From the NCBI GenBank assembly GCA_016933575.1, contig JAFGAR010000005.1:1-64000 (forward strand): a DNA stretch of 64,000 bases, written 5' to 3'. The notes under the pieces are model-generated. The model had not been told where the DNA came from. It saw nothing but the letters and a program-made list of their open reading frames with translations, and made no database searches. Numbering within the stretch: position 1 is the stretch's first letter; every line of letters begins with the position of its first letter. The translations under genes were made by a program, and so were the position numbers. This stretch comes from Candidatus Thorarchaeota archaeon (lineage in GTDB: Archaea; Asgardarchaeota; Thorarchaeia; Thorarchaeales; Thorarchaeaceae). Below are positions 1-64,000 of this stretch, one piece after another.

Positions 1-415
1 CTTCGAAGTTGAGATGTCCCTGATTGGTCTTGAGCGTTGTCAGATTAGGCACCAGGCACTAGAGGCAGCTCGTGTTGCAGCTAACCGAGACCTGACCAAG
101 AAGGCCGGTAGGTTGAATTATCACCTTCGTATTCGAGTTAAGCCCTTACAGTATCTTCGTGAGAACAAGATGATTTCAGGTGCTGGAGCAGACCGTGTAC
201 AGGATGGAATGCGAAAGGCGTGGGGAAAAGTAATTGGTTCAGCTGCACGAATCAAACCAAACCAAGCCATTGCTACAGTCCGCATTAACCGCCAACACAT
301 CAAAGTGGGCATGGTTGCGTTAAAGAAGGCTGCAGCAAAGATGCCTACTCCCTGTAAGATTGTCTTTGACAAGATTGATCCAGAACTTAAACGTACTCTG
401 GGATATGGAATCTAA
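1..415 (+). CDS. rpl10e: 50S ribosomal protein uL16/L10e (5'-truncated by window edge)
   Basis: QIRHQALEAARVAANR and LRENKMISGAGADRVQDGMRKAWGK are L10e signatures; the frame is open to the window start. Confidence 0.95.
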   Translation, partial: FEVEMSLIGLERCQIRHQALEAARVAANRDLTKKAGRLNYHLRIRVKPLQYLRENKMISGAGADRVQDGMRKAWGKVIGSAARIKPNQAIATVRINRQHIKVGMVALKKAAAKMPTPCKIVFDKIDPELKRTLGYGI

Positions 416-1149
416 TCCTCTGACTCATCGCACATCTTGACTAGATCATTCAGTTTTCGTGCGATTCCTGTCAGTGTTGTTATCTCACGTCCAGTAATAT
501 ATGATCGACCCAAGATATTTCTGAAGATCTGCTTTGCTATGGGTTTTCTGAAGTCCTTGATACTGAGATTGTCAATCACTTCGTCGAGAAAGACCATGAC
601 CTGAGCTCGTTCTTCACGTGTTGCTGACCTTGTTTCATTTGGTTCTCTTCCCTTTTTTGTTGCATACTGTGAGAAGAGGTGATAGAGGACCACAGAGACT
701 GCATGACTAAGATTCATACTAGGATATTCTTCAGACGTAGGAATTGTGAATACTAGATCGCAGAGAACAATCTCTTCATTCGTCAATCCCTTGCTCTCTC
801 GGCCAAATACTAAAGCAATTCTACCTTCGATAGCTGTCGGATCTGGTAATTTTTGGAGTGGCACAAGAGCTCTAGTGACACTATGATTGCCTCCCGCTCT
901 TGCTGTTGCACCCCACGCAACATCAGTATCCTCTAGAGCAGTCTCAAGGTCCGGGACAATCTGTGCAGAATCGAGTATAGTGTGTGCATGAACTGAGAAT
1001 ATCTGAGCTTGATAGTCCTCCCGCGGATCGCAGCCCACAATCTTGAGTTTATCCACTCCAAAGTTTGCAAGGACGCGTGCAGCAAAACCGACATTTCCCG
1101 GGTTTTCAGGCTCTACCAGAACCACAACAATGTTTGGGAATTCAGTCAC
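412..1149 (-). CDS. trmJ: tRNA (C32/U32) 2'-O-methyltransferase, TrmJ/SPOUT family
   Basis: VLVEPENPGNVG, VFGRESKGLTNEE and YPSMNLSHAV SPOUT motifs. Confidence 0.9.
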   Translation of the reverse strand: MTEFPNIVVVLVEPENPGNVGFAARVLANFGVDKLKIVGCDPREDYQAQIFSVHAHTILDSAQIVPDLETALEDTDVAWGATARAGGNHSVTRALVPLQKLPDPTAIEGRIALVFGRESKGLTNEEIVLCDLVFTIPTSEEYPSMNLSHAVSVVLYHLFSQYATKKGREPNETRSATREERAQVMVFLDEVIDNLSIKDFRKPIAKQIFRNILGRSYITGREITTLTGIARKLNDLVKMCDESED

Positions 1150-1170
1150 TGGACCACGCTCTCTCTGTGT

Positions 1171-2349
1171 CTATGTATGAGCTAGCTGAATGACATCGCC
1201 ATCTTGGAGTGGGTAGCTCAGACCAACAACCCTGCGTTTTATCTTGTCATTATCCCTAAGAATCACAGCTGAACGGAATCGCTCTACGAATAATTCCTTG
1301 TGAACTTTTGCAGCTGCATCTTCCACCACGGATCCCTCAGGGAGAACAATGGGTTTACGTTCTCGCTGTTTTCCAGGTATCTTTGTATAAACACGTAGAA
1401 TATCGAGGTGTCTGTAGAATGCCCAGCTCATTCCATCAAGATTCTCTTTCCTAGCTGCTGATGTTGGAACAATATCAAATCGGTCTCCATACTTCTCCTC
1501 AAGTTCTCTAAAGCGGGCTCCTGAGCCTTCTGCATCTCCTTTCGTAGCAACAACTAATGCTCGTACATAGGCAACGCTCGTATCAAGTGCATCTATCAGT
1601 TGTTGGAATGTGGCTGTTTTTTGGAAACGGACAATAATATTCGTAATTCTACGGGCAACGAGGAACTCTTTCACTTCAGCGATATCTCCGTCGTAGTTAT
1701 GTGCTCCATAGATCATATGACCGCCAAGCCCAACTTTCTCTATTCTAACTGCGGTCTTCTCCTTATTCAGACGAATTCGTGCAGAATCTAATTCGCCTAG
1801 AATAATCTTCATCTGGTAGTCAATATCTTGTGATAAATCGATGACAAGTGCAATACAATCTGTGTTTCTCGCTACTGCCAGAGCTTGTCTTCCTATTCCA
1901 GCTTCATGACTACCTTCAAAGACTCCAGGTAACTCGACTAATTGAATATTGATATCTTCAAGATTCAGCATGGCTGGAGTTGGAATCGGTGTCGTGAATG
2001 GATAGTCTCCCACATCCAGCTTTGCATTCGTTACTGAATTGATGAGTGTTGATTTACCACTGTTTGTTATACCAATAAGACAGATTTGACCTGCACCCTC
2101 TTTTCTGACAACCCCTTCTTCTACACCGCCTCCTGAACGACGAGCTCGCTCTTGCTCTTTCCTCTTTTCAAGCAGTGCCTTGAGCTGAGCAAGTTTCTTT
2201 CGATAGTCTGCAATCATCCGCTCCGCTCCTTTATGATTCGGAGCCACTGATAGTAGTTTCTCCAGTTCTACTATCCTCTGAGCAAGGTCTTCTGTTTCTT
2301 CGTAGATGATTCGTTGTCTATCGAATTCTGGAGTGACATTGGTCGGCAA
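1171..2349 (-). CDS. DRG/OBG-family GTPase with C-terminal TGS domain
   Basis: GITNSGKST P-loop, YPFTT, ELPG, TKGD; TGS-like RVYTK...LQDGDVIQL. Confidence 0.9.
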   Translation of the reverse strand: MPTNVTPEFDRQRIIYEETEDLAQRIVELEKLLSVAPNHKGAERMIADYRKKLAQLKALLEKRKEQERARRSGGGVEEGVVRKEGAGQICLIGITNSGKSTLINSVTNAKLDVGDYPFTTPIPTPAMLNLEDINIQLVELPGVFEGSHEAGIGRQALAVARNTDCIALVIDLSQDIDYQMKIILGELDSARIRLNKEKTAVRIEKVGLGGHMIYGAHNYDGDIAEVKEFLVARRITNIIVRFQKTATFQQLIDALDTSVAYVRALVVATKGDAEGSGARFRELEEKYGDRFDIVPTSAARKENLDGMSWAFYRHLDILRVYTKIPGKQRERKPIVLPEGSVVEDAAAKVHKELFVERFRSAVILRDNDKIKRRVVGLSYPLQDGDVIQLAHT

Positions 2350-2393
2350 TGATGTTCATCTATTCTCTGAATACAATGATTATGAAGCTTTCT

Positions 2394-2975
2394 TCATGAA
2401 TCAATTTCTCTGGAATCTTCTAACATGTTGATGTCTAATATGAATCTCTCAGGGTGTGGTGTATATGAGAGTGTTACGTAATCCCGGACAAATCTCGTAG
2501 ATATGAAGGTGGTCCTATTGCCAACTGGATAGACTAGTAGAGAGTCTGCGACAATATCCGGAGTCATGGCTTCTGGTTCTTCCTCATCATGAGCAACAAA
2601 TACTCTTACTGGTGAACATCTTTCAATGAAATTCATGAGTCCAGTCCTATTTACAACAATTCCATTATCCAAAGTCTTTGATTCATCGAGGATAAGGTTC
2701 TCTCCAACTTGGTCAGCTTTCAATAGAAAGAACGAGATTGACCGCTCATCTGGTGATACTCTCTTGAGAGTGTTTCCTGCGAAAGAGAATACAATCAGGT
2801 CATCAAGAGATCCTTTTGCAATTGATACAGTCACATCTCTTCGGAGATCTCCAGAGATGAATAGTCCGACATTGACACACCTACATGCTGTGATGACTTC
2901 AGGAGAATTAGTTCCCGCCTTCACAGACGCCTTATCTATGGATAAATCATCAAATAGGACTAAGAAATGACGCAT
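2394..2975 (-). CDS. TrmY-like (tRNA pseudouridine-54 N1-methyltransferase family) SPOUT protein, divergent C-terminus
   Basis: CRCVNVGLFISGDLRRDV and VSPDERSI motifs; located next to SRP54 as is common in archaea. Confidence 0.7.
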   Translation of the reverse strand: MRHFLVLFDDLSIDKASVKAGTNSPEVITACRCVNVGLFISGDLRRDVTVSIAKGSLDDLIVFSFAGNTLKRVSPDERSISFFLLKADQVGENLILDESKTLDNGIVVNRTGLMNFIERCSPVRVFVAHDEEEPEAMTPDIVADSLLVYPVGNRTTFISTRFVRDYVTLSYTPHPERFILDINMLEDSREIDS

Positions 2976-2992
2976 GGCTATTCAAATCCAAT

Positions 2993-4345
2993 CTACATCC
3001 CAGGAAGCCCTGGTATACCTGGAATCCCGCCACCCTTTCTTCCACGTCTCTGTTTACCCATCTGCTTCATCATTCTTTTCATCTGTTCATGCTGCTTTAG
3101 CAGATCTCGTACGTCTTTGGTGGAGGTACCTGAGCCCTGTGCGATTCTTTTAATTCGCGACGCTTTGATTAATTTTGGTTCATCCATCTCTTCTTTGGTC
3201 ATCGAATTCATGATGACCTCCCATCTCTTCATATTCTCTTCTTGAATCTCAGCAATTCCTTCAGGTAGCTTGTATTGAAGACCTAACATCTCCATTACCT
3301 TTCCAAGAGGTCCCATCTTCTTTAGTTGCTTCAGTTGTGCCATCATATCCTTGAGTGAGAATTGTCCTTTCATTATTCGTTTCACAGCATCTTCTTCGAC
3401 TTCAATCTGAGCTTCTTTGACTTTGTCTACAAGGCCCCTGATGTCACTCATACCAAGAAGTCTGCCAGCGAATTTGGTAGGATTAAAGGGTTCAATAGCA
3501 TCCATTCCCTCTCCAGTACCAATGAACTTGATTGGAGCCCTCGTAGCAGCTACAGCAGACAATGCTCCACCACCTTTTGCACTACCATCAAGCTTTGTTA
3601 CAATAATCGATCCCACATCAGTAGCTTTTCGAAATGCGTCTGCTTGAACTCCAGCTTGTTGGCCCAAGGTACCATCGATTACGAGAATGATCTCTTGTGG
3701 TTTGACAGCTTTGGAGATATCCCTCATCTCTTTTATGAGACTGGTCTCTTCACGGTGACGACCTGAGGTGTCTAAGAGAATAAGTTCAATTCCTTTGTCT
3801 TTCATCTCTTTAAAGCCATTTTTGGCTAGCTTGACTGCATCCTTCTCTTTCTCATCACCATAGAATGGTACATTGGACCGTTCTGCTAGCTGTTTTAACT
3901 GACTATACGCTCCAGGCCTGAAGTTGTCTGCACAGATGACTCCGCTCTTGATTCCCCTTTTTTGGTAATAGCGTGCAAGTTTTCCAATAGTTGTAGTCTT
4001 CCCTGAACCTTGAATACCAATCATCATGACAAGGTTTGGTTTTCCAGGATGAATTGTTAGGGGAACAGTCTTCTCCCCGAGGAAGAATGCGAGTGTGTCC
4101 CAGACAACACGGATGATATGTTCTCTCCGTGAAACACCTCTTGGAAGTGTTTCATCTAATGCTTGCTCTTGCACTCTCTCCGTGATTGCCATTACAAGAT
4201 TGACATCGACATCTGCGATAAGTAGTGCCCGTTGTATGTCTTTCACTAGCTCTTTGACTAGCTCTTCATCGATGACGCTAGCTCCAAAGAGCTTCTTCAG
4301 TGCTGAATTAAGTGATTTACCAAGACCTTCTAAGACCAAGACCAT
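2993..4345 (-). CDS. srp54: Signal recognition particle protein SRP54
   Basis: GIQGSGKTTT, DTSGRH, TKLDGSAKGGGALS, Met-rich M domain with SRIKRIAQGSG. Confidence 0.98.
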   Translation of the reverse strand: MVLVLEGLGKSLNSALKKLFGASVIDEELVKELVKDIQRALLIADVDVNLVMAITERVQEQALDETLPRGVSRREHIIRVVWDTLAFFLGEKTVPLTIHPGKPNLVMMIGIQGSGKTTTIGKLARYYQKRGIKSGVICADNFRPGAYSQLKQLAERSNVPFYGDEKEKDAVKLAKNGFKEMKDKGIELILLDTSGRHREETSLIKEMRDISKAVKPQEIILVIDGTLGQQAGVQADAFRKATDVGSIIVTKLDGSAKGGGALSAVAATRAPIKFIGTGEGMDAIEPFNPTKFAGRLLGMSDIRGLVDKVKEAQIEVEEDAVKRIMKGQFSLKDMMAQLKQLKKMGPLGKVMEMLGLQYKLPEGIAEIQEENMKRWEVIMNSMTKEEMDEPKLIKASRIKRIAQGSGTSTKDVRDLLKQHEQMKRMMKQMGKQRRGRKGGGIPGIPGLPGM

Positions 4346-4473
4346 CTCACCGTGTACTTACGACAAGTCGGGTCGTTGCCCATATCAACTTTCGCTTCTC
4401 ACGAGTTATTTGAACATTGAAGGATAATGTCTAAAACGCAATGCAATCCTCACAAGAGTCGTTGGTGACAACT

Positions 4474-4956
4474 ATGTCTGAAGAAGGTAGTGGAAAAATT
4501 CGAATTGTGAAGATAAAGGATGGAACTGTTATCGATCATATTCGAGCTGGGAAAGCATTAGAGGTTCTCAAGATACTCGGAATTACTGGAAAAGAGGGAA
4601 ATGTTGTAACATTGGCAATGAATATCAGTAGTTCAAGAATTGACACAAAGGACATTGTCAAGGTCGAGAATCGTTTTCTCGACTCAGCAGAGGTTGCACG
4701 TATTGCCCTTGTAGCTCCTGAGGCGACTATCAATCTAATCAAAGATTCAAAAGTCATCAAGAAAACTCGTGTAGAACTCCCTGAAACAATAACTGACATC
4801 ATGAAGTGTCCTAATTCACGATGTGTCACCAACAAAGAGAGGGAGCCGATTCACAGTAAATATCAGATTGTTTCAAAGAAACCTCTTCAGTTGAAATGTC
4901 TTTACTGTTGGACCTTGGTAGAAGAAGAGGAAGTAATCGCACAATTTACCGGATGA
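4474..4956 (+). CDS. pyrI: Aspartate carbamoyltransferase regulatory subunit
   Basis: IKDGTVIDHI, KDIVKVE, CPNSRCVTN...CLYC zinc site; GGTGA SD before ATG 4474. Confidence 0.95.
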   Translation: MSEEGSGKIRIVKIKDGTVIDHIRAGKALEVLKILGITGKEGNVVTLAMNISSSRIDTKDIVKVENRFLDSAEVARIALVAPEATINLIKDSKVIKKTRVELPETITDIMKCPNSRCVTNKEREPIHSKYQIVSKKPLQLKCLYCWTLVEEEEVIAQFTG

Positions 4957-5047
4957 GCTCACCTATCGGAGTACTTCAGTCAGTTTCCAAATGCTTTTTA
5001 GCATGCCAACAACGCAAAGGCGTACGTCGACGGCAGTGGGAATTTCT

Positions 5048-5371
5048 ATGTCTAGCGAAAAGATAGCAGTCATTGGTGACCGCGACACAGTCACTGGGTT
5101 TCGATTAGTCGGAGTCAGTGAGTGTGCAACACCAAAATCCCCTGAAGAAACACGAGAGATGCTCTTGGACTTCTTCCGAGACCCTAGCATGGGACTTATC
5201 ATCATCACTGAGCCTCTTGCCTCGGAAGTAGAAGACACCATTGTCGAGCTCTCCCAATCTCCTGTACCGGTCATCCTCCTTATTCCAGATAGGAATGGTA
5301 CTACTGGTACTTACGAAGCGGTCCTGAAGGAAATGATTCGGAGAGCAGTTGGAATTGAAATCAACATCTAG
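5048..5371 (+). CDS. atpF: A/V-type ATP synthase subunit F
   Basis: KIAVIGDRDTVTGFRLVGV...IRRAVGI; directly upstream of subunit A. Confidence 0.93.
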   Translation: MSSEKIAVIGDRDTVTGFRLVGVSECATPKSPEETREMLLDFFRDPSMGLIIITEPLASEVEDTIVELSQSPVPVILLIPDRNGTTGTYEAVLKEMIRRAVGIEINI

Positions 5372-5396
5372 GAGAATTATGACGGGGTTGTGAACT

Positions 5397-7202
5397 TTGA
5401 CGAAACAGATTGGAAGAATCGAAACTATTGCAGGCCCTGTAGTGAAATGCTCTGGTTTACCATCAGTTCGAATGTACGAGGTTGTACGAGTTGGTAATCA
5501 GCAGTTGATTGGTGAGGTCATAGAGGTAGGTGACCATGAGTTCACAACACAAGTATATGAGGAAACATCCGGGGTGGCTCCCGGTGAACCCGTTATCTCT
5601 ACTGGTGACTCTCTCTCTGTAGAACTTGGACCTGGCTTACTTGGATCAATATATGATGGGATTCAACGTCCACTACCCACTCTCCGTGATATGTCTGGAG
5701 ATTTCATATCAAGAGGACTTAATGTAGAAGGCTTAGATAAAACGAAAAAGTGGTCTTTTACTCCTTCCAAGGCAGTCGGTGAAACCGTTGTTCCTGGCGA
5801 CATTATTGGAGAGGTACCAGAAACTGGCATTCTCAAATCAAAGATCATGATTCCACTTGGAGTCTCAGGTGAGATTACTGAGATTGTATCCAAAGGTGAT
5901 TATACTATAACTGACACAATCTGTAAGGTCAAGGGTTCGCATGGTGACATTCACGAAGTTGTAATGATGCAGAGAACCCCTGTCAGAGTTGGCCGCTCCT
6001 TCAAAGATCGTGTACCAATGGACACACCATTACTTACCGGGCAACGAGTTATTGACACCTTTATGCCCCAGGCAAAGGGAGGTACTGGAGCAATTCCTGG
6101 TGGCTTTGGTACAGGAAAGACTGTTACTTTACACCAATTTGCTAAATGGGCTGATGCTCAAGTAGTTGTTTACGTCGGATGTGGTGAACGAGGAAACGAG
6201 ATGACTGAGGCCCTTGAAGAGTGGCCTCATCTAAAAGATCCAAAGTCCGGTCGACCACTTATGGAACGTACTGTCCTAATAGCAAACACGTCAAATATGC
6301 CTGTCGCTGCCCGAGAAGCCTCAATCTATGTTGCAGTTACAATTGCAGAATACTTCCGAGACCAAGGATACGATGTTGCATTGATGGCTGACTCAACATC
6401 TCGATGGGCTGAAGCACTACGTGAAATATCAGGAAGACTTGGTCAATTACCCTCAGAGGAAGGTTATCCCGCCTATCTTGGTTCACGTCTAGCTCAATTC
6501 TATGAGAGAGGTGGAAGAGTTGAAACGTTGGCCTCGGATAGCCGACTTGGTTCAATCACACTCTGTGGTGCAGTATCTCCTCCTGGAGGAGACTTCTCTG
6601 AACCAGTGACGCAGGCTACGCTACGAATTGTCAAGGTCTTCTGGGCACTGGATAAGGACTTGGCAGCCAGAAGATTCTTCCCTGCTATCAATACCCTTAC
6701 CAGTTATTCTCTCTATCACTCAAACTTAGAGAAGTGGCATCGTGAACATCTAGGCGATGACTGGCCAGATCTTGTGAAGGAATCCCTAGCTATTCTACAA
6801 AAGGATCAGGAATTGAGAGAGATAGTCCAACTTGTCGGACCTGATGCACTTCCTGAATCTGAACGCGCAGTACTAGAAGCTGCACGAATGATCAAGGAAG
6901 ACTTCCTAACACAGAGTGCAATTCACGAGATTGATACATATTCGCCGATTAGTAAGACCTATCGGATGCTAAGAGTGATTATTGGATTCACTCGTAAGAT
7001 GACAGCTGCAGTAAAGATGGGGGTTCAGGTTCGAAGAATCCTTGAGCTAAGTATCCTCGATAATATTGCTCGCATGAAAATTATGCCCTGGGACTCTTTT
7101 GAAGAGCAGATGAATGCTATCGAGAAGAAGATGGAACGCGAATTTCAATCGCTCTTCCAAGAACTCTCAGAATCTGGTTTCCTCTCTGAATCTTTGGTGT
7201 AA
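5397..7202 (+). CDS. atpA: A/V-type ATP synthase subunit A
   Basis: [44 protein letters not shown]; no intein. Confidence 0.98.
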
Positions 7203-7249
7203 TCGAAAACGTTGGCTTTATCGGTATCGCGGTCCACAATATTATTGAA

Positions 7250-7801
7250 ATGACTAGAGAAAAGGAACTACTAGCTTTACATGAGTCTATCAGAAACTGC
7301 ACCCTCTGTCCTCTTCATAAGACACGCACACAGGCTGTACCTGGCGAGGGACCAGTACATGCAAGAATCATGTTCATTGGAGAGGCTCCAGGTGTTCAAG
7401 AGGATGCTACTGGTCGACCCTTTGTAGGGCGGTCCGGCGAATTATTGACGGAGATGATTGAAAGTATTGGTCTAACCAGAGAGCGCGTCTTCATTACGTC
7501 TGTCTTAAAGTCACGACCCCCCAATAACCGAACACCAACACAATCTGAGATTGAAGCGTGTAGACCATATATTGATAGACAGATTGAGTTGATTGATCCC
7601 CGGATCGTCGTACTTCTTGGAGGGGTAGCTATATCCTCAATTGTCGGACCATGGAAGGTCTCCGATTCTCACGGTGATTATTTTGAAGCAAAGGGTCGAA
7701 TCTTCTTTATGACATATCACCCAGCAGCAGCACTACGATTTCCAAAAGCCAAGGCCTTGATGAAGAGTGATTTTGAAGTTCTGCGATCATTACTGGTTTA
7801 G
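7250..7801 (+). CDS. udg: Family-4 uracil-DNA glycosylase (Fe-S)
   Basis: CTLCPL, GEAPG, GRPFVGRSG, RPPNNRTP, TYHPAAALR. Confidence 0.93.
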   Translation: MTREKELLALHESIRNCTLCPLHKTRTQAVPGEGPVHARIMFIGEAPGVQEDATGRPFVGRSGELLTEMIESIGLTRERVFITSVLKSRPPNNRTPTQSEIEACRPYIDRQIELIDPRIVVLLGGVAISSIVGPWKVSDSHGDYFEAKGRIFFMTYHPAAALRFPKAKALMKSDFEVLRSLLV

Positions 7802-7836
7802 GTGGGCATTAAATCTGCAGATACCTAATCTATACT

Positions 7837-8361
7837 GTGAGTTCAATGTTCGCTTTAACAAAACTAATCCTCTTTGCACAGTCACCTTTCGATTTTGCAC
7901 TCCCCTCTGATCTCTTGGCTGCATTGACTCAGATATTGAACGTGTTTTTTGCCTTTGCTATTCGTGGGTATCTTCTCTTACTTCTTATCGGTCTGATATT
8001 GTATGCAACTGGTCTTAGCGATGGTCTAGCAAAACTTCTTGTCGTTGCTGGAGTAATCTTCTATTTTGGCGGACCTCTAGTTATCAATATCTTTGGAGCA
8101 TTTTCAACTGTTGAGCCAGTTACTATGGAGAGTGCAACATCTGCTTGGTTGCAGTTCTTTGGAATGACTGATTACGAGATCATGTACATATTGGTGTGGG
8201 TCGGTGAGGTAATTGCAGGGGTCTGCTGCCTAACAGGTGCAATTCTCTATTTTACTCCTAGCACAAACGAACTCAAATCAAGAGGACAATCACTCATAGT
8301 GAGGTCTCTCATGCTTGCACCTGTACTTGTCTTCTTCCACATCACCCCATTGTTATTATAA
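7837..8361 (+). CDS. Hypothetical membrane protein with two helical-hairpin repeats (possible VirB2/TrbC pilin-like)
   Basis: About 4 hydrophobic segments; repeated G(L/A)ILY(A/F)T...(K/S)L(L/I)V pattern. Confidence 0.6.
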   Translation: MSSMFALTKLILFAQSPFDFALPSDLLAALTQILNVFFAFAIRGYLLLLLIGLILYATGLSDGLAKLLVVAGVIFYFGGPLVINIFGAFSTVEPVTMESATSAWLQFFGMTDYEIMYILVWVGEVIAGVCCLTGAILYFTPSTNELKSRGQSLIVRSLMLAPVLVFFHITPLLL

Positions 8362-8441
8362 GATGCACTTCGCAACTCTTAAAACTCCGCTAAGACTACG
8401 AGCCGCTGTCGATTATCTAAAAGGCCTCGGCGGTTTCTAAG

Positions 8442-9842
8442 ATGTCTAAGGAATCCTCTATTGTCTATCGCACCGTTTCAGATGTTAGTGGTCCACTGTT
8501 AGTTGTGGAGCAAACACATGATGTGGCCTACAACGAAGTGGTCAAGATTCGAGCACCAAATGGCGAGCTTCTCACTGGGACTGTTCTTGAAACAGGACAT
8601 CACAGAGCAGTCATTCAAGTCTTTGAAGGTACAAGTGGATTAGATACCGATTTGACGTCTGTAAGATTCACCGGAGAAACAATGCGCCTCCCAGTTTCAA
8701 CTGAAATTCTTGGAAGAGTTTTGGACGGTGCTGGAAATCCCCTTGATAAGGGTCCTCCCCTAACAGCAGAGGATCATTGGGATATCTATGGCTCACCTAT
8801 CAATCCTTATGCAAGACAGTACCCACGTCAACCAATACAGACTGGTCTATCATCAATAGATGGTCTAAATACATTAGTACGTGGTCAAAAGCTACCCATT
8901 TTCTCAGGTTCTGGCCTTCCACACAATAGAATTGCCGCTCAGATTGTACGACAAGCAAAAATACCTGGAGAAGAGAGTGATTTTGCCATAGTATTCGGTG
9001 CTATGGGAATCACAGCAACTGAAGCACAGTACTTCATGGACTCATTCGAAGAAACAGGTGCTCTTGAACATACTACTCTATTTCTCAATCTTGCTAATGA
9101 TCCAGCTATAGAGAGAATAATCACACCTCGTGCTGCACTTACTGCTGCTGAATACTTAGCATACACTGCAGACATGCATGTTCTGGTCATACTTACCGAC
9201 ATGACAAACTATGCAGAGGCTCTGCGGGAGATAAGCGCAGCAAGGTCTGAGGTGCCTGGTCGTCGTGGCTATCCTGGTTATTTATACACGGACTTGAGTC
9301 TTATCTATGAACGCGCAGGACGTATTAAAGGTCGTAAGGGAACCATCACCCAAATGCCTATACTATCAATGCCACAAGATGACATGACCCATCCTATTCC
9401 TGATTTAACGGGTTACATCACAGAGGGTCAGATAATAGTAGGTCGTGGTGTGCATAGACGTGGTATCTATCCTCCGATTGATCCAGGCCCATCCCTCAGC
9501 AGGCTCATGAAGGAAGGAATTGGTGAGGGAATGACGCGCTTTGACCACAAAGAGATACAGGCTCAGCTCTATTATGGATACTCCGAAGGTCGTGATCTCC
9601 GTGACCTTGTTGCTGTCGTTGGTGCAGAAGCATTGACAGATCGAGACCAGAAATACCTGAAATTTGCAGACCGGTTCGAAACCGAATTCATCAATCAAGG
9701 AGAGTTCGAGGACCGCTCATTTGAGCAGACCTTGGACATTGGTTGGAATCTTCTCAGTGACTTTCCAGAACGAGAACTAAAGAGAATTGACCCGGAAACT
9801 ATATCCTGGGCAAAAGAACAGGCTCTGTATCGACCAAACTAG
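8442..9842 (+). CDS. atpB: A/V-type ATP synthase subunit B
   Basis: [45 protein letters not shown]. Confidence 0.98.
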
Positions 9843-9883
9843 AACTAGGAGTTCTTATAGTACCATTTACAGTCTACTTATGA

Positions 9884-10597
9884 GTGGGAGTTTTCGTGAG
9901 AATTCTAGTCGTGGGTAGCTGTGGCAAGAGGAAACGCGAATCAAGTCCTAAATCACCCACATGCAAGGACATCACGTCTAAGGTAGATCTAGCTACGTGG
10001 CGTGAGAAGTTCAAGGCACAATCCTATCCAGCAAGGGATATGTACATAGGATTTCAGGCACAACAACTTGTAAACGGTGTGGATGTTCTGCGGAAGATTG
10101 ATGGAGCTGATGTGACCTTAGTCATTATATCTGCAGGATTTGGTCTTATCTATGAAAATGAAGTCATTCCTCCCTATGACTGTAGTTTTTCAAAAATGAA
10201 GAAATCAGAGATACTGGACCGTGCTGAAAAACTGTCAATCCAAGATGACTTTACCAGTCTCTGTGAGGATAGATACGATCTCATCTATCTAGCTCTTGGT
10301 AAGAACTATCTGTCCGCATTAGGCGTGGACTGGTTGTCATCATCATCATCCACAATAATCGTGTTCAATGACACTCTAGCCGGGGATGGAGTGGTATTCA
10401 TCCCTGCGAACCATCGAATCGTACACGCACTCTCATCGAGAGGCTATAAGATACATGGAGTTTCTGGGTTCAAAGGCGATCTCTTTAGAGTACTTACTCA
10501 CTTCGCCTCAGAGAGTGATAATCCCTACAAGGAGATAATGAAATGGAGGTCCTCAGACTATCTCAGAGAACTTGTTCATACTCTATCTGGTATTTGA
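9884..10597 (+). CDS. Hypothetical protein, DUF6884/YaaA-like family
   Basis: SCGKRK...PARDMYIG...IISAGFGLI...IPPYD pattern. Confidence 0.55.
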   Translation: MGVFVRILVVGSCGKRKRESSPKSPTCKDITSKVDLATWREKFKAQSYPARDMYIGFQAQQLVNGVDVLRKIDGADVTLVIISAGFGLIYENEVIPPYDCSFSKMKKSEILDRAEKLSIQDDFTSLCEDRYDLIYLALGKNYLSALGVDWLSSSSSTIIVFNDTLAGDGVVFIPANHRIVHALSSRGYKIHGVSGFKGDLFRVLTHFASESDNPYKEIMKWRSSDYLRELVHTLSGI

Positions 10598-10599
10598 AC

Positions 10600-11442
10600 T
10601 TAGAAGAGTTGCAATGTTGTACGAGAGAGATCGGTTTCGTCTACAATCCCCCTGTCACAATTATCATAGAGGACTTTGAAACCAATGTAAAATGATTTAC
10701 TCCTTTTTCGAACATCAAAATCCATCACAAACGATGCATCAAGTGGGTCAATTCCTAGTCCTGCTTCTAGAAAACCTACGTGAATTAATTTCTCATTAGG
10801 TAACCAACTGTATGGAGTAACACGAGTAAGGACCAAGTTTGGATCAATATCTAATTCAATCGTGATGTTTTGATACGGATGTATGTAGTTGTTCGTAAGA
10901 GTTGAAGTGAGTCTAATCTTATCTTTATCAAGGACCTCCAGTTGTTTCATAATATTGAGTTCAGGAGGTCTATGTTTTCCTTTCTCTTTTTTCCGTCCTC
11001 TTTTGTTCACTCTCCTAGAAATCTTTGTAGATTTATGTTCAAGATCTTTCATTCTCTTTGGAGAGTCCGCCCATCTAACCAATGTTCTGAGTGCGGCCAA
11101 TTTCACTTCATTCAACAAGTACGAGGTAATTCCCTGTGATGACTCCGCATCTCGAATCCCTTTTACGATTGCTGATTTGATGTCTGCAATGCGCATACTC
11201 GAGATTTGTGGCTCTTGATGTAATGATTTGCTTGTTTCTTCTACAAAATCAATAATCTCTTTCCCTATCCTAACGCGGAACTTATTTTCTTCAAACCACT
11301 CCTCTCGAGTAGTATTGCTATATTTTGGTGGAGCTAGTGATTTACAAGCATGTTGCCATGATGTAAGATCTACCTCCTTAAGTCTTTCAAAGACAACCAT
11401 TTTGATATACTTGAGTTGTTTCACACTCGCATTAGACAACAT
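10600..11442 (-). CDS. Hypothetical protein (helical N-terminus, basic linker, beta-rich C-terminal domain)
   Basis: Long ORF with GGGGGA SD before ATG 11442; no recognised family. Confidence 0.6.
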   Translation of the reverse strand: MLSNASVKQLKYIKMVVFERLKEVDLTSWQHACKSLAPPKYSNTTREEWFEENKFRVRIGKEIIDFVEETSKSLHQEPQISSMRIADIKSAIVKGIRDAESSQGITSYLLNEVKLAALRTLVRWADSPKRMKDLEHKSTKISRRVNKRGRKKEKGKHRPPELNIMKQLEVLDKDKIRLTSTLTNNYIHPYQNITIELDIDPNLVLTRVTPYSWLPNEKLIHVGFLEAGLGIDPLDASFVMDFDVRKRSKSFYIGFKVLYDNCDRGIVDETDLSRTTLQLF

Positions 11443-11574
11443 AATTTCCCCCAGATTACCAAGTTTACACACTCTTAGTAATCCGCTCTAGAGTATGGCC
11501 TGTTGATAATTAAACTACTAGAAAACTGGAACTTCTGATTTTGCTCCAAACCACAAGGTCACGCAGTTCACAGA

Positions 11575-11913
11575 TTACTCTAGTCCATGATGCAAGTAGT
11601 GATCTTTCTCCTTTTTGGCACCAAAACTTCGTATTCCCTCAGCCCTGAGCTGACTCTTGATAGCCTTGGCTTGTGAGGCGGAAATTTCTCCCTGTTTGGC
11701 TAGGAAATCGACTATCTCTATAGCTTGTGGTACTGTATCACAGCGTCGTATATAGTCTATAACATCAGGAGTGAATGTCTGTTTCTCCTGGTCTTGTTCG
11801 GATTCTTCAGACATTGTTCGAACACCATCTATCTTGAAAGACTGTGTAGTACCCTCCTCAAGTTCCTTGGTAAGGGATGGGAAGGCCTGACGAAACTCTT
11901 CGTCTTCTGTCAT
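11575..11913 (-). CDS. DUF2095 family protein
   Basis: FPSLTKELE...PDVIDYIRRCDT...GIRSFGAKKE. Confidence 0.8.
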   Translation of the reverse strand: MTEDEEFRQAFPSLTKELEEGTTQSFKIDGVRTMSEESEQDQEKQTFTPDVIDYIRRCDTVPQAIEIVDFLAKQGEISASQAKAIKSQLRAEGIRSFGAKKEKDHYLHHGLE

Positions 11914-12027
11914 TAGTTCTCACCAGATACATGTGGCCAGTCACTGCCATAGCATCTTTCAGGAGTATCTTCCTAGGATTGACTTAAGAGCTTTTTCAAG
12001 ACGCAATGGGTCCATTTAGAGGCAGAA

Positions 12028-13554
12028 TCACTGAAGAAAGCTCCAAGGTAGGTTTTCTTTTCGCCTCTCCGTGTTGTTAGCCAGTGAAAAGAAGGGCACG
12101 CCTGTTTCTTTTTCTGCCCTTCTCCATCCGCCGAAACCTCCGTACCTAGCTGCGGCCTTAATGACTTTCCCGAGAGACCTATCTCCTATTGATAGAGCTG
12201 CTTGAATTCTTGCACTCCTTAAATCAAGAGTTTCCACTGTAACTCGTGGAGTGTTTCTTAATCCCTCTTCAATCTCTTTGATTTTCTTTCGAAGTACCAT
12301 AATTTCTGGTTGAGGTTCAAGCTGCCAGCGTGTTTGCGCCTTAGGAACAAAGGGGTTTACACTTACGGTTACCTTCATTGATGTTTTGTTAGCTATCTCA
12401 CGGACCATATGTATAGTCGATGCAATATCAGAAGGGGTTTCTTCTGGCAATCCAATAATAAAATACAACTTCACAGAATTGTAACCAACTCTCTCTGCAT
12501 ACCCTACTGCTTCATAAATATCAGAATCACTCAGTCCCTTTCCCATGTTCTTCCTCAGAACTTCGGAACCTGTTTCTGGAGCTATTGTAAGAGTACGCTG
12601 ACCTCCCTTGACAAGACAGTCTAAGAGGTTCTCAGAAACAGAGTCAGCTCGTAATGATGGAACCGAAACCTCCAAGCCTTTATTGACTATCCAACAGACC
12701 AGGTCTTCTAGACTATCAAGGTCCCCTAATGACGACCCGATCAACGAAACTTTCTTTGCAGGAGTATGTTGCATACCAGTTTCTACGAGTTTCTTCAAAC
12801 AATCCAGTGATCTAGTTCTTCTCGGTTGGCATATATGCCCTACAAGACAAAATCGACACGAATGCCCACACCCTCGGGTCACTTCAAGTAGGAATGACTT
12901 ACCAAACACAGGTTCAAAGGCTGACCCATCTTCAACGTCTGGGATAATCTGCCTTGTCGGATATACCAACGAATCGAGATCAATGATTATATTTCGACTA
13001 ACTGATGATTGAGTAATTCTTGGTACATATACTCCCTCTATTTCTGCCATTGCTGCAATAACATCATCTCGTGACTCCGCATCCTTTACTGATTCAATGA
13101 TATTATGAATGACCACATCGCCCTCCCCAATCACAAAAGCATCGATAAAGTCTGTATAAGGTTCAGGATTTGCACTTACCACTGGTCCTCCAACAATGAC
13201 TACAGGGTCTTCTGCTGTCCGATCTATAGAAAGTACTGGTATCCCCCCCATCTCGATCATCTGAACGAGATTGAGTATATCCTCCTCATATGTAAGTGTA
13301 AAACCGATAATGTGATTGTTTCTCAATGGACGACCGGTCTCTATTGATAATACTGGGGACTGAGTTTGATATCTGAAATATCGTTCACAAGATGTATCAT
13401 TCCTTGCATTTAATGCTGAATACAGAATGTGCAGAGCCAATCCAGTCATACCAGCACGATATGTTGATGGGTAGCAATAGCCAAAGAGAACATCAACTTG
13501 GCTCGTATTTTTGATGATTGCATTGAACTCTGTTATGGTCTTTGACACCAACAT
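12028..13554 (-). CDS. B12-binding-like/radical SAM protein
   Basis: EVTRGCGHSCRFC CxxxCxxC, GGP...NPEP...GEG, SLRAD, KLYFIIGLP. Confidence 0.85.
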   Translation of the reverse strand: MLVSKTITEFNAIIKNTSQVDVLFGYCYPSTYRAGMTGLALHILYSALNARNDTSCERYFRYQTQSPVLSIETGRPLRNNHIIGFTLTYEEDILNLVQMIEMGGIPVLSIDRTAEDPVVIVGGPVVSANPEPYTDFIDAFVIGEGDVVIHNIIESVKDAESRDDVIAAMAEIEGVYVPRITQSSVSRNIIIDLDSLVYPTRQIIPDVEDGSAFEPVFGKSFLLEVTRGCGHSCRFCLVGHICQPRRTRSLDCLKKLVETGMQHTPAKKVSLIGSSLGDLDSLEDLVCWIVNKGLEVSVPSLRADSVSENLLDCLVKGGQRTLTIAPETGSEVLRKNMGKGLSDSDIYEAVGYAERVGYNSVKLYFIIGLPEETPSDIASTIHMVREIANKTSMKVTVSVNPFVPKAQTRWQLEPQPEIMVLRKKIKEIEEGLRNTPRVTVETLDLRSARIQAALSIGDRSLGKVIKAAARYGGFGGWRRAEKETGVPFFSLANNTERRKENLPWSFLQ

Positions 13555-13561
13555 TGTAACC

Positions 13562-14845
13562 TCATTTGGAGGTCTCTAAGTCTATCACAGTCTGATTCTG
13601 TTTCACAATAACGAGTCTATGTGGCTCAATATCTTTGTCGACAATGACTCCGATTCCTGTTCGCGAATCTTGATGGATTACTACGCCTGGGGCAATCGAT
13701 GTACCAATACCTGTCTTGACATCGTCTCCAATTATCGTTCCTAGTTTTCTCCTTCCAGAGGACTGTCGTTTTCCTTTAACGGTGACAAGCACTGAAGAAT
13801 TATCATGTCGTAGATTTGCAATGATGGTACCAGCACCAAAATTGACACCTGAACCAATTATCGAGTCGCCCACATATGACAAGTGTCCAACTTTTGTGTT
13901 GTCCATGATTATGCTGTTCTTTATCTCAACAGCATTTCCTATCTTGACCTTTTTACCTATCGATGAGTATGCCCTGATATAGCAATTTGGCCCTATTACT
14001 GCTCCCTCTCCAATGAAGACTGGTCCTTCGATGTATGCCCCTCTCTTTATGATTGCGCCTGCTTCTATCACATTCTCTCCCTTGATAACCGCTCCATCTT
14101 CAACAGATCCAAGATTTTTACTGGGCATCTGCTTTAGGATAATTTCGTTGGCTACTAGTAAATCCCAAGGTTTGCCAATATCTAACCACCATGATGGCAG
14201 AGTATATCCTCCAACATTGCCTCTCTCAATTAGCATCCTCAATGAATCAGTTATCTCGTATTCTCCTCTTGGTGATAGTTTTGTCTTTTCGATGGCCTCC
14301 CAGAGTGACTCTCCGATTGCATAGAGCCCTGCATTCACAAGATTGCTGACCATCTGATCCTTTGTTGGCTTTTCAATCAACTCAACAGCTTTCCCATCTT
14401 TTACCAGTACTACACCATATGCACTTGGGTCTTCTATCGCTCTCACGGATAGTGTGAGTTCAAAATCCGATTTCTCATGATATTTGATTAACCCGCTAAA
14501 GCATCCTGGTCCTACCATAATATCTCCATTCATCAAGAGAGCTGAATCATTACCAACGAACTCTCTTGCATGACCTGCAGCATGAGCTGTTCCTTTTCGT
14601 TCTCCCTGTGTTATGAAGGAAATAGAAGATCTGTCCCATTTTCTTGATTCTACAGCTTCTCGCAACTTCTCCTCATGATATCCACAGATAATTAGAATCT
14701 CTTTAATGCCAGCCTCTTCCAATCCTTCTATTGTATGGAAAAGCAAGGGTTTTCCTACAATGGGAAGTAGATGTTTCGGTCGTTTTGCAGATAGAGGTAA
14801 CATCCGGGTAGAATCTCCGGCTGCCATGATTACTGCTTTCTTCAT
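13562..14845 (-). CDS. glmU: Bifunctional sugar-1-phosphate nucleotidylyltransferase/acetyltransferase (archaeal GlmU)
   Basis: AAGDSTRMLPLSAKRPKHLLP, left-handed beta-helix with HLSYVGDS and GRRKLG. Confidence 0.9.
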   Translation of the reverse strand: MKKAVIMAAGDSTRMLPLSAKRPKHLLPIVGKPLLFHTIEGLEEAGIKEILIICGYHEEKLREAVESRKWDRSSISFITQGERKGTAHAAGHAREFVGNDSALLMNGDIMVGPGCFSGLIKYHEKSDFELTLSVRAIEDPSAYGVVLVKDGKAVELIEKPTKDQMVSNLVNAGLYAIGESLWEAIEKTKLSPRGEYEITDSLRMLIERGNVGGYTLPSWWLDIGKPWDLLVANEIILKQMPSKNLGSVEDGAVIKGENVIEAGAIIKRGAYIEGPVFIGEGAVIGPNCYIRAYSSIGKKVKIGNAVEIKNSIIMDNTKVGHLSYVGDSIIGSGVNFGAGTIIANLRHDNSSVLVTVKGKRQSSGRRKLGTIIGDDVKTGIGTSIAPGVVIHQDSRTGIGVIVDKDIEPHRLVIVKQNQTVIDLETSK

Positions 14846-15162
14846 CTTGAGTCGCGATTGTTGTCTCTTCTGCCACATTAAAGGCTTTGCAGATACAACA
14901 ACTGTACAATTGGAAGCATAACGTCAGTAAGAAAATGTCAATCCATGATATGATGATGCCTATACTGCTGTTAGCTGGTAGTTTCGTATAATACGAGGAA
15001 TTAACAATGTTAATAACGCAGTCACACACCGCGTTACAACTTTTCCAGACGGCGATAAGTTAATAAGGAACTTTTCTTATTCAAATGATTAGTTGATTGA
15101 GGCAAAAACTGTCATACAGCGCCTCGTCCAATTTAACCCAATTATAGGGAAGGTAATACAAA

Positions 15163-15408
15163 ATGATGAGCGATATTGAACTTCAGGAAGAGCTCAAGAG
15201 CATGAAGCTCACTAAGAGCCAAATGATTGTCCTGGATATTCTACGAAGCAGTGGTCAAAATGGTGTAACTCCAAAACAACTACTGGACAAGGTTTCCTTT
15301 GCACCACGAACTGTGAGATATGCACTTCGAAAACTTCTGAAGAAGCGATTGATCAAACGTGTTCCATGTCTGCAAGACATGCGACAATGGATTTACGTGC
15401 CTGCATAA
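15163..15408 (+). CDS. Small winged-helix (MarR-like) transcription regulator
   Basis: APRTVRYALRKL...DMRQWIY wHTH pattern. Confidence 0.85.
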   Translation: MMSDIELQEELKSMKLTKSQMIVLDILRSSGQNGVTPKQLLDKVSFAPRTVRYALRKLLKKRLIKRVPCLQDMRQWIYVPA

Positions 15409-15448
15409 AGCACGTTGAAATCCGTTTTTTGTGATAAAACGAAAACAC

Positions 15449-15481
15449 CGACGCTAGTAGCCTCTTGGCTATTAGCCGTCG
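15449..15481 (+). other. Intergenic stem-loop between the two HTH genes
   Basis: cgacg-ctagtagcc-tctt-ggctattag-c-cgtcg inverted repeat. Confidence 0.55.
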
Positions 15482-15535
15482 AGGACATTAAAGAAACACG
15501 CTTGTACGAATTGAAAAAAATGGAGAAGACATTCT

Positions 15536-16222
15536 ATGCATGGGCCAAATCCACTTGAAACTCTCAAGATTCTGACAGGAGAACAGGCAATCGATGCGTA
15601 CAAGGCACTAAGTGATGAACATCGAAGACAAATCCTTCATGCATTGCGAGCAAGGCGAATGTCGACCTCTGAACTCGTTGAGTTTCTATCTGCCCAAGAT
15701 CCAGAAAAAGAGGTCAAACCTCAGACTGTTCGTTACCACATCAAAGAACTTGAAAAGTGCGGTCTGGTTGAACAAGATGGATACGAACCAGCTGGAAATG
15801 GTGATAGCCACATAATGCAGAAGCTATGGCGTGCTACAGCTGAGAATGTATTCATTACTACTGGTAATATGGACGGTCTTCCTACGAGAAATGGTTACGA
15901 TCTTGACAAGACCTTGGACATTGTTGCCACAATGAAAAATCTCGGTCTTCAATTCGAGAGCGAGGATGAAATACGCGAAATTGCAGACGCAATGACTCTA
16001 CGTGATAGAATTTATTTAACAGGTCTTGAACGTGCAAAAGAATCACTCAAAGAGGCCTGTGAGATTGACCCAGCACTCTATGTTGTCTTTCGTAGAATTC
16101 TTAGTGTAGTCAGACTAAATCAAACTGATTACGAAGAATACTGGAAATCCAGTCGAAAGATTACTGATGGTCTTAGAGAGGCATACCGACGAGGCGAGGG
16201 TAAGAATCCTCGAGTCTATTAG
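15536..16222 (+). CDS. ArsR-type winged-helix regulator with C-terminal helical domain
   Basis: KALSDEHRRQILHAL...QTVRYHIKELEKCGLV. Confidence 0.85.
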   Translation: MHGPNPLETLKILTGEQAIDAYKALSDEHRRQILHALRARRMSTSELVEFLSAQDPEKEVKPQTVRYHIKELEKCGLVEQDGYEPAGNGDSHIMQKLWRATAENVFITTGNMDGLPTRNGYDLDKTLDIVATMKNLGLQFESEDEIREIADAMTLRDRIYLTGLERAKESLKEACEIDPALYVVFRRILSVVRLNQTDYEEYWKSSRKITDGLREAYRRGEGKNPRVY

Positions 16223-16232
16223 ATTCCAATAT

Positions 16233-18554
16233 TTACTCTGGTTTCTTCTTATACTCCGGATACTCAACTTGAAGCAATCTGAGTATTCTAGATGCTATCT
16301 TTGGTCCCACACCCTTTACTTTCTGCAGACTCTTGACATCTTCAGAAAAGATTCTCTCAAGAGATCCAAATGCTGTGAGTAAAGCTCGAGATGTTACGGT
16401 ATCAACTCCTGGGAATCCCGATAGAATATATTCCTGCGCCTCCGCATCACTTCCTTTAGTTTCTCCAGAACGAGTACGAAGTGGTTTTTTCGAGGTCACC
16501 TGTTCTAGATGCGCAATACGATACAGAACATTAGCTGTTTCTTCAGCATTTCGTGTCCATATGATTGGTACTTGGATTCGGATTGCAATGGATGCTAGCG
16601 CACCGTATATTGAAGCTGGATTTACAGCTCTTAGACCTGTTATCTGTTCGCCCTCTATGATCAAGACCGGTCGACGGTATGCTGATCGAAGCGCAGTCAA
16701 TTGAACAAAGAGGCGTCCGTCAATTAATGATTGTATGAAGTCTGCAGACTCTTTCCGTTCAACCGCAACATCTTCAGATGCAACATAGTCTCCTATCTCT
16801 AGACTCTCTCCTGAAATCTCAATATTCAAGCGAGCCAGTTCTCGGGCAACAGCTGTTGGCAATTCGCGGGAATCTACAATGAGTTTGATATTTTCTGGCT
16901 CCTCCTTCCTAGGGGCTATGCTAGAAAATGGAACTTCAGACTCATCATTTACTTCATCATCCGCAAATTCTTCCAAACTAGTCTGTTTCTGTTCCTCCTC
17001 CTCCTTTTCTGCATCTTCTAGGGCTCTTGGCATCTTCTTCAATTTACTCATCACACTCCAATGATAGAATTCATCATGAGTTCCCTTTGCTACGAAAATC
17101 ACTACTCTTCCTGGTGAACGACGCCCTGTACGGCCTCGTCTTTGAATATAGGGCACAACTGATGGAACACAATCATAGAAAATAACGAGATTACATTCAG
17201 GGATATCTAATCCCTCTTCACCAACTTGGGTTGCCACGAGAACATTGAACTCGTTGTTTCTAAATCCGTCCAGCACCTCAACCTGCTTCTTCTGGGTGAA
17301 TCCCTTATCTAAACCTCGCGAGCTTTGGCCAACGAAGCGACTCACTCTCACATCATCCAATTGCTCCAGTGTTTCAGTGACCTCAATAGCAGTATCTCGA
17401 AAACGTGTAAAGATCAAGATTCGAGAATCAAGATTAACCGAGAGCTGTTCACTCACTATCTCAAGAATTGAATCTGCTTTTGGATGCCTATGATTTTTTG
17501 ATATAAGGGCTTGAAGGAGGTTCTCAAATTGAACGAACTCAGCCTTTGTGACAAGGTCTTTCACACCTTTGGAGCTTTTCTTATTGCGTATCTCTTCATA
17601 CATCCCTCGGATGTATCTCTGTGTGGGTGCTAATCCCTGCGTTCCAATAAATTCAATGAGATGGACAATTCTCAATAATGCTGTAAGATTTCTGATAACG
17701 AGATATAACCCTCTCGGTGGGCTTGTATATGACCCAATCTCTTTTCTCACAGCACTCTGTACTCTGAGAATCTCTTTGCGAGTCATCCTTCGACTCTCAG
17801 GTAAATTAAAACCATGATTTCCAACTGGTGCTTTGTATTCCTCAATAAGGGAGTAAAGAATGTCCCTTAAGACCTCAATCTCAGAGGGTAATCTGATATA
17901 ATGTACTTCAGAGTCGACAGATACAATGTAATCTCTTACGTCCTTGCTCTTTTCATTTCGTACTTCAACATGGACCAAGCTAAGATTCTCACACACTGTC
18001 TTTACCTGCTCAGCTTGATGCCCAGGGGAGGCTGTGAGACCAAGTGAAAGTTGGTTCTTTCCATGCCTTTCGTATAATTCTGCAATAAACGTGTATGCAT
18101 AATTACCCACGCCGCGGTGCGCTTCGTCATAAACAATCAGTGACACATCAGATAGATCGTAGCTTCTCTGAATGAGATCATTCTGAAGTGCTTGAGGTGT
18201 CATGACAATGACCTTTCCATCCTGCCACGAACTCTTTCGAGTTTCTGGCGAGTCCTGTCCAGTCAGACAGAGAATCGTATCTTCATCCAGATCTAGCACT
18301 CTTCTCATGTAACGCGCTTGTTGGTCCACAAGAGGTCTTGATGGCGCAAGAATCAATACTTTTGAATCGTTATAGAGTTCTAACCTTTTTGCCGCTACAA
18401 GGGCTGCAATTACAGTCTTTCCAAGTCCTGTACTCAATACAATCATTGTGCTCTTCTTTGCGGCAATTTCTGCAAGGTTGACCTGATATGCCCTGTAATC
18501 CACTGTTTTGGCTTTAATCAGAGGCCTTGTAACATATCTATCAGGTTCAGTCAT
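16233..18554 (-). CDS. hef: Hef helicase-nuclease (FANCM/XPF-like): DEAH helicase + ERCC4 nuclease + HhH
   Basis: TGLGKT, DEAH, QRRGRTGR; VDSRE...GDY...VERK nuclease; VKGVGPK HhH. Confidence 0.95.
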   Translation of the reverse strand: MTEPDRYVTRPLIKAKTVDYRAYQVNLAEIAAKKSTMIVLSTGLGKTVIAALVAAKRLELYNDSKVLILAPSRPLVDQQARYMRRVLDLDEDTILCLTGQDSPETRKSSWQDGKVIVMTPQALQNDLIQRSYDLSDVSLIVYDEAHRGVGNYAYTFIAELYERHGKNQLSLGLTASPGHQAEQVKTVCENLSLVHVEVRNEKSKDVRDYIVSVDSEVHYIRLPSEIEVLRDILYSLIEEYKAPVGNHGFNLPESRRMTRKEILRVQSAVRKEIGSYTSPPRGLYLVIRNLTALLRIVHLIEFIGTQGLAPTQRYIRGMYEEIRNKKSSKGVKDLVTKAEFVQFENLLQALISKNHRHPKADSILEIVSEQLSVNLDSRILIFTRFRDTAIEVTETLEQLDDVRVSRFVGQSSRGLDKGFTQKKQVEVLDGFRNNEFNVLVATQVGEEGLDIPECNLVIFYDCVPSVVPYIQRRGRTGRRSPGRVVIFVAKGTHDEFYHWSVMSKLKKMPRALEDAEKEEEEQKQTSLEEFADDEVNDESEVPFSSIAPRKEEPENIKLIVDSRELPTAVARELARLNIEISGESLEIGDYVASEDVAVERKESADFIQSLIDGRLFVQLTALRSAYRRPVLIIEGEQITGLRAVNPASIYGALASIAIRIQVPIIWTRNAEETANVLYRIAHLEQVTSKKPLRTRSGETKGSDAEAQEYILSGFPGVDTVTSRALLTAFGSLERIFSEDVKSLQKVKGVGPKIASRILRLLQVEYPEYKKKPE

Positions 18555-18653
18555 GAAAATAGCCTCAGAGACCGGACGAATCTTTACTAATGAGATAATA
18601 CTCACTGTAAAAAGCCTCCTACAAATACATCTTACAGAACAAGGAGTCTAGAT

Positions 18654-18998
18654 ATGATGACTACTACAGCCAAGGAACCAATGCCAAGCATCGAAGCAGA
18701 ACTCTATGAGCTAAAGATGCCAGGTCGACTACTGGGGAAGGAAGTGCTTGACAATAGGGCTCGGCGTATTGGGATAGTACGAAGTATACGAATTGCACTT
18801 CATCCAATTCGCTCAGAACTTATCGTAAAAGGTGCTGAAGTTGAATTTCCTGTTGATTTTTCAAAGGTGGATGCTGTTGGTACTGTTGTCCAGCTTAATT
18901 CTGTGGTAAAAGAAGCAGAAGAAATAGAGGTTCATGATGTCATTCGACTACAAAAAGAGGTTCTTGATGATATCAAGTCATGCCTTGGAGGAAGATGA
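18654..18998 (+). CDS. PRC-barrel domain protein
   Basis: LLGKEVLDNRARRIGIVRSI...VDAVGTVVQL. Confidence 0.7.
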   Translation: MMTTTAKEPMPSIEAELYELKMPGRLLGKEVLDNRARRIGIVRSIRIALHPIRSELIVKGAEVEFPVDFSKVDAVGTVVQLNSVVKEAEEIEVHDVIRLQKEVLDDIKSCLGGR

Positions 18999-19066
18999 TT
19001 CCTTCAGATACCAATTCGAAGGGTTAATACAGACTGAGGTTCTTTTCCACATCCGGAGGCTTACCT

Positions 19067-19888
19067 ATGGTCCTCTCTGTGGAAGAATTGGCTCAGCTAA
19101 TTGATCATACTGTACTGAAACCAGAAACAACACGAAGCAAGATTAAGCAACTCTGTGAAGAGGCGATAGACTATCACTTTGCCGCAGTTTGTATCAATGC
19201 TGTACATGTTGAGTATGCTGCTGAACTCTTGAAGAACTCAGAAGTGAAAGTCTGCTGTGTTGTCGGATTTCCCCTTGGAGCCACACTCTCCAAAGTGAAG
19301 GCTATAGAGGCAAAAGAAGCGGTTGCCTTGGGTGCTCATGAAATTGATATGGTAATGAATATCGGAGCTCTCCGTGATGAGAACTTTGACCTCGTTAAGA
19401 GTGATATCGAAGCAGTTGTTGCTGCATCTGGGGACGCACACGTGAAAGTTATTCTCGAAACAGGACTCTTGAAAGATGACCAAAAGGTAAAAGCTTGCCT
19501 GATATGCAAGGAAGCCGGAGCTGATTTTGTCAAGACCTCTACTGGATTTGGACCCATGGGCGCAACACCTCATGATGTTCGATTGATGCGTGAAACCGTT
19601 GGGCCAGATATGGGTGTGAAAGCAGCAGGAGGAATTCGCACTTTCAAGGAAGCTCTCAGAGTTGTTGATGCTGGAGCAAACAGAATTGGCACGAGCTCAG
19701 GCATTGCAATAATCGAGGACTATCGTTGGGTCCAATACAGTGATTCTTGGATGCAACCTGACAAACCCTGCTGGACCTGTCCCAGTCGTATGGCAAATCT
19801 TTCAAAACAACCGAAGGAAGTGTACCTCTGGTACAAACAACGTTGCCTGACATGTCCTGATAAGGACCAGAATGTGTTCACTGATTAG
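19067..19888 (+). CDS. deoC: Deoxyribose-phosphate aldolase with Cys-rich C-terminal extension
   Basis: IDHTVLKP, VGFPLG, EIDMV, FVKTSTGF, VKAAGGIR, RIGTSS; extra CWTC...CLTC tail. Confidence 0.95.
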   Translation: MVLSVEELAQLIDHTVLKPETTRSKIKQLCEEAIDYHFAAVCINAVHVEYAAELLKNSEVKVCCVVGFPLGATLSKVKAIEAKEAVALGAHEIDMVMNIGALRDENFDLVKSDIEAVVAASGDAHVKVILETGLLKDDQKVKACLICKEAGADFVKTSTGFGPMGATPHDVRLMRETVGPDMGVKAAGGIRTFKEALRVVDAGANRIGTSSGIAIIEDYRWVQYSDSWMQPDKPCWTCPSRMANLSKQPKEVYLWYKQRCLTCPDKDQNVFTD

Positions 19889-19900
19889 GAGGTTTAATAA

Positions 19901-21700
19901 TTGTCTGATTCATCATCCCAGCTATTCTCTGATTCTACCATCCTCTACGTATCCCTTAATGAAAAGAAAATCGAACGGAAACCAATACCTGAGGATCTAT
20001 ACAGAAATTATCTTGGTGGTCGAGGCCTAGGTGTCAAGCTGTTATATGATAATCTCGCTCCTGGTATCGATCCACTATCACCAGATAATTGGCTCATCTT
20101 CGCAATAGGCCCTACAACTGCAACTTCAGTGCCCACTTCTGGCCGTTTTGTGGTAATTACAAAGTCACCTGCTACTGGAACAATATTTGATTCCCATGCA
20201 GGTGGATATTTCGGAGCTCAACTTCGTCGTGCTGGAATTGCAGTAATAGTTCTGACTGGTGCATCAGAGAAGCCTGTCTATCTGTGGATTAACAATGGGG
20301 ATGTAGAGATACGTGATGCTTCTAAGGTATGGGGCAAGACCACTGATGTCACGACTGAGAAACTTCTAGCAGAAACAGATGAAAAGGCACAGGTCGTCTG
20401 TATAGGCCCTGCTGGCGAAAATATGATTAATCTTGCTGCTATTATTACTGACAAACACAGGGCTGCAGGGCGTGGTGGTGTAGGGGCTGTAATGGGGTCC
20501 AAGAAGGTCAAAGCAATAGTTGTTCGTGGCACACAGGATATAGCGGTCAGTAACCCCGAGCAGCTTCGAGCAGCTGTAGAGCATTCACGTGTACTGATTA
20601 AGAAGAATCCAGTGACTGATAAATCCCTTCCAATCTATGGAACTCCAGTTCTCGTCAATGTGATCAATGAAGCTGGTATGCTCCCCACCTATAATTTTCA
20701 AGAAGGTACCTTCAATGATGCCGATGGAGTGTCCGGAGAAAAGCTTCTGGAACGATTTGCGGACAAATCCTACAATTGCTTTGGATGTCCAATTGGCTGT
20801 GGACGAATGAGTCGTATTCAAGGACGTACTGTTGGAGGTCCAGAATTCGAGTCAATCTGGGCTCTCGGCCCTCAATGTGGCATTAATAATCTCGAGTGGA
20901 TTGCTTTGGCAAACGAGAAATGCAATCACATGGGTATAGACACAATATCTGTTGGTAGTACTATTGGTTGTGCAATGGAATTGGTTCAGAGAGGGAAGCT
21001 TGAGCACTCACTAAAATTTGGGGACACTACAGGTATTCTTGAACTTCTAGAAGATATTGCCTATGCACGAGGTCTGGGAGTTGAATTGGGTAGAGGCTCT
21101 AAGGTGTTTGCTGAGAAATACGGAGCTCCTGAATTGGCCATGCAAGTAAAAGGTCTTGAGATCCCTGCGTATGACCCTCGGGGCGTTCAAGGTCATGCTC
21201 TTGGTTATGCAACGTCGAACAGAGGCGGTTGCCACCTTAGATCCTATCTAATTGGTCCTGAGGTGATGGGGACTCCAGTGACAGTTGATCGTGACAAGAC
21301 TGAAGGCAAAGCTGACCTGGTTATTCTATTTCAGAATCTCTCTGCAGCAATGGACTGTATGGTTGTCTGTAGATTCACTAACTTTGCGTGGACCGTTGAT
21401 GATTATGCTGAAATGCTTGCAGCAAGCACAGGATTGCCTATCGACGGAAGAGAATTGCTTAGAATTGGTGCTAGAGTATGGAACCTTGAGAGGTTATTCA
21501 ACAATCGCGAGGGATTTGGCAAGAGTGATGATGCCCTCCCACCAAGATTTTCTTCACCCCTTCCAGAAGGTGGCTCAAGGAAACGCATTGCGCATATTGA
21601 TGTCATGCTCCCCGAGTATTACTCTCTTCGCGGATGGGATAAAGATGGAAAACCCACTGCTAAACTACTGAAAGAACTGGACATCCCTATCGAAAGGTGA
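19901..21700 (+). CDS. aor: Tungsten-dependent aldehyde:ferredoxin oxidoreductase
   Basis: LGGRGLG, KSPATG, AAGRGGVGAVMGSKKVKAI, CFGCPIGC, YDPRG, RGGCH; GGAGG SD and TTG start. Confidence 0.95.
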   Translation: MSDSSSQLFSDSTILYVSLNEKKIERKPIPEDLYRNYLGGRGLGVKLLYDNLAPGIDPLSPDNWLIFAIGPTTATSVPTSGRFVVITKSPATGTIFDSHAGGYFGAQLRRAGIAVIVLTGASEKPVYLWINNGDVEIRDASKVWGKTTDVTTEKLLAETDEKAQVVCIGPAGENMINLAAIITDKHRAAGRGGVGAVMGSKKVKAIVVRGTQDIAVSNPEQLRAAVEHSRVLIKKNPVTDKSLPIYGTPVLVNVINEAGMLPTYNFQEGTFNDADGVSGEKLLERFADKSYNCFGCPIGCGRMSRIQGRTVGGPEFESIWALGPQCGINNLEWIALANEKCNHMGIDTISVGSTIGCAMELVQRGKLEHSLKFGDTTGILELLEDIAYARGLGVELGRGSKVFAEKYGAPELAMQVKGLEIPAYDPRGVQGHALGYATSNRGGCHLRSYLIGPEVMGTPVTVDRDKTEGKADLVILFQNLSAAMDCMVVCRFTNFAWTVDDYAEMLAASTGLPIDGRELLRIGARVWNLERLFNNREGFGKSDDALPPRFSSPLPEGGSRKRIAHIDVMLPEYYSLRGWDKDGKPTAKLLKELDIPIER

Positions 21701-21738
21701 AAATGGGCTAGATGCTCAGACTGACAAAAATATACTGA

Positions 21739-23709
21739 TTGGAGTTGTATCAACTGGCTAGAGGAAGACATAGTCGCAAGAAGTTTCGAAGAGGCCATGC
21801 ACCCTATTTAGCAAAGATTCGGTTCTTTTGGTGTGACTCATGTAATGTACCAAGAATTGCTGAAACCAAATGCAGCACTTGCGACACGATTCCTCGAAAA
21901 GTGGAACTCTCTCCTCCCGGGGATCCTTTCCCAGCCATGGATGGTCATCTCAAGAGGATCATTGATACAATCGATTCACAGTTTGGAGAAGGCGTCGGAC
22001 TTGCAATTATTCCCCCCACAAAGACTGTAGTCCTAAACAAGGTGTCTTCTCTCGATGCAATGTACGAGATAGTCTTGGACGGTCACATTCTTGGGAGACT
22101 GCGTTTCGATATTCCAAGCCGTCATTACACGTTTCTTCTGTCACTTGAAGGTGCTCGTCGAATAGGGAAGGAAAGCAAGGAGAAATGGGTCTCTCTGCAT
22201 GATGGTGTGTTAAAGTACCTTAAAGATGGATCCAACTTGATGCTTCCTGGAGTCCAGGGATGTGACTCTGGAATTGAAGTAGATGACGAGGTCTGGCTTA
22301 TCGACTCAGATGGTCTTGTTGTAGGTTCGGGCATTGCCCGAATGAGTGGAGTTGCTATGGCAAGAGAAACCAAGGGGTTTGCAGTAAAGATACGTGATGT
22401 ATCTGATGCAGTTCCTTCTGCAGTAAATCTGAAATATGCAACATGGGATGAAGCTGTTGCTGCAAATGAAAATGACCTTGATCGCATAGAGAAAGAAGCC
22501 ATTACTTTTGTCCGAAGAGTCATCGAGAAGAATGCTGGTCTACCCGCAGTTGTGGGATTTAGTGGTGGAAAGGACTCACTTGCAACTTATCTCATTGTTG
22601 AGAACGCTACAAGCGAGAAACCACCTCTCTTTTTTATGGATACAGGTATTGAACTTCCTGAAACTGTTGAGTTCATTGATAATTTTGCCAAGAAGCGAGA
22701 TGTACAGATAATCGGTGAAAAAGCTGGTGAACGCTTTTGGGAGTCTGTTGATATCTTTGGCCCTCCCGCGAGGGATTTTCGGTGGTGTTGCAAGATTCTC
22801 AAACTAGGTCCTGCAGCTACTGCGATTGCTGAAGAGATTGGTAGTGAAACCATCTCCTTTATGGGGCAGAGAAAGTTGGAGTCATTTCAACGTTCAATAG
22901 AACCGCGAATAACAGAAAATCCATGGGTTCCCGGTCAACTTTCAGCCAATCCCATTCAGAATTGGAATGCGTTGGAGGTATGGTTGTACATATTTCAGAA
23001 GCAAGAAGACTTCAATCCGCTCTATAATCGAGGATATCATCGAATGGGTTGTTATCTATGTCCTGCATCTCCACTAGCTGAGATTGAGAGTCTTCGCCAA
23101 ACCCATCCCGACCTCTATAAACGATGGGCGACGAAGATGGCAGACTGGGCACAGAGATATGGCTTTCCTGATGAATGGTTTGAACTTGGGTTCTGGCGAT
23201 GGAAAACACTCCCTCCAGGACAATTAGACCTTGTTAACAGTCTTGGTCTCAAAATCACATCAACCCGTCAAAGTGCTGGTGAGCAGATTGAGCTCAATGT
23301 GACAAAGGGTGTTTCTCCCTGTACGAAGTCTGGATTCAGTCTTGAAGGTTCATTTTCATCCGGCATAGATCTCAACAGAATCTCTAGAATCATGCCGATA
23401 TTTGGCACTACAAAAATATCTGAGGAACTTGGTGCCTTAAGAACAGTATCTGGAGCGAATCATATCTCTATATTCAGTTCTGGATCCATTGTCGTACGCG
23501 GTCCGAGCGAAAAAGCTGTTGAAAGACTAACAGAAAAGCTACACCGGGCTGTCAAACGTGCGCTTCTTTGTCAAGCCTGTGGTTCATGCGTTCCACAGTG
23601 TCAACATGGTGCGCTAAATCTTGATGAAGGTAAGATATCCGTTGACGAGAGCAAATGCACAGGTTGTCTTGATTGTGATACTTGGCCATGTCCGACCTAT
23701 CTTACATAG
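21739..23709 (+). CDS. PAPS-reductase-family protein with Zn ribbon, PUA domain and C-terminal 4Fe-4S domain
   Basis: FSGGKDS PP-loop, RWCCKILKLGP, RMGCYLCP, CQACGSCVPQC and CTGCLDC; start position uncertain. Confidence 0.85.
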   Translation: MELYQLARGRHSRKKFRRGHAPYLAKIRFFWCDSCNVPRIAETKCSTCDTIPRKVELSPPGDPFPAMDGHLKRIIDTIDSQFGEGVGLAIIPPTKTVVLNKVSSLDAMYEIVLDGHILGRLRFDIPSRHYTFLLSLEGARRIGKESKEKWVSLHDGVLKYLKDGSNLMLPGVQGCDSGIEVDDEVWLIDSDGLVVGSGIARMSGVAMARETKGFAVKIRDVSDAVPSAVNLKYATWDEAVAANENDLDRIEKEAITFVRRVIEKNAGLPAVVGFSGGKDSLATYLIVENATSEKPPLFFMDTGIELPETVEFIDNFAKKRDVQIIGEKAGERFWESVDIFGPPARDFRWCCKILKLGPAATAIAEEIGSETISFMGQRKLESFQRSIEPRITENPWVPGQLSANPIQNWNALEVWLYIFQKQEDFNPLYNRGYHRMGCYLCPASPLAEIESLRQTHPDLYKRWATKMADWAQRYGFPDEWFELGFWRWKTLPPGQLDLVNSLGLKITSTRQSAGEQIELNVTKGVSPCTKSGFSLEGSFSSGIDLNRISRIMPIFGTTKISEELGALRTVSGANHISIFSSGSIVVRGPSEKAVERLTEKLHRAVKRALLCQACGSCVPQCQHGALNLDEGKISVDESKCTGCLDCDTWPCPTYLT

Positions 23710-23722
23710 TTCTGGTAATCCA

Positions 23723-24751
23723 TCAAGAAGGCGGAAATTTCTTCTTCCAACGTCTTGCTAAATCACTACATGTCAATAGTTCCGGATCTGCATCTTGTAT
23801 TATCTTCAGCAGGGCCTTGTATGCTCTATGATGTTTTGGGTGCCCAAAGTCTTCCTGGTCTGGATGGAGAATGAAGCCTGCAAGGCCGCCTCTTGACTTG
23901 ATATACTCCATCTTCTTCTTCCACACGCGTAATATACTCTCTTCTGAGAGTTTGTAGTAATATAGAAGGGTCCAGTCTTGGGGCATTGAAACTGGTATCT
24001 CCACAAGAGAGCTTTGTATCCATCCACCCTCTTTCCGATATAATGGATAAAATGGAAATATAGTTCGACTTCCAGTAGATGCATAGCCTATGGTTGAATC
24101 GTCCGTATCAGGGAATGACGAATCCCAATCATATCCTGTTTCTGTGAGATACTGGACCATTCTCTTAGTTCTATGAAGCCAAGGAGCTCTATATCCTATC
24201 GAGGGTAGTTTGAGGTTCTTGGCACACTCTGCCGCTCTACTAATCCTCTCTCTTTGTTCTTCCTCTGTTAAGAATGCAAATTTACCATCATGATGCAGTC
24301 CGTGCATTCCAATATCAAATCCATCATGAACCAAGGACGCAATGAAATCTGGATCTATCTTGTATTCAAATGAGTCAGGCACAATATTGAACGTTGAGAC
24401 CATGTCCATCTCTTGTTCCATTTCAACGAACTTCGAGAGTCCAAAGCGGTAGCCTTCTTTGGTATCAACATCATGAGTTATTATTACACCAAACTCCTTC
24501 TCCCAGAATTCACGTTTTTCTGCTGTTGTAGGATCTAACTCATCTGCAAGATCATCAATTGGGAATTTTCTCCTCTTCAGATCTGTTGTTGCTTTCGGTC
24601 GTAGAAGGGAGAGAAGGGACACAAAGGAATTTCTAATCTGGTAGGGAATATATTCAACTAGACCAAGACCTACTCCCAGTTGAAGAGCTCCAGGCGGCTG
24701 ATACTGGATATCCATCTCGTTTCGATAGTAGTCACTCTTTGAGACCTTCAC
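23723..24751 (-). CDS. Polysaccharide deacetylase family protein
   Basis: THDVD, GMHGLHH, GYRAPWL, WDSS, LHPD motifs. Confidence 0.8.
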   Translation of the reverse strand: MKVSKSDYYRNEMDIQYQPPGALQLGVGLGLVEYIPYQIRNSFVSLLSLLRPKATTDLKRRKFPIDDLADELDPTTAEKREFWEKEFGVIITHDVDTKEGYRFGLSKFVEMEQEMDMVSTFNIVPDSFEYKIDPDFIASLVHDGFDIGMHGLHHDGKFAFLTEEEQRERISRAAECAKNLKLPSIGYRAPWLHRTKRMVQYLTETGYDWDSSFPDTDDSTIGYASTGSRTIFPFYPLYRKEGGWIQSSLVEIPVSMPQDWTLLYYYKLSEESILRVWKKKMEYIKSRGGLAGFILHPDQEDFGHPKHHRAYKALLKIIQDADPELLTCSDLARRWKKKFPPS

Positions 24752-24767
24752 TATTGGCTCACCTATT

Positions 24768-26255
24768 TTATGATGTATATTTCATCCAGTGACCATATCT
24801 TGATAGCCATCCATTTATCACCATACTCACCTTAGTCCTCGGTCCTCCCCATGTGCTATTTTCAAGGTCAAACCACCAACAGCCTCTATACTCCAGTTCT
24901 CTTCCTCTTGTGATATCGAGTGGGAAGAGTGTAATCACAAAGGTTCTATCTTTCACCAACTCCCAGATTTCATTCTTATCTTCGAACATGAAGATAATCT
25001 GATTATCTTGTTTCGATGAAGGCCCCCTTGGTGTTCTAAAGGACGTCATCGCAAAGTCTTGGTCAAGTTGTGGATCTTGTATTTTCCAATCCTCAATTCG
25101 AAGATATCCTACAAGTTCAACAAGCATATCCTTGAGGATCTCTCGCTTCTCAGTATCGGTGTATTTCTTGATGTATTCCTCGTCTTTTCGAAGCACTCTT
25201 GCAGGAACTCCGGCGGCAAGACTACGGGCTGGGATATCACGATTAATCACTGAGCCTGCACCAATTGTTGCTTCTTTTCCGATATGCACGTTGGGAAGTA
25301 CAAAGACACGCCATGGAAACCATACCCCATCTTCGATAGTAATTGGCCCGAAGGCAACAGGAAAGCCCTGAAGAATCGGTTGCCAAGTTCCATGAGTGAA
25401 CAGGAAATTCGAACCGCCAATTCCGACTCTTTTTCCAATCTTAATGGGATGGGTGGGATTGATTACACTCTGAGCAAAAATCATTGACAGGTCGCCAATC
25501 TCGATAATTGACTTGTCTGTCTTAAGCCCCCCAATATACACCTGTTCTTGGATTGTGACTTCTTCGCCGATTGTCACTTTGTGTGTATCAATAATTACTA
25601 GCATCCCAAGGCTTGAGTACCGCCCCATTGTGAACTCGTTTGCTCGAATCATACAGGCCATTCCTATTTTTGCATGGTCTCCTATAATCGTCTTCTTGCA
25701 GTCGAGTATGGCTAGTGGTCCAATTGACACTCCCTCTCCAATCTGAGCTCCTTTTCGCCGATAATATGCAATCTTCAGACTTGATGGAAGCAATCCAATT
25801 GTTGCCATTTTTCCAATTGGCATATCAAACAGGTCTGGGTCTCCAATATGCGTACGGACCATAAGAATGGGTCCAAAGAACATCACCAGAAGGGCAAGCC
25901 CACGAAGTCCACCCACGAATAGATTGTAGTCCTGCAGTACTACTGCAGGGTCAATACTCTGAAAATAATATTTGAACAGAAGATCAAATGCGATGAAGAA
26001 ACTGAGCCAAAGGACTCCAACGACTATCATTCTACCTCGATGATATCGCGGGATGAATCTCTTGAAAATCAGATTTGAAACGAGGATGAGAATGAGAAAG
26101 AGTAAGAGATTCCGCAAGACATAGGAGACCGCTATGTCCATCCAAGATGACATTAATGGTAATGCCCACAACCACTCAAAAAGAATGGTTGTGACTGGTA
26201 TGAACACCCAGGCTATAACTGCATATGACCTATTGTTCTTGATGAATTCTTCCAA
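24768..26255 (-). CDS. Membrane-domain-fused hexapeptide-repeat (LbH) acyltransferase
   Basis: About 4 N-terminal TM helices; GPITIEDGVW...IGAGSVINRDIP...AGVPARVLR; GGAGGA SD with TTG start. Confidence 0.8.
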   Translation of the reverse strand: MEEFIKNNRSYAVIAWVFIPVTTILFEWLWALPLMSSWMDIAVSYVLRNLLLFLILILVSNLIFKRFIPRYHRGRMIVVGVLWLSFFIAFDLLFKYYFQSIDPAVVLQDYNLFVGGLRGLALLVMFFGPILMVRTHIGDPDLFDMPIGKMATIGLLPSSLKIAYYRRKGAQIGEGVSIGPLAILDCKKTIIGDHAKIGMACMIRANEFTMGRYSSLGMLVIIDTHKVTIGEEVTIQEQVYIGGLKTDKSIIEIGDLSMIFAQSVINPTHPIKIGKRVGIGGSNFLFTHGTWQPILQGFPVAFGPITIEDGVWFPWRVFVLPNVHIGKEATIGAGSVINRDIPARSLAAGVPARVLRKDEEYIKKYTDTEKREILKDMLVELVGYLRIEDWKIQDPQLDQDFAMTSFRTPRGPSSKQDNQIIFMFEDKNEIWELVKDRTFVITLFPLDITRGRELEYRGCWWFDLENSTWGGPRTKVSMVINGWLSRYGHWMKYTS

Positions 26256-26404
26256 GTGTTAGTCCTCCATGTTTGCAAAATCCATTAAGACTCAGCTTGT
26301 AGACAACTAAGATGCGCTCGAGCTCTATGTGGTATATTACAGTTGTCATGGACATGTTAATTTTAATCTAGCAAAGGTAATATAGAGGGCCAGCCCTCAC
26401 TCGA

Positions 26405-27781
26405 ATGGTTGACCATCACATGCTTGCAGCGATTAGTCTAAGCATCTATGAATACAGGAAGTATCTAGTGCTTACACTGGCAATTTCAATGATTGCTATT
26501 CCTATCGCGAATGGCTTGGTCATCCAGCGAGACCGAAACCGGAATGAGATGTATGGTGAAGCATTCTGGATCTATGGTTTCACGGTCTATAATATGGATG
26601 ATGATCAGCTAGCAGAAAATCTCGATACTTATTATGGCTTCAATTTTAATGACGGCCTTCACACATTGCCTGAATATCTAGGTGGCGTGAAATACGAATA
26701 TCCTGTCTTTGGTCTGATATTCTTCGCTATAGCCACATGGTTATTTCCAGGGTCTGGCCCTGACAGTCTTCAACCCTTATGGCTGAATTTTCTCTTGGTC
26801 TTGGTATTCAATCTTAATCTGGCTCTACTAGCGATTCTCCTTCGTGATAAATTGGAAAAGGTACGGTGGGCTCGTTTATTCTTTGGGGCCTATTTTGTGT
26901 ATGGTCTTGTAATGGCTGCTGCTGGAGGAAAGCTTGAACCTATTGTTGATTGTCTGCTTTTGATGTCACTTGTCCTTTGGAAAGAGAAACAACATGGTAA
27001 GTCTATGTTTGCCCTTGGTCTGTCTGTCCAGACGAAGGTCTATTCCTTTGTGGTATTTCCAATGTTCTTTCTTATCAATCCTGTCTCATCTATCTGGTTT
27101 ATTATCTCAATGTTCCTAACTGTGTTTCCAGTGTTCTTTGGCGCAAGCTTTGACTCTCTGATTTCCCATCTATTCAATCTCTCAAGCTATAGTTCATTCA
27201 TAGTCAATCCTCTATTTCCAGGTCTAGCATTCAGTACACCAGACCTCTATTCGCCAGACCCTACGGCATCTTATGTGTGGATTGCGGCATTGATTCCTCT
27301 GATAATTTATCTATCCTTTCTGGTCCTCACAATCCGTCGCTATATACCAAAGAAGGAGGAATTCAGCGATTTATCCAGAATTGAGAAGATTCGCGCATTA
27401 ATTCCATTGTACCTATACCTCATTCCTGGATCGTTGTTCCTATTTCGCTGGGTAATGCCTTGGTATCTTCTCTGGTTTGGACCTGTAATAGTCCTCTTCA
27501 CAAAGAACGAGCAGGCTGTAGGGTATCTTAAACAAATCACTCTAGTAGGATTGCTCTATGTGCTTGGTATCCTTGTCAATTGGCCCTATTTCATTACAGG
27601 CCCATTACCAGCATTCTTCACCCATTTTCCAGCCAGCGCTCCCGAAACTATTGGTGGTGTGATTCTTCTATCAATCTTAATGGCTGTAGCATATTTTCTT
27701 TGGAAATTAGAGATTGACCGCAGAGAAAGGAAATCTGTGTTCGTGAAAGAAGCAGAGGCTCGCGGGGAGCTCATTATCTAG
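26405..27781 (+). CDS. Polytopic GT-C-fold glycosyltransferase-like protein (GT87/PIG-M-like)
   Basis: YEYP loop after first TM, GKLEP, LGLSVQTKVY, PWYLLW; about 10 TM segments. Confidence 0.6.
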   Translation: MVDHHMLAAISLSIYEYRKYLVLTLAISMIAIPIANGLVIQRDRNRNEMYGEAFWIYGFTVYNMDDDQLAENLDTYYGFNFNDGLHTLPEYLGGVKYEYPVFGLIFFAIATWLFPGSGPDSLQPLWLNFLLVLVFNLNLALLAILLRDKLEKVRWARLFFGAYFVYGLVMAAAGGKLEPIVDCLLLMSLVLWKEKQHGKSMFALGLSVQTKVYSFVVFPMFFLINPVSSIWFIISMFLTVFPVFFGASFDSLISHLFNLSSYSSFIVNPLFPGLAFSTPDLYSPDPTASYVWIAALIPLIIYLSFLVLTIRRYIPKKEEFSDLSRIEKIRALIPLYLYLIPGSLFLFRWVMPWYLLWFGPVIVLFTKNEQAVGYLKQITLVGLLYVLGILVNWPYFITGPLPAFFTHFPASAPETIGGVILLSILMAVAYFLWKLEIDRRERKSVFVKEAEARGELII

Positions 27782-27785
27782 GTGT

Positions 27786-28247
27786 CTATTTGACAGTACC
27801 ATTCTCTCGATAGAAATCGATGATGCGTTTCCGAATCATTGTGGATGAACATAGACCATCTGCTGTTCTCTTTTCCAGCCTCACGACTTTTGTGTTAAGC
27901 CCTTTTTCAGAAATACGCTCTTCAAGCCGTTGCAAATCTGTGTATTGGTCATACCCTAGTGCCACAATGTCCGGGGCAGTCTTGACAACGATCTCTGTAT
28001 GATCTTCAGTGTCTAGTCCAATCAAAGCTCTGTCAACAATCTTTAATGATTCAACCAATTTTCTTCTCTGTTCTTGAGGGAAGACTGGTGGAGCTCCCCG
28101 TTCTCTCAAGATCGTCTTATCCAGAGCGATAATGACAACTAGCTCTCCTGTTTCTCCTGCAAGCTCTCTTGCTTGTTGAAGATAGGCTAAATGTCCAAGA
28201 TGGAGAATGTCGAATTTTCCTGCTGCTAGAACTCTTTTTCTATCCAT
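27786..28247 (-). CDS. ribL: Archaeal FAD synthase (cytidylyltransferase family)
   Basis: GKFDILHLGH, PDIVALGYDQ, SSTMIR. Confidence 0.8.
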   Translation of the reverse strand: MDRKRVLAAGKFDILHLGHLAYLQQARELAGETGELVVIIALDKTILRERGAPPVFPQEQRRKLVESLKIVDRALIGLDTEDHTEIVVKTAPDIVALGYDQYTDLQRLEERISEKGLNTKVVRLEKRTADGLCSSTMIRKRIIDFYRENGTVK

Positions 28248-28274
28248 AACAACAGCACCCGCAGTGAATCTGAA

Positions 28275-28535
28275 CTAGTCCTCATCTACTGCAAGGAACT
28301 CGTGAGCGTCAGATATTACTTCAATCCTTCGTTTTGTCTTAGTGATCTGACTGACATGGATTAATCCATTGATTTCGAGCTGGAGGAGCGCTCCGTTCAA
28401 TTCACCCTCACTTGGTTCTGATCCAAGTTCTTTTTTCAGAGCTCTAATCAGTTCATCGTCAAGAATAACGCCACGTCGTTTCGTGACTATCGAAACTATT
28501 AGATTTGTCATTGGCATTATGTTCCATGGGGCCAT
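28275..28535 (-). CDS. Small winged-helix-like hypothetical protein downstream of cdc48
   Basis: ELNGALLQLEINGLIHV wH-like pattern; AGGTGA SD. Confidence 0.65.
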   Translation of the reverse strand: MAPWNIMPMTNLIVSIVTKRRGVILDDELIRALKKELGSEPSEGELNGALLQLEINGLIHVSQITKTKRRIEVISDAHEFLAVDED

Positions 28536-28555
28536 TTGTAATTATCACCTTCTTG

Positions 28556-30769
28556 CTATGCAAACATTGATTGTGCTGCTGGGTCTGTTTCGATTGTTCT
28601 TCGCAATATCTGATCTAACTTCCTAAATCTCTCAAGCATCTCCTTTGTGGTAGATGCATGAACATCTTTCATTGCTTCCTCAAAGTGTTTCCAGCTTACT
28701 TTTTCAATCTCCATATCATCTCTAAGAGCTCTCATTCCAGCCTCTCTGCAAATCGCCTCTATATCTCCACCAACAAAATAGTCTGTCATGGTCACAAGTT
28801 TATCAATTGAAACATCATCATCAAGAGGCATACTGGCCATGTAGATCTTGAAGATTGCCTTCCTACTCTTTGCATCAGGTGCATCAACATTCACAAATCT
28901 ATCAAATCGCCCTGTACGAAGTAGCGCCTTATCAATAAGCTCTGGGCGATTGGTAGCTGCAATAACTACGACATCTTTCATCGATTCGAGTCCATCCATC
29001 TCTGTCAAGAGCTGACTGATGACTCTCTCTGAGTGATGGAAATCTCCTGAACCGCCGCCTCTAGATGGTGCAATTGCATCAATCTCGTCAAAGAATATGA
29101 TTGATGGAGCAGCTGTTCTAGCCTTTCGGAAAATCTCTCTAATTGCTTTCTCGCTCTCACCGACCCATTTTGAGATGAGTTCAGGTCCCTTTACACTAAT
29201 GAAGTTCGCTTCACTCTCTGTTGCTACAGCTCTTGCAAGTAATGTCTTACCGCACCCTGGAGGTCCATATATCAACACGCCTTTTGGCGGTGTTATGCCT
29301 AATCGACGGAATGATTCAGGTTTCTTTAGAGGCCATTCGACAACTTCTACAAGTTTCTGAATGACATCTTCCAACCCACCAATATCACTCCATTTAACAT
29401 TAGGCACTTCGATGAAGACCTCTCTTACGGCTGATGGTTGAATCTCTTTCATAGCTTCAAGGAAATCTCCATTATGGACTTCGAGTTCATCAAGCACATC
29501 TTGGGGTATCTCTTCATCTTCAAGGTTGATTTGTGGTAAATATCTTCTCAGCGCCTTCATTGCTGCTTCCCGACAAAGCGCTTGCAAATCTGCGCCTACA
29601 AATCCATGAGTAGTCTTTGCCAGTTTCTGCAGATCAACGGTGCCATCTCCTTCAGAAGTAAGAGGCATTCCTCTTGAATGGATGTGAAGTACTTCTAATC
29701 TTCCTGTTTCATCCGGAACACCAATTTCAATCTCTCTATCAAATCGACCTGGTCTTCTAAGGGCAGGGTCCAGAGCATTCACACGATTGGTTGCACCAAT
29801 CACAACAACTTGTCCACGTGACTTGAGTCCATCCATTGTTGCTAGTAGCTGAGCAACGACTCTTCTTTCAACTTCGCCCTGAACATCTTCTCGCTTAGGA
29901 GCAATTGCGTCTAGTTCGTCAATGAATATGATGCTTGGGGCATTCTCTTCTGCCTCTTCGAAGAGTTTTCTCAGTTTTTGTTCTGACTCTCCATAGAACT
30001 TGGACATTATCTCTGGTCCGTTTATGTGGACGAAATTAGCCTCCGACTCACTCGCAACAGCTTTAGCCAATAGTGTCTTTCCTGTTCCGGGTGGTCCATG
30101 CAAAATCAAACCTCTGGGAGGATCTATTCCCAGTCTTTTGAATATCTCTGGGTGTTTCATTGGTAGTTCGACCATTTCTCTGATTCTCTGGATTGCATCA
30201 GAGAGCCCACCAATCTCTTCATATGTTACAGAAGAAGTTCCAACGACATCTCCCGTTGGTTTCTCAGCTATCGCAAGTATTGTAGAATGTTGAACAACTA
30301 CAGTACCTGCTGGTTTTATTGAAGTGACCTTGAACGGGATTGCTCGACCTAGAATTGGGATGAACACAGTGTCCTGTACGGTGACGGGACAGTTCAATAG
30401 TTTCCTCTTAACAAACTCTTCGAAGCGTGGTTCTGGTCGAATTGGAACAGATGTTGGTGCTAGTGTCACGCTCTTCGCTGGTTCTTCATTTGCTCGAGAA
30501 ACAGTCACTTTTTCACTGAGACTTACACCCGCGTTTCTTCGAATTCTCCCATCCATTCTGATGATCTCATGACCTTTATCTCCCTGATATGCAGGCCATG
30601 CAATGGCAGCGGTGATTCTCTTACCTTTAATCTGGATAATATCTCCAGTCCTCACCCCAAGCTTCTCCATTGACATAGCATCAATACGTACTATGAATCT
30701 ACCAATGTCTCTATGTTCGGCCTCTGCGACCTTGAGTACAATTTCGACCACTCTAGAAGCATCCTCCAA
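28556..30769 (-). CDS. cdc48: CDC48/VCP (VAT) AAA+ ATPase
   Basis: N-domain plus two AAA modules ([31 protein letters not shown]). Confidence 0.97.
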
Positions 30770-30958
30770 GACTATTACCTTTTTCAGAAATCGGATGGGA
30801 GCCTTGAATCATTACACTCCCTTTTTTATCCGCTATTCAATGTTTCTTTCTCTACCAATATAATCCAGTATACAAATTGTTGAGGAACTGATTATTTGAT
30901 AATACCCCTTTTTCCTGTCAGAACAGGATTCTGAACGAACTGGATAGTGTTCACTTTT

Positions 30959-31225
30959 CTACATGCGAGATACTCGTTCGACTTCGACCTGTGATACGCC
31001 TTCAATAGCGCTAATCGCAGTTTCGATGTCATCAGTACCACCCATGGACTCTTCTCGTGCAAGATTCATCCGGATTGCTTTCAGGCCAAAAGCTACTGGT
31101 TGAGTTTCAGTTGCACCAATATCGGTCCCCTCTGGAACAGCACTCTTGATTCGCTCAAGGAGATCATCCAAGTCTATGTCTACGCCATCCGGCATTACCT
31201 TGATTGTCATAACTACTCTTGCCAT
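30959..31225 (-). CDS. ef1b: Translation elongation factor aEF-1 beta
   Basis: IKVMPDGVDIDL...PVAFGLKAI...IEGVSQVEV. Confidence 0.93.
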   Translation of the reverse strand: MARVVMTIKVMPDGVDIDLDDLLERIKSAVPEGTDIGATETQPVAFGLKAIRMNLAREESMGGTDDIETAISAIEGVSQVEVERVSRM

Positions 31226-31247
31226 TGAATCTCATCTCCGTCTGGTT

Positions 31248-31415
31248 CTATGGGCCTTCAAAACCACAGTTTGGGCAGGTGTATCTATTGGAAAAGCGTC
31301 TGCATGATTCGCAACGCCAAATTGTAAATTCACCACATGATGGGCACTGGAACTTGACGCTATTCTCTTGCGGGGAAATTGAAGAGTGGCAAGATGTACA
31401 CCTAGTAGCTTTCAT
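31248..31415 (-). CDS. Zn-ribbon RNA-binding protein (DUF1610 family), 55 aa, missed by ORF track
   Basis: Translated by hand: [55 protein letters not shown]; usual position upstream of EF-1beta. Confidence 0.92.
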
Positions 31416-31574
31416 TATTGTAAACCATCACCAGAAGGGTTGTAACCGACACACACTGTACCAGTTTTGGCCCCGATTTGACCAGTTGTTATAAAGTTGT
31501 CGAAGTGTAATTCCTCTCAAAAGAATAAAAGGCCTGATATCCATACTTTGGGTGAATTCCAAGGAGTTGATTGG

Positions 31575-32609
31575 ATGGGAACAAAACTCGCTGACATTAT
31601 TGAGGCACAAACACTCGCGCTCACAGATCTTTCAGGTAAGACTTTGGCTATTGATGCCTTCAACACTATCTATTCCTTTCTTGCAACAATTCGTCAACCT
31701 GATGGAACCCCACTCACTGATAGACATGGGCGAGTCACAAGTCATCTCAGCGGTCTATTCTACCGAAATGTCAACCTGCTCGAAAACGGAATAAGTCCAG
31801 TCTATGTCTTCGATGGAGAATCCCCAGAGCTGAAAGCAGCTGAAGTGCAGAGAAGACGTGAGATTCGTGATAGCGCATACGAAGAATGGAAGATTGCTAA
31901 AGAAGAGGGACGAATTGAAGATGCGAGACGAGCCGGACAAGCTAGTTCAAGGCTCACAGGTCCTATGATTGATGAATCCAAGGACCTATTACACGCCCTT
32001 GGAATACCTGTGATTCAAGCGCCTTCTGAAGGGGAGGCAATTGCTGCTCAGATGGCCAGAGACAATCTTGTTTGGGCAAGTGCAAGCCAAGACAATGACT
32101 CTTTGTTATACAACTGTCCCAGAATGATTCGAAACCTATCAATATCTGGTCGTCGAAGGGTCGCTAGATCTCAGAAGTATAAGAACATAGATCCGGAATT
32201 AATAGTACTTGACATCAATCTAAAATTACTTGGAATATCTAGGGAACAACTCATCGATATTGCGATTCTCGTGGGAACTGACTACAACGATGGGGTCAAA
32301 GGAATTGGTCCCAAGACAGCACTAAAGCTAGTCAAGGGTCATTCTAATCTCGAGGGAATTGAAAAGGACCGTGGCGAGAAATTTGACATTCCTTATGATG
32401 AAATCCGCGAAATCTTTCTACATCCACCAAAGATGGACATCTCAGCCCCCAAATGGACTGATCCAAAACCTAATGATATTGTCAAAATACTCTGTAAGGA
32501 ACACGATTTTAGTGATTCACGTGTTGAAAAATCACTAGAACGACTTCATGAAGCCTTAGAAGAAAACAGAGGATCAACCCATCAGAGCGCGCTCTCAGAT
32601 TTCTTTTAG
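31575..32609 (+). CDS. fen: Flap endonuclease 1
   Basis: IDAFNTIYSFLATIRQPDG, APSEGEA, GTDYN, GIGPKTA, C-terminal PIP box QSALSDFF. Confidence 0.97.
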   Translation: MGTKLADIIEAQTLALTDLSGKTLAIDAFNTIYSFLATIRQPDGTPLTDRHGRVTSHLSGLFYRNVNLLENGISPVYVFDGESPELKAAEVQRRREIRDSAYEEWKIAKEEGRIEDARRAGQASSRLTGPMIDESKDLLHALGIPVIQAPSEGEAIAAQMARDNLVWASASQDNDSLLYNCPRMIRNLSISGRRRVARSQKYKNIDPELIVLDINLKLLGISREQLIDIAILVGTDYNDGVKGIGPKTALKLVKGHSNLEGIEKDRGEKFDIPYDEIREIFLHPPKMDISAPKWTDPKPNDIVKILCKEHDFSDSRVEKSLERLHEALEENRGSTHQSALSDFF

Positions 32610-32718
32610 CTTTCATAGGAAAACAGAGATAAATCAAACACTCTGAGATGAACTAGTTCCCGTGACTCATAAATAGCTAGAAACCTATCAATAGTTGTGG
32701 AAAAGGAGAACCCCACAT

Positions 32719-33423
32719 ATGCAAGAAAGAATGACTGCAGTCAGAGCATCAGTGTCTGACATTGTTAATGGAAAATTTGGAGAGGGAAATGGTGCCCATG
32801 TAATCTCTCCTCTTGGTGTAGAACTTAGGCGGGTGGTCCTCGTCGGGTTTGTAGTGAGTAGATTTCAGAAGAGTGCTGATTCCGATGGAAAACGGTTTGA
32901 GAGCATCACACTCGATGATGGCACAGATACAATCCGTATCAAAGTGTGGGGTGAAGAAGATGCTGCATTACTCAAGGATGTAAAGGAAAACATCCTTGCA
33001 CTTGTCATAGGAAAAATCAGAAAATATGAAGATGAGATCTATATCATTCCAGAGATTGTGCGAGAACTAAAGGACCCCAATTTTATGGGCTTGCACATGG
33101 TACAGAGATATCAGGCTATTCTCACACGTAGTGGTGTATCAATGCCTGTCACTGCTGAAAGCGGTCAACAATTACTCACACAATCTCCTGCAAGGATGAA
33201 GGCTGCAACTCTTGGAGGTGTAGCAAAACAAATCCTCAACTTCATCGAACTACATGCTGATCCTGAGGCTTCTCCACCTCAGGGGGTTCATATGCAAGAC
33301 ATTGTGGCTTTCTTCAAGGGAAAAGGACACGAGTCCATGGACATCCAAGTGAAGGTCTTTGACTTATTGGCTGATGGACTGATCAGTGAGATTGATCCAG
33401 CTCGATATCTTCCTGCTAGTTAG
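32719..33423 (+). CDS. RPA32-like OB-fold protein with C-terminal winged helix
   Basis: RRVVLVGFVV...LDDGTDTIRIKVW...IGKIRKY; C-terminal LLADGLISE. Confidence 0.75.
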   Translation: MQERMTAVRASVSDIVNGKFGEGNGAHVISPLGVELRRVVLVGFVVSRFQKSADSDGKRFESITLDDGTDTIRIKVWGEEDAALLKDVKENILALVIGKIRKYEDEIYIIPEIVRELKDPNFMGLHMVQRYQAILTRSGVSMPVTAESGQQLLTQSPARMKAATLGGVAKQILNFIELHADPEASPPQGVHMQDIVAFFKGKGHESMDIQVKVFDLLADGLISEIDPARYLPAS

Positions 33424-33481
33424 TGATATCAACAGCCACCAGAACAATACCTTCAATAGTGTTCAATGAGGAATTTCAACT

Positions 33482-33895
33482 ATGGACGACTACGATAACC
33501 TTCTTGAGCGAGCAAGAGCTCAAGTCCCTGAAGATGCATTCAAGCGCTCTGGTGAACGATTCAAGGTACCTGAAGTACAATTGATGGTCCAAGGCAACCG
33601 TAGCATGTGGCAGAATTTTCAGGACATCATCAACGTTCTCAACCGACCCGGTAGGGAGGTCTTGAAGTTTGTATCAGGACAGCTTGGAACTGCTGGAAAT
33701 GTTGAGGGTGGTAATGCAATCTTCAATGGTAAGTTCACAGCAGAACTGGTGAACGAAGTCCTTCTCCGCTACATCGATTCCTATGTGATATGCCCAGTCT
33801 GCACTCGTCCTGATACTGAGATCACTAAGGAACGAGGAGCATATTATTTGATCTGCTCCGCTTGTGGCGCGAGAACGGCTATTAGGCCTGTTTAG
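33482..33895 (+). CDS. eif2b: Translation initiation factor aIF2 beta
   Basis: YDNLLERA, ERFKVP, YVICPVCTRPDT...CSACGA. Confidence 0.95.
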   Translation: MDDYDNLLERARAQVPEDAFKRSGERFKVPEVQLMVQGNRSMWQNFQDIINVLNRPGREVLKFVSGQLGTAGNVEGGNAIFNGKFTAELVNEVLLRYIDSYVICPVCTRPDTEITKERGAYYLICSACGARTAIRPV

Positions 33896-33919
33896 AATCA
33901 AATCAATTCTTCTCTATTT

Positions 33920-34066
33920 TCAATTTGGAGGAAGTTTGAAAATACCTGGTTGTGCATCTGCTTTCGAGTGACAGCTTTTGCATAGAACCAGAAGCCACTC
34001 ATCAGGATAATCATTTGGATTACACCCTTTGTCAATCCAATCATCCAACGGAGAAGCATTCAGTTC
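33920..34066 (-). pseudogene. C-terminal remnant of an HNH-type endonuclease
   Basis: Hand translation with no start codon: ELNASPLDDWIDKGCNPNDYPDEWLLVLCKSCHSKADAQPGIFKLPPN*. Confidence 0.5.
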
Positions 34067-34115
34067 TTAGATTCTAAATTTAAAAGACTATTCAGATAGC
34101 CATTAGAGGAATAGA

Positions 34116-34568
34116 ATGATGTTTGATAGAATTATGAATGAGATCAAAGACGCTTTTCTAATCAATCAAGAAATTATGCTGAAGGCAGGAATTGAAGAGA
34201 ATGATGTGTTTCCTGAAGAGTTGATAGAATACTTTTCAGGTAAAACCCCCTCTGATGATATGACTACCTTGGAAGATGTTCTTTCGCACCGATGGCTCTT
34301 ACTACATGAGTTAGCAGAACTAAAGAATTTGAAACATAAGGGGTATCGAATCTCAAGAACGCTTGTATGGGAGCATTATGAAGATGTTCTTGATGCACAT
34401 ATTATAGCCACCACGCTTGAGCTAAGGATGGCTTTGGAGTACAATGACGTTGATTGGGTTAAGGCGCGTGTCAGACTAATTCCATCATGGCTTGAAGATC
34501 CAAATGTATCGCAGAATTTCCGAAAGGCTTGTGAAACTCTAACAAAAGAGTATACGACCGAAATCTAA
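34116..34568 (+). CDS. Hypothetical protein with HExxE motif
   Basis: WLLLHELAE...DAHIIA; GAGGA SD. Confidence 0.6.
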   Translation: MMFDRIMNEIKDAFLINQEIMLKAGIEENDVFPEELIEYFSGKTPSDDMTTLEDVLSHRWLLLHELAELKNLKHKGYRISRTLVWEHYEDVLDAHIIATTLELRMALEYNDVDWVKARVRLIPSWLEDPNVSQNFRKACETLTKEYTTEI

Positions 34569-34676
34569 CATTGAGGTACTAGTGAGGTCTTATGATTTAA
34601 CAGAGAACTTCATAAGGACACACCAAGAGTCTATATTGAACTTGGACTTCCAACGTATAAACCGGAGAGTTCAATC

Positions 34677-34976
34677 ATGCCTCAAGTCTACCTGCGTGTC
34701 AGCGAAACTCACGACCACTATGTTGTTGCAATATGTGACAAACCACTTCTGGGCAAGACCCTCACTCAAGGTGCAATCAAGTTCAAAATAAGTGAGGAGT
34801 TCTATGGAGGTGACTTGGTTGACCAAAAGACTTGCCTCAGCCACCTTGAAAGGGCGACGATTGCCAATCTAGTGGGTAAAAAGTCAGTCCAGACTGCAAT
34901 CAATGCTGGACTGGTACATGAACAGGCTGTCATCTATATCGAAGGACACCCGCATGCACAATGGGTCAAACTTTGA
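34677..34976 (+). CDS. DUF424 family protein
   Basis: VVAICDKPLLGK...FYGG...ATIANLVG. Confidence 0.85.
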   Translation: MPQVYLRVSETHDHYVVAICDKPLLGKTLTQGAIKFKISEEFYGGDLVDQKTCLSHLERATIANLVGKKSVQTAINAGLVHEQAVIYIEGHPHAQWVKL

Positions 34977-34993
34977 TTCTGTTATCTGATTGA

Positions 34994-35377
34994 TTAGTGG
35001 CTATGAACTCCACCGCCAGAACAAAGACCATCACGGTCCATCATCTGACTTCGACCAGCGATATACTTGTGAACTGCCTCTCCAGCTGTTTCGCCTTCTC
35101 CTCTAACAACGGTCAATCCTACTTGCTGAGCCACCATGTATGGTCTCATGCCCATACCCATCGTTATGAGGACATTTACTCCAAGATTAGCTAGATTGTT
35201 CACTGGTTCTGCGCATGAACTGTGTGAGAGATTTGGAACAGACATAACATCAACAATCTCTCCATCCTTTACAGTTGATACAATAAACGCTTTACAGTGG
35301 CCAAAATGTCCACTCACAGGGCTATCAAGCCCGTTATCAATGTCTGCAGTTACTGCTATTTTTTCAATGCTCATCAT
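34994..35377 (-). CDS. NifB/NifX-family (FeMo-cofactor-binding-like) protein
   Basis: VSGHFGHCKAF, GVNVLITMGMG. Confidence 0.85.
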   Translation of the reverse strand: MMSIEKIAVTADIDNGLDSPVSGHFGHCKAFIVSTVKDGEIVDVMSVPNLSHSSCAEPVNNLANLGVNVLITMGMGMRPYMVAQQVGLTVVRGEGETAGEAVHKYIAGRSQMMDRDGLCSGGGVHSH

Positions 35378-35808
35378 TCATCACTTTCTCTCTTCTTTTT
35401 GTCCCATCGAAGCCATCGTAGTCTCTTTGAACCACATTGCTTGCAAGTGCTCTTATCTTCAGAACTCATGTCCATAGTAGCCCCACAGTCCAAGCATTCT
35501 AAGGTCCCACTTCCATCAGTCAAGACGTATCTTCCTCCTTCAATGCGGAGAACAAATCCTTGAACCAACATCTTTGCTACTTTTCCTCTCGCTGAAGATA
35601 GGACTCTGTTGAACGTTGGCTGACTGATGTGCATTTCTACACTTGCTTCTCTCTGGCTAAGACCTTCAAAGTCTGCCAGTCGAATCGCCTCGAATTCATC
35701 AATAGTAACTAGAATCTCATCCAATTCTTTTGCTGGTATTCCTGCCGGCTTATAGACTGACACAGGTGGTTCTCGTGTGACAATTCGATGCCGTTTTCTT
35801 CGAGGCAT
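35374..35808 (-). CDS. DUF134 DNA-binding protein with C-terminal Zn ribbon
   Basis: MPRRKRHR...EFEAIRLADFEGLSQ...ISQPTF...CLDC...CKQC. Confidence 0.88.
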   Translation of the reverse strand: MPRRKRHRIVTREPPVSVYKPAGIPAKELDEILVTIDEFEAIRLADFEGLSQREASVEMHISQPTFNRVLSSARGKVAKMLVQGFVLRIEGGRYVLTDGSGTLECLDCGATMDMSSEDKSTCKQCGSKRLRWLRWDKKKRESDE

Positions 35809-35916
35809 ATGTTTTCACCAGAACAGACTAACAAAAGACTTGTGCTCTTACCTAATTCTTGAGGAACAGTCGAATAGTCCACATTTTAAGCACAAAAATA
35901 CAGCATTTTATTGTTG

Positions 35917-37023
35917 ATGCCTGTGACAGCCCCATGTTATATCTGTGGTAAGAAGTCGGTTATTGATGGCTTATGTGCGACCTGTTATGACGAAGGCCAT
36001 CCATTGATTGAGATCTCGACGCCACTGACATTACTTGCATGTAAAAAATGTGGAGCTATAAAGGTTCCCGGGGGTTGGAGAAAGGTATCTTCCAGATATG
36101 AATCACCTGAAGAGCTTGCAGATTATCAGATTGACATTGTTCTTCAAAATGAGATCAAGTATCTTGTTGATGATGTTAGTATTTCTTTAGAAGAGATTAG
36201 AAAGCTTGATCGGGTGACCCACTTGGTCATCCAGGCGATTGGAAAATCTCATGAGAAACTTCCGCTGCATGAGGAAAAGTATCCAGTAGAGATTCGATTC
36301 AGTTATGGTACATGTGATACTTGTGGAATGTTAAGTGGAGGGTATTATGAGGTCACTCTTCAAATCCGTGCAGATGGTCGAGAATTAAATGACACAGAAA
36401 GAAGAGATATTGAAAAATTAGTGACCAATATGACTGTTGCAAAATACACTTCTGATGACAAGGCCTTTGTAACCAGTATGACCGAGGACAAATATGGTCT
36501 TGACATTCTAATTGGGTCTGAAAACCTTGGCAAGACTATAGCTGACGAACTTGAAGCTCGATACCTTGCTGAGCGCAAGGAAAATTACAAGCTAATTGGG
36601 GAAGATAAGACTGGGAAGAGGAAATATCGCATAACGATACTGATTAGACTTCCTCGATTCTCTGTGGGCGATTTCGTTCTAGTGGATGAACGACCTTGCC
36701 AGATACTTGCAATGACCAGGAATAATCTCACATGCTTCGACTTGAAGAGCAGAGCACGCTTCACCATGAATCCCCAGAGTGCACGTTGGCGGACATTGCA
36801 GTTTTTAACCCCTCAGTCTGAAAGTCGTGAGTTTATGATCGTCACTCATGTCTACGGGCAACCCGTCCAGATTATGGACTCGACAAACTTTGTAATCACT
36901 TATGTGGATGAAGATCTGTTCGAGGGTGAAATAAACACTGGAAGTAAAATTTTTGGAGTCGTCTTTGAAGATAGACTGTACTTACTACCTACTCAAAATC
37001 AGAACAACGAGAACGAGGTGTGA
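35917..37023 (+). CDS. nmd3: NMD3 ribosome maturation protein
   Basis: CYICG...GLCATC...CKKCG...CDTCG...GYYEVTLQIR. Confidence 0.88.
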   Translation: MPVTAPCYICGKKSVIDGLCATCYDEGHPLIEISTPLTLLACKKCGAIKVPGGWRKVSSRYESPEELADYQIDIVLQNEIKYLVDDVSISLEEIRKLDRVTHLVIQAIGKSHEKLPLHEEKYPVEIRFSYGTCDTCGMLSGGYYEVTLQIRADGRELNDTERRDIEKLVTNMTVAKYTSDDKAFVTSMTEDKYGLDILIGSENLGKTIADELEARYLAERKENYKLIGEDKTGKRKYRITILIRLPRFSVGDFVLVDERPCQILAMTRNNLTCFDLKSRARFTMNPQSARWRTLQFLTPQSESREFMIVTHVYGQPVQIMDSTNFVITYVDEDLFEGEINTGSKIFGVVFEDRLYLLPTQNQNNENEV

Positions 37024-37127
37024 GAAAGGCTATTGACTCAATCAATTCGGTACTCTTAAATGTCTCACTTCCGAATCAAGATTAATCGCTACAGGACTTT
37101 GGTCCAGCGGTTTACCGGAGGAATATT

Positions 37128-37457
37128 TTGTCCTATAAGAAACGTGGTGGTCAACCACCTACAAGTCCAACCGAACCCATGAGAGTCAGGACTCCAAATA
37201 AGAACGATGGAGAGATGTTTGGAATAATAATTCAGATGCTAGGTTATGATAGAGTCCGAGTTAGATGCGAAGATGGTAACATAAGAGTTGGTCGTATTCC
37301 TGGTCGTATGAAAAAGAGGGTTTGGATGAGAGTTGGTGACACGGTTCTTCTTGTCCCTTGGGATTTTCAAACCGAAGAGAAGTGTGATGTCATATACCGA
37401 TATCGTGGAAATGAGCTAGATTGGCTTGAAAAACGCGGAATTCTCAAGATGTTTTGA
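37128..37457 (+). CDS. eif1a: Translation initiation factor aIF1A
   Basis: MLGYDRVRVRCEDG...RIPGRMKKRVWMRVGD...PWDFQ. Confidence 0.96.
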   Translation: MSYKKRGGQPPTSPTEPMRVRTPNKNDGEMFGIIIQMLGYDRVRVRCEDGNIRVGRIPGRMKKRVWMRVGDTVLLVPWDFQTEEKCDVIYRYRGNELDWLEKRGILKMF

Positions 37458-37518
37458 TGAAGCTAAGCCTTTTCTGAAATCTGCATATTACTAATGTAGA
37501 TGAATATACCTACATACA

Positions 37519-38325
37519 TTGGGATGGCATTATCAATTGAAGCGAGCAGAGAAAGAATACGAACGGTATCAGTCTGAGTTGGATAACCGCAGAATGAAAC
37601 GTCGTAAGGATGTGGATGAATTCAAAGTAGTAGAAGGTGTCATCGATCCTCCCACCTTGAAAATTCTCTATAAACTTCTGAATCGCGGTATTATCAAGGC
37701 TCTACATGGAGCAATCAGTACAGGAAAAGAAGCAAACGTGTATAGGGGAATTGATAGTGATGATCATCCTGTTGCTGTGAAAATCTATCGGGTCAGCACA
37801 GCAGAGACTGATTTCATGTTAGAATACATCATCGGAGATCCTAGGTTCAAGAAAGTAAAACGCCAGAGTCGAGCTTTGATTCCCCAATGGGCTATGAAAG
37901 AGTTCGTTAATCTCAAACGCTATCATGGCGCAGGTATTCGCGTTCCAAGACCTATTGATATTGAACGAAATGTGTTGATCATGGAATTCATAGGCGATGT
38001 TGAACAGACTCTTCCGGCTCCTCTCCTGAAGAATGTTGAAATTCCATCCCCTGTAGACACATTCAATGAGATAATTGACATGATTGAAAGAGGATATACA
38101 AAGGCAGAGCTAGTGCATGCAGATCTCAGTGAATATAACATTCTTTGGGACAATGGTCCTGTCTTCATTGATGTTTCTCAGTCTGTTCTCCTCACCCACG
38201 GTAATGCCAAAAAGTACCTCCTCCGTGATATTCAAAACATAACTCATTTCTTCACGAAACTTGGTGTAGCAACTGAAGACCCTGAGAATATTGCCCGACA
38301 GATTATTGCAGAAGGTGTGAGCTAA
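37519..38325 (+). CDS. rio1: RIO1 serine kinase
   Basis: ISTGKEANVY, LVHADLSEYNIL, IDVSQSV. Confidence 0.95.
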   Translation: MGWHYQLKRAEKEYERYQSELDNRRMKRRKDVDEFKVVEGVIDPPTLKILYKLLNRGIIKALHGAISTGKEANVYRGIDSDDHPVAVKIYRVSTAETDFMLEYIIGDPRFKKVKRQSRALIPQWAMKEFVNLKRYHGAGIRVPRPIDIERNVLIMEFIGDVEQTLPAPLLKNVEIPSPVDTFNEIIDMIERGYTKAELVHADLSEYNILWDNGPVFIDVSQSVLLTHGNAKKYLLRDIQNITHFFTKLGVATEDPENIARQIIAEGVS

Positions 38326-38326
38326 A

Positions 38327-38893
38327 TTGGCATTCAAAGATATCATTAGAGTTCCCCAAGACAGAATTGGTGTAATCGTCGGACGTAATGGTAAGGTACG
38401 AAAAAGAATAGAAGAATTGACTAATGTCAAACTCGACATAGACTCAGAAGGCATAGTGACAATCAGTAGTCCATCTGGCACAGAAGATCCTATTCTAGCA
38501 TGGAAAGCAAGAGATATTGTTCGAGCAATCGCAAGGGGCTTTAGTCCAAAGAATGCCATGACTCTCATAGATGAAGACGCAATGCTGCTTGTAATTTCAC
38601 TTCGTGATGTTGTTGGCACATCTCCTAATCAGATAAAACGGGTTGCAGGGAGAATAATTGGTGAGAATGGTAGGACCCGACGAGTGATTGAACAGGTCAC
38701 AGAGACCAAACTTGCAGTCTATGGCAGAACTATTTCTATTATTGGAATGAATCCTGGACTTGATTACGCTCGCAGAGCTATTGACATGTTAATTGCTGGA
38801 GCACCACATAGTGCTGTATATGCCAGGCTCGAGAATATGCGTCGTGACATGAACCGTCAACGAGCAGAACTGTGGGAGGAAACAGACCTCTAG
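38327..38893 (+). CDS. KH-domain rRNA-processing protein (Dim2/Pno1/Krr1 family)
   Basis: RIGVIVGRNG, AIARGFSP, GRIIGENGRTR, GAPHSAVY. Confidence 0.92.
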   Translation: MAFKDIIRVPQDRIGVIVGRNGKVRKRIEELTNVKLDIDSEGIVTISSPSGTEDPILAWKARDIVRAIARGFSPKNAMTLIDEDAMLLVISLRDVVGTSPNQIKRVAGRIIGENGRTRRVIEQVTETKLAVYGRTISIIGMNPGLDYARRAIDMLIAGAPHSAVYARLENMRRDMNRQRAELWEETDL

Positions 38894-38941
38894 CTATCTG
38901 TGTAATACCCCGTCTAATATCGCAAGTTCTCGAATACACTC

Positions 38942-40468
38942 TTGAGCAACATGAACCAAAAGACACCTCTTGAAACAACGTTTGGCAGTATCTCTCCAGC
39001 TGAGTTTTTCTACAGAAACCGGCAGATGGCAGGTTTTGGCAACTCTAGTCAGGCCGTCTATTCAACAATAAGAGAACTCGTGGAGAATAGTCTAGATTCG
39101 TGTGAAGATGCAGAAAGATATCCTGACGTCCATATCAGAATCTCATGTGAAGAGTCTGACATTCTCTCAGTTCGTGTTGCTGATAATGGAACTGGTGTCC
39201 CTGCTGAATATGTACCAGAAGCTTTTGGAAAAATTCTCTTTGGCAGTAAATATCATGAACGACAAAGACGAGGCACGTTTGGACTTGGTGTGACGATGGC
39301 AGTCCTTTACGGACAAATTACTGCCAATTCTCCAGTTCTTATCCACACGAGAAGTAGAAATACAAGTGGTACGGAATATACACTCTTCATTGATGTCGAA
39401 TCAAACGAACCTCTGATAGAAGCAACCAACCTCCAAGAAAGAGAATATGAAGGAACAACGATCACACTTAGAATTCAAGGTGATTTGAAACGTGTTCAAG
39501 AGCGTATTGTTGAATATCTGCGTCTTACTGCAGTATCTACACCCCATTCAAAAATCTCACTAGATATAGATGGTTCAGAAACTATCGAATTCGGAAGATG
39601 GTCTAATGAGATTCCACCCCTTGTACTGAGTTCAAAGCCACACCCTCGAGCCGCAGATTTGGAGTTGTTACGCCGTTTCATGCAAAGAGTAGGCAACAAA
39701 CGGCTGCAAGATTTCTTAATTGATTCATTTCAGAAGGTTGGTGTGAAGACATCTACGCGCTTTTTGAGGTTCATCTCGTTCGATCCGAACCAAGAAACTA
39801 ACACATTGACGAGGGATGATTTGAGTCGAATCAGTGAAGCACTACGTAAGTATGATGACTTTGAGAGTCCAGACCCAAGAAGTCTAAGTCCTATCGGAAA
39901 GAGTCCTATCATTGATGGATTGAATTCGACATTCAACGTTTCAAATATTCACTATTCCATTCGTCCCCCCTCTGAGTGGCAAGGAAATCCATTCATTGTA
40001 GAAGGCGCAATTGTTCTCAGTGATGACTTCGCACGTTCTGAGATTCCAACTCTCTATCGTTTTGCTAATCGTGTCCCCCTTCTATACGACTCCAGTGAAG
40101 ATGTCATGACAAAGGCACTGAAACGAATTAACTGGAAACGATATACCATAGGTGCATCTTCTCCTGCTGCTCTCTTTGTTCATTTGTGTTCCACTCGAAT
40201 TCCTTACAAAGCCGCAGGAAAACAATCTATTGGTACAATCTCAGAAATCGAAAATGAGCTTCTATATCTGTTCAAAGAACTGGGTCGTAGATTCAATAAA
40301 GGGCTACGGAAAGAACAGAGATCCGTCCGTGAATCTAAGAAAATGCGTGAATTTGCTAGGACTTTCAGGAATCTCGTGAAATTTAGTGCAGATCTCGCTG
40401 ATTTTGAAGGAATCCCGAAGACTAGTCATCTAATACAACAACTATTCGAGGTCGCCTCTGATGAATGA
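38942..40468 (+). CDS. top6B: DNA topoisomerase VI subunit B
   Basis: ISPAEFFYRN, ELVENSLD, DNGTG, RGTFGLG, RFANRVPLLY. Confidence 0.95.
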   Translation: MSNMNQKTPLETTFGSISPAEFFYRNRQMAGFGNSSQAVYSTIRELVENSLDSCEDAERYPDVHIRISCEESDILSVRVADNGTGVPAEYVPEAFGKILFGSKYHERQRRGTFGLGVTMAVLYGQITANSPVLIHTRSRNTSGTEYTLFIDVESNEPLIEATNLQEREYEGTTITLRIQGDLKRVQERIVEYLRLTAVSTPHSKISLDIDGSETIEFGRWSNEIPPLVLSSKPHPRAADLELLRRFMQRVGNKRLQDFLIDSFQKVGVKTSTRFLRFISFDPNQETNTLTRDDLSRISEALRKYDDFESPDPRSLSPIGKSPIIDGLNSTFNVSNIHYSIRPPSEWQGNPFIVEGAIVLSDDFARSEIPTLYRFANRVPLLYDSSEDVMTKALKRINWKRYTIGASSPAALFVHLCSTRIPYKAAGKQSIGTISEIENELLYLFKELGRRFNKGLRKEQRSVRESKKMREFARTFRNLVKFSADLADFEGIPKTSHLIQQLFEVASDE

Positions 40469-41513
40469 TATTGCTCAAGCAAATCGTAAACTCTGTGAAT
40501 TAGGTCACAGAATTCTCGAACCCATTCTTGATGATAAATTCCCTATCATTGAGATTCCAGATAGGAACACAAGTAATATCGAATATGAAACCAGTCGTAA
40601 TCGATTCGTGTTAGGTTCATCAGTTACTATCAGGGACTCCAGTAATATCAAACATATCAGAAGTTTTGCACAACTTGCATGGGTAGCCTCTTTTGCAAAA
40701 CGGCTTTTAGCAGCCTCACGAACAAGTTCTCTTCGTGATGTATACTATTCCAGCGAAGCCTTTGGTGTAAATTTCAAGGACCAAGCGGAATCTGATCGAA
40801 TAGTGTTGGATTTGGAGTGTATAACTGGGCTTTCCCGAGAATCCTTTGGTATATTTCCAGACGAACATTCTTCTGTCTATGGAGATGTTCAGATGAGGTA
40901 TACAGTCCCAGGGTATAGTGGCCGTGAGATTGACTTAACTATCAGTCCAGATGGACTTCCTATTGGTCCTGCACTAATGACTGCTGAACCAATCCGGACA
41001 AATGCAGAGATAATCCTAGCTGTGGAGTCTGGAGGTATGTTCTCTCGTCTTATTGAAACCAGGGCTTGGGAGCGATTCAAAGCTATATTGATTCAACTTG
41101 GTGGTCAACCACCTCGTGCAACTAGGAGTCTAATACGGACTCTGCATGATGAATTAGATCTTGCTGTGTATATATTCACTGATGGTGATCCCTGGGGAAT
41201 GCACATAGCCCGTGTTATCATGTCTGGCAGCGCAAATTCTGCTCATATTGAAGGCTTAACTACGCCAACAGCAAAATGGATTGGAGTCACTTCTCAAGAC
41301 ATCGAACACTATTCTCTCCCCTCCGAAAAGATGAGTGATTCTGACCTCAAACGGCTCGATGAGCTCTCAAGAGACCCTCGATATTCTAGTAAGGAGTGGC
41401 AAATGCATATTGATGGTTTCAGAAAACTCAGAGAAAAGGCTGAACAACAGGCATTTAGTAGATATGGAATGGATTTTGTAGTAGATACATACCTACCTGA
41501 GAAATTGGTCTAG
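40461..41513 (+). CDS. top6A: DNA topoisomerase VI subunit A (Spo11 homolog)
   Basis: LRDVYY catalytic Tyr, TOPRIM E and FTDGDPWG, KAEQQA. Confidence 0.95.
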   Translation: MNDIAQANRKLCELGHRILEPILDDKFPIIEIPDRNTSNIEYETSRNRFVLGSSVTIRDSSNIKHIRSFAQLAWVASFAKRLLAASRTSSLRDVYYSSEAFGVNFKDQAESDRIVLDLECITGLSRESFGIFPDEHSSVYGDVQMRYTVPGYSGREIDLTISPDGLPIGPALMTAEPIRTNAEIILAVESGGMFSRLIETRAWERFKAILIQLGGQPPRATRSLIRTLHDELDLAVYIFTDGDPWGMHIARVIMSGSANSAHIEGLTTPTAKWIGVTSQDIEHYSLPSEKMSDSDLKRLDELSRDPRYSSKEWQMHIDGFRKLREKAEQQAFSRYGMDFVVDTYLPEKLV

Positions 41514-42565
41514 ATCCAGCCAACTCCATGTGGGTATCCAATCAGTAGTAGGAGCACTGCACCATAGACTAAGATTGCTTGTAACAATAGCAAGATTTGG
41601 ACATTTCTCTTTTCTGTCATATCTTTGAAGAAATGTGGCAATATCCAATAGACTGTAAATGGACCAACCACTTCCAATGAGCCATCTTCTCTTGGTTTAG
41701 CAAACTTAACCCATTGCATTTGTTTTCGCTTTGCGTAAAATCTATAGACGATATAGAGGAGGAAATTGAGTCCAAATGGGATATACATGATTATAGCAAG
41801 CCTATCCATATTTCCAATGATAAGGGCTGCTGCCATTGTTGCGCCCATAGGTAAAGTCCCTACGTCTCCAGTCAATATCTTTGCTGGATATCTATTAAAA
41901 ATCAAGAAACCAATTGAAGCCCCTAACAGGGCTGCGGCTACGACTCCTGCCTCCATCTGTTCAGTAGTTATTGTATGACTATCAAAATAGGGTATAAGGA
42001 GAACGAATGTAACAAGTCCTGAGGCATTAATGGCACTCAGTCCAGCCTCAAGTCCATTCATCCCCGCATACATATTGGTTGAATCAATGATGAATGTCAT
42101 CATGAGGGGAACAATTAGAAGTGCATAGAATAGTCCGAAATTGATAGTCCCAATGAATGGAATTGATATTGTTGGTGTTCCTACACTCATGGCTGCCATT
42201 GGTATGGATGCAACCAATGGAAGCACGATTTTCGTTCTATTCTTGAAATCCAAGTTATCATCCAAGAGTCCAATCATCCCCGCCATTAGGATTGAAACCA
42301 AAGCGGCGAATAATCCTACCATCTCGATCTCAAGACTCTGGAAGGTTGTCAACCCAATAATAACAAGCAACGCAAAGACAATTGCAAAGAGGATGACATA
42401 TCCTCCTCCTTTTGGTATCTCAGGTCGATCTAGCTTATGAACATCAGTCCCAGTGACACCCTTTTCCTTGAGGATTTTTATCGCATTAGGTGTAAATAGC
42501 ACAACGACAATAAACGACACAATAATGGCGATTAGTATTTCCAGCAAACCTTCACACCTATTCAC
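41510..42565 (-). CDS. aglH: UDP-GlcNAc:dolichol-phosphate GlcNAc-1-P transferase (AglH/DPAGT1, MraY-like)
   Basis: GTDVHK...IPKGGG, GLLDD, NMYAGMNGLEAG, FNRYPAKILTGDVGT; polytopic; start may be a few codons downstream. Confidence 0.85.
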   Translation of the reverse strand: MNRCEGLLEILIAIIVSFIVVVLFTPNAIKILKEKGVTGTDVHKLDRPEIPKGGGYVILFAIVFALLVIIGLTTFQSLEIEMVGLFAALVSILMAGMIGLLDDNLDFKNRTKIVLPLVASIPMAAMSVGTPTISIPFIGTINFGLFYALLIVPLMMTFIIDSTNMYAGMNGLEAGLSAINASGLVTFVLLIPYFDSHTITTEQMEAGVVAAALLGASIGFLIFNRYPAKILTGDVGTLPMGATMAAALIIGNMDRLAIIMYIPFGLNFLLYIVYRFYAKRKQMQWVKFAKPREDGSLEVVGPFTVYWILPHFFKDMTEKRNVQILLLLQAILVYGAVLLLLIGYPHGVGWI

Positions 42566-42735
42566 TCAAAACCAATCAGTACAGTTTTGACCTTTTCGGA
42601 CAGGGAGCAAGTTCGTGCATGCTTTCAACGTCCGAAATCTATTTTAACGAACCCGAAGCTCGAGCGCATCATCCATGCTCTAGTGGACCCACCACAAACA
42701 TGGAGATTTACCCCAATCAAACACGGTGATTTGCT

Positions 42736-45723
42736 TTGAGCCAAATGAACAAACGGATAGGGACAATCATACTGCTAGCTCTCGTAGTGACAAGCAGTAT
42801 TCTTGCACTGAGCCCCATCTCAGATACAACAGAAAATAACTACATGGTTCAGAAAATTGATAATGGATTTGCCTTGGCTGAGTCATCGATGAACATATCG
42901 ATTCCATATGTAGACAATCACTATGGCTCCGCAGATGGATTAATAGATCCCACAGAGTATGCTTATCATTTTACAGATCCAGTGACTGGGGTTAAATCAT
43001 ATTTTGAGCACAACGGTACAATGTTATTCGTAGGTCTTGAAGCCCTGACTCACGGTTGGATTGGGTTTGCTTGGCAGAACTATACCTCTAATTTCACAAC
43101 CGCTGGTCTGAATAACAGTGATGTTATTGTTGGATACGCTCCTGGTACAACTACTACAAATGTATGGCGCGTTATAGGCACAGATGCTGTGACTGTACAT
43201 TATGTTCTAAGTCTTAGAAATGGTACAACAATCCAAGACGGATTTGTCCCCGATGAGACCTCTGTTGATCCAATTGAGGAAGCTGGAGTCTTGCAAGCCT
43301 ATAAGGATGCAATCATCGGCATGAGAATTGGAGAAGTTCGACACTTCGTCATTCCTGCTGCTGACGCATATGATACATCTGGTCATGAGCTCTATGGACA
43401 AGACCTAATCTATGATATCACTCTGACACGCATCTACAGGTCTGGAATCACGAGGACACTTGACCCTACAGATCAGAGCCTTATTATCTACAGTGATGAA
43501 CATGGTACAAACACCTTCCAACATCTTCCTGATGCTGATCAATCCCAGATTATTCAAGCCGACGGTTCTGATAATGGAACAATAACGCAGCTTGAATATA
43601 TCATTAAACTGAACAGTACAGACCCATATGACATCCCTCTGTTCAACAATACAGATTTGACATATCCCTTCATCTTTATGTATGGCCTTACTGAAGAACT
43701 CAATGGACTTCCTGTTCAACATACATATTGGACAAATCCCGCCAAAGTTCAGATTGTACCCAACACCCCTCCTACAATGGTAGTTATTTCTCCTGAGGCT
43801 GATTCAACAATCCAATGGGTTTCTACATTGAAGCTTAATGCTACAAATGACTATGTGAGACGAGCTTTCTATCAAGTAGATAATGAAACCTGGGAAACTT
43901 TGACATACAATTTCCTTACAGATCTCTGGGAGAAGAGCGTTGATTTCTCCTTATACGATGAGGGTTTGCATGTACTAAGTTTCAATGCATCCGATACATC
44001 AAACGCAACGGGTCTTGTATCGTTTAATTTCACCATTGACCGACCATACACGCCATTGCTGGGTATGAAATTGAGAGTAACTCGAAATCTCATAACGATG
44101 CCAAACTTCGGTAGTAGAGCTGAAGATAGCTATGTTGTTACTAATAACGGGTCAGCTCCAATCAATTCAATAGACATATACCTTCCTGACGAGTATGAGT
44201 CCAATATTCTTGATTTTGTAGTAACAGATAGTAGCGGTGGTACTGAATTCCCTGCCATTAGGCTATCAAATGCAAATGGACTGGTACGCTGGAGAGTACA
44301 CTTTCCAGACCCTGTTGGATTCCAAGAATCTCTCTCATTTAAGACAATAACATACCTACACAGTTTGTTCTATCTGACGGATGAAGATACATTTGAATAC
44401 CGAATCTCTTTCATTAGATATCCGATTCTGCCATATGTACTTACCAGCGCAGAGTTCACTCTCAGTTTCGAATCAGGAGGTTCTCTAGTTCCAAACGAAC
44501 CATCTCCTAACTTGAAAGAAACAAACGTCGCACCTTATACAACATCACCATTCTCTGTATTGCTTCGATTATTCACAGAGAACATCATTGCCAGACGTAC
44601 TACTACAATCGTTGTAGATGCGTGGGGCTGGTTATCCTATGAAGAAGTAATCTCATTAGAAAATACAGGCGGTGGTGAAGTAGTTACACTTCCAATGACA
44701 CTACCTGCATACTCCGCATCAATTCGGATTTACGACGAAGTAGGTGATTTGGCTTCATCCCAGACACAGCCGGGAGTAACAACTGCTGACTATAACGAAA
44801 CACGACAGCTGGAAATAAAATTGGCAACGGATCGATTTGGACCGAATGGATTCCAGCCCTCGTTCAAATATACATTCAAGATCTCTTATGTCGTTCAAGC
44901 AAGCGCTTACCAGAGTGCAGCAACTGGTGGAAGTCTGCTCGAGTTTCCAATGGCTCTTCTAGGCGATGTCCTGATTCTTGTGCATGATATCAAAATTGTC
45001 ATGACTACATCAGTTCAAGCATTTGACATCGCAGAAGGTCACCATATAATGTACGGAGTCTTTGATACCTCCTACCTCTATGAATATACCAACGAAACAC
45101 AACGAAATCCTGCAGAACTCTATGTCGTATACCAAACCACCCTCGGAGCTGCTGCAAGACCTGCTCTGTTCTCGCTGATAATTGGAATTATCGCAGCATT
45201 GTATGTTTCATATAGAAAAGTGGAGCTACCTGAGGAGGTTGTTGGTCCTCATATCGATGACACTGATATTTATCAAAAACCAAAACAGGTTGGAGCCCCT
45301 GCAGATCTTCTATCTGAGTTTGCTAATCTTTATTCTCGAAAGACCACTCTTAACATAGATTTGGAGAAACTTGATGCCTCCAGACGAAGAGGGAAGATAA
45401 AGAAGCGCGAATATATGATGCGTGAGAGTGACCTGAAAGCACAGATCGAAGAGATTGATAAGAAACTGCCCTCAGTCAAGGAAGAACTAACGCGCTACGG
45501 AGCAAGATACCGGGATCTCATTGCACAGTTAGAGCTTCAGGATGAGCGGATAGAAGGTGCAAAAGCTGGTCTTCGTCAACTCCTCATGCGAAAGAAGAAG
45601 CAGAGGATTAGTCGAGTTGCTTTTGAAAAGTCCCGTCAAGATTACTTGAAGACAATCCAGAAAGCAACAAGTGCTACAGACAGAATTCTGCTCTCAATTC
45701 AGGAAGAAGCCGGAGAAGCCTAG
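42736..45723 (+). CDS. Signal peptide + DOMON domain with inserted FKBP domain + Ig-like + ribophorin-I (OST1)-like domain + TM + cytoplasmic coiled coil
   Basis: GWIGFAW...DVIVGY (DOMON); VTVHY...AIIGMRIGEVRHFVIPAADAY (FKBP); IVVDAWGWLSYEEVISLENTG and IYDEVGDL (RPN1-like); TM RPALFSLIIGIIAALYVSY; many NxS/T sequons. Confidence 0.75.
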   Translation: MSQMNKRIGTIILLALVVTSSILALSPISDTTENNYMVQKIDNGFALAESSMNISIPYVDNHYGSADGLIDPTEYAYHFTDPVTGVKSYFEHNGTMLFVGLEALTHGWIGFAWQNYTSNFTTAGLNNSDVIVGYAPGTTTTNVWRVIGTDAVTVHYVLSLRNGTTIQDGFVPDETSVDPIEEAGVLQAYKDAIIGMRIGEVRHFVIPAADAYDTSGHELYGQDLIYDITLTRIYRSGITRTLDPTDQSLIIYSDEHGTNTFQHLPDADQSQIIQADGSDNGTITQLEYIIKLNSTDPYDIPLFNNTDLTYPFIFMYGLTEELNGLPVQHTYWTNPAKVQIVPNTPPTMVVISPEADSTIQWVSTLKLNATNDYVRRAFYQVDNETWETLTYNFLTDLWEKSVDFSLYDEGLHVLSFNASDTSNATGLVSFNFTIDRPYTPLLGMKLRVTRNLITMPNFGSRAEDSYVVTNNGSAPINSIDIYLPDEYESNILDFVVTDSSGGTEFPAIRLSNANGLVRWRVHFPDPVGFQESLSFKTITYLHSLFYLTDEDTFEYRISFIRYPILPYVLTSAEFTLSFESGGSLVPNEPSPNLKETNVAPYTTSPFSVLLRLFTENIIARRTTTIVVDAWGWLSYEEVISLENTGGGEVVTLPMTLPAYSASIRIYDEVGDLASSQTQPGVTTADYNETRQLEIKLATDRFGPNGFQPSFKYTFKISYVVQASAYQSAATGGSLLEFPMALLGDVLILVHDIKIVMTTSVQAFDIAEGHHIMYGVFDTSYLYEYTNETQRNPAELYVVYQTTLGAAARPALFSLIIGIIAALYVSYRKVELPEEVVGPHIDDTDIYQKPKQVGAPADLLSEFANLYSRKTTLNIDLEKLDASRRRGKIKKREYMMRESDLKAQIEEIDKKLPSVKEELTRYGARYRDLIAQLELQDERIEGAKAGLRQLLMRKKKQRISRVAFEKSRQDYLKTIQKATSATDRILLSIQEEAGEA

Positions 45724-45840
45724 ATAGTCTACCTATCTAGACTCTCCCAGTTTGTTTTTGCGAGGCAAGCTAGAAAATTCACTATTCGCAAGTCTTATCA
45801 AAACAGACGGATTTCTTCTATGTCCCTAAGAGTGATAGTT

Positions 45841-46692
45841 ATGAGTACTCCGACCATCGACCGTGAATCAATCAGAGCACGAGATCTAATACCTGATGAA
45901 TCTAAAGCCCTTGAGATGTATCAATATCTGACCGGCTCACCCAGGGTGCAATCATATCTGCGAACTGCAAATAGAATGGCTGTATCCAGATTAGGTTATA
46001 CTGACCATGGCCCGGTCCATGCAGAGGTAGCTAGTTGGAACGCACTCAAGGCATTTGCTATTATTGAAGATACTTTCAAACCGAATATTGTAGCTGAAGG
46101 TATTGGGGACCTTGATGACGCACGTCTGGTTGTTCTCGCATCTACCTATCTCCATGATATTGGTATGGTTGTGCATCGCAACGAGCATAATCAAGCAGCA
46201 ATACAGCTAGCCAGTCCAATTCTTGAATCAAAACTGCTGGATATGTATGGCGACCCTGCAAAGGCCACTGATATCCTCTCATTCATCTTTCATGGCATCT
46301 ACGCTCATGATGATGACACGCAATGTCTTACACTTGAAGCAGGAATCACTAAGATTGGTGATGGTTGCGATCTAACCAAGGGTAGGACGATTGTGCCATT
46401 TCAGCAGGGAAAGGTGGATATCCATTCAGTTTCAGCAATGGCTATCAATAGTGTAATCCTTGAGAAAGGGACTGAAAAGCCACTTCAGATTACCGTTGCA
46501 ATGGATAATCCTGCAGGAGTATTCCAGGTTCAGGCAGTACTTGAGAAGAAATTATCCACTTCAGGTCTCAAGGACCACGTTGATATTGATGTTGAAGTCA
46601 ATGGTGAGCGACTTGTACTCTCTCATGTAAAGCGTCTCTTCAGAGTACAGATGACAGAATCTGACAATGGTCTCAGTGTCAAAGAAAAATAG
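45841..46692 (+). CDS. HD-domain phosphohydrolase
   Basis: RLGYTDHGPVH, YLHDIG, HD, GDGCDLTKGR, DIHSVSA. Confidence 0.85.
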   Translation: MSTPTIDRESIRARDLIPDESKALEMYQYLTGSPRVQSYLRTANRMAVSRLGYTDHGPVHAEVASWNALKAFAIIEDTFKPNIVAEGIGDLDDARLVVLASTYLHDIGMVVHRNEHNQAAIQLASPILESKLLDMYGDPAKATDILSFIFHGIYAHDDDTQCLTLEAGITKIGDGCDLTKGRTIVPFQQGKVDIHSVSAMAINSVILEKGTEKPLQITVAMDNPAGVFQVQAVLEKKLSTSGLKDHVDIDVEVNGERLVLSHVKRLFRVQMTESDNGLSVKEK

Positions 46693-46768
46693 TCCTATCT
46701 TGCCCCTTTCTAAGAATAACCCCTAGTCAGAGTGCATATATGGATGTAGAACATATAATATTGCAGGT

Positions 46769-47161
46769 ATGATAGATATTGGAGAAGAGGACACTCCTGA
46801 AGGCACTATAATTGATACTGGAAAAGAACCCTGGTTTGACGCACTAGGCAGTGTAATGTTTCTTCTCTGGGCTATTTTTGGAATCTCAACAACTACAATT
46901 TTGATTAATTCGCCATCGACTGTATTTCTAGGTTGGATTGGAGTACCATATGTAGCAAATGGATTACTATGGCTCGTCTTTCGAACAACCAACTCTCGTA
47001 TATTTCTGACAATCATTGGACTTGTAGGATCACTCTATTCAATAGCCTTCTGGGGCTATAACGAATCACTACTTGCTTACCCCATGGGTCTCTTTGCTAC
47101 GCTTCTGTTATGTACTTGTATAGGTACTCTCTGCATGCGGGGATTGACCTGGTTTGAATGA
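46769..47161 (+). CDS. Small hypothetical membrane protein (about 4 TM)
   Basis: Hydrophobic ORF converging on the tRNA-Gln 3' end. Confidence 0.55.
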   Translation: MIDIGEEDTPEGTIIDTGKEPWFDALGSVMFLLWAIFGISTTTILINSPSTVFLGWIGVPYVANGLLWLVFRTTNSRIFLTIIGLVGSLYSIAFWGYNESLLAYPMGLFATLLLCTCIGTLCMRGLTWFE

Positions 47162-47174
47162 TACAATAGAAAAG

Positions 47175-47250
47175 TGGTAGCCCCGGGAGGATTTGAACCT
47201 CCGTCAGCGAGGCCAAAACCCGCTATGCTGGACCGCTACACCACGGGGCT
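47175..47250 (-). tRNA. tRNA-Gln(TTG), intronless, CCA encoded
   Basis: AGCCCCG...GCGGG-TT-TTG-GC-CTCGC...GGAGGTTCAAATCCTCC-CGGGGCT-A-CCA cloverleaf. Confidence 0.95.
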
Positions 47251-47566
47251 ATTGTTCAGTAAGCCCGAAGGGTATACCGTTCTTCAATATGTCGGTCGGT
47301 ATATTTTCCTTCCACTTTTCAAGAAAGGCTGTTTCCTCTCTATATTGCTTACCTTCCTTTCTCAAGTCATCTGGGAGCATGCATGCAATCCCGTCGATGA
47401 CAGGGTACCATCTACCACATTTTGGGCACCTGATGAGTGCTTCGTCAATCTCTTCGACCACTTCATCCTCTGTTTCAAGATTATGTGATGTGTAGACTTC
47501 AAGATTGAGTTCACTTCGACAATCACTTGCAGGACATGCAAGAATGTCCATCAGCCAACGCTTCAT
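47249..47566 (-). CDS. trm112: Trm112 methyltransferase activator
   Basis: LMDILACP...CPKCGRWYPVIDGIACMLPDDLR. Confidence 0.9.
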   Translation of the reverse strand: MKRWLMDILACPASDCRSELNLEVYTSHNLETEDEVVEEIDEALIRCPKCGRWYPVIDGIACMLPDDLRKEGKQYREETAFLEKWKENIPTDILKNGIPFGLTEQ

Positions 47567-47713
47567 ACAGATGCAACTCCTGTGGTATAGTGTCGATTCA
47601 TCAGTTGTAGTTAAAAATCATTCTGGCAAAATATCAAGAAATACGCTCAACCCAAAAGCTATTTTGGGGACATGAATTGCCTGCAGGCCTAGTGTAATCT
47701 GGAGAGAGTTGCA

Positions 47714-49117
47714 ATGGAGTACAAACATCCTTGGATTCCAATCACACGCGATATAGAGAAAGAGATGCTTGAGTCTATAGGAAAAAGAAGCTTGGAAGAT
47801 CTCTTCTGTAACATTCCTGAGAAATTTCGGGTGAATAGAAATCTTGCTCTTCCTGATTCTCATACAGAGTATGAGGTCAGTAGAAGAATCCAGGAGCTTG
47901 CTGGTAGTAATAAGTCCGCAATTAATGGGGATGTATTCCTTGGTTCCGGTGTCGGGATGCATTATATCCCCGCAATTGTACCAGCATTGGCTGGGAGGTC
48001 TGAATTTGTGACATCCTATACAAGTTATCAGGCTGAGATAAGTCAAGGTATGCTTCAGACCCTTTTTGAATATCAAAGTCTGCTTGCAGAGATTCTCCAG
48101 ATTGACATTGTGAACTCATCAATGTACGATTATGCAACAGGTGTTGCTGAAGCTGCAAGGATGACAGTACGTGTAAATAAGAAACGTTCCAAGTTTTTAG
48201 TTCCAGGTACGATTAATCCCGAACATTATTCTGTGATACATACATACACAGAGCCTGCAGATATTGAGATTGTGAAAGTAGATTATGATCGTAACACAGG
48301 TCTACTCTCTCTCTCCGACTTGAAGGCAAAGATGGATGATACGGTCGCAGGGGTGTATATCGAAAATCCAAGTCATCTTGGTTTTATAGAGACCCAAGTC
48401 GATGAGATCTCGAAGATTGTTCATGATCATGATGCGTTGTTCGTGGTTGGTGTTGACATTCTCTCACTTGGAGTATTGAAACCCCCCGGGGGTTATGATG
48501 CTGATATTGTGGTTGCTGAAGGGCAACACCTTGGTGTGCCTATGAGCTATGGTGGACCCTTGCTTGGTATTTTTGCTTGTAGGAATGACCGGAAGTTGAT
48601 CTATCAGATGCCTGGTCGTCTTGTCGGAATGACCCGGACCGAAGAGGAACCTTATGAACGAGGTTTTGTCTTAACACTGAGTCCAAGAGAACAGCACATT
48701 CGTCGGGAAAAAGCAACTAGTAACATCTGTTCTAATCAGGCTCTTGTTGCAGTTACTGCTGCAGTGTATATGTCTACCCTCGGTCCTAGTGGCTTGCAGA
48801 CCTTGGGAGAAACCATTGCATTGAAAGCAAATTATGCTGCAAAGCAACTAAATACCATTAAAGGAGTAAAAGCTCCTGCAATTGGTTCATTCTTTTGGAA
48901 AGAGTTTGTAGTTCAATTTGAAAATGGAGTCACTGCTAGTCAAGTCCACACATCACTCTTGAAACAAGGAATTCAAGGTGGAAAAATACTCACAGATGAA
49001 TTTCCAGAACTAGGAGAGGCAATGTTGTTCTGTGTGACGGAGATTCACAGTCAAGAAGCAATAGATAATCTCGTTCGGGCAGTTGAACTAACAATGAGTA
49101 ATGGGGGTGCACAATAA
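47714..49117 (+). CDS. gcvPA: Glycine cleavage system P protein subunit 1
   Basis: YTSYQAEISQGMLQ, NSSMYD, REQHIRREKATSNICSNQAL. Confidence 0.96.
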   Translation: MEYKHPWIPITRDIEKEMLESIGKRSLEDLFCNIPEKFRVNRNLALPDSHTEYEVSRRIQELAGSNKSAINGDVFLGSGVGMHYIPAIVPALAGRSEFVTSYTSYQAEISQGMLQTLFEYQSLLAEILQIDIVNSSMYDYATGVAEAARMTVRVNKKRSKFLVPGTINPEHYSVIHTYTEPADIEIVKVDYDRNTGLLSLSDLKAKMDDTVAGVYIENPSHLGFIETQVDEISKIVHDHDALFVVGVDILSLGVLKPPGGYDADIVVAEGQHLGVPMSYGGPLLGIFACRNDRKLIYQMPGRLVGMTRTEEEPYERGFVLTLSPREQHIRREKATSNICSNQALVAVTAAVYMSTLGPSGLQTLGETIALKANYAAKQLNTIKGVKAPAIGSFFWKEFVVQFENGVTASQVHTSLLKQGIQGGKILTDEFPELGEAMLFCVTEIHSQEAIDNLVRAVELTMSNGGAQ

Positions 49118-50685
49118 TGAACAATAAATCAGAAAATCGTTCAGCGGTGAGACAGGCAAAATGGATTGAGCCCCTTATTTTTGAAAAGAGCACACCCGGG
49201 GTCATTGCCCATCAATTTCCAATAGCTGAGGCGATAATAAGAAAGGCGGTAGATCTTGGCAAAGTTCTACCCTCAAATATGAGACGAAAGACACTACCAA
49301 TGATACCTGAGGTCTCTGAACCAACCGTTGTGCGTCACTTCACAAGACTCTCTCAGATGAACTATTCAGTGAGTCTTGGTACTTATCCTCTGGGAAGTTG
49401 TACAATGAAATACAATCCTGAAGAGAACAATTGGGCGGCCTCCCAACCCGGTTTTTCATGGCTTCATCCACTTCAGGATGTATCTTCCACACAGGGAGCC
49501 CTTGAGATGATGTGGGAACTCGAACAATGGTTAGGCGAACTTACAGGCATGGATGCGGTCACATTGCAGCCTGCTGCTGGAGCTCAAGGCGAATGGACAG
49601 GAGTGATGATGATGCGCGAATATCATCGGTGTGTCACCAATGAGTGTGAACAACGATATGAAATGCTCATTCCTGATGCTGCTCATGGTACTAATCCTGC
49701 ATCTGCTGCCATGGCTGGCTATGAAGTAGTCGTTCTCCCCTCTAGTAATGAGGGCCTTGTGGATATTGACGCATTAAAAGCAGCGGCTGGACCTAAGACT
49801 GCAGGTCTAATGCTCACGAATCCTAATACCATCGGAGTCTTCGAGAAAGATATTGCTGAAATTACAGGGATTGTTCATGATGCCGGTGGTCTAGTGTATT
49901 ATGATGGAGCCAACTTCAATGCGATCATGCACAAGGTCAGGCCTGGTGACATGGGTTTTGATGTTGTGCATCTCAATTTGCACAAGACATTCTCAACGCC
50001 TCATGGTGGTGGTGGGCCCGGTGCAGGTCCTGTAGGTGTTAAAGAAAAACTTGCAGATTTCCTACCTGTACCTCGTATCATTCAGAACGAGAATGGACTA
50101 TTTGATCTGGATTACAACAGACCGGAATCTATTGGCAAAGTGAAGTCTTTCTATGGAAACTTTGGAGTTCTAGTGAGAGCATATGCCTACATGTACTCAC
50201 TTGGAAGGGAGGGTCTTAAAAGAGCTTCAGAAGTTGCTGTCCTCAATGCCAATTATATTGCTAATCATGTTCGGAAAATTCCTGGATTTACTTTACCATA
50301 CTCTCAGGATGCACCTCGGATGCATGAATGTGTCATCTCTGCAAAGGAATTGAAGGAAAAGACAGGCGTGACCGCAATGAACGTTGCAAAGCGCCTATTA
50401 GACTTTGGAATTCATGCTCCAACTGTGTATTTCCCTCTGATTGTACCCGAGGCATTAATGATTGAACCTACGGAGACAGAATCCAAACAGGAACTTGACT
50501 ATCTCATAGATGCACTCCGACAAATCTCCCGTGAAGCCCACGAGAATCCTGACCTAGTAAAGACAGCACCTCATTCCACGTCAGTACGTCTCCTTGATGA
50601 GTACAGATCAGCTCATCCTAAAACACTCACTCTGTCTTACAAGATGTATCTGGAACGCAAAAATGCAGGAGAAGAAGAAGACTAA
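49117..50685 (+). CDS. gcvPB: Glycine cleavage system P protein subunit 2
   Basis: PLGSCTMKYNP, HLNLHKTFSTPHGGGGPG, MIEPTETES. Confidence 0.97.
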   Translation: MNNKSENRSAVRQAKWIEPLIFEKSTPGVIAHQFPIAEAIIRKAVDLGKVLPSNMRRKTLPMIPEVSEPTVVRHFTRLSQMNYSVSLGTYPLGSCTMKYNPEENNWAASQPGFSWLHPLQDVSSTQGALEMMWELEQWLGELTGMDAVTLQPAAGAQGEWTGVMMMREYHRCVTNECEQRYEMLIPDAAHGTNPASAAMAGYEVVVLPSSNEGLVDIDALKAAAGPKTAGLMLTNPNTIGVFEKDIAEITGIVHDAGGLVYYDGANFNAIMHKVRPGDMGFDVVHLNLHKTFSTPHGGGGPGAGPVGVKEKLADFLPVPRIIQNENGLFDLDYNRPESIGKVKSFYGNFGVLVRAYAYMYSLGREGLKRASEVAVLNANYIANHVRKIPGFTLPYSQDAPRMHECVISAKELKEKTGVTAMNVAKRLLDFGIHAPTVYFPLIVPEALMIEPTETESKQELDYLIDALRQISREAHENPDLVKTAPHSTSVRLLDEYRSAHPKTLTLSYKMYLERKNAGEEED

Positions 50686-50703
50686 CACAATCACAAACCA
50701 CAA

Positions 50704-51108
50704 GTGTTAGAGGGTCTTACGTACAGAACGATATCAATGATAATCGAGAAGAAAGCAGGTCGTCACTCACTCATCCTTGATACCAAGAACATTGGCAACG
50801 ACCTATTGGTTGCAATTCATGGAGGCGATGAACACCATATCGGAGGTGTAGCAATTGCATATGAAACCCCAAGTCACTATAGAGAGGCATCCACGATTAG
50901 CGTCAACACACTCACATTTCCAGGTCACAAAGACTATGTAGTAGCTAACTCCGCAGCAGAGCAAATCTGTAAGACACTTCATCGACCAACTGTTGTTACA
51001 GTTGGGATCCATTATGAAAATGCAACTAAAACTGAGATAGATGAGATACTCAAGACTGTGGACTTGCTTGTAAATGAACTGATTTCGTACTATCAAAAGG
51101 CTGAATAG
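50704..51108 (+). CDS. LpdD/proteasome-assembly-chaperone-like small protein
   Basis: IGNDLLVAIHGGDEHHIGGVA...PGHKD...VTVGIHYENATKTEI. Confidence 0.65.
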   Translation: MLEGLTYRTISMIIEKKAGRHSLILDTKNIGNDLLVAIHGGDEHHIGGVAIAYETPSHYREASTISVNTLTFPGHKDYVVANSAAEQICKTLHRPTVVTVGIHYENATKTEIDEILKTVDLLVNELISYYQKAE

Positions 51109-51139
51109 TACACCTTGAAAGGCGTCAATGTGAATAGAA

Positions 51140-51421
51140 TTGCGTGTAAGATTCAAGTCCTTTGGACCAATACGTAGGTCTCTTGCTCAGCAGGTATTGG
51201 AGATAGAGGTTCCAGATGGGGCTACTGTCCTTCAGGTTATTCACAAAGTGGTGGAAATTGGTGGGGACGCTCTGCGGGACTTGGTTTTTGAAAATGGAGC
51301 GATAAACGGCAATCTTATTGTGATACTTAACAAGAGAGATGTTTCCACGATTGGTGGTATTTCGGTATATGTTTCGGAAGGTGATGAAATAGCCCTTCTT
51401 CCTCATGTTCAAGGAGGGTAA
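51140..51421 (+). CDS. Ubiquitin-like MoaD/SAMP/Urm1 sulfur carrier
   Basis: Beta-grasp pattern ending EGDEIALLPHVQGG (C-terminal diglycine). Confidence 0.9.
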   Translation: MRVRFKSFGPIRRSLAQQVLEIEVPDGATVLQVIHKVVEIGGDALRDLVFENGAINGNLIVILNKRDVSTIGGISVYVSEGDEIALLPHVQGG

Positions 51422-51431
51422 TATTCATCAG

Positions 51432-52727
51432 ATGAAGATCAAGTATTTTCTGGAAACATATGGCTGTTCCCTCAATTCAGCTGATTCAGATATTATTGCT
51501 GGAAGACTGCAAGATATCGGCGCTCATCGGACTACTGATGAAAAGAAGGCTGCTGTCATCATTTTGAATACGTGCGGTGTGAAGGAACCTACTGAAGATC
51601 GAATTATCTACAGGCTTGAAGAACTGGCAAAAGGAGAAACGCCAATAGTAATTGCAGGGTGCCTACCTAAAATCTCCTTAGATCGCATACTACGGGCAAT
51701 ACCTACCTATGCAGCAATACTCGGTCCTCAATCCATCGACTCAATGATTGATGTTCTTCCTAGAGTCCTACGTGGCGAGCGCGGGATTGTTCATCTGGAA
51801 TCCAGTTTCGAATCTAAATTGAAATGGTTACAAGCCCCTTCCAATGGTGTGATATGCACAATTCCTATCTGTGAAGGGTGTTTGGGGAATTGCTCCTATT
51901 GCGCTGTGCGATTTGCTCGAGGTCAGGTCAAGAGTCATCAACCCCGAGAGATATGTAAGACGATAACAAAATGTGTTCGATCTGGACATAGGGAGATTCG
52001 AATCACGTCACAAGACTTGGGTGTGTACGGTATTGATATCCAAAGCGATTTGATATCGCTCTTGAAACAGATTGATGAGATCCCTGGGGACCACCGATTT
52101 AGGCTTGGCATGTTCAATCCCAATCTTGTTCTAGAATCCATCTCAGCTCTCATTGATGTAATGGATTCTGACCATTTCTTCAAATTCTTCCATGTTCCTT
52201 TACAATCAGGCAGTGATATAATTCTAAAAGAAATGAAACGCTTGTACAGTGTTAATAATTGGGAATATGTCGTAAACACCATCCGTTCTTCTTTTAGTAA
52301 TGCAACGATTGCGACTGACATCATTGTTGGGTTTCCTGGAGAAACTGATGAAGACTTTGAGTTGACGATGGACTTGATACGAAGAGTTCACCCTGCTGTG
52401 GTCAATATCTCAAAGTATGGCGATCGTCCTGATACATTGGCATCTAAGAGACAGGACAAAGTGGACACATCCATCAAAAAGAAACGCAGTCAACTTCTGA
52501 CAAGGCTTGTGAACAAGATTATTCTTGAAAACAATGAATCCTGGTTGGATTGGACCGGACTTGTTCTAGTAACAGATAGAGGATTACGTGGTGGATATCT
52601 GTGCAGAAACTATGCCTACAAACCCATCATTGTACACGATAGACTCGCATTAGGTTCCACTGTAGAAGTTCGTATTGTTGATGCTAAACGCACTCATCTC
52701 GTGGGTGAAACTATCTCTTCAGTTTGA
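51432..52727 (+). CDS. tRNA t6A37 methylthiotransferase (archaeal MtaB/CDKAL1-like)
   Basis: ETYGCSLNSADS, NTCGVK, EGCLGNCSYC, HVPLQSGS, DIIVGFPGET, TRAM domain. Confidence 0.9.
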   Translation: MKIKYFLETYGCSLNSADSDIIAGRLQDIGAHRTTDEKKAAVIILNTCGVKEPTEDRIIYRLEELAKGETPIVIAGCLPKISLDRILRAIPTYAAILGPQSIDSMIDVLPRVLRGERGIVHLESSFESKLKWLQAPSNGVICTIPICEGCLGNCSYCAVRFARGQVKSHQPREICKTITKCVRSGHREIRITSQDLGVYGIDIQSDLISLLKQIDEIPGDHRFRLGMFNPNLVLESISALIDVMDSDHFFKFFHVPLQSGSDIILKEMKRLYSVNNWEYVVNTIRSSFSNATIATDIIVGFPGETDEDFELTMDLIRRVHPAVVNISKYGDRPDTLASKRQDKVDTSIKKKRSQLLTRLVNKIILENNESWLDWTGLVLVTDRGLRGGYLCRNYAYKPIIVHDRLALGSTVEVRIVDAKRTHLVGETISSV

Positions 52728-53712
52728 CATCGATATTGACAACTTTCCCGGTTCTCGTACTCTCTCTCGTGCTTTCAACTATTTCCAGAGCACAGAGTGC
52801 ATCATCGATACTTACTCTTGGTGTTTTTCCACTCTTTACACATGAAATGAAATCAATGAGTACTTCTCTTACAGGCTCTCCATATACTTTGATTGTTGCG
52901 CCTCTCTCAGGAAGCTTGATAGTATCACTCGCCGCCATAGGTTCTTGGTCTAAATTCTGAATCTTAATGATTTGAGCAAAGAGATCCAGTGTGAGTGACC
53001 CCTTAGTTCCTGAAACATCCATGTATCTTCTTCTTCCTGTGTATTCCCTAGAGAGGTGAAAGACATGCTGTGTTCCTGATTCAAAATTCACCAACACTGT
53101 GCCACTGTTGTATATGCCACCTTCCTCCTTAGATTGAGCATAAAGCGTTGCTTTTCCATGACTGATACGTGCCATAATATCAAAATCATGAACGCCTATG
53201 TCTTCATAGACATCTCCAAGAGATGGGATTCTCGAAGGTTGTACGAAACCCCGTCTATCATGAATCACAGTACGAGGAACTCCAATAGCATCAGTCTTGA
53301 TCAATAAGAGCGCCTTTGTCACAATTGGATTATAGATCTCAGAATGCGAGACCTGGGTGACCACGCCTTTTTTGTTGACAATCTCTGCTACTTTTTTAGC
53401 ATCCTCCAATGTGCTTGCTAGGGGTTTTTCAATAAGGAGGCCTCGAACACAATCGTATTTCGATAGGATTTCCTTTGCAATTGCTGCATGTGATGAAGTT
53501 GGTGTAGAAATAATCAGGGCATCTGGAGTAGTATCTTCAATAAGTTCCTCATAACTACTGAACGCTGGAATGCCGTATGATTTTGCTACATCTGTTGCTG
53601 TATCCATATTTGTATCAGCCACACCAGCTAGAACACCCATATCACTCAGAATCCGTGCATGAATGCGTCCCATATTACCAGTGCCAACGATACCTATCTT
53701 TAAGGATGTCAT
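52711..53712 (-). CDS. Gfo/Idh/MocA oxidoreductase
   Basis: GIVGTGNMG, STPTSSH, IEKPLA, DIGVHDFD. Confidence 0.9.
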   Translation of the reverse strand: MTSLKIGIVGTGNMGRIHARILSDMGVLAGVADTNMDTATDVAKSYGIPAFSSYEELIEDTTPDALIISTPTSSHAAIAKEILSKYDCVRGLLIEKPLASTLEDAKKVAEIVNKKGVVTQVSHSEIYNPIVTKALLLIKTDAIGVPRTVIHDRRGFVQPSRIPSLGDVYEDIGVHDFDIMARISHGKATLYAQSKEEGGIYNSGTVLVNFESGTQHVFHLSREYTGRRRYMDVSGTKGSLTLDLFAQIIKIQNLDQEPMAASDTIKLPERGATIKVYGEPVREVLIDFISCVKSGKTPRVSIDDALCALEIVESTRESTRTGKVVNIDVKLKR

Positions 53713-53948
53713 ACTAATCTACTCCGGTAGGGCTAAGGAACTCGGTTGATAATCTTCCTTTATACATTGTCATGAGTCAGATACAATGTCTATACCAATT
53801 CAATGGTCAAATCTGCCGCTTGTTTGCATGATGGCTTTAAATTTCAGGGTCTCTACTATATACTGAACCAAAGTACTACACCCTCCCCGTGTTTGGGACC
53901 TCAACGCGTTATATCTGCTTTGACGCTCTTATGACAACTCCCTCCCTC

Positions 53949-54003
53949 GGACCCACCTGTGGACGCAGCACAGATCCGCCTCAATCTTGCTGTAGGTGGG
54001 TCC
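53949..54003. ncRNA. Candidate structured RNA (long GC-rich hairpin)
   Basis: ggacccacct/aggtgggtcc perfect 10-bp stem, then gcagca/tgctgt and agat/atct inner stems. Confidence 0.35.
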
Positions 54004-54006
54004 TAT

Positions 54007-54102
54007 TAGATTGTCAGACTTGTTCTATCAATTAACTAGATTGACAAGATCCCAGATGATAGATTGACATGAACGAAATAAAATCTTGACAGATTGCAAT
54101 CT
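54007..54102 (+). promoter_or_regulatory. Repeated TAGATTG(T/A)CA boxes and AGATTGCAATCT palindrome upstream of CDGSH gene
   Basis: Copies at 54007, 54037 and 54060; perfect palindrome at 54091-54102. Confidence 0.5.
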
Positions 54103-54142
54103 TAAAATAGAATTTTACTATCTGTTTCACAGTTGTGATATT

Positions 54143-54784
54143 ATGAATAAGAATCAGAAACCAATGGTCGTCTTTGATATGTATGGACCCTATATGATTG
54201 TAGGTGCACCAAAGGTAGTGAACTCAAAGGGTAAGGCTATCGATATGGGTCTTGTAACTGCATTCTGTAGATGTGGGAAATCTGAAAACAAACCTTATTG
54301 TGATGGCACTCACTCGAAAGTTGGTTTCTCTGGGGAAAAAGACCCTGATAGGCGTGAGGATACGGTAGTTGAATTCAAGGGAAAAGACATCACTATCCTG
54401 GACAATAGAGGGGTCTGTTCTGCTGATGGTGCCTGTGTTCGAGAGAGTCCTGAGGTCTTTCAGAAGGACAAGAAACCTGCATGGATCTTTCCTGATAATG
54501 GACCTGTGAGGAAGACCATCAAGACTATCGAGAAGTGCCCCTCCGGCGCACTCAGCTATAAGATTGGAACCCAGCGCATTCAAGACCTGCAACGCAAGCC
54601 TGCAATCAAGATTGCAAAAGACGGTCCCCTCGAATTTGTGGGATGGATTGAGCTAATCGATGATCAAGGATCGAAACCAGAATCCAGCGAACACTATACT
54701 CTCTGTCGTTGCGGCGCGTCAAAGAACAAGCCATTCTGTGACAACTCTCATAAGAAAGTAGACTTCAAGGATTCAAAGAACTGA
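54143..54784 (+). CDS. CDGSH iron-sulfur protein (CDGSH - divergent ferredoxin - CDGSH)
   Basis: CRCGKSENKPYCDGTH and CRCGASKNKPFCDNSH flanking CSADGAC...CPSGAL. Confidence 0.92.
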   Translation: MNKNQKPMVVFDMYGPYMIVGAPKVVNSKGKAIDMGLVTAFCRCGKSENKPYCDGTHSKVGFSGEKDPDRREDTVVEFKGKDITILDNRGVCSADGACVRESPEVFQKDKKPAWIFPDNGPVRKTIKTIEKCPSGALSYKIGTQRIQDLQRKPAIKIAKDGPLEFVGWIELIDDQGSKPESSEHYTLCRCGASKNKPFCDNSHKKVDFKDSKN

Positions 54785-54825
54785 TAGTTCATTCATCTTT
54801 GTCCTGTTTTGAGTGAAATAAAAAA

Positions 54826-54904
54826 GAGAACTGGCACAGTAAGACGCATCGTTGGGGCCTTCATCCAACAAGTTGAGGATTCTTGTATGTGCCTATTTGT
54901 TCTC
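54826..54904. ncRNA. Candidate structured RNA of about 80 nt
   Basis: Nested stems gagaac/gttctc, ggcaca/tgtgcc, aaga/tctt and gttgg/ccaac. Confidence 0.35.
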
Positions 54905-55260
54905 ATGATATCATTTATGAAATCAGTATATAATAAAAAGCCACAAGACGGGGTCACATTATATAGTCCCAGATAGCAATCACATCTTGTTACTATTAAG
55001 GTCACCAAATTAATGGTTGTTATCTTTTAATTCCGTTTCCAAGCTACTCACGGACATGATTTGACTATCTTGGCAAAAGAGGACCCTGTACACAAGTTCT
55101 TAAGCAAACTTTCTGAGCTTCATCTTGCAGGTACACGAGAAGCATGAAGCGTTTTCTATCGTAGGAATGGTCGAGAGTTTTTTTTTCAATCATCGCAAAT
55201 TTCACAGAAGGACACACTAGTTTTGACGACTTGCATATCGCATTTAGCGAGTGAATAATA

Positions 55261-55860
55261 ATGGGTTATGAAGAACGTGAGCCAATTGAGGCTACTGTGG
55301 CTGAACTAAAGCCACGAATGAAGAATGTCACCATTTCTTTCAAGGTGATCAGCATGGGTGAAGAGCGTGAGATCGAATCTCGTAATGATGGAGGATCTCA
55401 CCGTGTCTGTGACATCACTGTTGGTGACGCAAGCGGAACTGTTCAGGTTCCACTCTGGGATGAAGCTATTGATAACATTACAGAAGGCGGTAGCTACAAT
55501 CTGACTAATGGATACACTGGGCTCTTTCGAGGAAATCTGCGATTGAATGTTGGTAGATACGGCAAACTTGAGCAGGCTGAAGAAGCTATTGAGGATGTCA
55601 ACATGAGCATTGACATGTCCGCTGAGGAACACGAGGACGACCGACCACGAAGAAGTTTTGGTGGAGGCGGTGGCCGAAGTGGAGGCGGTGGTTATGGTGG
55701 CGACCGACGAGGCGGCGGCGGTGGTTACAGCGGCCGAAGTAGCGGTGGTGGCTATGGCGGAGACCGGCGTGGAAGTAGCGGTGGTTATGGTGGTCGCGAC
55801 CGAAGAAGCGGCAGCGGCGGTTATGGCGATAGTGGTGGCGACAGTCGTCGCAGATACTAG
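55261..55860 (+). CDS. ssb: Crenarchaeal-type single-OB SSB with long Gly/Arg/Tyr-rich tail
   Basis: ELKPRMKNVTI...VGDASGTVQVPLWD...LRLNVGRYG followed by GGYGGDRR repeats. Confidence 0.88.
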   Translation: MGYEEREPIEATVAELKPRMKNVTISFKVISMGEEREIESRNDGGSHRVCDITVGDASGTVQVPLWDEAIDNITEGGSYNLTNGYTGLFRGNLRLNVGRYGKLEQAEEAIEDVNMSIDMSAEEHEDDRPRRSFGGGGGRSGGGGYGGDRRGGGGGYSGRSSGGGYGGDRRGSSGGYGGRDRRSGSGGYGDSGGDSRRRY

Positions 55861-55904
55861 AAGCCAAACTTGAAAGTGATTAAATGCAGCAATAGCTGCT
55901 CAAT

Positions 55905-55946
55905 TGTGGGTAATCATTAAGGTTACTCACAAATCCTTATTTTTTG
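55905..55946 (+). terminator. Hairpin plus T-tract after ssb
   Basis: ttgtgggtaatc-attaa-ggttactcacaa followed by ttatttttt. Confidence 0.5.
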
Positions 55947-56039
55947 AGTTACATACCTATTGCAATTTCTTTGAAGAAAGTAGTGCAAAGGGTTAGTTTT
56001 ACCGGTAAAATCGAACAGCACTGGTTCGAAGTAGAAGCA

Positions 56040-56906
56040 CTAGAAATCGAAGATATCGTATGTTTCTTTCTCTAATTGATTGTTGCAGAAACCAAGAGTT
56101 ATAGGAATCTCTACAGACTCGTCTTGACCCCACGGAATATTCAAAGTGACCTTGAGACTGACCTCATTTCTTATGATTGGTCTGTTGAAAGTAGCCTGCA
56201 TCGATTCATCTGTATCGAGTTGTATATCCATCCAGACCCCCCTCTGAACCTCATCGTCATCTATGGATTGTTTAGCAAGTGTCTTCCATGAATTTCGCTC
56301 AAGTTTCCCTGCATGAACGATCTCATCTGATTTCAATTCTACACGTACTTCTCGTATCTTTGCGTCGTGAGCGACTCGAAATCTCAGAGAAACTGGGTCT
56401 CCTAGACAAAAGCTATTATTCTCAATCTCTACATCTAGAACTGGGTATCCATCTCTTTCAGCGCACTGATGCTGAAGTTGTTGAGGCAATTTTTCCATTG
56501 CCTGTCTGAAATCAAGATCTTTTTTTTCCTTGAGGTCACTTGCCCATGAGATCTCAACTACAGCCTCTAATGTGTACTCGATCCAACCATTTCTACCAGA
56601 GTAACTACTTAGAGTCCCCTCAGAATTATCCGGGAATTGAAAACTAAATGGTAATCGTTTCTCTCCAGCTTGCATACTTCCAGCTTCTTGCAGATAAGAT
56701 GTGTCTTCAAAATATACATGCTCATCAGTATGAACGTGGGTCGTCTTTCCAGTGCTAACTACTATACGAGTATGTTCACGCCCCTTGAAGGTAATGTGAA
56801 TTCCGTTATGTTTGAAGTCATCATCGCACTTTATGATGACATGCCCCTCCACAGTTTCTCCAGCTTTGTACTGAGTTTTTGTTGCTATAATCTCTACATC
56901 TCTCAT
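56040..56906 (-). CDS. Arrestin-fold (arrestin-N/SpoOM/VPS26-like) protein
   Basis: YKAGETVEGHVII...FKGREHT...LPFSFQFP...SSYSGRNGWIEYTLEAVV plus a second beta-sandwich (FCLGDPV...IPITLG). Confidence 0.8.
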   Translation of the reverse strand: MRDVEIIATKTQYKAGETVEGHVIIKCDDDFKHNGIHITFKGREHTRIVVSTGKTTHVHTDEHVYFEDTSYLQEAGSMQAGEKRLPFSFQFPDNSEGTLSSYSGRNGWIEYTLEAVVEISWASDLKEKKDLDFRQAMEKLPQQLQHQCAERDGYPVLDVEIENNSFCLGDPVSLRFRVAHDAKIREVRVELKSDEIVHAGKLERNSWKTLAKQSIDDDEVQRGVWMDIQLDTDESMQATFNRPIIRNEVSLKVTLNIPWGQDESVEIPITLGFCNNQLEKETYDIFDF

Positions 56907-57002
56907 GTAGACACACTCTTCATGTATTGAAGGTGTGTTCATCCGAAACCTTTTGATATTTGCGAAAACTCGTGTGTACTGAAATTTGTTTCAAGAAGAC
57001 GA

Positions 57003-57126
57003 TGGTGCGGAGGGCGAGATTTGAACTCGCGAACTCCTACGAGAATGCCTTTTTGTGAAGATTTCACAGCCTCACAAAATCTAGGCCCTCAACCTAGCGC
57101 CTTTAACCAGGCTGGGCAACCTCCGC
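57003..57126 (-). tRNA. tRNA-Leu(GAG) with 36-nt intron (57045-57080) at position 43/44
   Basis: Removing the intron gives CTAGG-TT-GAG-GG-CCTAG-TCTCGTAGGAGTTC-GCGAGTTCAAATCTCGC; BHB-like GCCT/AGGC helix; CCA encoded. Confidence 0.9.
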
Positions 57127-57280
57127 ATATGATTGAACAAGGACCAACACTCCTTATTCCTGGCAAGCGCTTTAGGAGTATTGGATTATGGAGTTCATCG
57201 TTTTTCGTAAAGGTTTGCATGATAAGGATTTCTGTTGAATACAATTAGATGACTAACTGGTTATTCGTGCGATTATCGTC

Positions 57281-57937
57281 TCAGGCTCCATATTCTGACT
57301 GAAATACTCCTTTCTGTATAGAATATTTACTTCCGAGATAGCAGAATCCCGCCAGCAACACGATTAATAATCCATAGAACAAGAACGCATCAATTCATAT
57401 AATAGAAGTCGTAAAGATTAATCCAAAGATAGCCTGAGCTCGAGGCCAACTTCGGTACTCCTTGATGTTCCTAGTCAGAAACTTGAGGTCATGTCCATTC
57501 ATTCTACTTGGGTCTTGTGCAACAATTATCTGCAGATAGCGTTCAGAATTTGATATTTTATCTGGACCACTATGTAGCGCCAGTGAGAACACAAATGCCA
57601 CAACAAAGAACCCAACATTGGCATAACTTACTACATAGGTAACTAACGCTCCAAAGATAGATAAACTGAGTGAAATGAGTAGAAAGAGGGCAAATGGTCT
57701 ATTGCCGATAGCAGCTCCAATCCCTGGGCTCCATTTTGCCCCCTCACTAGGACTAACAAGTATTTTGTAAGATACACAGTTATCTGGAATTCCCTCCTCG
57801 TTTTTATTCAAGATTCTTGCACTGAATTGACCTGCTGTGTCAACCAGATCGAGTCGTCTAGCTCCTTCAAAGAGAACAAGACAGCCAATTCCTACTATCA
57901 AGAAATTAATGTATTCCATGACATCCCCTGAAAACAT
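57281..57937 (-). pseudogene. Membrane protein gene interrupted by an in-frame TGA at 57395-57397
   Basis: Same frame continues ...TTSII*IDAFLFYGLLIVLLAGFCYLGSKYSIQKGVFQSEYGA*, completing a TM hairpin. Confidence 0.5.
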
Positions 57938-57979
57938 TGTACATGAAGGCGTAAATACTTTCTAATAGCCTCTTTCTGT

Positions 57980-58270
57980 TCATTCTTCTGATATATCATA
58001 CATTGCTTCAATGCTTCTAAGATATTGGCCTGTAGTTGCGTCCCACACATTTGTGATCCTAAAGTCGTGTGAGATGAGTTCCTTTCCATTAGGCGACCAG
58101 TACCATCGGTTCATCTCGGCTTGGATTGTGACAATCTTTGTACCTGTGACTGTATCCCAGACGGTAGCTTCCGTTCCATAGTTTTTCCATGCAACAACTC
58201 TACTCTCATCGGGTGAAAATACCAAGTGATCAAAATCCTTCTCTAGATCTCTTACCAGTTGTTCGTTCAT
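57980..58270 (-). CDS. Short WD40-like repeat protein or fragment
   Basis: FSPDESRVV...TVWDTVTG and WSPNGKELI...NVWDATTG: only two blades. Confidence 0.6.
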   Translation of the reverse strand: MNEQLVRDLEKDFDHLVFSPDESRVVAWKNYGTEATVWDTVTGTKIVTIQAEMNRWYWSPNGKELISHDFRITNVWDATTGQYLRSIEAMYDISEE

Positions 58271-58657
58271 AGTAAAACGAGTTTTTGGAGACCTGGAGTC
58301 TTATATCTATAATCGGTTTGAATTGCGACCAATCCATGACAAAAGTAGAATTTCATTGGAACAGAAGGAATCACACCATAGTGATAATCCACTCTGTTCT
58401 CACATATTCAACTACTCTAATTAGCGAGTAGTACCAGCAAGCCACTCGAAGAAACCTAATTGGGTTTTCTTTTGGCTTTCTTTCTTGTCTTTTTTATAGT
58501 TCATTATTTTTCACCTTGTAACTATAGAGTTTCGTGGGACTGTGTATAAGGATGATGGAACCTGCACACCCATTAAGACCATGGTTTTATGGCATTCTAA
58601 GGCTGTTTTGAGCACAGGTTATTTTTCGGGGTCTTTTTGACATTTAGCAAAAAACAG

Positions 58658-58685
58658 AAATGGAGCCCCGGGTGGGATTCGAATT
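58658..58685 (-). repeat. Partial copy of the tRNA-Thr 3' end (att-like direct repeat)
   Basis: aaatggagccccgggtgggattcgaatt vs aaatggagccccgggcgggatttgaatt at 59448-59475 (26/28 identical). Confidence 0.85.
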
Positions 58686-58773
58686 GTATTTATTCTCTCA
58701 CTCAAGATGATTTCTTTGATAAGTAAGAAAGGATCTTTATCATATTTTCATCTTATTATCTGGTGAAAACAAA

Positions 58774-59433
58774 TTGGTCTTAAGAAAGAAAACTGGTCCC
58801 AGCGATTTTGATTCTGACTATTACTATGTAGATGATGATTGTTTAAAATTAGAAGGAATTCTCAGAACCAGAACAGAGTTTTCGAGTTGTAGAATCAAGA
58901 GGTTGTCTGTTGTTGATACTTTTGGTGGGAATCCCCCTTCATCAGAGGATCCATTTGCTGTCATTAGTGGTGAAGAATCTCTCATGGTATGGGTATATCC
59001 TTGGGAACTTGAAGCTCTCAGTAATCCTGATAATTTACTTGCCTATCTCACAGTTGAATCTGAACGGACTAAGATTGGAGATAAGTATGATTATACCATT
59101 CTAATACTTGGCGTGCTGATTATATTTATGGCCTTTACTCTGGTGACTAGCATATTGTTCTCGATAGGATATATACTAAATTCATTTCAGTCTGGAGTTA
59201 TTGTAGTATTGGTCATAACTTCTATTGGAATTGCCTTTGCATTTTATCGAACACTTAAACAAAAACGGAATCTATTAGTTGATTTAGATATCAGATATGC
59301 CAGAGAAACTACTGAATTCCGTGAGGCTCTTCGTATATTATCGAATCTTTCAGACCGCTACGATTTGATGGATATTACCAAGTATGTTCGACGCCACAAA
59401 ACCATTGAAGATGCGTTACTATCAGGTAGTTGA
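58774..59433 (+). CDS. Hypothetical 2-TM membrane protein inside the tRNA-Thr repeat-bounded islet
   Basis: AT-rich 219-aa ORF with GGTGA SD and TTG start. Confidence 0.6.
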   Translation: MVLRKKTGPSDFDSDYYYVDDDCLKLEGILRTRTEFSSCRIKRLSVVDTFGGNPPSSEDPFAVISGEESLMVWVYPWELEALSNPDNLLAYLTVESERTKIGDKYDYTILILGVLIIFMAFTLVTSILFSIGYILNSFQSGVIVVLVITSIGIAFAFYRTLKQKRNLLVDLDIRYARETTEFREALRILSNLSDRYDLMDITKYVRRHKTIEDALLSGS

Positions 59434-59450
59434 TTCTTGTGCATGAAAAA

Positions 59451-59556
59451 TGGAGCCCCGGGCGGGATTTGAATTCGCGTTCTGGTCCGAAATGAACCAA
59501 AAACCCGCGACGTTCTGCTTACGAAGCAGACGCTATAGCCGCTAAGCCACCGAGGC
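59451..59556 (-). tRNA. tRNA-Thr(CGT) with 30-nt intron (59474-59503) at position 53/54 (T arm)
   Basis: TCTGC-TT-CGT-AA-GCAGA anticodon arm; GCGGG|intron|TTCAAATCCCGC; CGCG/CGCG central helix with GG^T and AA^T cut sites; CCA encoded. Confidence 0.9.
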
Positions 59557-59636
59557 TCGCTTCAGAGCTCACCGCTTCAAATCGCTAATAAAACTTTATC
59601 ATGAAGCCCTGTTTATGTTGTCAACAGGTAAATCTG

Positions 59637-60629
59637 ATGAATCTAGGTGACTTGGGCGAACGAGGGTTTCTTGCGAGAATCAGCAACTATGTCAATCTCA
59701 TCAAGGGTGCTCGATTAGGTTTTGATGATGATGCCTCGGATATACCCCTCACGCCGGAGCAGAACCTTGTCATCAATGTTGATACCTTTGTTCGTAAGAC
59801 GGATTGGCTTCCTGGTATGTCTGCTGCTCAAGTAGGTCGTAAGACTGCCGTAATGGCTCTCAGTGACCTTGCTGCAAAAGGTGCAAGACCCCTTGCAACC
59901 ATGCTATCTCTATGCGTTCCAGAGCATTTTGATACATCAGAAGCTGATGAGATTGTGCGTGGTTTCTCTCAATATTGTGTGAAATCTGGGATTCCCTTTA
60001 TTGGTGGTGATATGGGAATGGCATTGGATGTGGTTCTCACAGCTGTAGCTATAGGCACTGCACATCCAGATACAATCATTGCCCGTAGTGGAGCAAAGGC
60101 TGGGGATATTCTTGCTGTCACTGGCTATTTCGGACTTACCTCAGTTGCCTATGAGATGCTAATCAACGGATGCGAGGCTGATCCTGAACTACACAAGAAT
60201 GCACTTCTTGCTGCATACAAACCGACCATTGACTTGGGCATCGTTTCCGTTCTTGCAGAGAGTAGAGCAGTCACTGCATCAATGGATAGTAGTGATGGTC
60301 TGGGTATCACACTCAACACCTTGGCGAAACAGAGCAATGTTGCATTTGTTATTGATACTCTTCCTTCAGATAGGGGTGTCGAGATCTTTGCTCGAATGAA
60401 TATGATGGATGAAATGAAGTTTGTAATGATGGGCGGCGAAGAATTTCACTTGGTATTGACCATACCACATGATAAGTTCGAAATAGCGCAAGCTATTGCA
60501 GCGTCAAGACATGTTCCTCTAATTGAGATTGGTCACGTTCAGGAAGGCGATAAGGTTGTATACGAATCCTCTGAGGGCTATGTTGATGTCCCTTCTGCTG
60601 GTTATGATAATTTCAAGGAATGGGGCTGA
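59637..60629 (+). CDS. thiL: Thiamine-monophosphate kinase
   Basis: LGERGFL, DDDA, LSDLAAKGARP, IGGD, MDSSDGL, GGEEF. Confidence 0.92.
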   Translation: MNLGDLGERGFLARISNYVNLIKGARLGFDDDASDIPLTPEQNLVINVDTFVRKTDWLPGMSAAQVGRKTAVMALSDLAAKGARPLATMLSLCVPEHFDTSEADEIVRGFSQYCVKSGIPFIGGDMGMALDVVLTAVAIGTAHPDTIIARSGAKAGDILAVTGYFGLTSVAYEMLINGCEADPELHKNALLAAYKPTIDLGIVSVLAESRAVTASMDSSDGLGITLNTLAKQSNVAFVIDTLPSDRGVEIFARMNMMDEMKFVMMGGEEFHLVLTIPHDKFEIAQAIAASRHVPLIEIGHVQEGDKVVYESSEGYVDVPSAGYDNFKEWG

Positions 60630-60645
60630 TTCGGAGTAGATTCTA

Positions 60646-62373
60646 GTGAAACCAGTTGAGCACATCGGGCTGATTGATGGGTATGTAGATGAGCCCACGG
60701 TGTTAGGAGTTCCACCCTATATGAGCATCTACCCTCGATACATATCTGGAGCAGTATGGTCCGTCAGTCCTCATACTCAAATTCACTATCAGGCAATTGA
60801 TCAAGTTCGAGTGAGTTTTGCGAATGCACAGACCTTCTGGTCAAAGATGGACCTTCTCATTCTCATTGCAGGAATGATTGTCCCGGGGAAATACATTGGA
60901 GGAACCCCCATTTCAGTCCGCGAGGCAAGATCTCTTTTCTCTGCGCCATCTCTGGAGGATATTCCAAAGATTTTGGTAGGGCCTTGGGCAAAATTTGGTT
61001 GTGGGCTTGAGGGTGGTAAAATTGCACTTAGTTCAGACACCTTAGCTCCACCCTTTGACTATATCATTAAGGGTGACCCAGAAATAGTCCTTGCTCGTAG
61101 TCTTGCATCGTCAACCAGCTTCGAAGATGCTGATCTTAACTATACACGAACAAGTGCAAGGGAGATTGAGCCTTATACAACAAAGGGTGCACATATTGTG
61201 CCTCAATTTCCTGGCTTCTCGATTGGTCACATCATTTGTGAGATTGAGACTTATCGTGGGTGCCCTAGATATCTGACTGGCGGCTGTTCGTTCTGTGTTG
61301 AACCCTCGTATGGTATTCCTCAACAAAGGACCGTCGAATCTATTGTAAGTGAAATTGAGGAGCTCTATAGGTTAGGAGTCCGCGCATTTCGACTTGGTCA
61401 TCAAGCAGATCTTTTCACATATGGTTCCTCAGAGATTGGCGAAGTTGAGTTTCCAACTCCAGATGCAGCCGCCATTGAGCATCTTTTCTCTGGAATTCGA
61501 ATGGTAGCTCCTGACCTTGGTGTACTGCACATCGATAATGTGAATCCAGGAACAATTGCACAACATCCAGAGGAATCAAAACAAGTCGCAAAAGTGATCA
61601 TAAGATATCATACTCCTGGTGATGTGGCAGCATTTGGGGTTGAATCAACAGACCCCGAAGTGATACGTAGAAACAATCTCAAGGCAGATGTTGATGAAGT
61701 GCTCTCTGCTATTCGGCTCTTGAATGAGATTGGTGGAATGCGTAATCCTTGGGGTCTACCGCACCTCCTCCCAGGAATCAACTTGCTCTACGGATTGCCT
61801 GGCGAATCTACAAGAACTATAGAACACAACATGGATTTTCTCACACAGGTTCTAAATGAAGGTCTTCTGATCAGAAGGATAAATGTACGACAGGTGATTG
61901 GACTTGAGGGAACTAGTCTCGGGACAAATTCTGGAACACGTATCAAGAGGAACCAATTCTTCAGACATAAAGAGGAGATACGAACAACTATCGATCTTGA
62001 GATGATACGAAAAGTTGCGCCTCCAGGTACTGTTCTCACATCAGTGTTTCTTGAAGATGAAGAAGGAAACCATTACCTGCTTCGTCAACTTGGAACCTAT
62101 CCCCTACTCTGTCATATGCCTAAGACTGATGGACTAATACCTAATGATGTATTTGTAGTAGATCATGGACCAAGATCTCTCACTGTCTTACCCTATCCAT
62201 TCATCCCCCAAGAGGCATCCCTTTCGCAATGGAAGGCAATCTCTGGAATCGGTGCCAAACGTGCTACCAGAATCAAATCAATTGCTTCACCTAAAAATCT
62301 GGATGATATTCAACAGGTTCTTGATATGGAACTTCCAGAATGGCTTTCCCGAACTTTCCATTTTGAAAACTGA
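60646..62373 (+). CDS. Radical SAM protein with atypical Cx7Cx2C motif and C-terminal HhH
   Basis: IDGYVDEPTVLGVPPY, EIETYRGCPRYLTGGCSFC, HIDNVNP, ISGIGAKRA. Confidence 0.85.
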   Translation: MKPVEHIGLIDGYVDEPTVLGVPPYMSIYPRYISGAVWSVSPHTQIHYQAIDQVRVSFANAQTFWSKMDLLILIAGMIVPGKYIGGTPISVREARSLFSAPSLEDIPKILVGPWAKFGCGLEGGKIALSSDTLAPPFDYIIKGDPEIVLARSLASSTSFEDADLNYTRTSAREIEPYTTKGAHIVPQFPGFSIGHIICEIETYRGCPRYLTGGCSFCVEPSYGIPQQRTVESIVSEIEELYRLGVRAFRLGHQADLFTYGSSEIGEVEFPTPDAAAIEHLFSGIRMVAPDLGVLHIDNVNPGTIAQHPEESKQVAKVIIRYHTPGDVAAFGVESTDPEVIRRNNLKADVDEVLSAIRLLNEIGGMRNPWGLPHLLPGINLLYGLPGESTRTIEHNMDFLTQVLNEGLLIRRINVRQVIGLEGTSLGTNSGTRIKRNQFFRHKEEIRTTIDLEMIRKVAPPGTVLTSVFLEDEEGNHYLLRQLGTYPLLCHMPKTDGLIPNDVFVVDHGPRSLTVLPYPFIPQEASLSQWKAISGIGAKRATRIKSIASPKNLDDIQQVLDMELPEWLSRTFHFEN

Positions 62374-62376
62374 AAA

Positions 62377-62485
62377 TGGCGGGCCCGGTGTGATTCGAAC
62401 ACACGGTCTCCAACTTAGAAGGCTGGCGCCCTATATACCAAAGAACACATAGAATGTGTATGTTTCCTGGCTAGGCAACGGGCCC
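62377..62485 (-). tRNA. tRNA-Arg(TCT) with 31-nt intron (62435-62465) in the D loop (about position 19/20)
   Basis: CCAGC-CT-TCT-AA-GTTGG anticodon arm; BHB CCTA-GCCA-GG^A...TGGT-AT^A-TAGG; spliced D arm GCCTAGCCAGGATAGGGC; CCA encoded. Confidence 0.9.
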
Positions 62486-62580
62486 TGCAATTTTCGACTT
62501 TTTTGTTTGGACATAAAGCTTTCCGATAGGCACTATATATTCAATGAAACCCCCTGCGTCAGACCAAAGCTTTATTAAGT

Positions 62581-62612
62581 TACAAAGTACTTTGCAATAC
62601 AAAGCACTTTGC
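62581..62612 (+). promoter_or_regulatory. Tandem palindromic operator TACAAAG(T/C)ACTTTGC x2
   Basis: 62581-62595 and 62598-62612; core CAAAGTACTTTG is a perfect palindrome; lies between TTTATTAA box and ATG 62625. Confidence 0.7.
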
Positions 62613-62624
62613 TGCGTGATTACA

Positions 62625-63254
62625 ATGAACGAACACCAGGATCTAAAAATGATTGAACAGGAATCTTATTGTGAATTGATGCAGGATGGCCTTACAGAAG
62701 TCCTTCTAGGTCTAGTCTTTCTAGTTCTCCCTCTTCTTCTATTTGAGCCAAGTTTCGTAGGGATATTTGTTGTCTTCTACATCATATTGATGCCTCAAGC
62801 GATTGAATCATTCAGAAAGAAGCACACCTATCCTCGTATAGGATATGTGAAATTACAAGAAGAAGAAGCTCCAAAACTCTCTCTTGGAGTAGCAATGGTC
62901 GTACTTGTAATATTCATCATTATCATCGTTGTCGTGCATGGTCTTTTTACCAATTTGATTGATCGATTTTTCATATATAGATGGTTACCTGCAGTCTTTG
63001 GTTTCATTATGTGGGGTCCATCATTGTATCTGAAAGACAAGACTGGGCAAAGCAAATACTATCTGTTTGGTCTTTTCATGTCAGTCACTGGTATTATGAT
63101 TGGCCTAGCAGACTTCTCAACAGTAAATATCCAAGGAGCCCTCTATATGCTCAGCTGGGGGACCTTTTTTGTAGTATTGGGACTGTTACGATTCCTTCTC
63201 TTCATACGTAAATACCCTGTTCTGGAGAATCCCGAGGATGATATAGATGAGTAA
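62625..63254 (+). CDS. Hypothetical polytopic membrane protein
   Basis: QDGLTEVLLG...KKHTYPRIGYVK...FLLFIRKYP; about 6 TM; overlaps the downstream HTH gene. Confidence 0.75.
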   Translation: MNEHQDLKMIEQESYCELMQDGLTEVLLGLVFLVLPLLLFEPSFVGIFVVFYIILMPQAIESFRKKHTYPRIGYVKLQEEEAPKLSLGVAMVVLVIFIIIIVVVHGLFTNLIDRFFIYRWLPAVFGFIMWGPSLYLKDKTGQSKYYLFGLFMSVTGIMIGLADFSTVNIQGALYMLSWGTFFVVLGLLRFLLFIRKYPVLENPEDDIDE

Positions 63255-63558
63255 TGATGATAACAGTCCTGTAGAAATTGATAAACTAATTCACGAACCA
63301 GCTCGCCTCCAGATTATGACTCATCTCTATGTTGTAGAGGCGGCTGACTTTCTCTTCCTAATGAGAAAGACGGGACTTACTTGGGGAAACCTATCCTCAC
63401 ATATGACTAAACTTGAAGAAGCAGAATATATCGAAGTGAAAAAGGAGTTCTTGGACAAGAAGCCTCATACTGTACTAAAATTGACCGATATCGGGAGAAC
63501 TGCATTCGAAAAATATCGTGGTGCAATTGAAAAGGTCTTTGAAGACCTTCCCAATTAG
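63247..63558 (+). CDS. Winged-helix (ArsR/MarR-like) transcription regulator
   Basis: IDKLIHEPARLQIM...LTWGNLSSHMTKLEEAEYI...LTDIGRTAF. Confidence 0.9.
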   Translation: MSNDDNSPVEIDKLIHEPARLQIMTHLYVVEAADFLFLMRKTGLTWGNLSSHMTKLEEAEYIEVKKEFLDKKPHTVLKLTDIGRTAFEKYRGAIEKVFEDLPN

Positions 63559-63568
63559 GTTGGGACCA

Positions 63569-63591
63569 GGGGAGGGAGAAAATCCCTCCTC
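63569..63591. terminator. GC-rich hairpin between convergent genes
   Basis: ggggaggga-gaaaa-tccctcctc inverted repeat. Confidence 0.5.
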
Positions 63592-63596
63592 ACAGT

Positions 63597-64000
63597 CTAT
63601 TTATACACAACTTTCAAGTCTGTTACAAGCTTGATACATGATCCAATCAGACAGTTACCAATTGGACAATTAGCGTGTGCCACTTCAAACAGTTTCTCTA
63701 GGCGGTCTTCCTTCACACCTTTCTCAACTGTCACAGTAGTAGCAATCTCGATTGTAGTGAACCGGCTCATCGCTGTTGCATCATCAGTCTCATAGTGTCC
63801 TATGATTTCTGACTGAATATCGATTGGATCAATGTGAGCACTTTTCATCGCAATCTCGAAAACAAGATTAACACAAGCCCCAATAGATGCAAGAAATAGA
63901 TGATGCGGACTTGTTGAACCTGGGTGGTCTTTCAACATTGGTGGCGGACATGCTGTTGTACTCTGGTGACCACCAAGAGTGATTGCATGTACTTTCTCTG
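63597..64000 (-). CDS. OsmC/Ohr family protein (5'-truncated by window edge)
   Basis: SPHHLFLASIGAC...AHANCPIG two-Cys pattern; frame open to the window end. Confidence 0.8.
   Translation of the reverse strand, partial: EKVHAITLGGHQSTTACPPPMLKDHPGSTSPHHLFLASIGACVNLVFEIAMKSAHIDPIDIQSEIIGHYETDDATAMSRFTTIEIATTVTVEKGVKEDRLEKLFEVAHANCPIGNCLIGSCIKLVTDLKVVYK

Follow-up and report, generated by a model that had tools for sequence, protein, structure and literature searches.

Domain architecture of a Thorarchaeal OST1

A 995-aa protein encoded in a 64,000-nucleotide stretch of a Candidatus Thorarchaeota genome (the window) is almost certainly ribophorin I, or OST1, of this organism's oligosaccharyltransferase-translocon, and it carries at its N-terminus a DOMON-FKBP-Ig extension that is a lineage-specific addition to the OST1 of one order. 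Only this extension, a domain-architecture variant, is new, the OST1 core being known biology: Asgard OST1, its ribosome-binding cytosolic domain included, has already been published (PMC11417166; PMC10307638). The earlier note on this DNA had remarked that the architecture seemed undescribed, and a literature search found no paper describing it. That the extension acts as a foldase module at the translocon, taken together with the OST1 identity, is a statement to which we give about an even chance. The genome is a MAG (completeness 85.5%, contamination 6.9%), and domain frequencies were counted over 32 orthologues of the 995-aa OST1.

The features of the locus are collected in Table 1. Both the 995-aa reading frame on the + strand, at 42736..45723, and its 170-bp divergent spacing from a 351-aa frame on the - strand were confirmed as the earlier note had given them. 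Translation of the OST1 gene probably begins at the TTG at 42736, because this codon is conserved and lies 5 nt 3' of a GGTGAT Shine-Dalgarno sequence, and the ATG that the gene in the window has at codon 4 is absent from the orthologues. From N- to C-terminus, the protein consists of a signal anchor, the DOMON N-half, the FKBP insert, the DOMON C-half, an Ig domain, the ribophorin-I ectodomain, one TM helix and cytosolic helices; this is almost throughout the order proposed before, as judged by Pfam on the query and its orthologues, structural matches and hydropathy, with a correction to the label of the tail. Hydropathy likewise agrees with the single TM helix proposed, at about residues 803-826, besides the N-terminal hydrophobic anchor. 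The outer part had been called sequon-rich, and all 17 N-x-S/T sequons indeed fall within the ectodomain; shuffled sequences have 7.6 +/- 2.5, and none of them (0 of 2000) reached 17.

Table 1. Coordinates and supporting evidence for the features of the OST1 locus within the window.
Feature	Position	Strand	Evidence or remarks
GT4 / polyprenyl-phosphate GlcNAc-1-P transferase gene (AglH/DPAGT1-like)	41510..42565	-	351 aa, GTG start; PF00953
Divergent intergenic region	42566..42735	.	alignment of 14 orthologous loci
Conserved block A	42584-42599		alignment of 14 orthologous loci
Conserved block B	42615-42666		CCGAAA + TCTATTTTAA, resembling BRE+TATA for + strand
Leader hairpin	42668-42707		folding of orthologous loci
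GGTGAT Shine-Dalgarno sequence	42725-42730		5' of TTG 42736
OST1/ribophorin I gene with N-terminal DOMON-FKBP-Ig extension	42736..45723	+	995 aa, probable TTG start
Signal peptide or anchor at the N-terminus, residues 1-27	42736..42816	+	hydropathy maximum over residues 6-30
DOMON N-terminal half, residues 53-140	42892..43155	+	motifs ADGIIDPTEY, GWIGFAWQN, AGLNNSDVIVGY; VIA, ESM Atlas
FKBP domain nested in DOMON sandwich, residues 141-232	43156..43431	+	Pfam, Foldseek, VIA
Linker and DOMON C-terminal half, residues 233-342	43432..43761	+	VIA alignments run on to model residue 315-318
Ig-like spacer domain, residues 343-435	43762..44040	+	Big_7 in orthologues, VIA
Ribophorin I/Ost1 ectodomain, residues 436-802	44041..45141	+	two beta-sandwich domains; VIA, Foldseek, PF04597 in orthologues
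Transmembrane helix, residues 803-826	45142..45213	+	hydropathy; RPN1 TM helix aligned to a helix of the model (residues 464-487)
Cytosolic basic helical domain, residues 827-995	45214..45720	+	profile match to PDB 8WHN

The ribophorin I core and the cytosolic tail

The ribophorin-I homologue claimed in the earlier note is borne out by structure and by copy number, the protein being the sole OST1 of the genome. The model of residues 340-830 aligns with human RPN1 and yeast Ost1 at VIA Z 24.8-29.0 over 355-366 residues (human RPN1, 8b6l_O, Z 29.0 over 366 residues; yeast Ost1, Z 27.9), Foldseek returns RPN1/Ost1 at E 6e-22 to 4e-16 for the ribophorin part, and the next fold class follows at VIA Z of about 11-13. 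Aminopeptidase-N sandwiches, against which the C-terminal half was tested, reach a Z of about 11 versus 25-29 for RPN1/Ost1 and were rejected as its identity. A Pfam search of the query itself did not detect Ribophorin I; PF04597 matches 11 of the 32 orthologues (best 9.6e-10), and positions 435-977 of the family profile match hundreds of Asgard proteins of 550-630 aa that carry PF04597. The luminal domain and TM fold are shared with human RPN1 and yeast Ost1 (PDB 8b6l, 6s7o, 6s7t, 8agb, 6ezn; Z 25-29 over ~360 residues, 14-16% identity), whereas the eukaryotic proteins are without the N-terminal extension. The C-terminal 560 residues correspond to a canonical Asgard OST1, whose extracellular double beta-sandwich is expected to pack beside the catalytic STT3/AglB; STT3 and OST3/6 are located on contig 21 of the same genome.

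In RPN1 a cytosolic helical ribosome-binding domain is also present. The tail that the earlier note had labelled a basic cytoplasmic coiled coil is rather the OST1 cytosolic four-helix bundle, positions 833-970 of the profile matching PDB 8WHN, the cytoplasmic domain of MK-D1 OST1, at E 1.7e-7; no other region of the protein is as well conserved (column conservation 0.86). Judged by this profile match, the tail is homologous to the ribosome-binding bundle of OST1, which in the Lokiarchaeon Prometheoarchaeum syntrophicum MK-D1 has been shown to bind the ribosome (PMC11417166), and the basic bundle of the Thorarchaeal protein would accordingly be predicted to dock the translating ribosome. The two proteins have in common the ribophorin-I ectodomain, one TM helix and, on the cytosolic side, the basic bundle of four helices (PDB 8WHN; PMC11417166), but Asgard OST1 proteins such as that of MK-D1 are without the ~410-residue DOMON-FKBP-Ig extension.

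The N-terminal module

The suggestion that the halves flanking the FKBP insert form one DOMON-type sandwich agrees with a single VIA alignment across that insert: the model of residues 28-345, of moderate confidence (pLDDT 70.8), aligns over 139-184 residues with beta-sandwiches of the DOMON superfamily, among them EBDH gamma (2ivf_C, Z 13.2), NxrC (7b04_C, Z 13.0), CBM9 (1i82, Z 11.7) and the DBH DOMON (4zel, Z 10.8). These alignments span model residues 27..315 (protein 54..342) at Z 10-13.2, and the CDH cytochrome domain (1d7c) is matched as well. Pfam did not detect DOMON on the query itself, PF03351 matches 9 of the 32 orthologues (best 6e-5), and the ESM Atlas cluster nearest the DOMON part is 100% PF03351; the nested DOMON-FKBP form was not seen in any large ESM Atlas cluster. 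Motifs of the GW[IV]G...SD[VI] and DG..D..EY type are shared with the superfamily, from which the Thorarchaeal sandwich differs in being interrupted by a complete FKBP domain and in having Leu at the presumed heme Met position. This position we take, from AIR12-type motifs, to be Leu125 of AGLNNSD. Invariant residues of the DOMON C-half are T260, Q262, H263, D266, D279, E287, D296, D299, M315 and W332.

The insert was tested for an FKBP fold and has one, with FKBP_C detected by Pfam at residues 149-230 (E 4.4e-9; 37 bits, where the cut-off is 21.1) and in all 32 orthologues, a Foldseek match to FKBP13 at 2e-5, and a VIA Z of about 10 at model residues 114..211. With FKBP12 numbering placed as we assume it to fall on the HMMER alignment to FKBP13, the pocket keeps Y26 (Y156) and Y82 (Y212), while W59 is changed to Y189, F99 to Y226, D37 to Q167, R42 to P172 and F46 to S176. 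Since the pocket thus appears only partly conserved, catalysis by the FKBP domain is uncertain. The Ig domain is matched by Big_7 in 16 of the 32 orthologues, and over model residues 1..98 it resembles Ig/FN3-like modules at Z 10-13.6 (VIA). Conservation of the N-terminal module (0.72-0.80) exceeds that of the RPN1 body (0.62), the DOMON N-half being the most conserved segment of the ectodomain (0.80).

The search covered 201 Asgard genomes. Every one of the 44 that belong to the same order as the window has the full DOMON-FKBP-Ig-OST1 architecture, with the module on OST1 in 43 of 43 genomes of its own family and in the one sister-family genome. For the remaining Asgard families of this search no OST1 was seen to carry the module; the match there covers the OST1 part only and the ORFs measure about 580-630 aa. 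Confined as it is to one order in these genomes, the extension is therefore a lineage-specific addition and not an ancestral eukaryote-like trait. Nor is the module specific to OST: the same cassette sits on Thorarchaeal paralogues of 567-595 aa that have their own terminal TM anchor and no OST1 part, membrane-anchored proteins with extra Ig-like domains and Thr/Ser-rich stalks.

Proposed role of the extension

In the reading that we prefer, the window's order added to the OST1 N-terminus an Ig spacer and a DOMON sandwich with a nested FKBP, which would place an FKBP-type chaperone or prolyl isomerase, together with a sandwich that binds a ligand other than heme, over the point where chains leave the Sec/OST machine on the extracellular side, so that newly exported, newly glycosylated chains would meet a foldase at once. 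PrsA, a bacterial membrane-tethered foldase, offers a proposed parallel. The fusion would be the covalent counterpart of FKBP11 at the OST-A translocon and of malectin on ribophorin I, a lectin and an FKBP that eukaryotes recruit in trans and do not fuse to ribophorin I. FKBP11, which is among the structural matches of the FKBP module, likewise places an FKBP on the non-cytosolic side of the ribosome-bound Sec61/OST translocon and is TM-tethered with a basic ribosome-contacting tail, but it is a separate 201-aa protein, its recruitment is substrate-dependent, and its pocket, in the human protein, serves protein binding (CCDC134) and not catalysis (PMC12804085; PDB 9n9j/9ygy). As homology beyond the FKBP fold is not demonstrated, the resemblance is probably convergent. 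Animal and plant malectin forms a complex with ribophorin I (PMC9144812), again a beta-sandwich ligand-binding module on its luminal/extracellular side. Malectin is a non-covalent partner of another fold family with a known glycan specificity, and it is absent among the structural matches listed.

A more specialised, and in our view unlikely, possibility, that of the earlier note, is glycan-specific quality control of the calnexin or malectin kind within one protein, with the DOMON lectin reading the fresh N-glycan or the lipid-linked donor and the FKBP acting on glycoproteins. The docking of animal malectin on ribophorin I, the heavily sequon-rich module, Leu at what we presume to be the heme Met position and a fold whose nearest branch, CBM9/EBDH-gamma, has a genuine carbohydrate-binding module among its members (1i82), all suit it, whereas the two best structural matches are heme proteins, H263 and M315 are invariant, and the cassette is also found on non-OST paralogues. 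This reuse on other membrane-anchored surface proteins is in keeping with a structural role, in which the Ig-DOMON-FKBP stalk would be a scaffold or spacer tying the OST/translocon to envelope or surface proteins, with the FKBP pocket as an interface that neither catalyses nor chaperones. Residues Q167, P172 and S176, substituted yet invariant, would suit a fixed partner, for which FKBP11 and CCDC134 set a precedent (PMC12804085), but the highly conserved classical FKBP core (VHY, GM, AY, Y226) fits activity equally, and we hold such a role to be rather improbable. Binding of heme b as in EBDH gamma, NxrC and the CDH cytochrome domain, for extracellular electron transfer unrelated to glycosylation, is very improbable despite the two top-ranking heme-binding matches (EBDH gamma and NxrC) and the possible ligands M315, H263 and the near-invariant H329, since the canonical Met position appears, by the motif assumed above, to be Leu, the neighbourhood holds no redox partner genes, and fusion to OST1 offers no rationale for it.

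The neighbouring GT4 gene and the intergenic region

The earlier AglH/DPAGT1 call for the divergent neighbour stands: Pfam Glycos_transf_4 (PF00953) matches at E 4.6e-30 and 105 bits, and the best solved relatives are human DPAGT1 (1.2e-16) and then MraY (1e-11). As the sole PF00953 match in the genome, the single-copy gene, a relative of AglH/ALG7/DPAGT1 (UDP-GlcNAc:dolichyl-phosphate GlcNAc-1-P transferase), is predicted to encode the one enzyme of this type making the first lipid-linked sugar; at its 3' end it shares 4 nt with top6A. When the adjacency was followed across Asgard genomes, it was conserved in every examined locus of the order, where the whole neighbourhood is collinear and adjacency is therefore weak evidence by itself. 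The two genes also lie within about 5 kb of each other in families f9, f12, f13, f16 and f19, so that the linkage recurs in seven Asgard families in all, and the pairing of OST1 with aglH is a long-standing link between N-glycosylation genes in Asgard archaea. The two genes may be co-regulated, as the earlier note proposed, but their linkage shows association and not co-regulation.

In the intergenic region, the promoter (BRE+TATA) and start-site assignments are putative. A comparison of the region with Rfam gave no family matches, and the leader hairpin folds in every orthologue with differing stem sequence, at z -2 to -4.

Relationship of the 995-residue protein to OST1/ribophorin I

The 995-residue protein is almost certainly OST1, and the earlier note, which had proposed a ribophorin I homologue carrying a DOMON domain with an FKBP inserted into it and lying beside aglH, was right overall. 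With an AlphaFold2 model of residues 340-830 (mean pLDDT 84.8), the top eight Foldseek matches were without exception chains of RPN1 or Ost1 from human or yeast OST, with E values of 6e-22 to 4e-16 and TM-scores of 0.50-0.56, and integrins formed the next fold class (1e-10). VIA-align placed RPN1/Ost1 chains at Z 24.8-29.0 over 355-366 aligned residues, with model residues 97-491 (protein residues 436-830) corresponding to RPN1 28-459, which comprises the entire two-sandwich luminal domain and the TM helix. The outcome named beforehand as counting against ribophorin I was that aminopeptidase-N or S-layer sandwiches would score as well as RPN1 in the C-terminal half. What we found is clearly different: M1-aminopeptidase N-domains reached a Z of about 11 over one subdomain of about 155 residues, against 25-29 over about 360 residues for RPN1/Ost1, and the Deinococcus S-layer HPI protein matched the Ig part only.

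On the protein itself, Pfam recovered FKBP_C at residues 149-230 (E 4.4e-9) together with a weak Big_7 Ig match, and gave no match to DOMON or Ribophorin_I at E ≤ 0.1. Of the 223 homologues found in a database search, the best 120 are 890-996 aa long, share 49-72% identity with the query and, where named, come nearly all from Candidatus Thorarchaeota MAGs; several of the relatives carry a precomputed PF04597 (Ribophorin_I) match. When 32 of them were aligned and each was scanned against Pfam, FKBP_C was detected in all 32 (best E 2.8e-10), Big_7 in 16 (best E 6.4e-11), Ribophorin_I in 11 orthologues of 50-72% identity (best E 9.6e-10), and DOMON (PF03351) in nine, this last being counted by E value (best 6e-5; the Pfam cut-off of this family is 32.7 bits). 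A split of the DOMON by the FKBP insert would be expected to lower PF03351 scores. Profile methods thereby recovered in the orthologues all four domains that had been called by eye (DOMON, FKBP, Ig and ribophorin I). Databases give these relatives no label beyond 'FKBP-type peptidyl-prolyl cis-trans isomerase' or that of a 'hypothetical' protein, so that name-based surveys may miss Thorarchaeal OST1, and our assignment corrects this annotation.

When the PDB was searched with a profile of the 32 aligned relatives, the top match was 8WHN, a 'Ribophorin 1 superfamily protein' (E 1.7e-7; positions 833-970 against chain residues 14-152). MK-D1 OST1 has been studied both structurally and biochemically (PMC11417166): the 8WHN crystal structure shows the cytoplasmic domain of this Prometheoarchaeum protein to be a four-helix bundle whose topology is that of the cytosolic domain in human RPN1, and ribosomes were pulled down with this domain (PMC11417166). 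Given this profile match and the ribosome binding of the MK-D1 domain, the tail is predicted to be the four-helix ribosome-docking domain of OST1. Of the 'basic cytoplasmic coiled coil' described in the earlier note, the cytosolic tail therefore stands and the generic coiled coil does not. The tail is the best-conserved part of the protein, with a mean column conservation of 0.86 vs 0.62 for the RPN1 body, and the N-terminal module, too, is more tightly constrained than the ribophorin body.

Hydropathy indicates an N-terminal anchor and a single TM helix at residues 803-826. The protein has 17 N-x-S/T sequons, all within the ectodomain, and shuffled sequences contain 7.6 ± 2.5, with 0 of 2000 reaching 17; this placement and excess fit an extracellular, glycosylated ectodomain. 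The genome of the window encodes one OST1 and one STT3, and a search at E ≤ 0.001 detected no second OST1 or DOMON-FKBP paralogue in it.

Fold and conserved sites of the DOMON-FKBP head

The model of residues 28-345 had a mean pLDDT of 70.8, rising above 85 in the FKBP part. Foldseek placed FKBPs first, with FKBP13 at 2.2e-5 and FKBP11 from a translocon structure also present; VIA aligned FKBPs to model residues 114-211 at Z 9-10.3 over 84-93 residues; and FKBP_C scored 37 bits on the query against a Pfam cut-off of 21.1. These results support the proposal that the insert folds as an FKBP. In the exhaustive VIA search, DOMON-superfamily structures outranked the FKBPs and aligned to sequence on either side of the insert (model residues ~25-316), namely ethylbenzene dehydrogenase gamma (2ivf_C; Z 13.2, 163 residues aligned), NxrC (7b04_C; Z 13.0, 184 residues), CBM9 (1i82; Z 11.7), the dopamine beta-hydroxylase DOMON (4zel_B; Z 10.8) and the cytochrome domain of cellobiose dehydrogenase (1d7c; Z 10.0), which bears out a DOMON sandwich interrupted by the FKBP. 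The nearest ESM Atlas cluster belongs 100% to the PF03351 DOMON family (TM 0.46/0.49), and no nested DOMON-FKBP form was seen among the large clusters of that atlas. A 99-aa query for close relatives of the insert that exist as free-standing proteins returned only an orthologue fragment; with FKBP13 as the best PDB match, an affinity of the insert to ER-type FKBPs is possible.

The FKBP pocket was mapped by HMMER alignment to FKBP13 and transfer of FKBP12 numbering, using the residues that we take to form the FKBP12 pocket (Y26, F36, D37, R42, F46, V55, I56, W59, Y82 and F99). Under this assumed set, Y26 and Y82 are kept as Y156 and Y212, both invariant, and V55 as V185. The presumed changes are I56 to L186, W59 to Y189, F99 to Y226 and F36 to I, as well as D37 to Q167, R42 to P172 and F46 to S176, and in the family alignment the substituting residues vary little or not at all. 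Judged from these alignments, the pocket is conserved but apparently non-canonical.

In the DOMON, the alignment shows GWIGFAW and AGLNNSDVIVGY. Against what we take to be the heme-Met motif of AIR12-type DOMONs, M-x-G-S-[QD], the Met position appears here to be Leu125, as the earlier note had read it. D67, D71, E74 and W113 are conserved, H263 and M315 are invariant, and the two best DOMON structural matches (ethylbenzene dehydrogenase gamma and NxrC) bind heme. A PDB profile search with an alignment of the DOMON N-half produced chance matches only (BMP6 and ApcE, E ~1), leaving no sequence-level route to the ligand residues.

Distribution of the N-terminal extension and of stand-alone cassettes

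Searched with the profile, a set of 1.84 billion representative proteins yielded 2054 matches, which fall into four groups. Full-length forms are reduced to P0123 and the divergent P0126 (975 aa) as representatives. Proteins of 550-630 aa that match the profile at ~435-977 only number in the dozens; those checked have PF04597, which reaches E 6e-17 to 9e-11 on short-form homologues linked through the family profile, and the group represents canonical Asgard OST1. A few proteins of 420-590 aa match at ~11-425 only, and giant Ig-repeat proteins match the Ig domain of the profile. Across 201 Asgard genomes, a full-length match was found in 43/43 genomes of the family to which the window belongs and in the one genome representing a sister family of its order; in all other families the match covers the OST1 part only, in ORFs of ~580-630 aa. 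This makes the extension an addition that is specific to the order and present throughout it.

The cassette also occurs alone. Six stand-alone DOMON-FKBP-Ig paralogues (P0130, P0133, P0134, P0279, P0282 and P0285) are 567-595 aa long and Thorarchaeal where named. The three inspected, P0130, P0133 and P0134, have a signal anchor, the DOMON-FKBP-Ig cassette, an extra Ig-like region and a C-terminal TM anchor of their own, preceded in P0133 and P0134 by a Thr/Ser-rich stretch. The two paralogue loci examined (L005:6001-7761 and L006:798-2501) show no OST1 linkage, and P0133 lies among carotenoid biosynthesis genes. Such paralogues are rare, with one of the 43 genomes sampled from the window's family carrying any. 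A tree of the N-terminal module places them in one group (support 96/77) nested among the OST1 modules of that family, with the sister family as outgroup. This topology hints at partial duplication out of OST1, a hint on which we do not rely, given an uncertain root and an outgroup branch whose length, 3.24, is very great; whatever their origin, the cassette can function without OST1. In other Asgard families, ORFs of 250-580 aa match only the DOMON N-half (profile ~15-129), as on contigs C117, C102 and C54 of genome G025 and at 222536-222856 of contig C5 of genome G102, and these are possibly relatives of the cassette in which the DOMON is uninterrupted.

Comparison with eukaryotic systems

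Ost1/ribophorin I and Ost3 have already been reported in Asgard archaea (PMC10307638), and full-text literature searches found no description of the DOMON-FKBP-OST1 architecture. The OST1 core and the ribosome-binding tail are established eukaryotic signature features, whereas the N-terminal cassette is new and confined to one order. FKBP11, an FKBP that spans the membrane once, contacts the ribosome through a basic tail (PMC12804085), and malectin is described as a glycan-binding sandwich that serves ER quality control through interaction with ribophorin I (PMC9144812). In eukaryotes both act in trans, whereas Thorarchaeal OST1 has an FKBP and a beta-sandwich module covalently fused, and from its architecture it looks like such an arrangement that evolved independently in fused form.

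In the mechanistic reading that we favour, OST1, docked on the ribosome, would hold a chaperone and ligand-binding head above the extracellular exit of the translocon. A foldase or chaperone role for the head has about an even chance of being correct, and glycan-specific quality control by it seems doubtful. Equally improbable is that OST1 of this one order has become a self-contained 'glycosylate-then-fold' station, in which the DOMON would read the STT3-attached glycan or hold the lipid-linked donor, the FKBP would fold the emerging chain and the cytosolic bundle would anchor the whole assembly to the translating ribosome; if true, it would be the prokaryotic equivalent, fused and of independent origin, of the glycoprotein quality control that malectin-ribophorin I and FKBP11-OST-A provide in the ER. 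Should the module act on nascent exported proteins, it would constitute a natural experiment, showing that the coupling of folding factors to glycosylation and translocation is favoured outside eukaryotes too. The ectodomain, compact and soluble, provides a test object for OST-proximal chaperoning.

Genomic context and linkage to aglH

The two divergent ORFs and the features around them are listed in the table. The minus-strand neighbour matches Glycos_transf_4 (PF00953) with an E value of 4.6e-30, the only such match in its genome, and lies nearer to human DPAGT1 (1.2e-16) than to MraY (1.1e-11), with NCBIfam MraY models far below their cut-offs. These values fit AglH and uphold the earlier AglH/DPAGT1-type assignment.

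Features of the aglH-OST1 locus (coordinates in the window)
Feature	Coordinates	Strand	Description
aglH (GT4)	41510-42565	-	351 aa
Intergenic region	42566-42735		170 bp
Block A	42584-42599		conserved
Block B	42615-42666		52 nt, conserved; CCGAAA + TCTATTTTAA resembles BRE/TATA
Leader hairpin	42668-42707		after block B; z -2 to -4 across orthologues
OST1	42736-45723	+	995 aa
HD-like gene	45820-46692	+	290 aa; 96 bp 3' of OST1
GcvP genes	47714-50685		~2 kb downstream of OST1

Head-to-head orientation of the two genes was found in all orthologous loci examined, including that of the divergent P0126, where downstream synteny has changed, and the conserved aglH adjacency that had been anticipated holds. 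Within the order, however, the entire block NMD3-eIF1A-RIO1-KH-top6B-top6A-GT4-OST1-HD-Trm112-GcvP is collinear, which makes the adjacency there weak evidence by itself. More informative are the positions of OST1 and GT4, the latter single-copy in almost all cases, which we cross-read in the same 201 Asgard genomes. The genes are divergent and adjacent in family f19 (closed genome G038), on the same strand 1.6-5 kb apart in at least 17 genomes of f9, and separated by ~3.5-4.5 kb in f12, ~5 kb in f13 and ~4 kb in f16; they lie more than 370 kb apart in closed genomes of f3 and on different contigs in f6, f7, f15 and f21. This cross-reading indicates that the neighbourhood is old, widespread in Asgard and not peculiar to the fusion. 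The linkage supports a functional association in N-glycosylation, although it does not prove co-regulation, and it can serve as a handy genomic marker of Asgard N-glycosylation loci. A second N-glycosylation locus, apart from the OST1-aglH pair, is located on contig 21, where the single STT3/AglB gene of the genome (926-aa ORF) and an OST3/OST6-family gene lie ~3.5 kb apart (22039-23283 and 26837-27151; loci L013 and L014).

Upstream of the pair are the genes for topoisomerase VI subunits B and A, the end of top6A sharing 4 nt with the end of the minus-strand GT4 gene. On the 3' side, OST1 is followed by the gene for a protein resembling HD-domain phosphohydrolases, which matches Pfam HD with an E value of 0.0024 and HD clusters of the ESM Atlas with a feature score of 0.98, and then by the genes for two glycine-cleavage P subunits. 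The position of the HD-like gene is kept in all Thorarchaeal loci examined, including that of P0126, in which the remaining downstream synteny is lost. Genes for GcvP1/P2 directly adjoin a canonical short OST1 in two other Asgard contigs (L010 and L011) and form a further long-standing synteny association with OST1, for which no functional reason is obvious.

The intergenic region is conserved far above the expectation from its flanking proteins (54-72% identical). It may hold a promoter shared by both genes, with a putative TATA element at about 42638-42647, in which case aglH would be transcribed without a leader. An Rfam scan of it gave no match, and RNAalifold on a MAFFT alignment yielded no consensus structure; only single-sequence folding brings out the leader hairpins, so covariation is not formally demonstrated. 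Every orthologue forms the hairpin with its own, differing stem sequence, and 3' of it come a GGTGAT Shine-Dalgarno sequence and the conserved TTG start.
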